NCBI GenBank assembly: GCA_047495785.1
Contig: JBLDXI010000054.1
Coordinates: forward strand, 4,216,001 to 4,280,000
Origin: Lepidodermella squamata
Lineage: Eukaryota > Animalia > Gastrotricha
Reading direction: 5' to 3'
DNA length: 64,000 bases
The notes under the pieces were generated by a model. That model did not search any database and had not been told where the DNA came from. It was given only the letters and a program-made list of their open reading frames with translations. Positions 1 through 64,000 of the stretch are shown in pieces. Made by a program: the position numbers and the translations under genes. Numbering within the stretch: position 1 is the first letter of the stretch; the number at the start of each line of letters is the position of its first letter.

Positions 1-750
1 GATGTGTTGACACTTTCTATCCAGAGTTCTATCCAGAGTATCTATATTCTATATTCAAGATATATTCGTCTAATTGATAAGATGAAAGCTGGGGCAGAGT
101 AAGCAATAAGCATTGAGGATCTAGGACTCGTTAATCGTCAACTGGCATAGTATCTCGCAGATCACAGAGCCTTTTCGTGTGGGTTCGAAATGAATTAGCA
201 TTCAGCATTGAGGACAAGGGGCGTCAAGCGACGTCAAATGGAGTCAAGGAGGTAGGAGAGTTCAGAGCCAAAACTCAGCGCAAGGAGCAAGGAAGGAGAC
301 ACTTTTCGCGGCATCATCAGTCAGCACCGGCAACAACTGACCGCACTAACTGAAAGAAAAACAGTAAGATTTTTAATAGCATCGGTGTATTTATGTCTAT
401 TTCAATTCAATGAGTTTTTTGTCAAAATTATGGTAGTCAATATGTGTCAATACTTTATGAAAAAAATTGAAAATCCGGCGCATCTGATACGTTGTTTTGG
501 GTATGATGATCGCGCTTAATCAAGATTGAATCATCTTGTTATTTCATGTCATCAGTCAGCTCTAATGCTCGTTAAAAGGGCTCGCTAATAATGTATTAGA
601 AGCAGTAGACAGCGCTTTAATGGCAAAGCTAGCCAGTTTTAGGATTGCAACTGTTATATATTACTTACTTGCAAAGTACCTGTTTGCACTTTTTTCATTT
701 TCAGTGTTTTAATTATGTTAGTGTTCAAACTGTTGTGATTTAGAAGGTTC

Positions 751-3172
751 ATGCTTTTTAAACGTTCCATTGGCTCAATTAGATTTGTTTTCACTCGTTT
801 TTACTCTCGAAAAAGAATGTCAGACGCTGCAGTAGAATCGAGCCAACATGATGCAGCCGCTGGAGACAAGCCCAAGTCTCAGCCAAAAGTCTTCGAGGAA
901 GTTTTTCCCTCGTATATTGAGCATCGTGAAAAGTTGTGGCAGAAACACAAAGCTGATTGTACGGCTCATCTGAGTAGGAAGGATAAGTCCTCGATCAAAG
1001 TAACCTACGAGTCAAAGGATGGGGAGAAAACGTTTGACGGTCTTTCATGGCAGACGACCCCCGCTGAAGTCCTAAAAAATCTTGACAAGAAGTTGTCTAA
1101 GGAGGCGATTATTGCTCGGGTTAACGGTGAATTGTGGGATCTTGAACGCCCTCTTGAAGGCGATTGCAAGTTAAAGGGATTGCGTTTCGAGGACGATGAA
1201 GAGGCTCAAGCTGTGTTTTGGCATTCCACTGCCCACGTTTTAGGAGAAGCGATGGAGCGCTATTACGGTGGCTTACTTTGCTACGGTCCACCAATTGAAA
1301 ATGGATTTTACTACGATATGTTTATGGATAATGGCAAGAGTGCAAGTGCCGACGATTTTGAACCTCTCGAAAAAATCATGACCAAAATTGTCACTGAGCG
1401 GCAACCATTTGAACGCCTCGAAATGACTCGCGATCAACTGCTGGAAATGTTTGATTACAACAAATTCAAATGTCGCATTATCCGGGAAAAGGTAATATTT
1501 ACCGCTTTTTTCGTAACGCAATAATAATTGATTGTTTACCTTTGCTCAGATCGATACCCCGACAACCACTGCATATAAATGTGGCACCTTGATTGATCTG
1601 TGCCGTGGACCTCATGTACCTAACACCGCTCTGTTGCGTGCTTTCAAGGTCACGAAGAACTCGTCTAGTTATTGGGAAGGCGATTGCAATGCCGAATCGT
1701 TGCAACGTGTCTACGGAATTTCTTTTCCCGAAAAGGATAAACTGAAGGAATGGGTGAAACTTCAAGAAGAAGCAGCCAAGCGAGATCATCGTCGTATTGG
1801 CCGAGAGCAGGAATTGTTCTTCTTCCACGAGCTCTCCCCTGGCAGTTGTTTCTTTATGCCCAAAGGTAATTATTGTCAAACTAAATTCTAGTCACCTTCA
1901 AGCGATTACCAAACGACTTAGGTGCCATTATCTACAACCGTTTGATGGAGTGGATTCGCGAAGAATACAAAAAGCGTGGCTACAGTGAAGTTATCTCGCC
2001 TAACATGTATAACACCAAGCTGTGGACGATCTCGGGACACTTGGAACACTATGCCTCGAACATGTTCCAGTTTGACGTCGAGCACCAAAATTTTGCCTTG
2101 AAGCCAATGAATTGTCCGGGTCATTGCGTCATGTTCGGCTCGCGCCCTCGTTCCCATCGCGAGCTGCCTCTACGCATGGCAGACTTCGGTGTCCTGCATC
2201 GCAATGAGTTGAGCGGTGCTCTCCACGGTCTCACTCGAGTTCGGCGTTTCTGCCAAGACGATGCCCACATTTTTTGCACGCAAGATCAGATCAGGGATGA
2301 AATTCGAGGATGTCTAGATATGTTCAAACATATTTATGCTGACATTCTGGGATTCACGACTTTCACCTTGAAATTATCTACTCGCCCAGAGCAATTCCTT
2401 GGCGACATCAAGGTCTGGGAAACGGCTGAAGCTCAGCTTACGGACAGTTTGAATGAATTTGGTGCTCCATGGTCGATCAATCCTGGAGATGGTGCATTCT
2501 ACGGGCCCAAGATTGAGTATGTTTAAGACATAATACGAGTCACTAAAATGTGTAATTCTGTTACATTTCAGTATTACTTTCACCGATGCGCTTAAACGAC
2601 AACATCAGTGCACGACGATTCAATTGGACTTCCAGCTGCCTGAGCGATTCCAGCTGGAATACACGGGCAACGATGAGGCTCACACGAAGCATAGGCCTGT
2701 AATGATTCACCGTGCTATTCTGGGTTCGATTGAGCGTTTTATGGGTGTTTTCACGGAATCTTGCGCTGGGAAATGGCCTTTCTGGCTCTCTCCCCGGCAG
2801 ATTTGTATCATCCCCGTTAATGCTTCGATCCCCGGCCTGGTTGAGTTTGGCCACGAGGTATGTGATTTAATGTCTGCTTTCGTTGTTAGTCAATTCATTT
2901 ACATTTAGATCGAGCGAAAATTCATCATGGCTGGTTTTGCCGTTGAATCCGAATTGGACGACTCGGCAACTCTGAACCGAAAAATTAGGAACGCGCAACT
3001 AGCGCAGTTCAATTTCATTTTCGTGTTGGGCGAGAGGGAATTACAAAATCGCACGGTGAACATTCGTTCCCGAGATAACAAGATTTTGGGCGAAAAGCCT
3101 GTTGATGAAGTCTTGGCGCGCCTGATTGAGCTTGCCAAGGAGCGCGTGCGGGACGCTGAGGATAAACTGTGA
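751..3172 (+). CDS. TARS1: Threonyl-tRNA synthetase (multi-exon), with putative N-terminal mitochondrial presequence
   Basis: TGS domain ([17 protein letters not shown]), editing domain (WHSTAH, DLCRGPH), core motifs ([54 protein letters not shown]), anticodon domain; ORF pieces joined by ~55-nt GT-AG introns (e.g. 1492-1549). Confidence 0.97.
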
Positions 3173-3593
3173 ACGTGATAACGTGAATTGTTTCTTTGCG
3201 TGCATTTGTGATAGGACGTAAAAATCACTCCTGGATTATTAGCTTTATTCACTCGGTTCCATATTTTTTCTGGTTTTGTCTGCTCCATGTCCTCTAGTTC
3301 GTAATATTAGCGAAAGAAAACAAAGGAGAGATGACAGGCTGGAGAGATGAATTAGAAATTATTGTTCGGTGGTTGTACAACAAATTTTTTGTGTTTTGCT
3401 GCAGCGCGCAATCAGACATTCCATGTCATGTTCCATAACCTATTAATAGCCAGATAAATATTGGGAGGCGTATTTGTCGTTGCAATAATTTTTGTGGAAG
3501 AAAGCACACATGTCTTCTCAACGTTTCGTTCCTTCTTTCTAGTTTTGCTTAGCTAATAATGACTTGATCAGACTGTTGCCGTTGCACGGAAAG

Positions 3594-4519
3594 ATGGCTG
3601 CTGATGATTACGCGTATCTTTTCAAAGTTGTATTTATCGGCAAAGAAAGCGTTGGGAAAACGTGCCTAGTAAAACGGTTTACTCATGGCACTTTTAACGG
3701 CGGTCAGAACGCGACGATCGGCGTGGATTTTTTCATCAAATCTGTTACGGTCGGGGGCGAAACTGTGAAATTGCAACTATGGGACACGGCCGGTCAAGAG
3801 CGGTTTCGGTGTATTACTCAGACATACTATAGGTTCGTCATTATTTGTTTATTATTAAGTAAATTTTGGCTGACGCCTGCATTCTCTTTCAGATCTGCAA
3901 ATGCGGTAGTTCTAGTTTACGATATCGGTTCAATGGCCTCTTTTGAATCTCTACCATCCTGGTTAAATGATGTTAAAATGTTCGGTAGTCCAGATGCAAT
4001 TCTCTGTCTTGTTGGTCGGTTTTTCTGATTTCACCGTGTCACTCTTTCTTACTTGGCTTCACATTTCAGGCAATAAGTCTGATCTAGCTGCTGAAGGCTC
4101 TCGAGAAGTTCCCGTAGAAGCGGGAGAACGTTTTGCTGCTGATAACAACATGATTTTTATTGAAACGTCTGCCAAGGTATGTCACAACAAATATTAATAT
4201 ACTATAATCTAGTTTTGAATTATTTCAGGATGCAACGAATGTCAACGAAGTAATTGAAAGTGTGGCAAGGAAACTTGTCGCGCAAGAAGCGAACCGGATA
4301 CAAGCTGCTGGAACGTCGGCTCCGGCGGATGGTCGAACCGTGTCGATTTCAACTTCGGAAGCGATAGGCGAAAGTCGTTACGATCGCGTGCGAACTGCTG
4401 GCAGTGACATCATCAGAGGCATTCAGCTCGGCGCTAAGCAAGTTCGATCTTCGGTGATGGGTCCGAATAGCCAAGACTCGTTCATGAGCAAAGCCACCAC
4501 ATCTTGTTGTAGCCAGTAG
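3594..4519 (+). CDS. RAB30: Rab GTPase, Rab30-like (multi-exon)
   Basis: GKESVGKT P-loop, ATIGVDF, WDTAGQERF, GNKSDL, ETSAK, C-terminal CCSQ prenylation motif; KTCLV+RFT.G.F..GQ.ATIGVDF matches Rab30. Confidence 0.85.
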
Positions 4520-5457
4520 CCATCGGGAACTATTAACGCTTTTCTTATTCACCGCATGATATTCGTCTTTTCACCGTTTCATTTTCCCGTATTTTTTTGC
4601 AATTAACTCGATTCACTAATACCGCATATACACGAATCCTTTTTCACTAGTCATTCTCCAATTGAGCTTATGCTATTCATGGCGGGGATTAATGATCTGC
4701 AATCGAATGCGTAGGTTTAGAATCACTCGATATGTCCGCTACGATACTCACCTATTCGAAACCTTGATGCCTTGTAAAAAAGATCGCGGCTGAGATGTTT
4801 ATGCAGGCTTGGAAGTAAAGAAGAGCACCTCGGTGTTTGCTAGCCGCTATTAGAAGTGTGATCTAGATCAAGTCAAGCGCTAAATCATATACTGTTTTAA
4901 AGTATGTCTGCACTGCTAGCGTTTGGATTACGTGCCTTATAAAACAGTAAGACAGCAATAATGCGCTTTTATTGAGCTATGGCATTTTGGCAGCGACCGT
5001 AAGATCTTGCGAATACGCAGCTGTTGTCTAGTACTACTTCACGGTATGCAAACTGCTTTGAACATAACCGGGCTTAAGTGATTGTCGTTCCTTCAAGTAT
5101 TGTGCCTTCTCGTCGCAATCGACTTAAAATTTCTATACACATAGCTATCTCGAAAACGTGTTCTCATCAAAAGTGCCTCTTTTTGTAAAAAATCAGTTTT
5201 AACCTACGACCGCATGCTTTAATAACATTAATTTAATAATTTCATTTATAATCATGATGCTGTACGATGAAATTCAGCGACGAATGTTTCTCTGAAATGC
5301 CATTTTCGTAATAAAACTTGAGTGCTCAAGCTTTTGGCGGTGGCGGGCTTGCATTGCTTTTGACTAGTTTTCGCTATCAGTTTAGTTGCTTCCAGATACA
5401 GATTATACCTATTTGCTAATACCGATAGATACGCATATATTTTGAGGATTGAAAGAC

Positions 5458-8400
5458 ATGGATGATGAAGTCGGGGTCGCAGATCTGGTCCTATTGAGCA
5501 CTATCGACGAGGATTCCGTTGTTAATAATTTGAAAACCAGGTCTAAAGCATTTCATTACATTGTTTGGCGTTTTTACGACAACATTGTCAATTACAACAG
5601 ATTCACGAAAAATCGATTTTATACGTACATTGGCGAAGTTTGCGTTGCGGTCAATCCTTACAAATCTCTTTCCATCTACGACCAAAAAGTAGTTGATAAT
5701 TACGATTAAAGTCTATTTCGAAACACATTTTGTATTAAAAAAGACCGTGGATGAGTACAAGGGAAGAGAAATCTTTGAGAGACCACCGCATGTCTTCGCA
5801 ATAGCGAATGCGGCCTATCGAACGATGAACAACTTTCGCCGTGACACTTGCATCGTCATTTCCGGCGAATCCGGCTCAGGAAAAACCGAGAGTAGTAAAG
5901 TAAGTCATATTCTCCAAGTCGAGGTCCAGTTAATTCATATTGAACCACTTTCAAGATAATTATGCGATACATTGCCGCTGTCACAAATCCTCATAAGCAA
6001 GCTGACATAGAGAAAGTGAAACAAGTTCTCCTTCAATCGAACCATATTTTGGAGGCACTTGGAAACGCTCGAACGACGAGGAATGATAACAGCAGTCGCT
6101 TCGGGAAATACATGGAGATTTCTTTCGATTTCCGTGGGGAACCTGTCGGTGGGGACATGGCGCATTATTTGCTCGAAAAAAGCCGCGTCGTTCGTCACCA
6201 GAACGGAGAGCGAACATTTCATGCGTTCTACATGGTAATTTGATTGGCTGTCTTAAAAACTTGGTTTCAACCTATGGTTTTCTGTTATAGCTTCTCAATT
6301 GCGGCCAGCAGGCCTTGCTCGATTCACTCAAGCTTCAACCTGACCCACTGAAATATAGCGTTACATCGCAAGGCGGCTGTCCGAAATTCAATATGGATGA
6401 TCGCCAGTGGTTCATTAAGTGTCAACAGGCAATGCGCGATTGTCAATTCAAGCAGGAAGAAATCGACACCGTTTGGCAGGTTATAGCTGCGATTCTTCAT
6501 CTCGGCCAGCTCGACTTTTCTGAAAGCGCTAGCGCAGAAAATGGCAGTCCCTCGATTCCGCCAAAGCCTGCGCCTAAGCCTAAGCCGAATTTCGGTCCTG
6601 GTTCAGCTAACAACTCACCGGCATTGAAACCAAAACCTATAGCGGCTACCAATTCGCCCCAAATTTCAATAACTGACCGCGGAAACGGTTCGTTAGCTGC
6701 TGCGGCTGCTTTGCTGGGCGTCGAAGCTGCCGATTTGCAACGAGCGTTGACTACCCGGTCGGTTGCCACTGGGGCTGAAGTTGTGAAAACTGAACTTAGC
6801 GACTCGGTTGCTGCCTACGCTCGCGATGCCCTATCTAAAGCTTTGTATGAAAGATTGTTTTCACGAGTCTTTGATGCCATCAACCGCGTTATTCATGTCG
6901 ACCCTCGCCGTTCCCAGATGGAATCACTTGCCGTTATCGGCGTGCTCGATATTTATGGATTTGAGATTTTGGAGCAAAATAGCTTCGAACAGCTATGCAT
7001 AAATTATTGCAACGAAAAATTGCAGCAGCTCTTCATCGAATTGGTGCTTAAGCAGGAACAGGAAGAGTATCGTCGTGAAGGAATAAAATGGGTTGAAGTA
7101 AGCTACTTCAACAACAAGAACATTTGCGACCTGGTCGAGCAGCCGAGGAAGGGCCTGTTATCGGTACTTGATGACTGTTGCATCGCAGCAAAAAATCTAT
7201 CTGACAAGCACTTCCTTGAAGAACTGGACAGGCAGTTTGCGTCTGAAAGCCACTACAGCAGTCGCATGGTATGACCTGAGATATTTTTACGGTTTTCCAT
7301 CAAGTTGTGTGTTTTCTTTGCAGAAAGATAAAAGTTCGAAAGACATGGAGTTTCAAACTCACTTCAAGATCCGACATTATGCTGGCGATGTCATTTACAA
7401 CGTCAGCGGCTTTGTTGACAAGAATCGAGATGTCCTATTTTCAGACATCAAACGACTGTTCTTCAATTCGTCGAAGAACAGCGTTATCAGAGACATGTTC
7501 AAAGTCGACGGCTCGGTGGCGGAGAGCGAAGTTCAAAAGCGCCCTCCCACTGCAGGCGCCACTTTTCGATCATCGATGGCATCTCTTATCGAACACCTCA
7601 TGTCGAAACAGCCACAGTAAGTCTATATTTCACTTTTGTTTCCTCATCTACCTACTGCTTGGTGTAATTTCAGATATGTGAGATGCATCAAGCCTAATGC
7701 TGAAAAGTCGCCGATGACATTTCAGAATCCACTTGTCGCTCACCAGGTAAGTATACCAGCGTCGAATTTTCCAAACATTGTTTGCGATTATTATGCTAAT
7801 TTAGGTGAAATATTTGGGCCTGGTCGAGAACGTGAGAGTTCGGCGAGCTGGATTCGCTTCGCGTATGCTGTACGACCGTTTCATTGCTCGGTACAAGATG
7901 ATTTGCAAGGAAACATGGCCGAATTTCCGCCGTGGAGATCAACGAGACGCTGTCTCTGCAATCATTGCAACTCTGCCTCGGAATAACAGCAGCAAGGAAG
8001 ATGTTCACCAAGTAGGTTCAACATTTTTGAAATAGAGAAACGTCCAAGCCGAAATATTTAGTCCATAAATGAGGGCTGGGTCGAAGTCTGCGAGGTTCAA
8101 CATTTTAAAGTGGAGAAATCTATGATTTTCCCAATTAGCCGGCTGTATTATCTGATGGGCAAATGTTTTCAAATCGTTCACTAGAAAATATACGGGTCGT
8201 TATTGACATGAATTCCCAACAGCTCTTGAAGCTAGATCCGCAGCTTTTTATTTCAATTCACCTAGCTTAGTTTGTAAAATAATGCTCATTTTCAGACTTG
8301 TTTTGGAACCACGAAAGTTTTCATTCGGCACCCGCAAACTATCACCAGCCTTGAAGCTGCGCGACGCAACCGCTTGCCTTACGTCGCCACGATAATCGAA

Positions 8401-9490
8401 GCGTGGTGGCGCGGTTGTAGAGTTCGTTTGTTCATGAAGCGCCGTCGAGCTGCCCTGGCCATTTTGGCAGCGCTTCGCCGGCACCACCTCATCGTTTACG
8501 TCGATGAGTTGCGCCGACTTTTCCAACACGCCCGCACTCAACCTGACCTGGGGCGTTCCATCAAATGGCCTACACCGCCTCCTGCTACAACAGCCGCGGT
8601 AGGCTTGCTGCAAAAGTTCGCTCGACGTTGGCGAGGCGTTGCGGCGTTGAAACGTGTCCCTCTGAACGAATGGCCCGAGTTGCGAGCGAAATCTAAGGCA
8701 TGGTCTGCACTGTCCGCATTCAGCCCATCGAACCGCCGAGTCGAATGGGGCATGCATCGCCAGTGGACGTTCCGCTACGGTCTTGAAGATCCAGCTTTAT
8801 CCCAGCTTTTCACCGGGCCACAAATGGCGCATTTGAGGGACCAGCATCGCTTTACCGAAACGTTTTTCGCAGCGCCATGCCGTATGATCAAGGAAAAAGC
8901 TGCGGTATGTGTCAACTTTTGGTTTTGTTTACTCTGCACCTTGGTTTCCCGTTTTAACAGGGTCGCTTTATCGGCGGTCTCGTATCGAAAATGTCATATT
9001 CAACTGATCGTTACTTGTTAGTTCTCGTTGACAACTGCCTCATTCGTTTGAAAACTGGCAAGAAGCCGAAGGAAAAAGCTATCGGCCTTACCTCAGTCGT
9101 AAGCCTACGAGTATCCGCTGCCACGCCGTGTTTAGACCAGTTGGTCGTTGTCGATTTCGCCGAAAATGGCGAGAGTGGGGTGAGTATGCGTTCACAATAA
9201 ACCACTATTTTCTAGCATTTCCCAATTTTTAGTCATGGGCGTTTTGGCTCGAAAACGGCTACCACGCCGACGACTTGGTCGGTGAGTTCGTAGGGTCGCT
9301 GTTGGTTGCTGCTAGCCGCGCTAACAGGGGCCATGCTCCACCCAAGGTTTTGGTCGTTGCTCGCAACAACCCGACGTTTGCTGTGAACAACGAATTCACT
9401 GTCACTTTAGTGCCAGGTACTGTTGGGGCCAACGAGCCGGCTGTGTCCAGGAAACAGGCCGGTGTATACAATCTGACTTGGCCGATGTGA
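5458..9490 (+). CDS. MYO1D: Unconventional class I myosin (Myo1D/G-like; motor, IQ motifs, TH1 tail; multi-exon)
   Basis: GESGSGKT P-loop, [48 protein letters not shown] (class I signature), IQ-like IEAWWRG; no SH3 tail; subtype assignment is less certain than class. Confidence 0.9.
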
Positions 9491-10245
9491 AGACGCTTAC
9501 CTAGTAATTATTCGATGGTGCAATTTCGCGTATAATTTCTGTCATTCCGTCTCTCTAAATGTTTGAGCTATTGATAAGGTTGTTAAAGATATCCTCTTAG
9601 CGTTGTGATTTTCTATTCGGCTGGAATTTTGCTACTGCTTATATTCACTGCTCTTATTCCTCCACGAGCTATTGTTTAATTTTTCTATGAGCAGCCGATC
9701 AAATGCTGTTAAAGTGGCTGGCAGCAACATTTTTTTACACGCATTTTTTGTTCTAAACCGTTCGACGTTGTTCTGGTTGTGGGCCTGATGTCACGCTTTT
9801 AGTCTTCCTTGCCCCGCGCTTGCCCTTGATTATTTTATGTTATTTTCTACGCTGTTTTATGTGCGTATCGTTAAAATAATGGTCAACGATTGTGCCTTTT
9901 ATTGCTCGAGCACTAAGCAAAAATATTCTATGCAAAGTTATTAGAAATAAAGTTCCTGTCACAAAACTTATGCACATGACTTTTGCAAGGGGAATCCGAA
10001 CTACGATCAGAAGGTTGAACGTACTTTTTCATAATTGCATTAACTTTTTTGGTGTGCATCTCAATTTTTCGAGAATGCCCATTGGAGGCTGCCGTTCTGA
10101 TTTCTTTTATCGCTCGACACAAGACTAGGTTAATTTTCACCAGGGATGTTTATTATTAATCAATAGGTGTAAAAACGTTCCCTATCGTTGGAATTATTAG
10201 CAAAAAGAATAAGAGATAGGTTCGATTCAACAAGCTAACAGTGTA

Positions 10246-13200
10246 TTAGGCGGCTACAAGCTGCTTCAGGCGCCGATCGAACCAACGCTTTAGACGCTTC
10301 GACTGCTCGCAGATCTCGGAGCCATCAGCATTGAACTCCAGGCAATTGGAGAATATCAGCCGAACATCAGCAACAAATTCATTCAACGAGCGATAACTGT
10401 ATAAATTAATATGAGCTTAGTAGTCATTAACAGGCTCCCTAAATTATTACCAATTTTGTTGGAGCTTGTTTCCAATAGTCTGAACATCCATTGGCTGCTT
10501 GATGACTTCAAAATAAGATGGATAATCAACGCGGGAGACAGGGTACAGAAAAGGTTCGACGTCAGCATGTTCCCGCAGACCATTCAAAAGATCCCGACAG
10601 ATTGAAGCCAATTGCTCGGAATCAACAATTCCGAAGTCTGGATCTTTTCCTCCACGAGCAGAGGCCTGCTTCTTTGGCGAACTAGGTGCATCTTTTGGGA
10701 AACGCATAGTTGACAACGATTCGAGTTGGACGAGGCGTAGCTTTAGGGCGGACCACGAACACGATCGTTTTACGGCGTCGATGAATCGAACAAACGATTG
10801 ACTGAACTCGTAAGTCTCAACCTCTCCTGTTCCGTCATTAAATAATTAAAAAAAAAACAATAAAACAAATCGACGCAAACCTTCTGAGGGTTCCGAATTC
10901 ATGACAACGGAGAATGGTGGCTGTAGCATCTTCTTGGCTGCGAGTGTATAAGCCACGTCCACAAGCAGCTGAATCGCGCGTTGCATACGGTTCTCTTCGT
11001 TGAGCTCGTCGTCTTCACTGAAAAATCCTATCTCGGGCATGTCTTTCACGATCACAAAGCTAGCCGCATTGCTAGAACTTTTTCGAGGGCGATTGCGATT
11101 TCCCATGGCCCATTGTTGTTGCGAATTCGAGCTGGAAAACAGCACCAATTTCGCCGCAGAAGCGATCTCTGAATAAACCTATCAATTCATGATAGTGTCG
11201 TATTTCACGCTCTTTCGTAGTTAAAATAAACTTACATCTAACTCCATTTCCGATCGCAGATGATCAAGATCACACTTGGCAGTTTCCACCTCCACATTTC
11301 GTTCCGTTCGAAAGAAATCTGAAAACGCATAATTTAAAATAGCTGTCCACGATGAAGATTTAAAACAGCTAACCACCATGAGTTGCGGTAACGTTTTCAG
11401 AAAAAGGTGTGTTCAGAACTTTCGTCAAAGCAGGCAGGCTGCGCTGCAAATTACGCTGTAGGTTTCTCTCTCGCACGCCAAAAGGATTCAGACAGTAAAT
11501 CAGAGAATTCAATTGCTCCAAATCGGTTATTCGCCACCATCCTATATCAAAATTAGATGATTCTGGTAAGCAACTTAGTTAAAATGTGTAAAAAAAAATA
11601 CCGCGCATAAAATTTCCCGGGACTGTTTGAATGTTATCAAACAGCAGCTCTTTGGCAGCCAAAACGCTAGGGTCTTCTTCAGGTGATTCTGGTGTCACAG
11701 GGGACGACGGTTTGTTTTCATCGCAAGACTGAATATGGCTGGGCAGTGGCACGTCATCACCGTTTTCTGAGGCGGTGGGCTTGCCGTCATCTTCAAAGTG
11801 CACCTTGAGATGCTGGTGAGAATTAGGGTGCTTCATTATCGAAGACATGGGCGATGCCGCCTCTGCGGCTGGAAAGCCAGAATTAACCTCAATTTTGTAG
11901 CGCATTTCAGCTTTATCGAGTTGCTGGGGCGACATTGGTGGGACAGCTGGTTCAGGCTGTCCGAACCCTGGCATATTTAACGATTTCGCGAACATGAGAA
12001 AATTTTGCAGCAGGATTGCAGGGTCCACGGTGACGACGCCCGGCGTTTCTTCAGTAAATGCAACGTTTGGTTGAGATAAATTTATAGCTGTACCTTCCGT
12101 GGATGGATTATTCGCTGATTTCTTCGGCTTCGTCTTCCTAGAGCGGGGCAGTTTTGGGCTGGCAGCTTCGGAGGTTTGCTGTAGAGCTGCAGCTTGAGAA
12201 AAATCGATTGGCGGTGACCAACGCGCCTGCTCCATTTCTTCCTCACTGCTGCTCATGCTGCTATCACTACTAGAGCTACTACTCTTCGACTCGTCATTTT
12301 CGATGTTACTCGAAGGTACCGGCCCCCTTGGATCGTTATCCTCAAGCTTTGCAACCAGAGCTGGAGTTTCTATCTCAATGTTATCGGCTTGCGATACTGC
12401 ATCCTCGCAAGGAACATCATCGGATGTTGGGACGTTATCAATTTCTGAAAAGTCTGCGCCATGGACGAGAAACGTGCCGACGTTCGGAAGGCTCCAATAG
12501 CTGCGCCCATAGCGATCGAGACCGAAGTGAATAGCTCGAATACGATTCGTAGCTTCCACCAACTTGTTTCGGCAAGCTTTTTGCTGTCGGGTTAGCTTCC
12601 GAATTTCCGCCATCGCTTGTTTGCTGCTCTCTTCGCTGGCCTCAACTGTCTCCGGCTCGTCTTCCATACCAAGGGGAGACGCGCCTCCATGAGCAACGAG
12701 ATCTTGCTCAACATCTGCGACGTATTTAGACATACCTGTATCTCCAATTCTTCAGGTTGGCATTGAATTACTTACCTTCAGCTTCTGTTGGCAGTTCACT
12801 TTCAGGTTCAGCAGGTGGTTTACCAATAGTTGAACCTTCCTTTACCGGCACGAGTGGATTTTGTAGGGCTTTGAGCTGGCTCTGAATAGCCGCTAATTCG
12901 CGCTTCATGTCAACAGATTTACCAAGACAGCGCTCGATTTCACCGATCACTGCTTCGTACGCCAAAAGCTCGTCGCATACCGCCGCCATAACGCGAGCGC
13001 GATGCCGAGCTGACATTGTCTAAAAACAAAGTTTCCTAAATGCAAAAACTATATGGAAATAGCGCCGAGATCAGACCTGGAACCAGTCTTTCTTGAGTGC
13101 TTCGGTTTCTTCGCCAGGCCGTCCGGCGTTCCTGACTAGTAGATATTGCCGAATGACTTCGGTTACCGTGAGCCGATCTATGGTTAGTTTCGGCAACTGT

Positions 13201-15287
13201 TGCCATAACTCTACGTCGCCGTCGATCTGAGTTTCATTATCGGCGGATTGAACAATGGCAGCCATATCGGTGACAGCACCATCGATCCAAGCAGCCGCGT
13301 CCTGCAGACCAATTGCGACCAGCCGGCACAACAAATCAGTGACTTCAAGCAGTGAAACCCGATCGCTGGCAGCCAGGCCTCGCTCTATCGTAGCTAAGGA
13401 GGGCAGGCCGTTCGCATCAAGGCCGAGTACGGATGCGAAGGTTTGTACAAATTCGAAAATTTGTAGACAGTCAGCAATGGCCCGGTTATCTGGAGCCAGG
13501 CGGCTGTGTTCTGCAAAGCGAGGCAATTCGGGCAATGACCGACGATGGATCAACATCATGTCATCTGCGGGCTGACGATTTAGTTCCTGCTTGAGCTCGA
13601 TGAGTCGAATGCGTCGCGCTTGTCGGCGCTTTTTCGCGTTTTGCATTCTTAAAAGCTCCCGTTCGGCTCTCAACACGGCGCTATGTAACAAAAATGCAAA
13701 AAAATATATTTTAAGAAGGCACTCTTCCCTAATATTGAGATTGTTATTAAAAATTAAATGCTAAACCAACCTCGATTTCGTCGTTTCCACTGTTGGAATC
13801 TGTTGTTTCAAACTAACAGGGCCTGCAATTTGGGTAACAAGTGACATGGGAGGTTCCTCGATAGTTTCCGGCTTCGCTACGACCTTCGCTGTTTCCGCCA
13901 TATCGACAGAGGAAAGATTTATTGGCGCTTGCTGGTCGATCGATGACATGACGTTCGCAATGATCTGCTCCTGCACTATTTTGTTCTTTGTCGATGGCGT
14001 CGTTGACATATTCTCGGCGTTATGGCGGTCATTGGCTACCCGGCGGGCTGGGGAATCCGCCAAAACATTTGGCCTTCCTTGCTTTTCTTGTTGTTGCTGC
14101 TGCTGTTGTTGTTGCTGTTGCATAAACATGGCCGCCATAAACATGAGCATCGCTTGCTGCTCATCACCAACGCCCCCAACTCCAGCTGCATTCGGCACTT
14201 GCGGGTAACTACTTTGGGTGTTCAAGGGCGACGGTGAAAACAACTTTTCGCCGCGCTGCATCATTTGGTCGGCAGGCGCGCCTGTGGCTGATGACAAGGA
14301 ACGAGCAGCAGGTCGAGCGCAAGCCAAGTCTTGAGGCGCGTTGTCGATATCTCCCTGGTTTGGCACATAGGCTCCGAAAATTTGCTCGTAAACAGCGGTC
14401 GATTTTGACTCGGACATGGTTGTAAACAACAGATCCACCTCTTCTGGTGCCATTTCCCGATACTCCTAAAGCATCAAATAAAGACATCAATTAGATTGAA
14501 TACTTAGTAAAAAATATATTAAAAAATGCTGAATAGTGATTTTTTGATTTTCAGGTTTGAGGCAGTGGCACATGAAATTTTTTTGCTTTTTTTTACCGAC
14601 AGTTATCCGAGTCATACCTTTGATCCCTGCGCGCTGTGAACCGTTTTTTGGTACGTCGTTCCTGCAATACGAGCACGAGAAGAAAAAGAGAAATTTTCCG
14701 GGACCAGTGCACTGCCAGCATTTGGATCCTGATTGGCCTGATCCGCAGCAAGAAATTCGTTAATCTTGGCGTAAGACCTGAAAATGCGCCCGGCTGGCGA
14801 TTTGTATGTAACTTCCGCTAAAATTTGAGTGCCGGTCCATCGGAACCTTACATAGCGATTCCAACTAAAAACGAATAGCAGATTTAGGTAAATCCACATC
14901 ATTGCATAAATACCCGTATTCAAACGGCACTGCGAGCAAGCTTTCGTCTACACGGCGAACTCGTTTGATACCAGTTGAGTTTGGAGCATTTGTAGGGTCA
15001 AATTGAGAAGGATCGTTGGGCGTCGCCAGCGAATTAATGCCAAGGTAAAGTGGCGAGTCGGCAGACGGCGCAGCTGCCGGCAGCGATTGCCGATTTTTCC
15101 CAGGTGGTCGGCCCCTCTTGCGAGGTGCCGGTTGCCCAGCACTATTTGGGACGGCAACGTTCGGTTGTGCTGGTAGCGGAATCGGTGCGATCGGGTACTG
15201 CTGGGAAGCAAGCAAAGCAGCCGCCTGAAGAATCGCCGAGGACTGTGATTCGAAAATTGAAGGCGGCACAAAATCACCGGCTTGCAT
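10246..15287 (-). CDS. BAZ2: BAZ2/Toutatis-like chromatin regulator (AT-hook, MBD/TAM, DDT, WHIM, bromodomain; multi-exon)
   Basis: AT-hook RKRGRPP; MBD PFEYG/WNR..EVTYKSPAGRIFRSY..ENFSFS; DDT ADCLQIFEFVQTFASVLGL; WHIM FGLDRYGRSYW; bromodomain PFLYPV..YPSYFEVIKQPMD..FVADVRLIFSNCLEFN ending at TAA 10246. Confidence 0.88.
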
Positions 15288-15859
15288 TATCAAAAGTAAT
15301 CAAATGAAGACTGACAATTTTCGCAGCCTTATTTTTTCATATATTTAAAACCTAGTAATTTTTGTTCAACGGCTAAAAACCTAGGAAACAAATTTTTCAC
15401 GATTTCTGCTATGTTACACACGTGCTTGCGTTGACTGCTGTTGATAAAGTAAACAAATTATTTAATCGCGCGTTCACTTTTGGCGGGAGAACGACTCTTC
15501 ATGTGCAACACCTTTGCATCATCTGTCACATACTGTTCCACTCTCTGGCTTGAGCTGACTATAATAATTATTGTGACTCGACACTACGTGGCCGGCAACC
15601 AGGTGAGAGCACTTTACTATGAGTGACTTCGGCCAATCTTAGAATTCTCAACGCGCTGGGTCCAGACTTTAGAACACTCGAATTTGCAATTTAAAGACAA
15701 ATATTTTGACAGATTCATCGCTTTTATTTCTGACAAGACGATTCGTAATGAAAAAAATATAAATATTAGACAGTAAAAATAAACAAATAATTGAAGCCCA
15801 TAATTTGCATCAACGGATATCAAGAGCGCACGATTTGTTACTTGAAAAAATAGATAAAT

Positions 15860-16897
15860 TCATTTGCGCCGACTATCCACCTTGACGGTTTTGCTCCACT
15901 CGGCTGCGGCAGTAATATCAAGCGGTTGCCATTTTTCACTCTCGCAAGAGAGCGAGGCTGACTTTTGAGGATTCTGCTCGACATAAGGCGACTTGGCAAC
16001 AGAGGATGAGATAGGCGGTAATGCACCTGGAATTTTGCCTTCGCTTTTCTGCTGTTTCCAAAGCCGAGTCAGCTGTTCTGCCTCTTCAGTGGCGTCCTTC
16101 TCTGTTAAGAATATCAACTTCTTCGCCGGAGCCAACCTCCTAGCCGAAGAAACAGTCGATGACTGGTTACTCGGTGACAACTCACTCGCGTACTCGCTGA
16201 AATCTTCGCTGAACACCGATGTCTCCGTTTTCCGATCGGTATGAAACAAGTGACTGCCCTTAACAGCCGCCACGCCCGTCAAATGATTGACCCGTTCGGT
16301 ATTGACAACAGCCGCGCGGTAAGACACGCCGCTCTCCTGATTGAACCTGGCCACTTTCTGTCGGGTTTTCTTGTCTGATAACTTGTCCATCTGATTGTTG
16401 AACTCTTTCTCGCGATCCCAGAAAGACAACGCCGGAATTCGCCGGCCCTTCTTGGCGAGGACGTAGCGACCGATAGCGAAATAAGCTTGATCCAAGTCAT
16501 TATTGTCATTGTCCGGCACTGAAGATGAACGATTTTGCGACCTTGATTTCGAATGTTTGTTTTTTTCTCGAACCTTCGATTCGGCTTTGTCGCGTAAAAT
16601 ATTCCACGCTTCGTCGAGACCATGGGTCTGATAGAGCGCTCGGTCGATAATGACTCGGTGTTCTTTCTGCTTCGGATTAATGAAATAGTCAGCACCTTCT
16701 TCGCCTAACATTTCCACTAAATATTTCCTCCATCTTGAAAAAAATTGGCTGTGAGTCAATGCAACATTTTGATGGTGATTTTCAAACCTTGCATCGACAT
16801 CAGGCTCGGGGAGTTGCATTTGACTGAGTGCCGAGCTTGCCCGACTGCTTGTTGAGCTCATTCTTCGACTGCTACGGCTGCTTTGACGTTCTCCCAT
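15860..16897 (-). CDS. Orphan intronless ORF (~345 aa), Ser/Lys/Arg-rich, unknown function
   Basis: Long uninterrupted ORF from the ATG of MGERQSS; AATAAA on the minus strand ~130 nt downstream; no recognised domain. Confidence 0.5.
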   Translation of the reverse strand: MGERQSSRSSRRMSSTSSRASSALSQMQLPEPDVDARFENHHQNVALTHSQFFSRWRKYLVEMLGEEGADYFINPKQKEHRVIIDRALYQTHGLDEAWNILRDKAESKVREKNKHSKSRSQNRSSSVPDNDNNDLDQAYFAIGRYVLAKKGRRIPALSFWDREKEFNNQMDKLSDKKTRQKVARFNQESGVSYRAAVVNTERVNHLTGVAAVKGSHLFHTDRKTETSVFSEDFSEYASELSPSNQSSTVSSARRLAPAKKLIFLTEKDATEEAEQLTRLWKQQKSEGKIPGALPPISSSVAKSPYVEQNPQKSASLSCESEKWQPLDITAAAEWSKTVKVDSRRK

Positions 16898-17539
16898 CGC
16901 ACCAATTTGTAAAAATAAATAACCTATGCAACAAATCACACGCAAGAGTCAGATGTCGGTTAATGTAGTAAATAATCGACAATTAGAGGAATATAAGCGT
17001 TATCATGTACGGCCTTTAAATTGAGTTGGATTGAGACCTGATTTCAACGTGGTGCTAGGCAAGTTTTGCTCGGCAAGCCGATCAAGCGCTGTAACGCCCA
17101 GAGCCGCATTGAATCAGGCCTCATTCATCAACCAAAATCAAGCGTAAATAATGTAATAAACAATGTCAAACGGCTCAGCGATTGAGTCCTGATTTCACCT
17201 GGTGCTAGAAGGTGTCATGCGGTAAGTATGACTTCTATCCACCGAGGGGAAACCAGGCTCAAATGTAGCTGTACCAGTTATTCTGAAAAAGATACTAAAA
17301 GAGCACACACACACCACGGTAAAGAAAAGTGTAGGTAACACGAGTGCTGTTAAGACGGCAAACTCGTGTGCTGCTGGCGAGAAACACGGTTATTAAGGCG
17401 GCAAAGAAGTGCACAGGTTGGTAATAAAGTTGAGGTGAAACTACTAAACACGGATGCTGTTGGTTTTGTTGCCGCGTTGTTTGTTTATGTGCGCATACAA
17501 GAAACACTTTGACAATAATTAGAACAGGAATAGTGCAAC

Positions 17540-17621
17540 TGCAACTACGACTACGACGGCGACGACGAAGAAGAAGAAGAAGAAAATGGCGACGATGACG
17601 ACGACGACGACGACGACGACC
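17540..17621. repeat. Compound trinucleotide microsatellite (ACT/GAC/GAA/GAC)
   Basis: Directly visible runs of gac and gaa. Confidence 0.9.
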
Positions 17622-19585
17622 AGGTAGGTAGGTAGATGAAGGAAACGCAAGTGAACGGAATAACACGGCAGTGGTGGAGTTGTCGCAGCACGATGCCCAT
17701 TAACAATGAACGAAGCGTATCGAATCACGTACCTTGCGCTAACCAGCAGTGTCGCAGATTACGTACGCAGCGCGAACAAAAGCCTTAACTCGGCCCAGCA
17801 GGAACGCTCATAACAGCTGAAACAGAGCCCGCTGGCTGCTACTGCCGTAAGACCAAGTTGAGACGCGAGCGCACGCGCTTAAATAAAACAAACCCTAAAT
17901 TTTGAGACTAAGGGTGTGCGAGCCCGAACGGGAGCGCCTCAAGTGGCAGGCAGGCGCAGGTGGGGCAAGCGGCGCGCTAAGGTCGCGTCGCAGGCGTGAT
18001 GCCATCGCAACAAAGGAGGGTGACGCCAATGTGAATGAATGGGCAAGACGACGCAAACGTCGATGGATCAACGGAATTTAACCAACCGGGTTGCGCATTA
18101 ACATATTAGATTACGCCGCGACGCATCGGGGCGTAGAGCTTGGAGTAATAGTACATGGAGTGATGACTCGCTTTATCAGCGCCCACTATCAGTCAGCAAA
18201 GGGTGAGTGGCGCAGTGGGGCGCCCGCATTGTTCTCGCTGCATCGTGACCTTTTGCGCGCACACATTTTTTAAACATCAACGCGTTATTTCTCCGGAACC
18301 GTGCATCGCATTGACACCGTTTTTTGATGTAGGGATAGAGTTAATGATTATCTATCACTATACCAAATTTTATGAAGGTATGATTTACCGTTGAGAAATA
18401 AACGGTACCACAAGTTTTTGCATTGCGCGGCAGCATTTAAATCACAGGCGCGCGCGTATTTTCACATTTGCTCCACATTCCTGGGTCAGAATAAAATAAT
18501 TTTTAGATGTAGGGATGCGTCACATTCTCTATTACCTTCATTCCAAAGCCCAACTCAATATCATAAAAATTGGCTGAAAAAATGGTACCAACGTGCTGTC
18601 GTTTCTTCATCTCGCGCGCGCGAGTGAGGCAGGCGGCGGGCCCCCCGTCGTGCGCGCGATATGATCTCTATAATAGGCGAGTCATCACTCCATGTCTATT
18701 CCTCCAAGGCGTAGAGGGCGCGAGCGACAGCGCAGTAATCGTCTTCAAAGCGCCCTTCAACGCGCAGCCAGGTGAAACTAACACCGAGCGATACAAAGCG
18801 CTACACGCGGCCAGGCAATCATTTCGCCAAATGACGAAGACAGCCAAGTAGACATGTTGGAAATTCTACCTGCAAGCGATCGAAAGCGCGAATAGTGATC
18901 GGGCGCGAGCGAGCGCGACGCCTTGCCGAAAATTAGCGCGCCAGAGTGACTGAAAAATGCAGTAGCGGGAGGTGTATGTTTATGCGCCTGGCGCTCCCGC
19001 AACGCGCACAAACTTTTATCGCGCATCATCACCATTTTGGCAATCCAAAATAGTGGCGGTGGGGGCGGACTACTGCGCGCGCGGCGGCAGCGACGACAAC
19101 ACACCAACCACGAAGCGGCTCCATATTTATGTACATAGACTATAAACATAAATATAATATGGTGGAGGTAAGTCTATGCAAAGCATCATGTGAATATATA
19201 TTGGTATAAATGCATATAGCATGTATGTATACTAACCCAGAACAAAAGTAATAACAGCGCCACGAATGACACATCAAAGCGGGCGCGCGCAAGCGATGTA
19301 TCGAAGCAGCGTGCGGTGAGACGCCTGCCTCCCAACAGTGGCCAATGGCATCGACCATCGAGGTAAAATATTAATAGCTCACGTCGTTCTGCCGGGCAAG
19401 GCGAAAGCCGCGCCATTACTGCCGCTGGGCGCCGCGCTTGTGTATGCGCGCCACATGAAAAGACACCACGTGCCTGTAGAAAGTGGCAGGCAGCGGGTGC
19501 ATCGCATTCGCATGCGCTCTCCCGCGCGCGAACCCCTTTTAATTCATTCGGAGGGCGAAGAAATTTAGAAAATCCATACACAATG

Positions 19586-19643
19586 CGATGATGATGATGA
19601 TGATGATGGCGAAGACAATAACAACAACAATAACAACAACAAC
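19586..19643. repeat. (GAT)n/(ACA)n microsatellite
   Basis: Directly visible. Confidence 0.85.
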
Positions 19644-22600
19644 TGCAATAATTTTCATTTAGTGAAGAAATGGGCGAGGCCACTGATTAGAAGAAAGGGG
19701 CGAAAGACGACGCTAACACGCGTCAATGCTCGCCGCCCCGTCTGTTTCTTAGCAGACACCTGCATTCAAGCAACAAAATAGGTATTAATAATAAATTTCG
19801 TCAATAAATGGGTTGAAAGATGTTGTCTCTTGAATCACTAAATAGACATAAACAGACTGGTTTTGGGGCTAGCTGGCGGCGAGTTACACACGCTGCTGTT
19901 GCTATGCGACAGTCCGAAATATCGCCAAAGACCTAACAACTAGAAACGCTTTCATCGTCCATAATATTGCAAATTTAATTCGACCAAGCTTTCTGCACGA
20001 GACAGAACCTCATCAAGGAATTTAAGCAGACTAAACAACAACAGGTGGAACATGTTGATACCGCTTTCGTCGCATAGGGGCATTCGCAAGCAATGGCATG
20101 AATTCCTGGATGGGATAAACTTGCAGACCTTCACTTTCTGAGTTTGCGAATGCATCTTTCACCGTTATTAAAGTTGGCCAGTCGCGTAGTGGTGATTACT
20201 TGGCGATTCAACTAAGTGGTAATATTAAAAAAACGCAATTATTTCTCAGCCGCAATTATTTATAAACCACGAGGATTCGTAAATGAATAAAATAAGCTAA
20301 TCAAGAAGTTTCTATTAAACACATCAGGTTGATAGATTAAAAACAGAACGCTGATAAAATTGACATAATCAATTCTCAAGCACTGAAGATGAAGAAAACT
20401 AATTATGGGTACTACAGAAGCGTAGTTTATTGCTGCTTGAGAAGACCTTTCAGTGAACGAATTTTTGTTGTTCAAAATATTTAAATGTTTCCCGAGAATT
20501 TGTCAACTATTTCATCAATCATTTCATACATCCATTGGAAGCTTAATAAGGGATGGTCGATAGCCTAGATTAGCATTAAAACGGGTCCGAATGGTGTTTC
20601 TTTTGTCACTTAGGATGGGTAAAAAAGTCGCGTTACATAACTTCGACAGTATATTATGATGACCAGTTTCATATCAGAATTCGAACACTATTAATTGAAA
20701 AATTTGATTCAAATGACATTGGATATAATCTCTTGATGGCGTTGATTAGAGTCATAGACTACAATAGCGCTCCCGGTAAAGGTCGAGTCGAATCATGCTT
20801 TTAGGAACATCATTTCCATGATGACATTCGATTAACACGTATATATTTAAAGGTAGGGGAAACAATATATGCATATAAGCTTCTCATACCATTATAACGA
20901 TACATAATTGCTAATTGCTAAAACGCCGCTCTGGGAGTTGAAAACTTGCGCATACTTTTCTAACGCCAAACAACAAATAGTAAATAAATAAATAAATCGA
21001 GAACTAAGATAATTCTATCGTCTATATAATTCAGAATAAAAGCTGCATTAACGAAACTTGGGCAAATTGGAGCGTACCGAGTTGCTCATCCCGCGCATTA
21101 TTCCAGCGTTTTGTTGCACAAAGTTATATTATCGCAAAAATAGTAACTGCCTATCTCCGCTTAGTTGAAGAGCGGCCCGCTAAATTAAATCTAAAATAGA
21201 TGCGTTGAATGCTCATATTTTCAAGAATTTAGCGGGCCTAGTATAAAGATATGCTATATTTATGTGAATTTTGGTTGTTTCAATTTGCCATCTCATTTTA
21301 AGCGTTTCCATGTTATAGCTTCTCCTAGAAGCGTTGAATGCTAAGAAAGGGTGTGCGTGCGACGTGGTGCATATACTGTGCCAAACGCGGTACGTCAAAT
21401 TAGAAAACAGTATCTACGTGAGCAGATGGAGCAGCGTGGTCATATGTTTGCAGAAATCAGTGATTTTTGTATTGTTTCGCCTAATAACTGAAATAAGTCC
21501 ACAGTAAGGGAGAAATGAAGGAAACCCAAATGTAGGAAATATAGAATATTATGCAATATGTAGACACTCTGGGATATTGGAGCCGGTCAGTCTAGCTCTA
21601 TTAATTCAATATTGTTCACTGATGATATAGTCTAGTGAAACGAACAACTGGCATAATTTGACAGCCAGTTGACGATGAAGTCTAGCAATTATAATGTCAA
21701 CAAATAACCCACGCACTCACATCACCTATCAGGATGAGACACGTTATACTCCAACGCCACTATTCACTATCATACTATCCCTAACCCATCTCGGATAGTC
21801 ATTGAAAGGATCGAACAGGTAAAAGGAAGGCCGTTCTCGACAAAACTGTAAAAATGCCTCACAGATGTGCCGCAGTTTTCAAAAACAAAGCTGATCTTTC
21901 ATTAAAAATGGCAACAAGTCTATCGAAAGCGTTCCTTCGTATTACAATTTTCGTATTTAATAGGCAGCTTTTATTATAAAACTAACAACATACTAATCGT
22001 AAATTGAAAACCTGTCTGCGACTTGGAATGTTACTCAGCTATCGATTGATAAGTGTAAAAGTCGAAAACAATAATGTGATCAAGATGACTTTCAAGAGTA
22101 AGCTTAACTGCCAGGCAACACAAAAATTATGTGTGACATCCATAAAGAGAATGCCTGCCATTAAACTCGAGGAACTTCAGGCTTCAATGAAAGCAAATTA
22201 AAACCATATTCATTAGGAAAGCTGCAGTGTCAAAGTGATGCATAAGCATCACATGAGCTTAAAACTTTAAATGCTGCCTGAAACAGTCCAGCAAAACGTC
22301 AAACAAGCATCTCGCGATGTTAACGAGAGATGAGGCCTGACTGCAGCAATCGTCGTCCATTGCGTTGGTTAGCAACGACCTTCCGTATAATTGAAAATAA
22401 GTGTGAATTTTCGTGCTAAATTGAAACATTAATTGATGTCATTGCAAGGGAAAAATATTTTATTAATTATTGATAAAAAAATAAGGGACATTAGCTTGTT
22501 GAGAGTTTTTCATCCGGGCTCAATATTTTAAAAGTTCCTCGTTTTCTTAAGAACACACATGCAGTGAGCTGCTCACGGTAAGCGTGGACTCCAGGTCGCT

Positions 22601-24290
22601 TATCCGCCGGTATTCCGCCGGTATCTGCGCCCGTGTAATGGAAGACCGCTATCGGTGTGAAATATGCGACATTTGTCGTGTCATTAGTAGTTTTCATGAT
22701 GCCCCACTAGAAAGTAACCGCTAAAGTCCCGCTAAAAATCGGTGTGAAATATGTGGTTTCTCTTCGGTTACTACCGTCGTGAATATTTTGAATCGATTAT
22801 CAGTGTCAATTTAAATTTAGATTGATTGCCAAAGTCAGTCTTACTGATCATCTTGCATGAAGTGAGGAGGATGTTCCATAAGATCCCTCAAAATGTCGGG
22901 GCGGCACGAGGTGGAAGATGGTGAAAGCGGGGCTGCGGAGTTGGACAACCAAAATTACTGTTTTTTATAGATTTAGTTTAACTTTACCTCAAAGTACGCA
23001 GATGAGTAATTCTGAGATACATCCAATCATAAATTTCGAGATTTAGCTGACTGTATATTTAGGGTTTTCCACTAGGATCTGAGATACGCTTTCGTCGTTC
23101 GATATTCATGCTCATATATTTCTACAGCAATCTCGGACGATTCAAATATAGTCCACTGTTCCTGTTCAGAATGAACGCGATTACCGACCTTCGCGCGCTA
23201 ATTGGGTTGCATTTATTATTGCTATCAGAATCTTATCTTATGTCGTTGTCGGCGCGTCAAAACCCTGCAAGTTTTGACGCGCCGACGACGATGTAATCGC
23301 GCACCCTATTGTAAATCGGTGACTGTCCTGACTTTTGTCGAGGATTATTCGACATACAGTACATCTGAATAATGAATAAGAGGCATCATGATTATTATTT
23401 TCAACGCCCAAGGTCCACCCAAGTCAACTGAAGTATCAGGATAGTCATTTACTGAGATTCTAATACGCTTGAGAAGCTAGAGAGATTGATATTTTCAATC
23501 AATAATATCCTCTTTTAAGTGTTTTTCAAGTCAGGAACAACAGAGTATTTTAGCCAACGTCATAATGGCTGAGATCGCCGGTGACTATTTATTACTGATC
23601 AGTTGAACCGTGCTGCAGTTTTTAAAATCGCATATTCCTCAAGTGGCATATTAATGCTAAAATTATGCTTTCTATCTAATAGCAACTGACACATCGTCGC
23701 GTTGCGTGTGAGAGCAGCCATTATTATAAATTATCGTGCTGTAGTTTCGACAAGTTGGGGTATGTTTATAAACTAATCCGTTGTTGCAAAGTACTTGCTT
23801 TTTACCCGTTTTATCAGTGCAGTATTGTCTTTTCATAAACCGATTTAGTACATAATTGGCCTTGATAAAAATTGCTCAGCTCCTTTCAAACGCACCGCGA
23901 CGCAATAAATATTTGTTGGCCGATTCGATGTGTTGATAAGATCATGGAATTCATGAGATACCTATAATTTTGTTGTGTCTGTTGCTTCACTTTCTGGCAA
24001 CTCTGTGATCTTTCTATCAATCCCATTTCTACCTTCTCTGTCCCCAACCTGAAATTTATTCCAGGCTTACATTATTTTTGGGCAGTTCGTTGTACGTTGT
24101 GTATCATCTTGCGTGTTTGATCTGTTCTGATAGGTTCTGTTAGGCTCTTAGTCTTAACTCTATTATACTGATTTTGCGCATTCCAGGTGTTATTTTTTCT
24201 ATTATTTTATTTATATTGAAACTCCACTTAAATTTTGTGGTATAATCAAATTTGATCTGTTTCTTATTGATAGATTTTTAATTCCTTTCA

Positions 24291-25283
24291 ATGTCGTCCA
24301 TCAATTGGGAGCTCACTCCTTACGAGCAGCACAGAAAACCTCACGAGACTCTACCAGGAAACACTGAAATAGGTTTGCTAAGATCTTTTCCTTCAATATT
24401 TGTCTTTAAATCAGTGATTTGTGATCAATCCAGCTGTTTCTCCGGGGCAGCTTCATTCTGACCTTCAGTGCCCTATTTGCCTTGACATACTACGCGAGTG
24501 TTTGACGACAAAAGAATGCCTGCACAGGTTTTGTTCCGAATGCATCACAACTGCGCTTCGAAACGGTAACAAGGAATGTCCAACTTGCCGAAAGAAACTG
24601 GTTTCCCATCGGTCGCTTCGCAAAGATACAACTTTTGATGCAATTGTGGCTAAAATATTTCCCAATCGGTCACTTTATGAAGAACAAGTCGAAAAGCGCA
24701 TCGCAAAACTTATGCAAATGAACGTCAATGATCGATACAGTTCTCAAACCCATGATAACAAGTTGTGAGTTATTCAAACCTTTCATTTCATTCTTTTCTC
24801 ACTTATTGTCTACCCAGAAATGAGAATAGCTGCGATTCACATTCCGTCGATAGTACCAACGTCCTTCCTTCAGTTGTTGAGCTGCAAATGAAGTTGCACG
24901 ATCAGTCAACCGTCGCTGATGGTGATGCGAGTTTTTTCACTACTAAATATTTCAGCACATCGCCCAATGCAAGCATCGATCATTTGGTAGAATTTTTGAA
25001 GATTCGCTTCAGGGCATTCAAACAGCAGCAAACTTCTACCGGTATGCCTTATAGTTATTTTTCGTAATTGAGGTATAACCTTTGCCATTATTCAGGTTGT
25101 GAAGACTTGACCAGTGCCGATTTATTCTCAGTTGAATGTGGCTATGAAATTTCAGTTACCTCAACCGATTCTCCTGACTCCACGCTGGATGGTCAAGTGA
25201 CGCTGTCGCACTTGCTAAGTCAGCATTCTTCAGGCCTTCGAGAGCCTTTCGAGCTTCTATACCTTGCAAAAATTTGTCAATAA
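24291..25283 (+). CDS. RNF2: E3 ligase RING1/RNF2 (Sce; PRC1 core), RING plus RAWUL-like C-terminus; multi-exon
   Basis: [13 protein letters not shown]-terminus; [45 protein letters not shown] is near-identical to RING1B; [18 protein letters not shown] is RAWUL-like. Confidence 0.93.
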
Positions 25284-27227
25284 TGTTAAAGATTTGTACA
25301 TTTGCCTGTTTCTCATTGTCGAAAGAGCGTATTGAGCGACGTCAAACGTGAATAAAAGATTTTTATTGTCTTTGGTACAATCATCATGCTGGATTTTTTT
25401 CCTTACGAGTAGGCACTTCTTACTAAAAGTTGTTAATGCAGGGAGTTTTCTTAGTTTCATAGATGATCGGTTGCTCGGATTTAGCCCCTCAATTTCAATT
25501 TCAATGGAGTAAAGAACAATAAGGATGCAATAGCTTTTTAACGACCTAGTGGCAGTTGTGTTTTTTTATGAATTGAAAGTGCTGGGATACACTGTGGTTG
25601 GTGTTTTAATACATGGCAATGCACTACATGCTTGTATTGGCGTTTTTCTGAATGGCTGCATAGTACACACCGCACGTAATCAGGAATACAGCGCGAACTT
25701 GGCTGCGGTTGTGTCTTTTTCTTTGGCAACAGAGCGGCCGAGCTGAGTATTGGGCGAAATTATTGCTCTCTCATCATTATTACTATTATTACATTGTTGG
25801 GCAGTAATTATGTAAAAGCTATATATGCACTGTCGATTTTGATGATCGAAATGCTTTACTTGTATATTGCTTATATTATTCAAGTGTTCTCTCATGGCCG
25901 GCCTCATCGGCAATTTCGGCATTACGCTTCTTATTACAGCGTTATATACGCGGCAATGCTCGTTCATATGCTGCTAAAAATAATAAAACGAAACGCACAG
26001 CGCATATGTTAGTCTCGTCTGCTGCGTACCGTGCCTCCATCTCGTGAAAATAAAATTATTATTATTAGTGGAGCGGTACATTTGCTTATATTATATTAGT
26101 ATCGCCGTCGTCGTTTTATTATTAGATGGCGAATGTAAGCCATTACAATTTATATTTGTGTGTGTGTGCATGCATACGAGCGGCGCGCTATCTATCAGCT
26201 GTACTGGCGAGGAAATTCTCTATTTACGAAACGACGGCGAGGCTGCGTGTATTTATGTGTGAGCGAGCGAACGCGCGTATTGATCCGTTCGTCGTAGCTC
26301 TCACACTAGGGGTCTGCTGCTGCTGCTGCGTGTATGTGCGCTTGCTATTCTATTATGCCATGCATTTTGAAAATATGCCACATCTGTATTGTATGTGTGT
26401 GTGTGTGTATAATATAAGAGCGCAAACGAACGCCGTGTAGGGCGGTGCAGAGAGAGCGAGATTATGCTGCCTGCGAGAGAGTGCCCGCGCACACGAATGC
26501 CAAGTATTACGACATCCACACACATAATATATCTAAAGCTTTTCTGCCATATACAAACATACACTACACACAAACATGCGAGTGAGGCATTTTCCGTTCT
26601 TTCTTCATTGCTGCTGCTGCTGGCCTCTCTCTAATACATACGTATAGCCAGCTAGCTATAGCATCGGAGCGTTGTTCTTCGCTTCATACTATATGCACGT
26701 CCTGTGCTCACGCTCAAATACTACTACTATATGCTTACGATTTCGTTATGCACGAATACTGCCCACAGTATTTTCCTTTATTTTACTGCTGAATGTGCTG
26801 TATTCATCGTAGCGGTATATAAGGGTGAATAGTGGATACGCAGTCATCGCAGTGCCAATGTATATATCACTAGTAGAGTATATGGGTGACGTTATAATGT
26901 ACATTGTAGGTAATTTTCATTGTGCTATGCCTCGTTGTAATACTAGTAATAGTGTAAAAGTAAAAAGAAGAACTTTACAACACAGGCCTGTATGGATAGT
27001 ACTGCGCCTCGTTATTTTCATATATCTCTGTAAGCAGTACATTGCTATTTCTCTATTGCTAACTACTGCTAGTATTTTACTAGTAGAACTTGTTGTAGTA
27101 GTAGTCGTAGTAGCAGTAATGGGGATATACCACGTGTCTTATTATCTGTGTCCCTTTGATACGTTCGCGTATTAACACCGATGCCCACGATATCGTGTTT
27201 TTTTATGACTGTTGTTTGTATTACTAG

Positions 27228-29084
27228 GACGGTTTCTTAATAAAGTCTCCAAACTGTTTCAACAACAGCCAGCTCAATCGGCGCCAGCGCGCGCTGCGCC
27301 AAAGGCGGGCAAGCAGAAGCGCAAGCGCGACCCGAACAAGCCGAAGCGTGCCATGTCGGCCTACTTTCACTTTCTTCAGTATTGCCGCGAACAGGCCCAA
27401 AAGGAGGGCAAGTCGTTTGCCAAGGTATGTCTCCAACCACAACCTCGAAAAAACAACAACGTTCAATTTACTACTAACTGCTATGCTTCAATATTTCAAA
27501 CTGCGCGCTCTCGCGTTTTTTTCTCGTGCGCGCTACTTATCATCGCTCGTACTATCATAGCCTGTCTTAATCGCAGCTAATGCCGCCTGTGGTATTTATG
27601 GTCAAAGCTGTTGTAATAGTGTAGTAGTGGGAAGGGTTTCTCTCGACGTGTGCCAGCTATAGGGCCGGTCTGGCCACTGCGCATAATTATTGTTTTTGCG
27701 CGCGCGCAGGCGATGAACGCGCAGGTCGGTGTTTTTCTACGCACCAGTGTATTGTCGTTCATTATCGCTTTCATATTACTAGCGCGATGTATATATATCC
27801 TCCTCATCATCATCATTGCTATACTTCATTCACTCATTCATTCATTTTTTCCTCCGTCTGTTTCTAGATCGCTGAATTCAGTAAGCTATGTGCGGAACGG
27901 TGGCGGAACATGAATGGCGAGGAAAAGTTGCCGTTCGAGGAACGGGCGAAAGAAGACAAAGGCAGATACGATCGAGAGGTTTGTTTCAGCTGTTCAGCCG
28001 TAATTGAGTATGACCTAATTTTTTTCCATCACATTAATAGATGAAACTTCACAAACCAGTAAGAGATCCCAACAAGCCGAAAAAGCCTCAAAGCGCATAT
28101 TTCCTGTTCCTCGCGCGGTTTCGCGAAGAAATGAAAGAAAGTGGTATGACTCATCGTGACATTCTGAAACACGCCGGCGAGCGGTGGAATCAAATGAACG
28201 AGGAAGAGAAGCATCCGTTCCAAGTGGACGCGGAACGGGGCAAGCGGGCGTACGACCAGCAAATGATCGAGTTCAACCAGAAGCGCATGCAACAGCAGCA
28301 ACAGGAGCGTCGCGAGGCGGCGCAGTCGACAAGTGCCCAACAGCCGCAGCAAGCGCATAGCGGCGCCGCGCACGGCCACGTCGCACGGCCGAACCAGTCA
28401 CAACCGGCGCACCAACAGCAGCAGCAACACCAGCAGCAGCAGCAACAACAACAGCAGCAGCAGCAACAGCAGCAGCAACAAGCGCAGCAACAGGCCCAGC
28501 AAGCACAGCAGCAGGCCCAACAGGCGCAACAACAAGCCTTCTACAACCAGAACGCCCAGGGGCAGAACGGAGTGCCGCAAGGCGCCGCCGCGATGTTCCC
28601 GTTCGGCGGTCTGCCCATGTCGCAATTCTCTCCGGCGCACCTGCAACAGATGGCGACCGGGTACCTCGGCTACGGCTCGCCACCCGCGACCGGCTACGGC
28701 GCGACAGGCCTGCCCTCGTTACACAACATGATGACCATGACCCAACCCCAACAGCAACATCACCAACAACGATCGCCCCCCGGCGCAGTGCCGGGCCAGC
28801 AACAACAAATGGGTGCTGTTCAAGTCGATATGCGTAAGCTCAGCTTTCCTTTTTCTTAGAAATTTACGAAGGGAATTTTTGGAGAGCTCCCATGAATCGT
28901 TAGTGGATTACGCGAAATCGTCTTGAAAATAATTATATGATAGGTTCGAACCTATTTTGAGACAACTTTACCTGTGTCTCTTTAGACTGATTTTATTGCA
29001 AGCAAACCAATTAAGGAAATAGATACCTTGAAGTTACCTTGAATAATATTTTTTTTATTTATGCTTTCAGATGGAGCCAGCTAA
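27228..29084 (+). CDS. Two-HMG-box protein (HMGB/DSP1-like) with C-terminal polyQ/low-complexity tail; first coding exon not located
   Basis: Box [15 protein letters not shown]../[20 protein letters not shown]; box [25 protein letters not shown]; last intron ends tttcag at 29070, giving ..MHGAS*. Confidence 0.88.
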
Positions 29085-31506
29085 TCTAGATCCGGTGCGG
29101 TAAAAGCAGGGAGGACCAGCGTCACACTCACCCGGCCTTTTTGTGTTTTTTTTTATATGAAAAAGTGTGAGCTTCTGGCGCTGGGCTTCGCTGACTATCG
29201 GGAGGACTTGACATCATCATCTCTTGACGCGTGTATTAGTTGCTTTACGTCGATTCTGGTGATCGCGCGTCTCCGCTGCCTATTCAATACACACGTCGTT
29301 TTTTATGCTGTCACATCTTCTCTCAGCTGCTTCTCGGAACTTCTTCATCATCTTCGATAACTCGTTTCTCGATACCTTTTTGATGTCTGTCTACACTACA
29401 ATTTACACTCGCTCGCTCGCTCGCTCTCTTCGTCTCTTCTGTACAGTGCGTACCGTATAGAGGCAAACATCGTTTGCAAATCCTGCATCAAGTCGCCGAT
29501 TATTACAATACTTGCTGGTGCTGTGCCAATCATGCGATCGACCGATCGACTGACCGAAACGCTGGCACTACACTTTCGGTCGTTCGCGTAGCTATTACAT
29601 TTCTTCTGGCTTATAAAATAGATCCGCTAAATCTTGCTAGACGACAGTGAGCCGTAGCAACTCGATGCTTCTCAAGACTTCCGTTTTGTATAATTTTTTA
29701 ATACGAAAATGATTTCAACTTGGGGCTGTCGGCCCAACGTGGCGCCCTCGGCAGTGTTGTGTCGGTTCTTTTGGTCTTCTGTCCTTCTCTCTTACTATCT
29801 CGGATCGGTTCGGTTCGCGGGGCGACCCGTTGCGACAGCCATAAAACTAATCCAATGATATTGATAATATGTAAATTAAATACCTACATTTGAAAATCGG
29901 AAACGGCAGGCAACTGACTCCTCGGCATCTATTCAGGAAAATGATGCTATTCTGAAGTCGGTGAATTTTTCTATTAAAAATAAGTCGTTTTCTTAATAAC
30001 CGTCCGTGGTGTTACTGTCAAGCTGTCAGTCAGTAGGAGTAGACGTCGTCAGTATCTGTTGGCCGCTGTCTTCGAGCTCTAATTCTCCGCCGCAGGCCTC
30101 GAACTCGAAGGCATCCATCCTTTTTCTTATGCATGCAAGAGATCTTGTGAAACGGCGGCAAATAAACGATTGCCACTCTCGTTCATTTCGTCTCGCTCTC
30201 TCTCAAAGCCTGTATTACCGATGTATTTTCTATCCATAATTTGAGTGAGACCTTGCAATTTTAACAGCCCGGCTAGCATAGCCCGCGCGGGTGCATTACC
30301 TCATGAATAACAATGCGCTTCTGTTACACTTGTTTGTACCATTTTTTCTTCTTCTCTTAGAAACAAAACTAGAAGATTGGAATGAGCGTAACTTTTCGTG
30401 TATCTGTTTGTTTGCAACCGATTGAGATCTGACTCGTTTCATTCATCGCATCGGGTGAGCTTGTTTTACATAACAACAAAAAACTGTCCGAGAACTTCCG
30501 TCGATTACTACAAACATTTCTGTCTTTTTTACGTTTAATATCACAGACGTTTAATAATTTCAAAACCTACTTCCTCATCATAATACATATTTGATTAATA
30601 ATTTTGTTACACATCTTTTTGTTACCCCTTTTACCAAAACATCTTCCGCCATGCCTTCGTAATTGTGTTCCTTTAAAGCATACCTGATTGAATGACGCAA
30701 CTTTCTATGCATTATCCACCATAACAAAAAACAACCGAATTCATTTGTTGATGCGCGGGCATTTGAACAGCGTGGCCAACAGCTGAGACGACAATTTTTA
30801 TTTGGACGTAAGAGATCATCATTTGTAGGTTGACCGTTTTATCCGACCGAGTTGATATCATGCCGACGTTTAAATCTATTGATTAATATAATAACTTCTA
30901 CCGAATGCCTCTGAGGTTGTCATACACGCACACCCACAAGTGCCTCGACTTTGTCAATGAAGGAGGAAACACAAAACAGTATGGCTTTGAGTGAAATTTG
31001 GCGGCAAGGTGGTCTCAATCTCCGCTGGTTGCAATCGATAATGCCAATACCATCAATTCTTATTGCATAAATTCATTCTTATCATCATTTTTGATGCGCA
31101 AATTTTTATTGTAAATTGCGGAAAGATTGATGATGGCAATTTTAGTAATGATGATAATGATGTAACACCTGCGTACATTATTGTTGCTATTATATTTATT
31201 GTCAGCAAAATGAAAGGAACATCCGCATTCGAAGTAATAATATAGACACCTCTGACGATGATGATGATGATGATATAAATAGTGTAAATAGTGACATGAA
31301 CTTTTCGTTCGTGTTGTTCGTGCTTTTTTCGCAAAGTTTTGTACTTTAAATTTCGTTGTTTGTTTTGTGTTTTCATGTCTTAATATCATCGTCGTCGTCA
31401 TCAATTGTTGCTACGCTGATCATCTTTGTTTTGTTTAGTTTAACCGGAAAATCATCTATCGGCCGAAAAATCGGTCAAATCTGTGTGTTATGTGCTTCTT
31501 CCTTTA

Positions 31507-31547
31507 ACGACGGCGACGACGACGACGACGATGATGATGATGATGAT
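31507..31547. repeat. (GAC)n(GAT)n microsatellite
   Basis: Directly visible. Confidence 0.85.
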
Positions 31548-33376
31548 CACGAAGAGAGAGTGAGAGAGACTCCATTAGAATGAGAGAGGACGCGATTCTT
31601 AGAGAATTGCGAGCCGAAAATGTACTTACTTGGACAAATCTTTGATAACAAAACAAATAATTGTAAAAAAATGAAATCTTGCGAAGATGAGAAAAAAGCG
31701 GGCCTGATCCGTCACTAACTTTTGGTTATTTCAATAATATTAATAAATTCATTGATATAATAGTAACATTACTTATTACGTGCATCGTGTTAGAATAAAT
31801 AAAACGAAATACTTTGAATCGCGACATCACCTTTTTGTAGTTTTTGTGAATGACGTTTGGGACGTTAGTTGATATATGGCTGCGAGCGCCTTGAATAACG
31901 GCTGAATGACGTAACTAACCTCGAAACTATAACCTCGAAGAGTGTAATTAGTGACGGCTGGCAGAAAAATGTGATCAACAATGAGCTCTTCCTGTCTTTG
32001 CCCACTGTCCATCATCAATAATTTTGCCTTGAATCTTCGAAGTCTAATGATGGACTTTTTAAGTGACGGAAAGCATCTCTCTCTTTGTGTCTCGTTCTCT
32101 CGCTCTCAACTGTTTGTAATGCCCTGTTACAGGTTTATGGTTGGTGCGCGTATTAACATTTATTATTCTGTACATAGTGTCATAAATTTGTCATATATCA
32201 CATAATATACACTTCTTATTTCAATATCGATTTACATTTTATGACTAGCGTTGGAACTAGTCAGACGAATAAAAACTTGACTGGTTACTATTACATGGAT
32301 TTATCAGTCCACAACTCTTGTGACACGGTTTGAATGCACACGCAGCTGATGAGGTTATCGATACAGTTCGTGCAATTCACTGCGACCATTGTACAATTCA
32401 ATTACAATTCGAAAACGCCATGTTTTTGTAGCCCGAGGAAATAATGTCTCCAGCCAGGTTTCTTTTTCAACGCTGCGAGCTGCGATTCGTCTGATCCTGG
32501 CAGCGAATATGCGATTTTTGAGAAAAACACGTTTTAATCTTCAGTGAAAGTATCATTTACAATATCACATATTGTCGGATAGGAATGCCGATGGCGATTG
32601 TGCCATCAGCAGGTCAACTAAAAGTAGTCATTTAGATGTAATACACAACTAAAACAAAACAAATAAGTCCGCCTTAAAAAATATGGCGACGCTCTAATAA
32701 AGAGGCAAAGAATGAGAGAAATTAAATAATTAAAGATGTAAAGATGTTGCAGATTTAAACTTAAATACCGCAGATTTCATTCCAATATAGACCTGTTCCA
32801 TTAATATCCGTTCTATCACCATAGATTTACATGCTTTGGTAACAGGTTCCATTTTGCGGGGCAACTCTGCAAAGGGGTTGGTTATTCTGCCCCGAATCTG
32901 AATAGCTGGTTTCAAAGTAATTATACCGTGAGAGAATACAGCAACCTCAGCTGAATTAAAAAATGCGCGAAAACCACCGCTATTGCTGTGATTTTTATTT
33001 TTATTTTCAGGTTGCTCACTCCTGACGCTCGCCATGAAATGAGAAATTTAGAGCTATATGGAAGACTTCACTGCCCGATAACCTATGGTCTTTTTATAAG
33101 GGAAATTTTTCCATTCGCTCCTGAGCTTTCCGAAATTCCGGGAAGAAGAATGAATTAATACTATTATATTAACCGAACAATCATTATAATTATATTTGCG
33201 ATTTGCCAATCCTTATAATTAGCATATCTAAACATTGAAAAATGAGCAGCGACCGCGTTTTGAGTCAAGCTTTCCGAATCTGCAAAGAATGTATAGCCAG
33301 TGTACGAAGTGTAGGAACTAGGAGATAATCCTAATTCCGACCCGAATCATACCCGAATCGGACTAAAGGACCCCCT

Positions 33377-33858
33377 CGTTGGTATCGCGAGTAAAGGTGC
33401 CAAGTGACATTTTTTCGGAAAACGTTTTTATGATGGATTCTTACTAATGTCGAATGGTGACCTCAGTTTCTCAAAATACCCTTCGGAAGTCAAAGGTGTA
33501 AAGTGCAAATTTCATTCGAATTACAAAACTTTTACACCAAAATGATTAGCCTTCTGAATCGAACTATGTAAAAAAATTCATCGCGAAATCATAAAATAAT
33601 GGTCGAATACATGCTGGAAACTAACTAAAAATGAGCAAATTTATTGCATTCGAAATTTTTTTTAGTGTGTGTTGCATTGTTGCGTCATCGTTTTTTGCAT
33701 GCGTATTTTGGTTAAAGGTGCCAAGTACACCTTATCTCACGCGGAAGCAATCCAAGCCATGAGAAAAAATACCGGATCAATTTGGAATAAACACGTTTTT
33801 TTCGTCTCCTGGAAAATTATGAAAAATGCACTTGGCACCTTTACTCGCGATACCAACG
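33377..33858. mobile_element. Non-autonomous DNA transposon (MITE), 482 bp, perfect 30-bp TIRs, 4-bp TSD CCCT
   Basis: CGTTGGTATCGCGAGTAAAGGTGCCAAGTG at 33377-33406 and exact reverse complement at 33829-33858; CCCT on both outer flanks. Confidence 0.9.
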
Positions 33859-34734
33859 CCCTGCTCTCCCCCATGGTTTTTTCGGGTTTTCTTGCCCGGA
33901 CCTCTCTAATTGGGGGCAAGGGTTTGATATCGCCCATTCTACCGTTTTTCGTTCGAAGCAATCACGCTCAGTTGTGATTCTTCAGTTTTTTGTATTTTTA
34001 CCAATACCGAAAAATCTAGTGAAAACTGGTATTACCCGTTACTATCGGCCTGTTTGGGTTGGGTTATCCAAGTAAATCCAGCTCTGGCCATGGGCCATGG
34101 GTGAAGTTGGGTTGGAAAACACTACCTACAAAATTTAGCGGTACCTCATCCACGCCAAAATCCTTGAAAAATACCTGTAAAACGGTAAAAACTAATCGAC
34201 GTATAAGTGATATCCTATACGGCTGCTTTTTTGTATAGTCGAGCGAGTCGAGGCTATACGGTTTTTAGAGCAACAGCTGGCCGCGACACTTCTTCTTTAA
34301 ATTCAGCGCTGAAAATTCAAGTTTATTTATTTTTTGCGATCTCTGATTACTTGGCTGGCTTTTTAAGAAATCGCTTTTGAGTTACGGCGCAACAAAGCTG
34401 AAAAATCGCCCCGACCAGTGTTGCGGAACCAAGCGATAAATTCATCGACCAGCGGCTCCGAAGGTTTATCACCCAGTGACTTGCAATACAAGATGACCCA
34501 TTCAAGAAGGCATATCTCGTACGGGTTCCATTGTCTTCCTTCACGTTCAACACATCAAAGAGGCTAAAAGCAAGGCGCGGAAAGGCCTGTTCGCGCTCAA
34601 ACCAGCAGCCAAATTCGTCGACCGCAAAACAGCTATTCTGATGGCAGATGGCCTGATCTTCACCCATCTTAATTATGGCGACTTGACTTTGGGACAAGCA
34701 GCACCGACAACGCGAGGAGAACGTGACCACTAGA

Positions 34735-36329
34735 CTTCAGTCGTCTAGGTTCGGCAACATCTTTTAGCTTTCATGAAATCTCTGCTGACAAAATCATCAA
34801 GGCTGCGGAAAAACTTACCTCAAAAACAACCACAGGTTACGACGGCGTCGCTGAACGGGCCCTGAGAGCTGCAGTGGTGTCGAAAAACTATTGCGAATTT
34901 TTGTCCCAATTCTTCAACTTGATTCTACGTAACAACGAAATTCCTGAAAAATGGCCCACTAGCGTGGTCACTCCAATCCACAAATCTGGAGACCGATCTG
35001 ACCCTTCAAACTACCGACCGATATCAATCCTATCGTCTGCACTAAAGTTATTCGAAAGATGCATAAGCGACCAAATTAAAGAGCACCTGTATGCACACAA
35101 CATTCTTAGTAAATCGCAGTTTGGCTTCCGAAAGCACCACTCAACATCAACGTGCCTACTAGCAATTGCCGAAGACTGGCTCGACGCGTTGAAAGACGGC
35201 AATTATGTCGCAGCAGTCTCTCTCGACCTCAGCAAGGCTTTCGACACATTACACCATGATGGCATCGCCGCATCTTTGAAAGCAGCGGGGTTTGACGAAA
35301 AGGCGATTGAGCTGATCAATTTTTACATCACGCGCCGCCAACAAATCGTAAAAATTGGTAACTGTCTGAAAGACTGCCTGTGAACGTAGGCGTACTTCAA
35401 GGCAGTGTCCTCGGACCATTGCTTTTCTCTCTTTATGTTAATGACCTTTTCTCGATCTGTGATAGCGATAATCTAAGAACTGTCCAATTTGCCGATGACA
35501 CAACAATTTATGCATTCGGATCCACAGCTGCGGAGGCCCGAAACCTACTACAAGATAGGCTAGTCAAGTTCTGCTCGTGGTTTAGCAACAACTCGCTCAA
35601 ATAATTAAACCCAGACAAATCCCAGTTTATGGTCTTATCCCCTGTCGAAATTCCCTCCATCAGCCTGCAAATCGCCAATGCAACACTAACCGCCGTCTCT
35701 TCAATCGAATTATTAAGATTCATCTTGGACCATAGGCTCACCATGGATGAACAAGCGGAAAAAGTGAAAACAAAGTTCGATCTGGCACCTACGCCCTCCG
35801 CATCGCTAGCCAGAATCGCCTACCATCCGCACAGAATAAGGCAATTAGGGCTCTGCTTAACAAACCGTACTCGTTCGACGCCACCGCTCTCCTCAAACAG
35901 TTAGGTTGGCTACCAATCGACGAGAAACGCCTAATCCACGAAATGACTCTAGTTTGGAAATGTTTGCACTCTCAAGCACCTGCTCTCATCAAAAACTTGA
36001 TCAACAAACCATCGTCCGATCACAAAACCAGGCTTAGCAGCTCTGATGGCGTCGAAATTCCTCGACTAGCTAACCATCTCAGCTTTCGATTTCGTGCTGC
36101 TAGCAAGTGGAATGACTTACCGCCATCGATAAGATCTTCCGAAAACCCGAAGATCCTCAGAGACGAACTCCTGAAAGTACTGCTGAAAGCAGAATACGTG
36201 GACGATTTCGTCTACACAAAGAAGAGGTAACTCGCCACCTTACCTCGACGCGCCCACCTGCGTCCGTTAGATGGAAGACCGCCTTAGTGCGAATCCAACG
36301 CTATTATACATACATACATACATACATAC
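34735..36329 (+). mobile_element. 5'-truncated, decayed non-LTR retrotransposon (CR1/L2-like RT) with (TACA)n 3' tail
   Basis: RT motifs NYRPISILS, QFGFR, DLSKAFD, QGSVLGPLLFSLYVND, FADD, WNDLP; frameshift near 35380 and in-frame stop at 35602; tail 36307-36329; 5' boundary approximate. Confidence 0.92.
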
Positions 36330-38805
36330 GTACCAGGGGTAGGGACAATCATTAAGTAGTTAGTAAACCAGACCAAATTTTCCTTGAGCGTAAGCTCGCG
36401 ATTTTCTCACTAGCTCCGCCTTATGGCGAAAGCTTGAGTCCGTCAGGGCGAGGAGAAATCGTAATTCGTGATCCTGATCCTGATCCTGCTGGTGTTTCTC
36501 ATTCTGACTGAGCTAATACATGGATTTATTTATTTATTTAAAGAGCCATAACGCCCAGAAGAGGACAGCTCAGACAAGTGAAAAGTAAAGACAACAACGA
36601 AATTGAAAATCGAAATAGCATAAATAGTAGACTGATCGGGATCACTATCGAAATCAATGCAATAGTCAACATAACATGGAAACATTTAAAGCCCCATTGA
36701 CTCGTTGTTGAGTTGGGGAATGGGGGCTTGGGCTCAGATGGGCTCAGATGGGCTCAGGACATTTGCGCTCTGACGATTGCGGACCGGGCTAGGTCTGGGT
36801 TGCGACTGACCAGAAAACTGATGCAGCAAAATCATGTCGTATTTTTTGAGTCATAATTCTAAATAAAATATGATTGGTAATTCGTAAACAAAAATTTATA
36901 TGTAAAATTTAACTTGATTGTTCTTCACTCGTAATATATAAATGCAATGCGCGTTTTATATTATGCGTAAATAACTTTTCTCATGTCTCATCTCTCATCA
37001 GCATTCCCTCAGCCCTGTCCTTGGTCGTTCGTTACCTATATTTTTTTATTAAACAACAAAAAACCCGCTGCAATCAATTGAGAGCAGTTGCGCTAACCGC
37101 TAACGACACTAGAAATGTGTAGATGAATCTATGGTTAAGTGAATTAGGTTGATAGGCTGTAAAGCTGTTTAGTAGGCTTGTACAGGAAGGAGTTTAATAT
37201 TCGGCTATTACGGCTGGAGATTTCAGCGAGAATACGAATTATTGTGGGTTTTCCTATTCGTAAATCGTGTAAGGCGTCAGCAGCATGTTTCGAGATAGAA
37301 GCGCGTGTTCCGAAAGAAGAAGTATTTTCTATTACCTAGAACTTATATCTGAACAAAAGCGGCTTGATACCTTTGATGACATTGCGATAACTTGTCGACG
37401 TTCGACGTTAACGTAGGTATCGTGCGTAGAACCTGGAATATGCATAAATTCTACCCTTCTCCACGTTCCACGTCTAGTTATGTGTCCCCCGTTCTCTTTG
37501 ATATTGCATGTTGTAGGACAAGGGGCGGGGCCTACTCTAATCCAAATTGATCTTTGTTTAGAACAAAGTTTCCACAATTTGTTCTGTGTTCTATCAAATT
37601 TGTTAGTGTCTCGTTTACTCTTTAGAACTCACATGCGCTGGGCGTTGGCAGTTATTCCAAAACCATGACCTAAGATTTTTCCACTTTGCTGAACCTTGAC
37701 CGAAGTACCATACACTAAATTTTATAATCAATTGAAATGTTTGACCAGCTCCTGCGTTCGATTCAGTTCTATCCATGAGGAACAGGTTGTACATAGCGTA
37801 GCTGTGGCTCGCCCTATCACCTTGCGGACTCAAGTCGATAATGTCTCAAATCGTACACTCATCAAGACAGCAGGGCTTGCTTGTTCGAATTAGCTATTAA
37901 GGAGAGCCACAATCGCTTCGCAGTAAATGCTTAAAAGATGATCAGCCTCGAGGCGATGCAGCAGAGTGATTTCTACATCGCCCCAAATCAGTACACCTAA
38001 GCGTTGAAAGCGGGAAAACATTGGATCACATCAAAATTTGGCCTCGCGAAGTGCTCCCTGGACGAAACGATATCGCGTTCGCTGGTAGAAAAGCCATTTT
38101 CAATAACCTGATTGACTCACATGTCGCTTACTGCGATGTTGTTCTAGGCGCCGGCTCTTAATTGTCCTTGACATGCTGGACAAAGCTCAATTAGCTTAAA
38201 TCCAAGTCCTGCTGCTTAAGCCGTATCAATTCCCATTGCCATTACTCGTACCGGTTACGTACCGGTAACGTACCAGCACCGGTCAGCGGTCAGCGAACGT
38301 TCTTCAAACGCGGCATTAAAGCCTGGAACGACACTCGCAGCTTCGTGTGCAAACTCGGGTCCTAAGCCACTCGTCAAGCCGCCTATCTTGTTGAGTTTGT
38401 CAAGGAGCAATTAAAGCCATGAATTAGGCAGTTGTTTTCTACGTAGTTATTTTTTACTCGATATTCTCTATACAAAGTAACCGTGAAAACCATCACTTGC
38501 GATGAACGGGCTGCTCTAACATTTCAACCTTCAGCCCAAGAGTACCTCCAGAAATGGTGATTGGGCTTTATATTCATCCATCCATCAATACAATCACATG
38601 AAAGATCGCAAAGAAAGGAAAGATGAATTAGAGTTAGTATTTTGCGGATACCTTAAATCTCCATTTGCTAGAGTTATTTACGATTTAACTAGTTCTACTT
38701 TTTTAATCTCTGTAGGATTGTCAATATTTGTGAGAGGGTGATTGGCTTGATTTCGTCTACGACAACCACCAGAGAACGATTGGAAAGAGTGGAGAGTAGA
38801 AAGAA

Positions 38806-41800
38806 ATGAGCTCCTACCGGTCTGCCACGCTGGGCAGTCAAGGTATTCAGATGGGTACTTTGCGCACCGACGATTACAGGTTTGTTGCGTGTAAATTCTG
38901 CCGCAAAATATTGCATGATAATTGGATTTTTAGGCGTGCTCTTACGCCCCGCGTCGACGTTGACGCAGATGCCGAGACGAGAGCTGCTGAGTATCGCAAT
39001 AACGGGAACGAAGGAAACTTAGATGGTCTCAGGCAGGAGCTTATCATGGATGAACATAGAGTCCCGGTGGACGAGCTTTATGCCAGATACAGCACCGATC
39101 AAGTCAGCGGTTTATCATCTGAGCAAGCAAGGGTGTATCTCAACCGTGACGGGCTCAACGAGTTGACTCCTCCCCCAGAAATTCCTGAAGTTCTTAAATT
39201 TATGAAACAGCTTTTTGGAGGGTTTCAAATTGTGTTATGGGTGGGATCTATCGTTTGCCTTGCTGCGTATATTCTTCAGGTATTGTCAGGCATGATTGAT
39301 AAATAGATTAATTTATAATGTCTTCAAAATTTAAAGGTGACAAATTACGATCATCCGCCTCCAGACAATTTCTACATGTTCATTGTTCTTGCTGCAGTAG
39401 CTACCGTAACTGGAGTTTTCTCGTATTTTCAGGTTCGCATTCATTTACTTGTGACTAGAGGCTTTCGACAACAATACTATCACGCTTTCATTTTATAGGA
39501 ATGGAGATCCTCCAAAATTTTGAACTCCTTCCGTAGCTATATTCCTCAATTCACGGTTATCATTCGTGACGGAAAACGTGAGCAAATCAGAGTTGAAGAG
39601 CTTGTCGTGGGTGACTTGGTAGAGATAAAAGCTGGAGATCGAATTCCCGCGGATATTCGACTTATTACTGCCGACCAGTTGAAAGTAGACAATTCGTCTC
39701 TAACTGGAGAAGCTGATCCGCAGTCGCGATCGCCTGATTACACAAATGAGAACCCGCTTGAAACCAAGAACCTGATTTTCATGTCCACGTACTGCGTCGA
39801 GGGAAGTTGCCGAGGCATTGTCATTCGCACCGGAGATCGAACGGTTTTCGGAAGGATCGCGAATCTTGCTTCGGGAGTAGATACACGTTCTACGAAAATC
39901 GCAAAAGAGATTCGTTATTTCATTGTCATCGTAACGGGTAAGTGTTGTTAATATCACTTGTTTATTCGTTTAATATCAAGTTCAATCTTCCAGTCTTTTC
40001 ATTCCTTCTTGGCTGCACTTGGTTTCTGATTGCATTTTTGTTGCAATATTTCTGGTGGGATGCGTTCATGTACCTCATCGGTTTGATGGTGGCTCATATT
40101 CCGCAAGGAATTCTGACGACACTGACAGTAAGTTCCTGATCTTTAACTTTTTTTACAGACTTACAACTTTTGTTAATAAGGTATGCCTGTCGCTAACTGC
40201 GAAACGTATGGCACGTCGAAATTGTCTGGTCAAAAACCTTCAGGCTGTTGAGACATTGGGTTCAGTTTCGTGCATTTTGACCGATAAGTCAGGCACACTA
40301 ACTCAGAACAGTTTGGCCGTTCAACATTTGTGGTTCGATTTGAAAACTCATGACGTCGAGCTGAATGAACAAGAAACTGCGCCTTATGCAAACACTCCGA
40401 CTTATCTTGGCTTGCTGCGTGCGGCATGTCTTTGCAATAACGCCGAATTCAAACCTCATCAAGCCAGTGTGCCGGCTATGGTAAAATTACACTTTTACAA
40501 ATGAAGCTAAGTAAATATATTTGTAAATGTTTTTTAGCGTCGAGAAGTTATTGGGAAAGGAGCCGAAGGAGCGATTTTGCGTTATACTGAGCTAATTTTA
40601 GGCGACAGCGTTGCTGAGCGTGAGAGATTCCCGAAAGTTGCAGAGGTAGCATTCACGTCATCTTCAAGATACCAACTGTCGATTCACGAGCTGCGCACTG
40701 AGGGATCGCGCTATTTACTGGTCATGAAAGGCGCCCCGGAGAAAGTTCTAGACAAGTGTCAAACGATGCTCCTATCAGACGAGCGCAATCAACCGATAAC
40801 AGTTCAAATAACTGACCGAGATCGCCGTGCCGTTTATGATGCCTGTGAGGAATTGGGTAGTCAGAGTGAGCAGATATTGGCGTTCGCCGATCTTGACTTG
40901 CCTCCGGCGAAATTTCCGCCTGGATTCAATTTTAAAGTTCCATCAAGTGATCCGCCATCAGGAGCTAACTTTCCCGAAGCCGGCTATCGCTTTTTAGGAC
41001 TTGTTTCGATGATTGACCCACCGAGAGCAACCGTCCCCGATGCCGTCAGGAAATGTCGTGACGCTGGAATACGCGTGATTATGATCACTGGGGACCATCC
41101 TGCCACCGCCAAGGCCTTGGCTAGGAAAGTCAATATCATCTCGGAGAGCAGCGAAACAGTCGAAGAAATCGCAACGCGGCGTGGCATTCCTGTGGCTAAC
41201 GTCAATGCCGACGAGGCCAAGGCTTGCGTTATTCAGGGGCATGAGTTGCGCGAAATGGGTCAGCTGCTGGACGAATTCCTGTTGCGACACGAAGAAGTGA
41301 TTTTCGCCCGCACTTCGCCGTCGCAGAAAATTCTGATAACCAGTTCTTGCCAGCGTATTGGTCATGTTGTGGCAATCACGGGCGATGGTGTTAACGATGC
41401 TGTTGCGCTTGCGAAAGCGGACATTGGCATTTCAATGGGAATCACTGGCTGCGATATTAGCAAACAAGTTGCAGATGTCGTCCTCTTGGACGACAATTTC
41501 GCATCGATCGTTGCCGGTGTTGAAGAGGGTCGTCTTATCTACGACAACTTGAAAAAGACAGTCGCATATTCTATCACTTCGAACATCCCTGAGATGGTGC
41601 CTTTCATAATGTGGATCGTTGCTGATATGCCTATTTTCATCAGTACCCTGACTATTTTGTGTATTGATTTGGGAACTGACTTGCTCCCAGCTGTTTCCTT
41701 CGTTTACGAAAAGTCAGAAGCTGATTTAATGAAACGCAAGCCGCGCAATCCAAAGACTGACAAACTGATCAACGAACGAATGTTGGCATTCTCGTATTGT

Positions 41801-42431
41801 CAAATGGGTTTCATGCAGACGGTTGCTGCGTTTTTTGCAGCGTTTGTTGTCATGACCGAATTCGGGTTTTGGCCAACACGTCTGATTGGCCTTCGTCGGG
41901 AATGGGACTCGCCTGGCATTAACGACGTCGAAGACTCTTATGGTCAAGAATGGGTTAGTTATTCTGCCTCCACTATTCCCTCTTTTTGATTGGTGTTATT
42001 TTTGCTGTAGTCGATTTCCCAACGAGCAAAACTCAAGTTTTACGCCTTTTCAGCCTATTTCGTAGCGATAGTAGTTTGCCAATGGGGTAACCTGCTTGCC
42101 TGTAAAACTCGCCGCCAATCGTTGTTCCGCCACGGCATCAAATGGTAGGCACTTTTGATTGGCTAAACAGCGTATATTTATTTCAATAACTAGGAACTAT
42201 GTAATGCTGTTCGCGCTCTGCTTCGAAACCATCCTAGCCGTTTTCTTGTGCTATGTTCCGGGAATGCAGACTGCTTTCCAGCTGATGCCGATTCGTTTCG
42301 AATGGTGGCTGCCTGCGCTTCCCTACGCCGCTTTTATCCTGATATTTGACGAGGGACGGAAGTTTTTCCTGCGACGGCAAGACCCCGACGCCATCGGACA
42401 TGGCTTTGTTTACAGAGAAACGTACTACTAG
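38806..42431 (+). CDS. P-type IIC ATPase, Na+/K+-ATPase alpha-like divergent paralog (multi-exon)
   Basis: [66 protein letters not shown]-terminal ETYY. Confidence 0.95.
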
Positions 42432-43312
42432 GTGGTCAAGAGCCAACCGGCCTACAATCCGTGCCTATTGCCTGTTACAAAATTTCCTTTATAAAACCTT
42501 GTTGCTATCTCTGGTTTTAGTCCATTTATTCGATTTTATTTGATCGCATATCGCTAGTAATATTGCTAAAAACACAATTTTTATCAACTCAGCTGATAAT
42601 GTTAATTTGAGTCCTACGAGCGCACGAGCTATCTATACATACTTCGACTTTACTTGCTGGTCGGCTGAAATTAACATATCCTAAGCTTCCTTTATACACG
42701 TCAGGTTGTGAAATTAACCTTTATCTGGTACTTTCATTCCATTGGAGACGCTGACGGGCGACGATTTTGCATTTTATTCTCGAAGAAATCCAGTTCTTGA
42801 AGCTCGAAGCTCGGCGCTATTCATGTTTTTGGTTGTGTCTTTTTTACATTACACTTTTTACGGAGTTTCTACTCGAAAAAGGCTCTTTGAGCGCCTATTT
42901 TCAATTTTCGAATCGGATGGTTGTGTTTTTGCTTGTGTCATTCTGCTCATCAACATGTTTCCAGGTTTTATGCGTCTGTCACTAGCTTCCTCTTCTTCTA
43001 ATCCAAAACAGTCTATGCCCTACAGAAGAGGAAGATTACTTCAAAATATTATATGCCATATGCAGGAAGTAGCTTCTCTCAATGCTAACGCGTGAGAGCG
43101 CTGCTCCTCTCGTTGAGGTTGTGAAATTTGTTATCGTTTTTTTCTTATGAAAAATTACCGTTGTATTTAAAAAATGTCAAAGACTGCTCTACATCAATTG
43201 CCTGTAAATGCACTTGGGCTTGTTTTATATCAAATGCTATTCGGCATCAATTTATACATTACGTAGGTACATTCAACTAATAAAACTGAATTGCTATATC
43301 TATATACGATTG

Positions 43313-43388
43313 CTACCGTAGTTTTTCCGTAGCACTACGGTAAAACTACGGAAAAACTACGGTCAGTACTACGGTATGACTACGGTAA
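43313..43388. repeat. Left terminal array: 2 inverted (CCGTAG) plus 5 direct CTACGG units
   Basis: CTACGG at 43335, 43346, 43357, 43369, 43380; CCGTAG at 43316 and 43327. Confidence 0.92.
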
Positions 43389-44277
43389 AATAATTTTTAG
43401 GAAAAAAAGATTAAATCGCTTTGTAAAATGAAGGAAAACATTAGTTGTGTTTGATAAAATAGATTTGTTATCATGACCAACCATCAAAATCCATTTAGCA
43501 ATAATCTGCATGGGCTAAAAGCAATCAGAGACATAGATGAGGGCTTGCCCAGAGCCATCGCGGACATCGCGTTATAAAAGTGCCAAAGCTGCTCATATAT
43601 GCAAAGAAGTCCTCGAAACACTTCCTGGCTAGGGGAGATACGTTGCTCTATCATATGTTCACAGTGCCAACACGGAGTCTCTATTTCTCGGCCTCGATAA
43701 TCGCACGCAAAACCGCCTGTAAACCTGGGCATTTTAACCGTTTTCGACGAATCACACCTGCTTACATAACGCAAGTGAGGCTTGTAACTTTTCAGTGGGA
43801 TAAAAGAGGGTGTATTCTGTCAAGTTTTTGAGGTTCCAGTCAGCGTTCCTAATTCCTCGTCTTCGAATCTCGCTGCGCAACTACGGAACAGCGAGCCAGT
43901 AGTTAAGGAGCGAAACTCGGAAATCTCAATTTAAACTGCCGCGTGGAATAATTTTTAAACATCAAAATATATATTCCGATGAATAAATAAAACAGCTATG
44001 TGGTGAATTTTCAAATTTAAATTTTTTATTAAACAACCTTCAACATCTGCATACCCGCGCAACGCCAAGCTAGTGGTTGCCGGCGGCGAGCTCGGCACCC
44101 ACTACTTCGTTTTTTACTTTCAACTTGAAAACTACTGTTAATACTGTTGCTATAACGATCCTTCTTTGAGTCGATTGGTGCTTGTTTGTTTGGCTAGCAA
44201 TCATTCAAGCACCTAGCAAGCATCTTTAGGTGTTGGTCATAGAGAGTATTGTAAATGTCATTTCTAGGTATTATCTA

Positions 44278-45503
44278 ATGATGATTCGATCCTCGAATCT
44301 TATTTGTGTTCTGTCGGCCCCGACCACCTCCCTGCCGGCCAGGTTCTGGCGTGCAGACCCTGCAATCGAATTGAGAGCGCTCGTTGAGAGCTTCCGACTC
44401 CAATTCATGCCTCTCGAAAATAATGTGCAGCTATATTATGAAGTAAGTTAGGCATTTCTTGTACTAAAAGCATGCTAACTCGTGTTAAACCACAGCTCAA
44501 CGAAGAAACCGATATATTGCTGCATTCTAACGACTGTTTGAATATGTTCATCGAATATCACTCGAGTAGTAATCCGAAGAGAATAGCTCATTTGAAGCTA
44601 CTACCAGCAGCTTTGCCACCAGCAGCTGCTGCTCTGCAAAGTGCGCTTAATGCGTTAATGCCCAACAACAACAGCTCGGCATCGCCGTCTTCTTTCAACG
44701 CCCTGCAATCTCTACTACAATCTCCAGCTGCTGCTAGCGGGATTTTGCAGAACACTCCAGCTTTGCAAAGCTTGTTTCTGCAAAGTTCTGTGAACCCAAA
44801 AACAGCTACATCGGCAGCTTCGAGGCCGGCTGTAACCGCTACTCCTAGGGCTACGAAGCGCTCTGCTGCTGGAGCGTCTAAAGGCGAAGGCGTCTCGAAT
44901 AAAACGAGACGGGTAGCTTTCGAAGATGATTCGTCTCCGGGCTCTGACTCTGATGATGATGAGGATGGCGAAAGAAGTGGTAGGTAAGCTGCCCTACTTC
45001 ATTCAATAGTTAATAGTTAACAATGGGATTTCTATTAAGGAGTGCTCGATCTGCGGTCTATCGAAGCGGGGAGGATGGAAGTAGAGGAGACCGAGAGCGG
45101 AGGGATCGAGACCGAAGCAGCAGCATCAGCGGGGGAAACGCTCACGACCGCAGGAGCAGAAGATCTGACGACTTCTGGAGCGGTGAAACCTCTTGGAGAT
45201 CCCCTTGCGCGTAAGTATATTATTCAGTTTAATCCTGTTAATGTTTCACTTGCTTCTTTCTGTTTGTATAGCCTCCTCATAGCAAATACTGAGCAGGCGC
45301 GAGTAGCACCCCGTCCTTTCGAGCCCCGCGAAATCGATGTCCTTCAGCAAATAGCCCAACAATTATTAGCCGACAAAAAGGAGCTAACTGAAGAGACTGT
45401 GCTAGATGCTATGTCAAAGTTACGCATCAGCCTCGCTGAATCCTTCAGTGGACGTAAGCTCGGGAGTCTGGTAAGGAAAATGAAGGAAATCGGGAAGAAA
45501 TGA
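44278..45503 (+). CDS. Element gene A: PB1-like N-terminus, Ala/Ser- and RS/RD-rich middle, helical Myb/HTH-like C-terminus (351 aa, 4 exons)
   Basis: Exons 44278-44442, 44496-44983, 45040-45210, 45272-45503 join via GT-AG introns into one open frame (1056 nt); domain calls are pattern-level only. Confidence 0.7.
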
Positions 45504-45564
45504 TTTGAAGCAAGGTTTAGCTCATGCAATTGAGGTGATTTTTTGTTATTTAGATATTGTTGAA

Positions 45565-47980
45565 ATGCAAATCGTGAGGATCAGACATCAGTCAGCTGTC
45601 AAGCTTGCTGAAATAAAAGGGAGCGCTTTTCAGTGTCTCGTTGACGCGACAAAGCGTTTATTTGGCCCGGGCAAATATTCGTTCTTTTGGGGTAATTATT
45701 GTGAATTTTTGTTAAGTATAAGTATATGGAAAATCTCAGATTTAGGCATTGATAAGATCAATCTGGATGAAGAGCAGCTTGATTTAGCTCTCAAGTGTGA
45801 ATCTTCATTAACAATTGATGCCGTCAAGTGTGATGGTGCCCCTAGTGGCGAGAAGACGGCGAAGGCGAAAACTGAGAGTGCTGAATCGTCTCCTCCCAAG
45901 TCGAATTCACGCGAGCCTGATCGCCAGCCGCGCATTCAGAAGCGATTCTATGGTCGATTTCAGAAGGAGCATAGAAGTGGAAAGTCTAGACATCCTGGCA
46001 TAGGACGGCCGTGCCCGAAATGCGGGAAGAAGCTGAGTGATCGAACTGCTTTGGTTCGCCACTTACGAGGCAAGCGGGCTTGTCCAGTCGGTTTGGGCAA
46101 GGATTCGATTTCATCTCTTTGTGAAGAATCCCAAAGGTAATGAGACTTTTAGGCTCTATGGTACAGGAATATTGTGCTATGCTTTTCAGACTCGCTCAGC
46201 AATTAAAATCAAACAAAAAGCCCGAGGAATTCTCCAAGATAGAACCCTCCACGTCCACTGAGTGTAAAGCTATTCCTGCTCAAAACGTCGTCACTGTTAC
46301 TGTTAACAACGGGACATTGGCTGGAAACGTGTCAGAACCAAAGAAGAACGAAGAATCAAGTGTCGAAGAGATCGATTACTATTTCGCCCAGTTCGAGAAA
46401 TCATTTGATAATCCTATCTTTGGCTCCAGCAACCGAGCCCCGAGTACTATAAAAAAACTCATATCGTCGGCCCGGCAGGTCATTTCGATTTGCGGTTACC
46501 GTAATCTGGCTGAATTGTACAGCAAAGAGGGCTTCAACAAACTGGAGAAGCCTTTCATTCGAGCCGTTTCGTTCAGCTCGAAGAAAGCCATGTGCCAAGG
46601 CCTTCTAGAGTTTGTGGAATTCCTCGAGTTTTTCGATGAATTATCAGTGGATGAAAGGCGTCGGGTGCTTCTAATCGCGTATTTGAAGAAAGCTTACGCC
46701 TCGTTTTGCCGGGGCGTTGCTGAAGATAACAGCGTTCGTCGAATTCGGCTCTCCGAGAGCATTCGGAACGGAGAATTGCCCTCGTATGCCGAGGTTTGTC
46801 AAGTTGTTAATGCCCTCCAGCAGCAAGTTTCTGGTTTTCTATCGACGCCAAAGTTGAACGCTGAAGACCTTAAGACATTTTTTGCCTGGGTAGCTTTTAC
46901 TCTAGTAAAGCGCTGTGCCATCAGACCTGGCGCCCTTACCCAGATGCTTGTTCAAGAATTTCTAAAGCCTATTCGAGTTGGCGAGGACACGGTACTTATT
47001 CATGTGAAAGGTTAGTTTTTGAAGTTCTCTCAACTATTATGAGCTGACTTTGTCTGTTTCCGTTATGCAGGGCAAAAGGTTTCTACGTACAATGATGGGT
47101 ACGTCAATCTCCCGAAGGCGACATACGACGCCTGTTCGACCTACTGGAAGAAATGGCGGGTTAACAACCGCGACAATGAAAAGCGATTCTTCACCCTTGT
47201 TGTGGCGTCAAAGGTTCGCTGCCTTGAATCCTCGGATCTTGGCAGACTTTGCAATCTGAAATTTCGTGATGTCATTGGCAAGGACTTCACGTTCACTGGA
47301 TTCAGACAATACATGCAGACGATATTTGCGCAAACGTGCACGGATAAATGGGAAAAAAAATGGTTCAACCGTGTAATGCAGCACAGGTGCGTTGATTTCT
47401 GCCCCATTTTTTGCTTATTTAAATGAGTCATTCTAGCGATTCCGTCGGGGACAAATATTACGAGATGGCGATGGCGCCAAAGTTTCATGCCCAGATGGGC
47501 CTTAAAATTGAAAGTGAAATGCTCCTCAGGGAGGCTAACTGGGTGGCTGCGGGCAGCCGAATTGCCGACACAGAGTCGGAGAACGAGCAACCCATCTCCG
47601 ACGATGATGAATCTCAAGCCGCTCTTAATCCGAGCGCCATGCAATCGCCAAAGCGCAGTGCAGGCAGGTCAGTTGCTGGATCGAGGAAGTTGAGCGGCAG
47701 CGCAGTTAGCAGCGACGCTGAATCAACAGAGCTTTCGTCAACGAAGCGGGGTCGCGGTAGTAGGAAGTTGAGCGGCAGCGCAGTTAGCAGCGACGCTGAA
47801 TCAACAGAGCTTTCGTCAACGAAGCCGGGTCGCGGTAGATCCAAGAAGACCATCAAAGCCGAAAAATCGGCACAACAGCCGTTGAAGAAAGACACGAAGA
47901 AAGAACTGCCGTCGAAAGAAGACAAGGCAGTGAAGCGGGGTCGGGGTAGACCCAAAAAATCACTTGCTTTGAAACTCTGA
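45565..47980 (+). CDS. Element gene B: PB1-like, C2HC zinc finger, tyrosine recombinase, AT-hooks (734 aa, 5 exons)
   Basis: Exons 45565-45691, 45740-46136, 46190-47010, 47071-47386, 47437-47980 give a 2205-nt open frame; YR residues CAIRPG (R), VKGQKV (K), FTGFR (R), MQHS (H), DKYY (Y); CPKC-x12-H-x6-C; KRGRGRPKK; AATAAA at 48056. Confidence 0.85.
47684..47838 (+). repeat. Near-perfect in-frame 78-bp tandem duplication in the gene B tail
   Basis: RKLSGSAVSSDAESTELSSTK(R/P)GRG twice; units start at 47684 and 47762. Confidence 0.95.
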
Positions 47981-48188
47981 AGTCTTTGAAGTGACTTGAA
48001 AGCGTATCAAACACTTAGTTCAATTCATATTGAATTTAGTTCAATTTATTTTGAAAATAAAATCGAAATATTTCCAATGCTGTCTTTTATTACCTGGAAA
48101 TCGGATCAATGTTGTTTACCCTCGCAAGACAGTGCCGCGTGAATAGCACATGCAGAAAAAATTGAAGAGGCAGCGATATCAAATTTTG

Positions 48189-48271
48189 CTACGGTAGAAA
48201 AACTACTGCAATTACGACTACGGAAAAACTACGGAAAAACTACGGCAATAACTACGGTAGAACTACGGTAG
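48189..48271. repeat. Right terminal array of direct CTACGG units
   Basis: CTACGG at 48189, 48218, 48229, 48240, 48252, 48263. Confidence 0.92.
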
Positions 48272-50560
48272 AAATTCCCTAAAGAGATGAATTTTTTCGA
48301 AATGTGACTTTAGGTATTTATGCTCCGGAGTCATACTCGAAGATGATGGGAGAGTAACTTGTAATGGTGTTGAACTCGACATGGATGGGAAAGGGGTCAA
48401 TTTGGGAGCACATCTTGCCTATAGGAATTGCATTTGGCGTTTGTGATGACGGTGAATGAAGAAGATCATTGGCGGGTGAAATGGTCGTCGATAACGGCAG
48501 TTGCGGTGAATAGGAATGTTTAAATATGAATATTATAATGTTGTTTTTAGCCATGTGCCCGGTGCATTTTTCTCGCGCGACAGCGTTGAATTATTATTTC
48601 ATACTGTAGTAATAATAATAATATTTAAGGGAATAACGCGCTCTCAGTTTTTCTTAGCCATCGTTATTGTAGATATAGAACGCAGTATATTCAGTGCTGA
48701 GCCGCGCACACCCTACAATATTTTTGTTTGTTGTCTCGTCCTACGATGCCTATCGATCTGCGAGCGGTCCGCCGCTTGTCGTCAAAAAGAAAACCACCGA
48801 TAATAAATACACGCTACGAACGGCAATAGAAAAATAAAAAACGGGCAGAGGCGCACACGCGCATGCACACATACACATACACACATACAAAACAAAAAAC
48901 GCACTTTCCAGCAACGATATCAGTCATAAACATATTGCGTGGGCATAATATTGGGTGACTACGAGATAGCGCCAAGTAATAAAGGAATAGTGTGGCAGTA
49001 GCCGGCAGTACATAACGCATAAAAAAAGGTTGTTTACCCTTTCTGTTTGGCCATCGATCGCAGCGCGCGCATAAATACTGGATATATGGATGCAGCATCG
49101 GTCTAACAACACGGCGCGCTCAGGCTCGCCCTGTACTCCGTGTATTCAGACTATATGCGTGTTTGCACCGAAAAATGTGTGTGCTTTTTGTGTTCTACAG
49201 TCGGTTTGTTGCCCCTACAAACATCGGCGTATAAATCATATTATTATTATTATTCCTAACATTTTATTTCGTCCGCCGTTCGCTCCACCCTGCCTGTATT
49301 TTTCTCCGTCCAATCAAGCTGCATACTTATTACATAAGCATACAACCGAAGCCTTCTCGTCAACAATAAACCAACAACTTTTGGAGCACCAAAATATAAA
49401 TATACACGCGAGCGATTTGCATCATCGCCGGCCTCTACCTAGAGAGCATCCTCGTTCAGCTTGCCGTGGCGTTCCAACCCGCGCCCTTGGTTGGCGCTAG
49501 AGGCACGTTTGTGTTTGCGCAACATGCATTTTAGCCTGTTGCTTTGATGATACTTTGCTTGACTACGTATCGTTTCGGCCGTAATTTTTTTCGAGATTTG
49601 AAACGACGCCAAACGTGAGCTGATGTTGTCTAACGGCCTAATCTGATTCAATGTTACTTCCTCGGTGTTTTTCAACCACTGTCTTTATTCAACGACCATA
49701 GTGTTGGCATATGGATGAATTTATTTTCTGCCTTCGGTCTCATTGAAGCTCGAGGTATTTTCAGCAAGGCTACTTGCCTACATGCTTATGTAGGCTGTTG
49801 CTGAAAATGCCATGGAATGGTCAGTTACTGGACGAGGTTTTCTGAAGGTTTGATGTGTCCTGAATTATAAATTCTGAATTATTTTTCATATAGGCAAATT
49901 CATAGAATTTATTGAATAATTCGCATCTTCCACGCGTCGCACATCGTTAAACTCTCAGCACTATTTCTGGCTGACGACTTCGGCTGTTGGCTTGAAGCTC
50001 GATGATAATTATTAAAACCTAATTTTGCAGTGACATGTAGTCATTTCTGCACCCAACTTTTTGAGTGAATTATTGGATGCAGTTCAAGTGATATTCTTCT
50101 AGTTTGTTATCAGCTGATTTACTAGAAAATATTCCCTCTTCATGTCTTCGAAATTCAACCTGCCGGATCGCTAACCGTGCATTCGTTTAAATTTTTGGGT
50201 ATATATTTTGCCTTTCTCTTAAGGTTTTTGTTCTTGAATAGATTCTTAATGCCAATTAATTTCCATTGAACACTCCAAGACTGAATTATCCCGTCGGCTA
50301 GAGTGAGCTGGACAATCAAAACCAGTTACAGCATCATGTTACTGCGCGTCGCTTTTTTCGACGAGCAATAAAAGCTGACGATTGAAAGTTTCCGCACAAA
50401 ATTGGCGAAATGTAAGTTCTCGATTGATTGCATAGTTTTACGGGAATCCGGGCTTTTTCGCGGTTTCTCGTGTGTTCTATTCGGGGCAGCTATTTGAATT
50501 AACTGCGATATTGATTCCTTTTTCTTCGAACTTTAGATAGCCGCTGCCTTGGCAAGTTGC

Positions 50561-53500
50561 ATGGAAGTTGATGTCCCTACTGCACCCGTTTGCGAAAAAC
50601 AAAAACAAAAGCTTCAACTCGCGCTGATGAACGGTGAATCGCCGCGCAAACGGCAGCGTTGCGGCAACAATGACCAGTCACCGGTGGGCGGGGTCGCCAA
50701 GAACAAATCGCTGCCGGTCAGCAGCTCGGCGAACAGTACTGGCGAGCTGAGCAGTCCCGAGGGCGATAAGACTGCCTCAGCTCAGAACTTGGCGCTTGCC
50801 TTCGCCTCTTCATCGTCCTCACCCGGTTCAAACGTTGCGTCGACAGGTGGCCTTCTTTTGGCGTCTTCGGCCGGCGTCGTATCGACCAGCACTTCGCTGT
50901 CGACGGCTAATTCTAATCTTATTCAACACCCGGTTACTAGTTCATCAGCTGCGGCTGCGCATGTCGACGACAAGCAGCAACAGCAAATTGTATCAAGTAG
51001 TACAGAAATGAATGCCCAGCTTCAGGTTGTTCTGCCTTACCCATTCTTGGGCGTAAAATTCAATTTTTTCGCTTTGTTCACCTTAGGCGCAATTGCAACA
51101 GCTAATGCTGCAGAATCAGCTTTTATCGCTTATTCAGCAACAGCAGCAAAATCAGCAGCAGCAGCAACAACTTCTGCAGCAAAGAGGTTCGATAAATGTG
51201 CTTTTTTGTACTCGTGAAGCCACATTTGAGCAGTTAGATAAAGAAGATTATTTTCTTTGCAAAGATCAAAGGATTGTTTTAGGACACGTATTCATTTTTT
51301 ACGCTAATGATATTGCGGGTCGACCTTCGAAGTGGTGGATTAATTTACGTGTTCTGACATTTCAGTGACCCACTTTTTGACGTCCCCAATCTCTGGTACC
51401 GAAACAAGCCAGGCGGATGCAAAGCATTCTTTGTTCCAAAAATCACCAACAGCTGGCCTTCATTTTGGCGTATCGGGAAATGACCGGTTTCTATCACCTT
51501 CGGTCTCGGCGGAAGCCTCGGCAACTGCGAACGGCTCCTTAGCTGCCTTACTACCTCTGTTGACCGGGCAACAACAAGCACAACAATCTCATCTCAACCT
51601 GAATAATATCACTGGTTGGTTTTCGAGTCAAGAAGATGTCTCTCCCTATGTGCATGATTTACTTGCAGATATTTTGCTGCGATGTGGCACCGCAAATTTA
51701 ACCGGTTCGCCACTCAGCAGCAAGGTTTCAATCGGAGGAAGTACCTCAACCCCGCAGACGCCTGCAGCATCCGCTAATCAAATCGCATCTCACTTGTTTC
51801 AGTCAACCGCAGAACACCAGTCAGCTTCGTCTAGCACCAACTGTAGTAGTTTTCAGTCTTCTTCTTCTGGTCTTTACGCACATGGCGTCTGCCGATGGCC
51901 TGGCTGTGAGACTATCTGCGAAGGCCCGGACGCTTTTTCTCGGTATTAAAAACTTACTTAAGTTTTTATTTATTTCTTAAACCCTGTCTTTCAAATTACA
52001 GGCATTTGTCCGACATGCATCCTCCTGATGAGAAAGCGGCGGCACAAACATGCGTACAGGTACGGAGTAGCTGATTTTTTGTTGTTTATTCATTTTTGAT
52101 CAATTGATTTTAATATAGGCGCAAATAGTGACTCAGCTCGAAGAACAGCTGAACCGCGAAAAGCGGCGCTTTGAAGCTATGATGAGTTACCTTCAGTTGG
52201 CGAAGTCGACAGGAAGCGCGGCAGCGGCTTTCATTTCGCCCAGCGTGACGACGGCTAGTGGAACTAACGCTGGCGTGGCGACGTCTCTTAACGGCGGTGC
52301 AAGTACCGTTTTCTCATCGTTAAGCTCGCAGCCAGCACAATTGGCGGCTTTTTTACCCGGTTCCTCGGCTTCACAAATGAATGTTGCGAATTCCACGTCA
52401 GCTATTGCTGCCGCTGCTAACCTACTGGCGGCTGCGGCGTCAGTCGTTGGAGCTGGTGGCGCGAATCCTTCGCTAGCTCTCGCGGGAAACATGGCTGGTG
52501 TGACGCCAGTTGCACCGAATGCGACGACTTCTAACGCAAGCGCTCAGTCGAACCACCAGTTGCCGCGAGTCGAGTCAGAAATCGCCGGTCAACGGTCTTC
52601 TGGCTCAGGTTAGTTTTGAGCATTCACAAATTATAAATTATGTGCCTACATGCGTTTCTTTGATTTTTAGCTGCTACTCTGTTGCGTTGTGCCGCTGATA
52701 CGCCTACGACCGGCCATATGACTTCGCAAGCTGCCTTCCCATCCAGTGGGTCGTTTGAAGCTAACTCAGACGGGAAGTCGATGACGCCTACTGCGGCAGC
52801 CAGGACTGATGACGTTGATGTCGATGACACCTCGGTGCCGATGAAAAAGTCTCCTACGTCGTCGATCAACAACCAGTCGGAGACGTCAGCCTCGGTTACA
52901 CAGTCGCAGAGCAAGCGCCGACCGTCTGATAAAACCACTGCGGTGCCGTTATGTACAGGTACAGCCGAGCTGGATTTTAAATTTTCTAGTCTGATATGTT
53001 GCTGTTGAATACTACTAGATATCGAGAGGAATCGCGAGTTCTATCGGACCCGAGATATTCGCCCTCCTTATACGTACGCCTCGCTTATTCGTCAGGCTAT
53101 AATCGAGTCGCAAAATAAGCAGCTAACGCTTAACGAGATTTATCAGTGGTTCCAAATGACCTTTGCCTATTTCCGACGAAATGAAGCGACATGGAAGGTA
53201 CGTATCATATCGCTTTCCATCATCTAGTAACCCTTGGAAAAACTTGTTTCCATCAAGAAAACATGTTCAATTATTAGCATATTATTAGCTAGAAAATACA
53301 ATTTTTTGTTTTCTCAGAACGCTGTTCGGCACAATCTTTCGCTTCACAAATGTTTCATGCGCGTCGAGAACGTGAAAGGTGCCGTTTGGACGGTGGATGA
53401 TGGCGAATTTTACAAGCGCCGTTCCGCCAAAATGTCGCTCAGTCCGTTGCGCTTCAAACGGCCTGGCGCCGAAGAAACCAACGGCATGAACTCAGCGGCG

Positions 53501-54104
53501 CTCTACGAGGATGAGTGTGAAGACGGTGAGGGTGATGATGGTGCCGATTTCAAGCGGTCAGAGAGTGTCGACAATATGGACGCCGATGAAGATGAAGAAT
53601 TGGAGATAGTACTGTATCCTCGTAACGGTCCCGATGACGGCTCTTCCGATAACAATGCTTCAGCTGGAAACGGTGTCAAAAACGAGCCTTTTTCCGATAG
53701 CTATCAGAGGTAATACCAAAAACTATAAATCCAGAATCGGTGAATTTGGTTGGAAGCACTTGGTCCAAAAAAACTACATGAAGGCTACTAAAATTGTCAG
53801 AACTTCAATATTTAATATACTCTTCCTTCTCTGTTTCAGTAAAGACGACAAGAACTGTCCCGGAAACACCTGCGATTCGATGGCTAGTCGTTCACAATCT
53901 AGCACCGGCGACGACCGTGATGGCGATGTATCGGCAGATAATGACGAAGCAGAGAAGCAGAATGAGAAGCGCGACAACTCCCGCCCAGCTCGTCGATGCA
54001 AGGAAGACGCGCCATGTGACATCAGAACCAACAAACGGCACAACGCTGTATCAGTGTATGAGACGAGCGAAGTTTGTATCGTTTCTGGTTCGAAGACAAG
54101 CTAA
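50561..54104 (+). CDS. FOXP: Forkhead box P transcription factor (Q-rich, C2H2 finger, leucine zipper, forkhead; multi-exon)
   Basis: [11 protein letters not shown]...H finger, [17 protein letters not shown] zipper, [55 protein letters not shown]; start codon tentative. Confidence 0.96.
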
Positions 54105-55770
54105 AAACTGTCAGTGCTTTGCAACCTTGGCCAAGCAGAATGATGAACTAGTTCTATTTTCTGCGAAAAACAATTATAGGATTGCAACGGATAAGTTATT
54201 TCTTGTATCTGCCGTGAGGTTGTTCCAATTGTCTCCGGTCGCTTAGGCCTATCTACTCTGCACCACGTTAAATTTGATGAAAATAGCTCATCGCCGATTC
54301 TAGCGAGGATAAGCAATCATTAAAAAATTGTATCGAAAATCCACTTTGGCCGTATTTTCTCATGTTTACCTCGTCTTCTGTCGCAAATTTTACTTCGGCT
54401 ATTTGCGGTTTCACATTTATTCGGTGTTGATGTTGAGTTATTATAACGTGACTGCATTCGATAAATTATGCGAAGTCGATACGAGGCGCTCTTGAGTCGT
54501 TACATGTTTAGTTGTTTTGTTGTAAACTTCTACTAATCTAGATGTTGTTATTAAAGGTGGCGTTTTCTCTGGAGGAGATACACGGTTAAAATATATACAG
54601 TAGTCTATCTCTCGCTCTCGCGCTCTCTCTCATCGGAAACTCGATTTTCGCATTGTATCATTAATCGTTCCGTGCTGGTCATCTGTCATTCTCCCACATT
54701 CAAACAATATTTTGAGAACGATGAGTTCATTGTGTTTGAAAAAATCATTATACCAGTTGCTATACCTCAGGCTTTTCGTTGTACCTTCGTGATTTGTGAT
54801 TTTCGTAATACCGTACTCCTAAAATGATGGATAAATATATTTTGTTCGGTTCTTCTATTTTCTACTTCGGAAATGTGAGTGAGATGTAAAGTGTGTGCGA
54901 TCAATAGTAGCAATCGTCACTGCAGATGATGAAAATCCAACTAAGGCGGATGCAGATTCTTTTTTTGGAAGCGCCGTCAGAAATACTACAATAAAGCAGT
55001 TGGTAATTTCATGTTCGTTTCCTGAATCTTCTTAATCAGAGAAGTTCATTGACAACCTATTTATGTAGTGAACCTGATCATGCGTGTCTTTGCGTAACGG
55101 TTTCGCTATCTCGATTGCTTATAAATCATTACTTATTTGCTTGCGAAGACAAAGTTATTTTTTTATTGTTTTGGAAGACACATAAGAAGTAAAGTCATTT
55201 TATAAAAAAATTGTGTTGCTTGATTTCAACTTGATTTCCCCTAGAAACCTTAAAACAAAACCGCTGATACGCTTTGAAAATCGAGTGCACATTTATTTTT
55301 CGGTAGAACATACTAAATTATACAAATTTAGACAAGAAAATGTCGACGCGAGAAGAAGATACGTGACGCCAACTTCGGCTACAGAAAATTAATCAAGAAT
55401 CATAATAGGCCGGATACTTCACACAAATTTGGGAATGCATCACCCATTGCAGTAGCAAGTACATTGCACCGTAATTTTCGATGCTATGCCAAGCAAATAC
55501 CAACATGTGGCCGTATAAAGAGGTTGCAATGAATATACCGATTTTGATGATGAAAACAGACCGAAAATAAAGCTAGCCAAAACGATCACAAGTATTACAT
55601 CAATTGTCTACTAGATAGAATGAGAATAGAATCATGCTTTGAACATGGATAATGATTTGCCATATCGATTCTTCTATTGCACATGGGCAATTTTTCATTA
55701 GTACAATCAAACAGGTTTAAAATAACGGTCATCACGTGGTTAAGAAAGCGTAGCCTGGTGAGTGTAACAA

Positions 55771-56875
55771 CTACAAATCTTTCTTGATTCTGCTCGCTGT
55801 CATGCGATAAATAATACCGTCTTTACCGGGGTCCATAAACCAGATACAATAAGCTACGCTGGCGATGGTTAGGCCCATGGCGATCATGAACCACAGAATA
55901 ATATTAAAAATAACGGGATAGTCGTCACTGTAGGTAATACCGACGTTTAATTCTTTGGGAGAGGGTTCTCCAAGTGCGCCAGTGGACGCGGGTTTTTCTC
56001 CCGCCTGACGTCTCACACGCTCAAGTCCTTTGCCAGATTCAGATAAAGAGACGATGGCTACCACCACAACGTCTTCACCAAGGCTTGAGACAAGGTTCTG
56101 AACGAAGCCATCTATTAGCTCCTCTGTGCCTGGAACTAATGCCATCTTTGGAGCTGAAACAAAAATTGGTCCCTGTCGATGATTAGCGCTAATTGACTTC
56201 ACCTGTAAATCGTAAGTATATCGTAAGCAAGATAATGCAATAGACAGTGACTTACCAGTTCTTCAACCTCCGACAGAGCCAACGAAACTTGCAATGGCTC
56301 AGGCGAGGCACTCGCATCGGAAGACATATCAATGGCATGAACGAGGTCGCCGAAGAAGGCCGTCACATCGGAGAACAGTTTTTGCGTGTTCACCGGCGAT
56401 GAAGTCTGTCCACAACACATATACACGTTCATAAAATGGCAAATACAAACGACTAGTACCTGAACTGAAGATGCATAGGATTGCAGTTTCATAGAGTCAG
56501 CTGATTCAAACGGCAAAATCACAAAGTTCTTCGGAGACTTCAAGCTTGTTTTCACAACTTCGATCCCCAACTTCTGCTGAAAAAATGCACATTCAACTTA
56601 GCAATCAATTGCAACCGCAAAATTACGCTACATTTGAGGCAGGCATGCCAGACATGCCTTTGATCAGAGACAAAAACTCATCACCATCAATTGACGTGAC
56701 TCCTTCGAGACGGTACCTCAGATAAGAAGGCGTATTTATAAATGCCACTTGGTTCGCGGTCGCAACTGCATATAGAAGTCAAAATGTGATAATAAATATT
56801 GAAATGAAACTATATCACAAACTGACCTGCAACGCAGGCTGCAGCTAAAATCGTTAGCAAATGAACCCTTCGCAT
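55771..56875 (-). CDS. ATP6AP2: ATP6AP2/(pro)renin receptor, V-ATPase accessory subunit (multi-exon)
   Basis: Signal peptide MRRVHLLTILAAACVA, furin-like RVRR, Y..DYPVIFNIILW transmembrane segment and MDPGKDGIIYRMT tail. Confidence 0.92.
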
Positions 56876-59242
56876 CCTAACGATTCCTATATTTTAATTA
56901 GGAAATTTGATAGACATATATATATTCAAGAGGCTTTTCATAAAATAGCAGGCAACTCTTTCTTCTCTACTTTTTCCGATTTTTCTCTGGTGGTTTGAGT
57001 AGTTCGAGTTGCCGACCCAAACATACATAGCGGTTCTCGCGTCTGGTAAGCTAGGATCTGAGACTGAAGTACCTATCATACGGCAATACGAATACAGGCA
57101 GCGGATAGAATTTATGAGCGCCGCCGCCTGTCTACTCGTGAATACTGGGGCTTCAGCTTCAGGTTGAGGGCGTTAGAGCCGCCGCACACGGGTATTGCGA
57201 CACAAATAGTAATTAAAATAAATAAGAAAAAATATATTGCGGCTCTACTGTGAACTGCGATATATTGAGTCGTATCCTCGAAAATTTGAGGAGAATCCTA
57301 GATGTCCTAGAGGGCCTTCGGGCTTCCAATGAAATTTCTTTTTTCGAGGTCCAAGCCGAGTAACGTTAACGCAGCTGGAGGAGTGCCGTTGGCATTTTAA
57401 GCCGTGGTTTTCGGGAATACCACCGATAAACAGCAATGCGATCACAAAAACATGATATTCGCACATTGGGATTTACTCTGAGAGGCATATGAATTATCCT
57501 GAGAAGGACCAACTGATTCATCAACGCACAATAAACATGCAACAGGCCTCCTACAATGGGGTACGAAGTATTCAACACTTGGTCCAGTGTTTCCCGCATT
57601 CAATTGGACTGCCTTCAATTACTGAGTTAAGGCTCGGGTATCTCTCTTCGACTCCGGCCTCATAAAATATGAGAAGTTGCACTGAGTGTCACCTATCCTT
57701 TTTCACGCGCCTCAAACGCTAAATAGAATCACGCACTTTGGTTTCAATTGCTTTTGAAAAGCAACTGAAGCATATCAAATATAAAATATCAAGCAAATCC
57801 TCGAGATGATTTGGTATTTGGCGCATCTATGAATCAAGAGTTTATGTAATTGGGAAGCTTATCTGGGTTAATTCATTCATTTTTATAACCGCCTGCTGTC
57901 TCGGAATGAAAGTCCCATCTAGGCGGGTTTCCGGAAGCTCCGAGCCCGTCAAATCGATTATTGGGGCCAGCAAGGATACAAAATCAGAAGCTAAAATCTA
58001 GGAGCTTTGATATGAATCACTGCCTCTAATGCTGCTTAGCAAGTAACATTTCAAATTTCAATGTTTCGTGATCATGCTCTCTGGACGCAATAGGAGAACT
58101 TGGATGAAATGTAGAATGGCTGGGCTCTAAGCGAGCAGAAAACTTCCACGACGAGCAGTATGTTAACTCTTCGTGGTAATCTGCCTAAATTCCGTGCCAG
58201 GTTCAGCACACATTATCAGTCGCAACTCAAGAATCAGAAATCAAGCGACCGCCCTGAGGGCCCCAGAAACCTGTCTTCTCGCCTCTCGAAAAAAGCTAAC
58301 CAAAATCTCCCGGCACAATTTCAGTCAAAACAAACTTGAAGCATAAATATAATTATTTTTCAACAGGCTGGTGAAAGTTCAAGTAAATTGTTAAACAGAA
58401 TTTGACTGCGGAAAAATGATTTATCTCCCAAATCCGCGCGCGAATGCGCGCTTAGTTTCAAGTCTTGAGGTCAGGATCTCTCGGCGATTGATGATAGGCA
58501 ATGCGTCGTCGTGATGACCTTGAGATGCCTTTGAATGCAGAGAGAGTTGAAATGGTTGTAGAATCAATGGCGTGATCAAATATCTTCAACTTGACACCCA
58601 GTCGTCATTCATAGTGGACATTCTCATTGTAAAGGCGCAGGGCGCAGCGTGTACCGACTGGCGAAGAAACTAAGATACATAGATTTTACAACATGCTTTT
58701 ACTTGTGCATTGAAGGATATGAACTGAAACACATAATGTGCTAGTTTTTTAAGTTTTATGCTCAAAGTAATCAAATTGTTTTATGATACTTCATGAGCAT
58801 GGAAAGGAATATTTGGGATTCCATCGGAGACATCTTGCCGTTGCGAGGAGAAAATAAAAAGAAAATACGAACACACGTGCCAGTCCGAGTTGGCAGTCTA
58901 AAATTGCCAATACTTACCCTGCCATCTGTAAAAAAGTAAGTAAAACTCCACTAATTCCATGTTGACTTCGGTTAGACATAAACTCGTAGGTTAGATAGGG
59001 TCAGCTTGACAATTCAGGTCTTATTTCTCATTTCATTAGAAGGCAAAGCATAGCCACATTTTTACCTGTATCCGATAAAATCAACTCCACAATGCTGAAT
59101 AATCTCGATGGTTAGGTAGAAATATATCAGTACTGTGCGACGAGTGGGCATCGCGGGCGCAGCTCTTTTAACATAGTGTTTCATTCTTAATTTTGCTCGT
59201 TGCGCTGTCAAATTCATAATAAAAGTTGAAAATTAATTACAG

Positions 59243-60063
59243 GAGAACATTGCCTCTTCCCCGTTCGCATTATGAAGCCGTTTTTGGAACTGAAGCGCGC
59301 GGCATGGAATCTCCCAAGTTTTTATCTCTCTCTGCGACGAATATCCTACAAACAGTAGCTGCATCTTGCTTATCCCTTGGTGTGAATAAAGCTGCTGCAC
59401 TACTAACGGAACGCATTGACTCTGAGCAAGCGGTCGATGATTCTAGTGATAATTCTAATGACATAATGTCGGGTGAAATGTCTGGCGAAAACGATCATCG
59501 TAGTGAGTCAGTTTCGCAAATCCTTACTTTGAAGAGAAAAATGCGCGTTCCTGAAGACTTGATTGCAATTCAGAACAATGACATTGGCATACATGATGCG
59601 GAAACTATTTATCCGATTGCCACGAATGCTGGCTTCAAGGTTCGAACTGTAGCTGAATTGAAACGTAAAACTTTCATGGAAATGCTAACTAAAAGCGATC
59701 ATAACGCTTTTTTCAAATCCCTGGGTTTGCGGCGTAAGCAATCACTCAACCCTTCCAAATGCACTGCTATGCATGAACTTATCGACTGTCAATCACCTGA
59801 TAAAATTTGGATTGGGAACCGTCTATGTGATCGAAAGTTAGGTATGTGTTCATCTAATTCCTTAGACTTGCTCAGTTGATATGCTTATTTTGCAGTTTCG
59901 AAGCAAGTTCTCTGCCTCGCATCGTCCGATGGCTTCATCACGGATCGTTCAATATGTCAAATATCGAGAAATGAACGGAAAACTAAAGCTAGGCTGTTGC
60001 CATGAATTACACTCCCTTCATTCAATGGATGTCTTCTCCTGGTCGTCGCTGCCTTTCATTTGA
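59243..60063 (+). CDS. Possible exons of an unidentified gene
   Basis: ~200-codon open frame after an acceptor (ttacag), followed by a GT-AG intron (~59842-59895); no recognised domain. Confidence 0.35.
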
Positions 60064-60217
60064 TTTATACTCAATTTTACAGAATTTTTACAAGTAATCA
60101 GTAAAGATGAAAGAAATAAAAGTATGATTTGAAGGAAAACGAACCGTTTAGTACTGAACTTTTTAGATTCTAAATATTTAATTCAGCGATTTTAATTTCT
60201 CCCAAATAACCGTTATA

Positions 60218-60636
60218 CCGTAAATTGGGGTGACTTTGCACAGTGGGGTGACATTAGCTTACCAAAATGGGGTGACTTGAGCATATCAAAAATCGAAGGT
60301 AGATAGGTAAAGACCCCATGAGTAGGGTACCGTTGAATAGCCTGAAAGACGGGTTCTCCGAAAATGGCATATGATTTTCATTTATGAGGCGGACTGGGTT
60401 GAGCAGCGACGGAAGTTCTACCGAAAATAACAAAATTCGACAATTTTACCCAAACCTTACCTCTAATTTCTTGTCCCGAAATAGGTTGTATTGATGTGCA
60501 TTGTACATATCTAGAGTGGCCTTTTCTTGGGCTATCCAACAGTACCCCACTCATCGGGTCTTAACTTATCCACCTTCGATTTTTGATATGCTCAAGCCAG
60601 CCCATTTTGGTAAGCTAATGTCACCCCAAGTTACGG
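60218..60636. mobile_element. MITE with ~110-bp imperfect TIRs in a TA context (Tc1/mariner/pogo-like)
   Basis: TA|CCGTAAATTGGGGTGAC...GTCACCCCAAGTTACGG|TA; arms share ATTAGCTTACCAAAATGGG..TTGAGCATATCAAAAATCGAAGGT in inverted orientation. Confidence 0.88.
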
Positions 60637-61023
60637 TATATATCGCTTGCGAGAAATTTGCCTTTGTACCTGGGTTTTCTCATCTGATGCTTTTGTTTTC
60701 AAGTTGACCATTTACTATTATATCTGCACTAGAAGATAGTTAACTAAAAAGTCAGTTTTCGTGGTACGAATACACATTTTATTAGGAAACACCTATCAAA
60801 GCAAAGTTCAAATTGTGCAGACGCACGTTCAAACTTGTCCGCCAAGTCAGCCAAAATTATCAGAGAACAAAAGAGCTACCGCAGAAAGACTAAATAACCT
60901 AATAAGATGCGATGGTTTTATAATTTTTCTCCGCAGCAACAACATGCAAGACGTGTACAAACATTTTATCGCTAAAACAGATCCATAACCCCCAATCGGT
61001 AAAATTATTAACAGCGTTTGAAT

Positions 61024-63115
61024 TCAACGCGCGACAAGAAGGTCTGTGGCACGCTGCTGGACGGTTGCAACCTGTGGGTTGATGAACGATAAGTATGAGA
61101 TATTGAATTCCAACTTTAACTAACCGTTCGGCCATAAGTCCAAACATCACCTCGAACACGCTTACGGCGAATGCCTACGGAGTATCCGTTGGTTGCAGAC
61201 GCAGAGTCATTACCCATCGAAGAGGAAGTCGAGGATGAGTGTGACTGGAGAACCACAACTTCCAACGCGAACATAAGCTGAGCCTTACCCCAGTCGTTAT
61301 TGATGGTACATTGCAATTTCCAATCGTTGATGTTGTCATATCGAACTTGCACGATTTCTTCAAGGGCTCGTCGCAGTGCAGACATGACGCACTCGCATTG
61401 AGAAACAATCGACCTGTATAATTGGCGCACATTTTTTCGTGAACGACGGAGCATTTTGCTAGTTACTTACTCAGAACCAAGAGAGGGAACGTTGATGCAA
61501 GTAATGTCATGACCTAAAATGTATCGAGATAACAGAGTCATCATATCCTTCTTCTAAATCAACTCACCAACAGCGCCACGAATGACGCGTGGATGGCCCT
61601 GTGAAGCGGACGGAGCGCGCCTGTGCATTGATACTGCCCCGTTCTGAAATATATCCCCATCACCAATAGGGCGCTTGATCTTAGAATGTGGAGTGAAAAA
61701 GTTTCGAATTGACGCAATAAAACGGCGACCAGGTGTAGCCGACGGCGAAGCCACTGCGTTGGCACCTGAAACAGGGTTCCCTGGCACGACTGTGCGCAAA
61801 TTGCTTGACTGCTTCAACTTCGCCGTGTTGAAGTTTGCAGTAGGCGTAGCATTGTTAACCGCTGATGAGCCGACGGTTGGTGGGGTTGAACCTGGTTTGC
61901 CATAAGAACGGTGAGCAGTGGGCGAGGCCAAAATCATCGAATCTACGGACCCGCTACGGCCAGGAGACTTGTCCGAGTTCGGTATCACAATTTGGGTTGT
62001 TGACGGATTCACGATTATCGAATCAATGGATCGCGAAGGCATCAAGGGAGATAGAGATGATCCTTTGGCAGCGGCGTGGCTGATTCGGTCTGTGATAGGT
62101 GTCAGGGTCTTACCAATGTGACCTGTGGTTGCAGGCAGAAAGACATGCGCAGCTTGGTTGGCGCCTGAAGACTTGCAAGCAGCTCGATTTTTAGCAGCGG
62201 GCGCTAGGATAATGATAAATTAAGGTGCATAAAGTGAGTACACAAATTAGAGCCTGCATTTTGCGAATTCGAATATGTACTAAAAAACCTGCTCTATTGT
62301 GGAAAATGGCCTCCATATCACGAACATGAAAAGAGAAATACATGCTACCTGAAAACGCCATTTGGCCAGTCGGCGAGTACTGAGGATGGGCTGTAGGCGG
62401 TGCAACATTTTCCTTGCTAGAAATGCTGTTTTCAGACAACCATCCGCTTGTCGAGTCGTCTTCAACACTGTATTCGCTGTTTTGATCGAAAGACGAGCCA
62501 TGAGGAGCAAGAGGCTTCCGGAAGTTTTCGGCTTGGCGTGGTGAAATGGCATCATTACTTGCAGCGTGGGATATCCCAGTAGGTCCAGCACTGTTCGGGA
62601 ATACGGATTCTTGGAACTCTGGCTCCTGATTAGCGCTATGCTCCAGAGCGCCCATTGACGATGGTACAGTCATCGGTATATGGCGGGTGGTGGATTCACG
62701 CAGACGCCAATTCATACGCGTCCCGTTAGAGCTCAACTTGCGGCGCCACAGTAATAAATATACAGCTGTCACCTCATTATATGGCCATGTTTTGGGATCC
62801 CGGGAAAGAATAGCCAAAAGAGAGTCGTAGGATATTCCGAGCTTTACAACGAGCTGAAAAAAGGGAGACAATGATTTGACATGATTTGCATGTTGTTCAA
62901 TTACTTACCTCAAACATAACTTCCCTATCAGGCATCTTCAGTTTTTCCATGTACCCGCTTTCCCAACGGACTGGGATCATGGATCCTGTATTGGGCTCGG
63001 TCTGGCGAGCAGATTGTTGTGTCTTCGGATACGTGAAAAATGAATTGGCGTTGGATTGGCAGAGCCAAGGATGCACGAGTAATTGTCGGACAGTGATGCG
63101 GCGGCGTGGATCGAC
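61024..63115 (-). CDS. MELK: MELK-like AMPK-related kinase, 3' part (kinase C-terminal end, UBA, KA1); 5' exons lie beyond the window
   Basis: VDPRRRITVRQLLVHPWL, PVRWES, WPYNEVTAVYLLL, KA1 LQCT..DWGKAQLMFALEV..VGIRRKRVRGDVWTY; last exon 61071-61024. Confidence 0.85.
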
Positions 63116-64000
63116 CTAATCAATTTATAAAATGCGCATGTAACATCTCTGAACAACCATTCTTTGTTCGTTTAGACAGTAAAATTATAATGTTAAGTCT
63201 ACACTTTTGGATCGAGCCACCCGAAAAAGTCCAGTTTAGACAACTTTCACAGTATAACGCTGGGATTTTGGCTACCTGGTACCCTGAGACGAGAAAATTA
63301 AAAATTCACAATGTTGGCTTTTAAGGCTGCCAATTGTCGAAAGATCACTGATGTTGGTATTGGATTTGCGTTATGGTGTATAACTAGTTACCTGACCGCA
63401 AATAGTTTCAAATACGTGTAATCGTTAGAGCTTAGATCTATTGGATAGGCGTCGTAATACCAAATTTAGGAAGACTTCAAACGAAAAACCTTGTGGGGAG
63501 ATTTATCTCGCATAATTTTCAAAAAATGTCAGACATTTTCATCCCTCTGAAATTCGGCTCGATTCGCTTGCTCATGGACGTACTGTTGTCTATCAGGTCA
63601 GCCTATCAATAGCTCCTATCAGTTACGATTTTCTATTTTCTATTCTATTTCATTCAGAAGAAAAATTACTATCTCGCGATGCTTGATGGTCTGCTGCCAC
63701 GGATCCGAATGGTGATTGTGCCCTTTGCTAACGTATATTAACTGATATTTCTACACACTACACATATCAAGTATGGCCTCATATTTCATAATAGTAGGCC
63801 AATTACGATAATGAATAAAACAATTGCGATTGAACGAAGTGGAAAAATAGTGTCAAATATCAGATCGATTTAAACGAAGCGAACTTCGGATTTCGATGAT
63901 ATATAGTTCAGCTAGCGAAACTTACATTAAGCAATTGCCTTAGCAGGGTTATGCTGCCCTCACTCAGAAACGAGGGCACATGGAAGCGACCATGCAGAAT

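Follow-up and report, generated by a model that had tools for sequence, protein, structure and literature searches.

A two-gene tyrosine-recombinase element of Crypton type with phased subterminal arrays in Lepidodermella squamata

Genes and domains of the inserted element

The window analysed here is a stretch of 64,000 nucleotides from Lepidodermella squamata (contig JBLDXI010000054.1, positions 4,216,001 to 4,280,000). Between the Na/K-ATPase alpha gene and FoxP, both matched as the flanks named in a first-pass annotation, lies an element of 4,979 bp at 43303-48281 (alternatively 43300-48278, as the flanking CTA gives a 3-nt ambiguity). That annotation had recognized the insertion, although its bounds of 43313-48271 fall 10 nt too far inside at each end. 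Only two ORFs lie between the ends, with no reverse transcriptase (RT)/RNase H and no DDE gene. No capsid, polymerase or packaging gene was found inside the ends, and Rfam gave no match.

ORF1 (44278..45503, + strand) encodes 351 aa in four exons, with introns at 44443-44495, 44984-45039 and 45211-45271. Its product consists of a conserved N-terminal domain, a low-complexity linker and a C-terminal three-helix HTH (Myb/trihelix-like). The N-terminal domain is PB1-like by pattern only, and Pfam gave this assignment no support. Fold matches of the HTH are weak (Z about 5) and include TRF1, LUX, Zeste and GT-1, but TetR as well; one ORF1 family member matches Pfam Myb with E 0.049. Seven of the nine differences between ORF1 and its paralogous copies are synonymous. 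A putative promoter-like conserved motif, ACCTT(C/G)A followed by a GC-rich box, is located 242 nt upstream of ORF1 (44036..44066, + strand), and a similar motif is found 108-154 nt upstream of ORF1 in five relatives.

ORF2 (45565..47980, + strand) encodes 734 aa in five exons (introns 45692-45739, 46137-46189, 47011-47070 and 47387-47436). The domain order is PB1 domain, C2HC zinc finger, tyrosine recombinase, and an acidic/basic tail with an AT-hook-like GRGRP; the tail also contains an in-frame 78-bp tandem duplication (47684..47838, + strand). The PB1 domain (45565..45828, + strand) is interrupted by the first intron and was assigned from the exons of relatives, of which exon 1 matches Pfam PB1 positions 4-46 (E 0.0034) and exon 2 positions 47-81 (E 0.00029), neither reaching the gathering score. 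Searched singly, the ORF2 exons of the window gave no Pfam PB1 match. The zinc finger (46012..46083, + strand; Pfam zf-C2H2, E 7e-4) has a conserved leader, RHPG(L/I)GRxCPxC, and is kept in relatives.

The core-binding and catalytic domains (46380..47470, + strand) were placed by residue conservation and by the predicted fold of the relative P0006. The catalytic residues, with codon positions, are R420 (46923), K451 (47076), T524 in place of His (47295), R527 (47304), H553 (47382) and Y562 (47459), and this R-K-(T)-R-H-Y set is conserved across the exons of six relatives. The first catalytic His is replaced by Thr or Ser in all relatives, so the replacement, already noticed in the first-pass annotation, is a family trait and no sign of decay. 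The recombinase motifs quoted in that annotation are all present in the spliced frames, with two residues re-assigned. IHVK/GQKV does contain the catalytic Lys, but as K451 of GQK and not as the K of IHVK; VMQH/SDSVGDKYY holds both His and Tyr, the invariant Tyr now being Y562, nine residues past H553.

Sequence searches against Pfam, PHROGs and PDB returned no recombinase match for the exons or the relatives, so it was by folding alone that the enzyme could be recognized. The predicted fold of P0006, which is 38% identical to the window enzyme in exon 3 and 42% in exon 4, gave whole-domain matches to Cre, XerH and lambda Int (Z 12.9, 271 aligned), as computed for P0006 rather than for the window's spliced protein and with a model that ends before the Tyr. 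Integron integrase and Tn1549 Int were also among its top matches. On this model, the ORF2 domain of the relative is a Cre/XerH-type recombinase, which agrees with the fold originally proposed.

Splicing and expression of the two genes

RNA contigs of run X2 contain GT..AG joints for all seven introns, three of which are also joined in X3, and the spliced frames are open, confirming two co-oriented genes of 351 and 734 aa. One X3 contig carries a loose end of 15 A at 45529 (+ strand), where the genome has no A-run, and marks where a transcript carrying ORF1 alone is polyadenylated. An unpaired splice acceptor, consisting of a T-rich tract and TAG (45538..45553, + strand), is located 11 nt upstream of the ORF2 ATG and is a candidate trans-splice site. 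TAG occurs 0-16 nt upstream of the ORF2 ATG at 11 of 11 loci, and 10 of these conform to a strict acceptor rule, as compared with 4-5% of random places. The acceptor TAG of five relatives stands in frame as a stop codon directly 5' of the ORF2 ATG; the piece joined at the acceptor is therefore non-coding and a frameshift fusion is impossible, which disposes of +1 frameshifting at the ORF1 stop. A fused ORF1-ORF2 protein made by cis-splicing is arithmetically possible, but the RNA is without such a joint, ORF1 ends in a separate poly(A) site, and the spacing between acceptor and ATG varies without keeping the frame.

A two-gene operon resolved by trans-splicing is the reading we favor, with some reserve. 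One promoter would give a two-gene precursor that is cleaved at the ORF1 poly(A) site, and ORF2 would gain a new 5' end at the acceptor, most likely through spliced-leader trans-splicing; no spliced-leader read was seen in the RNA contigs. It is less probable, while still deserving consideration, that a non-coding 5' exon common to both genes is joined to ORF2 by alternative cis-splicing, or that ORF2 is translated by re-initiation from a two-cistron mRNA. Such expression would suit the X2 contig that crosses the ORF1-ORF2 gap continuously and unspliced, and the acceptor-like AG 0-23 nt upstream of ORF1 at five of seven loci. However, the would-be shared exon lies in 43482-44257, which is covered by no RNA contig, and the ORF1 poly(A) site 24 nt upstream of the ORF2 acceptor is the pattern of an operon.

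Ends, empty allele and relatives

Runs X1 and X2 contain a joint from 43299 to 48279 that represents the empty site, skipping 4979 letters with 3 letters fitting both sides. The empty allele keeps a single CTA, whereas the element-bearing allele has CTA on both sides (43300..43302 and 48279..48281, + strand), the right copy lying 10 nt past the last TACGG; this 3-nt direct repeat is the presumed crossover core and target site. The DNA run shows the empty site with 255 nt on each side, and it is found again in an RNA run from a different study; X1 is probably the sample from which the window was assembled. The empty site is unique, AT-rich sequence and not a microsatellite. In X1, the same left end is also joined to other flanks, and diverged coding copies occur as well. 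We conclude that the element is a real insertion at a CTA site and is polymorphic in this organism. It has recently moved and is transcribed and spliced, and its recombinase is intact and belongs to a conserved family.

The left terminus, TATACGA (43303..43309, + strand), immediately 3' of the core, recurs at the same position in relatives L101, L003 and L007. The family consensus is WATACGA directly behind a CWW core, and the core was found at all seven ends read. The very ends are not inverted repeats (TATACGA vs AAATTCC). The 9-nt inverted boxes CTACCGTAG/CTACGGTAG are subterminal, 10 nt inside each end, and the empty site rules them out as terminal inverted repeats. The left subterminal array (43313..43388, + strand) consists of two inverted CCGTAG units and then five direct CTACGG units at 11-12 bp spacing; the right array (48189..48271, + strand) has direct CTACGG units at the same spacing, oriented as the inner left units. 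Nine of the ten matches to CTACGG-N4..6-CTACGG in the window fall in these arrays, where shuffles predict 0, in agreement with the phased arrays first described. A 17-nt array pattern gave 87 scattered single matches in metagenomes, which were taken as chance.

About ten metagenome relatives share a common layout of CWW core, WATACGA left end, CTACGG repeats, an ORF1 with a three-helix HTH at its end, and an ORF2 combining PB1, C2HC finger and recombinase. The two-ORF order and the acceptor are kept across them, and the earlier description of an accessory gene stands. The left array of L101 is laid out near-identically although its recombinase is just 48% identical, and in general end motifs and arrays were kept while the enzyme diverged to about 50%. 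The right ends of L008 and L009, two copies of one relative at different sites with different right flanks, both show the spacing TACGG + 10 nt + CAT. With relatives at different sites and an empty site in hand, the mobility first proposed is borne out, and the element is very probably a mobile tyrosine-recombinase element. Word-based homology searches found nothing outside the same family, and none of the JGI metagenome and viral contigs scanned yielded a relative. The family tree has two well-supported subgroups; it orders the family internally only and contains no known Cryptons. None of the outcomes named in advance as counting against the first-pass reading (no recombinase fold, unsupported junctions, a single-copy domesticated locus with unrelated arrays, a full-length match to a described family) occurred.

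Proposed movement and comparison with known systems

Probably the element is a DNA transposon that is autonomous and has moved recently, using tyrosine-recombinase exchange of the kind proposed for Cryptons, and quite probably circle-type exchange at the core. The ORF2 protein would bring both ends together and swap strands within the 3-nt CWW core. This exchange would free a circle with one core at the junction, between the two arrays, so that the junction would read right array-AAATTCC-CTA-TATACGA-left array, and leave a clean empty site; the circle would re-enter the genome at another CWW. The contigs, from which rare forms are dropped, show no end-to-end circle junction. The helically phased CTACGG units may be arm-type binding sites for building the synaptic complex, bound by the HTH of an ORF1 helper or by the recombinase's own finger, and helper and recombinase could be joined through PB1-type head-to-tail contacts. 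That ORF1 is such an array-binding helper we consider an evenly balanced question; in that role it would resemble the Myb-like protein serving the PIF/Harbinger transposase.

Lambda Int and Tn916-type elements combine a core crossover site, phased arm-type repeats and an accessory DNA-binding protein. The present element has the same combination, with putative arm binding, but it is eukaryotic, contains introns, and has no conjugation or phage genes. It is a eukaryotic tyrosine-recombinase element like Starships and DIRS/Ngaro/VIPER. Starships, however, have a DUF3435 captain first, cargo and a fungal host, whereas this 5-kb element has no cargo and no Pfam match to DUF3435, so that the resemblance is distant and at feature level only; unlike DIRS/Ngaro/VIPER, it has neither RT/RNase H nor split or inverted long repeats. 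A Polinton-like virus or provirus would differ in having capsid, packaging ATPase or polymerase genes between the ends.

Crypton DNA transposons were reportedly described by Goodwin et al. in 2003. Like Cryptons (Kojima and Jurka 2011, PMC3212892; active CryptonF-1_cRei, model and clean excision in PMC9977147), the element has a tyrosine recombinase and introns, no reverse transcriptase, a short direct repeat matching the target, a clean empty site and no perfect terminal inverted repeats. It differs in its 3-nt core (4-6 bp reported), phased subterminal arrays, PB1 domain and C2HC finger ahead of the enzyme, family-wide replacement of the first His, and PB1-like/HTH partner gene lying upstream as in an operon. 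Cryptons with two genes are already described, the second being a C48 peptidase, HTH or DDE gene (PMC3212892, PMC13465315). The "candidate new Crypton-like system" of the first-pass annotation is therefore more aptly called a new structural variant within the Crypton type. DUF3504, the CryptonA-type recombinase, had no Pfam match in the window exons or six relatives, and CryptonA has no terminal repeats, unlike this element with its terminal repeat and arrays. GCR1_C, the CryptonF C-terminus, had no Pfam match in the last exon, and CryptonF has 6-bp direct repeats rather than 3-nt. CryptonS has 5-6 bp repeats, mostly TATGG, in stramenopile hosts, in contrast to a CWW core in an animal; CryptonI, compared on features alone, is an insect group with a single recombinase gene and no terminal repeats, as opposed to two genes, a direct repeat and arrays. 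PIF/Harbinger elements also have two genes, one with a Myb-like HTH (here a candidate from weak matches that also include TetR), a short subterminal repeated motif and a 3-nt direct repeat, and Harbinger3_DR is a precedent for a second-gene helper (PMC9710019), but the enzyme here is a tyrosine recombinase, not DDE, and the ends are not inverted repeats. We infer that the element works like a Crypton, through recombination at a short core, and that its helper resembles that of PIF/Harbinger.

The mechanism could be the same and the lineage already in Repbase/Dfam, as CryptonV or an unnamed animal Crypton group, with only the accessory modules added in the host lineage; we think this possible but on balance unlikely. 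Unannotated chordate recombinases, one of them a SET-domain fusion, come closest among predicted structures (TM 0.61-0.70), and CryptonV exists, apparently described solely in Repbase Reports (Kapitonov and Jurka 2012, cited in PMC8869645). Both CryptonV and the SET-domain animal recombinases are likewise animal tyrosine-recombinase DNA elements. Yet no named protein occurs among 32 sequence relatives, the element has no SET domain, and, as far as the available descriptions go, CryptonV targets microsatellites in cnidarians (some families, not the whole group), while the target here is no microsatellite. No more secure, and best held as tentative, is the proposal that these animal tyrosine-recombinase transposons form a superfamily of their own, not yet described, which would resemble bacterial integrative elements in core, phased arm sites and obligatory helper, with PB1 assembly, a spliced-leader-resolved operon, and a PB1/HTH module swapped among unrelated transposon enzymes of the same hosts.

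Other routes of movement appear less plausible. The left array can be folded as a hairpin, far better than shuffles in both the window and L101 (z about -6), and a folded single strand might be used like an integron attC site, giving copy-out instead of cut-out; the integron integrase among the fold matches and the gain of Crypton copies despite clean excision (PMC9977147) would accord with this. Any inverted pair of binding sites folds in this way, though, and the two strands do so equally well; folding is weak at the right end (z -1.9), and no inverted unit pair is present in the left ends of L003 and L007, making attC-like use improbable. A PIF/Harbinger-like cut-and-paste shell, with a DDE transposase acting in trans, CTA as a 3-bp target-site duplication and the recombinase as a passenger or a transposase replacement not using the ends, would explain the 3-nt repeat, Myb-like second gene and subterminal repeats (PMC9710019). 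It is very unlikely given the non-inverted ends, the missing DDE gene, and the full catalytic set kept with the same ends in every relative. The presence of viral recombinases among the fold neighbours could suggest a relic of an integrated virus, or else a domesticated host gene pair; the empty allele refutes domestication, and with no capsid, polymerase or packaging gene, seven spliceosomal introns and no relative in viral contigs, we give either hardly any credence.

Crypton movement is still mostly a model, as a single alga is the only host in which active copies have been followed. The literature searched contained no two-component recombinase transposon that has PB1 domains and is laid out like an operon, and described recombinase elements do not combine a conserved (putative) helper gene with evenly spaced end repeats. 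The conserved unpaired acceptor provides an independent handle on trans-splicing in the host lineage. The element is an intact, transcribed and polymorphic animal case, probably from a species that is cultured, with base-exact ends, an empty site, a core and array consensus and a predicted circle junction, and with it the circle model, the arm-like role of the repeats and the requirement for a helper become directly testable.

Insertion site, ends and copies

Two same-strand genes occupy 43.3–48.3 kb of the window (GC content 43.8%), between the Na/K-ATPase alpha gene and FoxP. Alignment of public contigs to this region revealed an empty allele in which 43299 is joined to 48279, omitting 4,979 nt. 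The three letters CTA at this joint fit both sides, which sets the element at 43303–48281, or shifted by 3. CTA flanks the element twice and is present once at the empty site. The joint occurs in DNA run X1, where its shorter side is 255 nt, and in RNA run X2 of a different study, where it is 22 nt. The 9-nt boxes that the first-pass annotation took as the element ends sit 10 nt inside each true end, as judged from this joint, and the true ends show no inverted-repeat relation. Two further X1 left-end contigs match from 43296 (window 43296–43299), indicating that the ATAT before CTA may be common to other insertion sites, and ATAT-CTA is possibly a wider target preference.

Because X1 probably represents the sample from which the assembly was made, a heterozygous insertion is the simplest reading of the empty allele; the contigs are unphased, and somatic excision is a possible alternative source. 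The insertion site lies beyond the Na/K-ATPase stop, in non-coding DNA that is transcribed. RNA contigs cover non-coding DNA at 42430–43299 and 48282–48561 and span the empty site, so that the element splits a transcribed stretch, which is probably a long 3' UTR belonging to the Na/K-ATPase-like gene. In the catalytic loop region the alpha gene itself (38806–42430) appears rather divergent; it may be a paralogue. A non-LTR reverse transcriptase fragment at 34874–35383 (Pfam RVT_1, E 3e-17) is unrelated to the element.

The family is multi-copy, as X1 contains contigs in which different flanks adjoin the same left end, others that diverge after a shared array, and coding copies 85–95% alike. 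X1 joints 45340–46786 and 45342–46734, with short sides of only 28–30 nt, omit ~1.4 kb and may represent internally deleted copies.

The phased CTACGG arrays described in the first-pass annotation are far above chance: the 64-kb window has 10 spaced pairs, of which 9 fall within the arrays, against 0 expected. A lone pair with 11-bp spacing outside the element (61943–61959) is probably a chance occurrence. The left end reads CWW + WATACGA in four loci, and metagenomic locus L101, whose enzyme is 48% identical, carries an inverted-then-direct CTACGG array as in the window. Loci L008 and L009 belong to a single family and have different right flanks; both end in TACGG + 10 nt + CAT, with the same spacing as the right end of the window element.

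The recombinase

With the seven introns proposed from sequence alone, the predicted lengths of ORF1 (44278–45503, 351 aa) and ORF2 (45565–47980, 734 aa) were reproduced. All seven introns are GT..AG joints in a single 3,043-nt X2 RNA contig with zero letter differences, and three of the seven were also seen in RNA run X3.

Sequence libraries did not recognize the ORF2 enzyme. A search with exon 3 returned 32 relatives, 21–59% identical, all unnamed predictions from metagenome or Logan contigs. Protein P0006, a relative without an intron from the core-binding domain to the second His, was chosen for modelling. Its predicted model (pLDDT 84) matches Cre, XerA, XerD and lambda Int across both domains (Foldseek E 1.6e-5) and XerH with Z 12.9 over 271 residues; among predicted structures, the closest are chordate recombinases that carry no annotation (one has a SET domain), followed by viral ones. 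Exon-wise comparison with relatives fixed the catalytic set as R420, K451, R527, H553 and Y562, with Thr or Ser at the first-His position in every relative. The catalytic Tyr lies at His + 9, as it does in XerD and lambda Int.

Ahead of the enzyme, ORF2 encodes a C2HC finger and a PB1 domain. In relatives, first exons match Pfam PB1 positions 4–46 and second exons 47–81; these matches are under the curated cut-off, yet they complement each other in the correct order. Tandemly duplicated exon-intron units make up the final part of ORF2 in L003 (3260–3740) and L007 (4040–4380), and the window ORF2 carries an in-frame duplication of 78 bp at that end. A distant second subgroup (loci L004 and L005; proteins P0018, P0023, P0027, P0030 and P0031) is ~23% identical, with tree support of 100/99. 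Here the finger is preceded by domains other than PB1 (weak KH-like Pfam match), yet L004 retains the acceptor and, upstream, an ORF1 whose tail is HTH-like.

The partner gene and expression of both genes

Gene order is identical across all 11 loci with DNA (the window, L001, L003, L004, L006, L007, L008/9, L097, L099, L100 and L101). ORF1 is shorter in relatives, which retain its N-terminal domain and a C-terminal 65-aa domain. The latter is modelled as three helices and a short one (pLDDT 86), weakly resembling Myb, trihelix and TetR HTH domains (Z about 5). The N-terminus is PB1-like by pattern and had no Pfam match. Seven of nine differences between ORF1 and paralogous copies are silent. 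A candidate promoter motif, ACCTT(C/G)A, followed by a GC-rich box, lies 108–242 nt upstream of ORF1 in six loci (window 44036–44066; L003 267; L007 1135; L100 525; L101 2684; L004 76). Its frequent form, TGACCTTGA, resembles a nuclear-receptor half-site.

The ORF1 stop and ORF2 start are 28–85 nt apart. A TAG lies 0–16 nt upstream of the ORF2 ATG in 11 of 11 loci, and 10 of 11 satisfy a rule of T-rich tract plus TAG that 4–5% of random places satisfy, some loci being close kin. The TAG-to-ATG distances are out of frame, and a TAG directly adjoining the ATG (distance 0) acts as an in-frame stop; any piece joined at this acceptor is therefore non-coding. In the window, one X3 contig shows the ORF1 transcript polyadenylated at 45529, 24 nt upstream of the acceptor, and the X2 contig is continuous across the gap. 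The arrangement fits a two-gene precursor split by spliced-leader trans-splicing. No leader read was seen, and the 0.8 kb ahead of ORF1 lacks RNA contig coverage; ORF2 could also be expressed through re-initiation or from a cis exon common to both genes.

Movement and relation to Cryptons

The element has inserted at CTA, with a clean empty site, an intact expressed recombinase and conserved ends. Strand exchange would occur inside the CWW core, producing a circle that re-integrates. This is the model proposed for Cryptons and is consistent with active CryptonF-1_cRei (PMC9977147); movement via a single-strand hairpin or a DDE route is less likely. The 11–12 bp phased repeats may act as arm-type sites on one helix face. 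The ORF1 protein could be a DNA-binding helper making PB1-type contacts to the enzyme. The analogy is Harbinger3_DR, in which a Myb-like protein binds both the transposase and a subterminal motif of 9 bp (PMC9710019).

The element does not fit the marks given for CryptonA, F, S and I (PMC3212892). Second genes described in Cryptons encode peptidase, HTH or DDE proteins, and PB1 has been reported elsewhere in plant MULE-derived genes. In the literature searched, no YR transposon was described as having PB1 domains, phased arrays or an operon layout. CryptonV, described in Repbase Reports only, falls outside the comparison, which was made by description with CryptonA, F, S and I. We conclude that the element is real and recently mobile, that it works like a Crypton and falls within the broad definition, and that it is structurally a new variant among Crypton-type elements.

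Follow-up and report, generated by a model that had tools for sequence, protein, structure and literature searches.

The element and its transcripts

The locus described here raises the question of whether a tyrosine recombinase of an animal mobile element, and the accessory protein encoded beside it, both begin with a PB1-like domain through which they could assemble. The window is a stretch of 64,000 nucleotides from the gastrotrich Lepidodermella squamata (contig JBLDXI010000054.1, positions 4,216,001 to 4,280,000); its first-pass annotation, made from the sequence alone, had proposed PB1-like N-termini for both proteins. The features discussed below are as follows, in window coordinates.

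43313-48271, + strand: the whole two-gene element (repeat finding and pattern scan)
44278-45503, + strand: gene A, accessory protein, four exons (splice joints from RNA runs X2 and X3)
44278-44442, 44496-44983, 45040-45210 and 45272-45503, + strand: exons of gene A (RNA splice joints)
44278-44442, + strand: gene A exon 1, putative first half of a beta-grasp, with beta1, beta2, alpha1 and beta3 by pattern (translation, alignment with five homologs, and a weak in-register profile match to the first half of the B domain)
44443-44495, + strand: first intron of gene A, 53 nt with GT..AG borders, not in frame, phase 0 (RNA)
44496-44603, + strand: first 36 codons of gene A exon 2, putative second half of the domain, LNEETDILLHSNDCL...IAHLKLL (translation)
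45565-47980, + strand: gene B, recombinase, five exons (RNA splice joints; R/K/R/H/Y motif blocks kept in relatives)
45565-45691, 45740-46136, 46190-47010, 47071-47386 and 47437-47980, + strand: exons of gene B (RNA splice joints)
45565-45691, + strand: gene B exon 1, beta1, beta2, alpha1 and beta3 of the PB1-like domain (AF2 model, alignment of seven relatives)
45692-45739, + strand: first intron of gene B, 48 nt, stop-free and in frame, the low-confidence loop in the AF2 model
45740-45828, + strand: first 30 codons of gene B exon 2, beta4, alpha2 (DEEQLDLALK) and beta5 (AF2 model, alignment)
46009-46086, + strand: single C2H2-type zinc finger, 3′ of the PB1-like domain (sub-threshold Pfam zf-C2H2 match, E 7e-4)

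The element is 5 kb in size and present in one copy in the window by pattern scan, and its ends are phased 11-nt CTACGG arrays (43313-43390 and 48206-48284) located by repeat finding and pattern scan. One assembled RNA contig of 3043 nt (run X2) has all seven introns of genes A and B spliced out exactly as they had been read; it skips 44443-44495 (53 nt) and 45692-45739 (48 nt), each bounded by GT..AG. In RNA contigs of run X3, three of the other five introns are likewise removed, and a poly-A loose end lies behind 45529 on the 3′ side of gene A. Two spliced mRNAs arise from 43313-48271. The element is intact, expressed and correctly spliced, and therefore the assembly of its proteins considered below is directly testable with cloned cDNAs.

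The peptides given in the first-pass annotation are borne out by the splice joints: exon 1 of gene A ends ...NNVQLYYE and exon 2 opens at 44496 with LNEETDILLHSNDCLNMFIEY and continues to IAHLKLL, while gene B opens with MQIVRIRH at 45565, its first exon running to ...KYSFFW (45691) and its second, which begins at 45740, giving D-LGIDKINLDEEQLDLALK...LTIDAV. The excision of 44443-44495 and 45692-45739 means that the aromatic strand is directly followed by an intron in both genes, as had been claimed; this intron falls in the beta3-beta4 turn and is of phase 0 in gene A and of phase 1 in gene B.

The recombinase and its classification

After its N-terminal domain, the gene B protein consists of the C2H2 finger, a Crypton-like tyrosine-recombinase core and AT-hook-like repeats, in that order. 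The finger is the best-conserved stretch of the N-terminal region of B, and most matches of the large protein searches align there. The catalytic Arg, Lys, Arg, His and Tyr occur in order within blocks that are kept in relatives (IRPGAL, QKxSTYNDG, FTFTxFRQ, NRVMQH and GxK(Y/F)YE), an identification made at the level of motifs only; Pfam is blank for the core on the B exons, and a PDB sequence search with the catalytic region of a relative gave nothing significant. Across all nine exons and the unspliced B orf, Pfam returned the weak C2H2 finger only. With E values allowed up to 10, DUF3504 matched neither the B exons nor the relatives P0004, P0006 and P0011, and Phage_integrase gave no match on the B exons; placement within CryptonA/I would therefore be tentative. 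A Pfam scan of the transcript-supported A and B exons matched no reverse transcriptase family, and on this ground an identity as DIRS or Ngaro was rejected; the element's other orfs are short (< 170 aa) and mostly overlap the A and B exons. The B orf drew a blank in a word-index protein search, and scanning JGI metagenomes with an alignment of the recombinase core produced pattern matches but no relative.

Crypton DNA transposons also combine a tyrosine recombinase with the lack of a reverse transcriptase. In some of them a second protein is encoded (the C48 peptidase of CryptonS), and introns occur as well, whereas animal Cryptons have been reported without terminal repeats or extra domains (Kojima and Jurka 2011, PMC3212892). 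In contrast to the animal Cryptons, the element of L. squamata carries a phased 11-nt array at each end, and it is further distinguished from Cryptons by its PB1-like domain, C2H2 finger, AT-hook-like repeats and a different accessory gene.

Predicted fold of the recombinase N-terminus

Residues 1 to about 75 of B belong to a domain that recurs at 22-41% identity, the intron position being shared, in ten related elements found in metagenome and Logan assemblies; it is a real, conserved domain, beyond chance. An AF2 model built from an 11-row alignment (pLDDT 77.2, pTM 0.65) has strands at residues 2-8, 11-17, 37-42, 65-66 and 82-89 and helices at residues 22-33 and 69-78, the order beta1-beta2-alpha1-beta3-beta4-alpha2-beta5 of a ubiquitin-like beta-grasp. 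The part encoded by exon 1 is modelled at pLDDT 88-92, and the sole part of low confidence is the insert encoded by the intron, 16 residues that are absent from the mature protein.

When the model was compared with the PDB by Foldseek, the first twelve ranks were all occupied by PB1 domains (aPKC-iota, p40/p67phox, NBR1 and p62; E 2.7e-3 to 2.4e-2), with no match reaching E 0.001. VIA-align applied to the Foldseek list scored the PB1 domains of MEKK2/3 at Z 10.8, 10.5 and 10.4 (rmsd 1.6-2.5 over 72-76 residues, identity 17-22%) and ubiquitin and ISG15 at Z 9.2-9.7; applied to all 48,161 representatives, it ranked PB1 domains as the top three (Z 10.4, 10.1 and 9.8). A shape search of the ESM Atlas returned NBR1, PHOX1-like, TFG and p62-like clusters with PF00564, at TM 0.64-0.69. 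On the strength of these models the N-terminus of B is predicted to be a ubiquitin-type beta-grasp whose nearest structural neighbours are PB1 domains, and for this protein the first-pass annotation of a PB1-like domain may stand.

The N-terminus of the gene A protein

For the gene A protein the same annotation has met with blank searches and a few weak leads. Judged from sequence patterns, the protein probably starts with the same type of fold as B, a putative beta-grasp. Its N-terminal block is kept in six elements, upstream of B, and the start of exon 2 is 44% identical to the L007 homolog, which reads LYYGEEGDDYMDILLTSDECL. The hydrophobic alternation of its strands and helices fits the order beta-beta-alpha-beta-beta-alpha-beta in six homologs, and acidic residues are found at the turn and helix start that correspond to the PB1 motif, forming a near-canonical acidic string in the L007 homolog (YGEEGDD...SDECL); a conserved beta1 lysine is absent. 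In an hhalign comparison of the first halves of the A and B domains, alpha1-beta3 fell into register with a probability of 32% (E 4.9e-4). When the language-model neighbours of exon 1 of one A homolog were listed, two PB1-bearing clusters came first (0.89 and 0.86, one of them mostly Rotifera), followed by other ubiquitin-clan domains, so that nine of the ten best belong to one clan; these scores are below 0.9 and therefore count as a lead only.

These observations bear on the alternative that the beta-grasp is confined to B, the N-terminus of A being different or poorly ordered, so that no PB1-PB1 pair exists and A works through its C-terminal domain, perhaps by binding DNA or by setting directionality. 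Past its N-terminus, A consists of a low-complexity acidic and Arg/Ser-rich linker followed by a C-terminal domain some 60 residues long, which is the best-conserved part of the protein and which hhalign did not match to the recombinase core. This peak of conservation is consistent with the alternative, as is the failure of every search to recognise either half of the A domain: PF00564 had no match on gene A exon by exon, in the window or in four homologs; a PDB-sequence search and profile searches against PDB sequences were blank; an atlas feature search with the acidic half of the L007 protein gave no usable match; and a word-index protein search with the gene A protein alignment found nothing beyond proteins of that family already collected. 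The predicted fold of exon 1 of one homolog, a partial domain, has pLDDT 50 and was too uncertain for structure searches. BLASTP, exon by exon, detected no similarity between A and B, hhalign found no match between their second halves, and its probability fell to 4.5% when six A sequences were compared with the whole B domain. Against the alternative stand the secondary-structure pattern shared by six homologs, the acidic string of L007, the ranking of PB1 and ubiquitin-clan neighbours, and the in-register alignment of the first halves. It is possible that the fold is limited to B, but a related fold on A is the more probable reading.

An out-of-frame intron interrupts the N-terminal domain of A in all six homologs; five were measured, and their introns are 53, 46, 49, 65 or 56, and 46 nt long. 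Among 14 related loci, neither an uninterrupted domain nor an in-frame intron within it was found. A common intron place in A and B as a sign of their duplication was rejected, because the A intron occupies three different places among homologs and is elsewhere in five of six.

PB1 domain or generic ubiquitin-like domain

The B domain resembles PB1 domains (PF00564; MEKK2/3, aPKC-Par6, p40/p67phox, p62, NBR1 and TFG) in its size of about 80 residues and order of the grasp, in structural superposition (Z up to 10.8, rmsd 1.6), and in forming the very beginning of a protein with several domains; in the B family, a basic beta1 residue and an acidic first turn of alpha2 may be further points in common. 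It differs from them in having no significant sequence match, in the degenerate acidic motif of the window's copy, and in its fusion with a zinc finger and a tyrosine recombinase, for which no precedent was found in the literature searched.

The Pfam search that the first-pass annotation proposed for the N-terminal regions of both proteins came out negative: PF00564 matched the B domain of the window neither exon by exon nor in the unspliced orf. Its profile aligns with the relative P0006 at 19.3 bits (E 1.1e-3), below the gathering score of 23.6 bits and over profile positions 46-81 only, in the exon-2 half; PB1 is the only Pfam family seen on the N-terminal domain of any relative. Scores of PF00564 are lowered because the insert encoded by the intron splits the domain in every B sequence scanned. 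A PDB sequence search with the B domain found nothing significant, and when the B profile was compared with the sequences of solved structures, the only domain-length alignment was to the PB1 chain of TFG (9e7c_A), in register and non-significant at E 1.1.

Individual residues give a mixed picture. The basic residue of beta1, equated with the canonical lysine of type II PB1 domains by strand position only, is Arg5 in the window's B and lysine in six of ten relatives; three have Gly or Ser. Lys13 on beta2 is kept in nine of ten relatives. By eye, alpha2 starts with D/E-D/E-x-Q/K-L in nine of the eleven exon-2 sequences compared, and the beta3-beta4 turn contains D-G-D or D-S-D in several relatives (DCDGD in P0006, FDGD in P0001), whereas the window's B reads D-LGID-KINL-DEEQLD, in which the canonical acidic OPCA motif of type I domains, YxDEDGD, is degenerate (W-D-LGID).

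A generic ubiquitin-like domain at the N-terminus of B, with no front-to-back pairing of the PB1 kind, would fit these deviations; such a domain might bind chromatin or a host factor that recognises ubiquitin-like folds, or it might lie as a regulatory lid on the catalytic core of the recombinase itself. The structural comparisons leave room for this explanation: the lead of PB1 over ubiquitin-like domains is about 1 Z-unit, which VIA-align rates as nearly tied, ubiquitin, ISG15, FAT10, the Dsk2 UBL and CIDE-N fall within about 1-2 Z of the PB1 matches, and the N-terminal UBL domains of Dsk2, Rad23, parkin and NP95 share the superfold at a nearly equal Z of 9.1-9.7. On the other hand, UBL domains rank below PB1 domains in every structure search made with the B model (Foldseek, both VIA-align runs and the ESM Atlas), and P0006 and TFG provide the sole Pfam family and the sole domain-length alignment, both of them PB1. 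An acidic cluster at the helix start and basic residues on beta1 and beta2 are features of PB1 domains, not of UBL domains. A generic ubiquitin-like domain is considered an unlikely explanation, slightly more so than a fold limited to B. That the resemblance is due to chance, neither N-terminus being a folded domain, is very improbable: neither window protein has a significant sequence-family match, but the conservation of B over ten elements and a pLDDT of about 90 over its first 40 residues contradict it for B, and A is kept over six elements.

Possible assembly of the recombination complex

The reading preferred here, to which a probability of about 0.55 may be assigned, is that the element encodes a recombinase with a PB1-like N-terminus and an accessory protein with a probably similar fold, and that the two N-termini act as assembly modules. 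The N-terminal domains of A and B would then be protein-protein modules of the PB1 kind. Given its basic residues on beta1 and beta2 and the acidic D-E-x-Q-L start of alpha2 that nearly all relatives show, B may pair head-to-tail with itself, and A, acidic and lacking the conserved beta1 lysine, might dock on the basic face of B. With such pairing, several neighbouring recombinase molecules would be helped onto the phased 11-nt CTACGG arrays that bound the element, and A would be drawn into the complex. A fully matched PB1 pair, of acidic type on A and of basic or dual type on the recombinase, forming a head-to-tail polymer with one recombinase per helical turn on the CTACGG arrays and capped or regulated by A, is a speculative extension of low probability. 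Hetero-oligomerisation of A and B, an Xis-like role of A and polymer capping, all suggested by the first-pass annotation, may occur; overall that interpretation is partly supported.

Mobile elements do acquire PB1 domains, as seen in the PB1-MULEs and MUSTANG-B genes of plants, in which a PB1 domain lies within the transposase gene of a DNA transposon (PMC4948706). PB1-MULEs encode plant DDE (Mutator-like) transposases and have one PB1 domain on one protein; in contrast, the element described here is an animal tyrosine-recombinase element in which a second, possibly PB1-like protein is encoded beside the recombinase. The statement that no fusion of PB1 with a tyrosine recombinase has been described agrees with the literature searched, in which none was found. 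The domain architecture is new; its parts are known.

Tyrosine recombinases act as tetramers, the assembly of which usually proceeds via the catalytic and core-binding domains and accessory DNA-bending proteins. We know of no recombinase or transposase for which assembly scaffolded by PB1 domains has been described. If the reading is correct, the recombinase would possess a dedicated N-terminal module for polymerisation, with a counterpart on its partner protein; its recombination complex would be built and controlled differently, and a matched PB1 pair, should it exist, would amount to a PB1-scaffolded recombination synapse. The animal tyrosine-recombinase transposon of L. squamata would then join the plant PB1-MULEs on the short list of mobile elements that have captured a PB1 domain.

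Structure and expression of the element

The two genes lie in an element whose borders are formed by CTACGG repeated every 11 nt, as found by repeat search and pattern scan; one copy is present in the window. The exon structure that had been derived from the sequence was matched exactly by later RNA evidence.

Features of the element in the window
43313-48271, genes A and B on the + strand: whole two-gene element, about 5 kb, CTACGG arrays at both ends
44278-44442, 44496-44983, 45040-45210, 45272-45503, +: gene A exons (accessory protein), from RNA splice joints
45565-45691, 45740-46136, 46190-47010, 47071-47386, 47437-47980, +: gene B exons (Crypton-like tyrosine recombinase), from RNA splice joints

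An assembled contig of 3043 nt from RNA run X2 aligns with 44290-47713 after removal of seven GT..AG introns (53, 56, 61, 48, 53, 60 and 50 nt), and three of the same splice joints were seen in RNA run X3. The element is expressed and intact. In X3 a poly-A tail follows 45529, 26 nt past the gene A stop codon and just 36 nt upstream of the gene B start codon; despite this end between the genes, the single spliced X2 contig spans both, and is either a read-through two-gene transcript or a product of overlapping transcripts merged by the assembler. The approximately 890 nt from the left CTACGG array to the start of gene A (43391-44277) have no convincing orf and zero coverage by X2 and X3 contigs, and are presumably the promoter and 5′ region of the element.

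The neighbourhood is eukaryotic, with host genes for a myosin, a P-type ATPase and an HMG-box protein near the element. DNA run X1 contains many contigs 90-99% like the element and covers the terminal arrays very deeply, indicating several copies in the source genome. Tiny introns (48-61 nt) and the Rotifera-dominated cluster of a language-model search (see below) were read as hints of a rotifer host.

The N-terminal domain of the recombinase

The first-pass annotation proposed that both proteins begin with a PB1-like domain (Pfam PF00564, a ubiquitin-like beta-grasp pairing module), interrupted in each gene by an intron immediately past the aromatic strand; the peptides it quoted are present in the sequence, and the intron positions were confirmed in the window. 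Since the first intron of gene B (48 nt) is in frame and has no stops, the unspliced orf 45565-46134 spans the N-terminal domain in full, together with 16 residues coded by the intron. Pfam searches with the gene B exons and the unspliced orf matched only a weak C2H2 finger, and a word-index protein search with gene B gave no match. Of 1.84 billion representatives searched exhaustively, 20 matched, the majority on the finger region, and several of the 20 include the N-terminal domain.

Related elements were drawn from metagenome assemblies at ENA, from one JGI metagenome and from Logan assemblies, and ten of them possess the same N-terminal block with 22-41% identity to the window. Its approximate consensus is M-x-I-V-K-L-R-Y ... 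K-L-A-E-L ... F-x-x-L-x-S-x-x-x-x-L-F ... V-S-F-x-W before the intron and D-x-I-x-L-D-E-x-Q-L-x-I-A-L-K ... I-x-I-D-V past it, and the intron point after the strand-3 tryptophan is constant in all ten. Pfam found no PB1 in either protein of the window; in a relative's B protein, P0006, the exon-2 half (DCDGDFVTITNNTDLLNF...) matched PB1 as its sole Pfam family with 19.3 bits (E 1.1e-3), under the cut-off of 23.6 bits. The B profile aligned in register with the PB1 chain of TFG at a non-significant E of 1.1. In the related contig L011 (1-620), the recombinase orf begins at the zinc-finger region, and the 540 nt upstream of it showed no PB1-like exon; because an unrelated orf occupies that sequence, this element is probably a truncated copy.

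An AlphaFold2 model of the domain, built from an 11-row alignment and including the intron-coded insert, has a pLDDT of 77.2 and a pTM of 0.65. It consists of strands 2-8, 11-17, 37-42, 65-66 and 82-89 and helices 22-33 and 69-78, and its sole disordered stretch (48-60) is the insert. This is a ubiquitin-type beta-grasp, a fold that is nearly certain for the domain. Foldseek against the PDB placed PB1 domains (aPKC-iota, p40/p67phox, NBR1, p62) at ranks 1-12, none with an E-value under 0.001. When the Foldseek list was realigned with VIA-align, PB1 domains of MEKK2/3 scored Z 10.8, 10.5 and 10.4 (rmsd 1.6-2.5 over 72-76 residues, 17-22% identity) and aPKC-iota and NBR1 scored 9.9, followed by ISG15 and ubiquitin at 9.2-9.7; the latter scores bear on the main rival explanation, in which the domain would be a ubiquitin-like module that has some other partner. 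An independent VIA-align run against all representatives again placed three PB1 chains at the top (Z 10.4, 10.1 and 9.8), with ubiquitin-like domains at 9.4 and lower, and an ESM Atlas shape search recovered clusters of NBR1, PHOX1-like, TFG and p62-like proteins, most of them with PF00564. PB1 is the best-supported subfamily, with a probability of about 0.75-0.8 and no wide margin over other ubiquitin-like domains. For gene B, the PB1-like start is supported by the modelled fold and its top structural matches.

The N-terminal domain of the accessory protein

A gene A homolog is directly upstream of gene B in five related contigs (L001, L007, L008, L013 and L014). The N-terminal blocks of these homologs alternate as expected of strand, strand, helix, strand, strand, helix and strand. 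The copy in L007 is closest to that of the window, its two halves being 34% and 44% identical, and its sequence, IYQ/LYYGEEGDDYMDILLTSDECLKSLF...LAFLKLI, is near the canonical acidic PB1 motif except for three additional turn residues. Every gene A has an intron in this domain, located after YYE in the window (where it is 53 nt long and shifts the frame), before LYY in L007, and where helix 2 begins in L001, L008, L013 and L014.

Introns within the gene A N-terminal domain
Window: 44443-44495
L007: 801-846
L001: 2666-2714
L008: 3033-3097
L014: 1750-1795

As none of the introns is in frame, the domain is contiguous in none of the genes, and Pfam, PDB-sequence and profile searches with its pieces, exon by exon, were all blank. 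The longest first exon, that of L008, covers four of the five strands and folded with a pLDDT of 50, forming just helix 1 and strands 3-4, an outcome that is expected because the central fifth strand is missing and that was given no weight. When first halves of four A and seven B sequences were compared by hhalign, helix 1 and strand 3 aligned in register at a probability of 32% (E 4.9e-4), a value that fell to 4.5% once six A sequences were set against the entire B domain. A language-model feature search with exon 1 of the L013 copy found two PB1-bearing clusters nearest (0.89 and 0.86, one mostly Rotifera), then GRHL1_C, TDP-43_N, CIDE-N, a plant ubiquitin-like domain, the Par3 N-terminus and DWNN, all of them small ubiquitin-like or PB1-like folds, at scores that were all below 0.9, the threshold for more than a lead. 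It is moderately probable that the gene A protein begins with a beta-grasp, and there is about an even chance that the domain is PB1-like.

Relationship of the two proteins and their C-terminal regions

BLASTP found no similarity between A and B, and profile comparison of the second halves of their N-terminal domains found no match. The introns at nearly coincident places in the window are in phase 0 in A and phase 1 in B; a shared intron place as a sign of A/B duplication was rejected, since the position varies within the A family and so gives no evidence of duplication. The A-domain intron is at three places among six related elements and the B intron is fixed in ten, which suggests that introns have been gained or have slid in a mobile element.

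Besides the N-terminal block, homologs of gene A are identified by a well conserved domain at the C-terminus, about 60 residues long (Y-S-P-x-E ... D-A-M ... D-F ... F-x-x-R-K-x-x-N-L-I-x-K-M). This domain matched nothing in Pfam and has no detectable similarity with the core of the recombinase.

Gene A C-terminal domain
Window: 45273-45500
L006: 100-315
L010: 1054-1272
L007: 1200-1362

The C-terminal tail of the recombinase in the window contains a 78-nt tandem duplication (47684-47838, 99% identical) that encodes GRG/RGRP AT-hook-like motifs, with a third, RGRGRPKK, at 47932-47960; in the relative in L001, the same place (5315-5505) is taken by separate tandem repeats of 81 nt, which encode RRGRPPG. 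The L001 metagenome scaffold also has a 329-residue orf (251-1240), close to the related element on its upstream side, that appears by eye to resemble a mariner/Tc1-type transposase.

A possible assembly mechanism

It is established that PB1 domains pair front to back by contact between an acidic face and the basic face of a neighbour, and that those with both faces polymerise (for example Sumimoto et al. 2007, cited in PMC4948706). Within the B family, strand 1 has a basic residue in seven of ten copies (Arg5 in the window), strand 2 has Lys13 in nine of ten, and helix 2 has an acidic start in nearly all; the A family has an acidic turn and helix start, and a strand 1 with no conserved lysine. 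These features fit head-to-tail B-B contacts through the putative PB1 faces and docking of A on B. Each end of the element has five to six CTACGG units one helical turn apart, and such phasing, together with the putative B-B contacts, suggests that the recombinase may be loaded cooperatively on the arrays.

Comparison with known transposons

Animal Cryptons have been described as single-protein elements with neither terminal repeats nor extra domains, although CryptonS may have a C48 peptidase gene (PMC3212892); in contrast, the element of the window has two genes and CTACGG arrays. Pfam DUF3504 and Phage_integrase did not match gene B, and blocks containing R, K, R, H and Y are conserved among its relatives. 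The element may be called Crypton-like; placement in CryptonA/I is not adopted. Transposons with PB1 domains are already known in plants, namely PB1-MULEs and MUSTANG-B (PMC4948706). In the literature searched, Crypton was not found combined with "PB1 domain", and "tyrosine recombinase" with "PB1 domain" was found only in an algal genome paper that has each term once. This agrees with the earlier statement that no PB1-tyrosine recombinase fusion has been described: within that literature, the architecture of PB1, finger and tyrosine recombinase, with a possible second PB1-like protein, appears to be undescribed. It would join known parts in a new way, in an element that is expressed and intact, and is directly testable.
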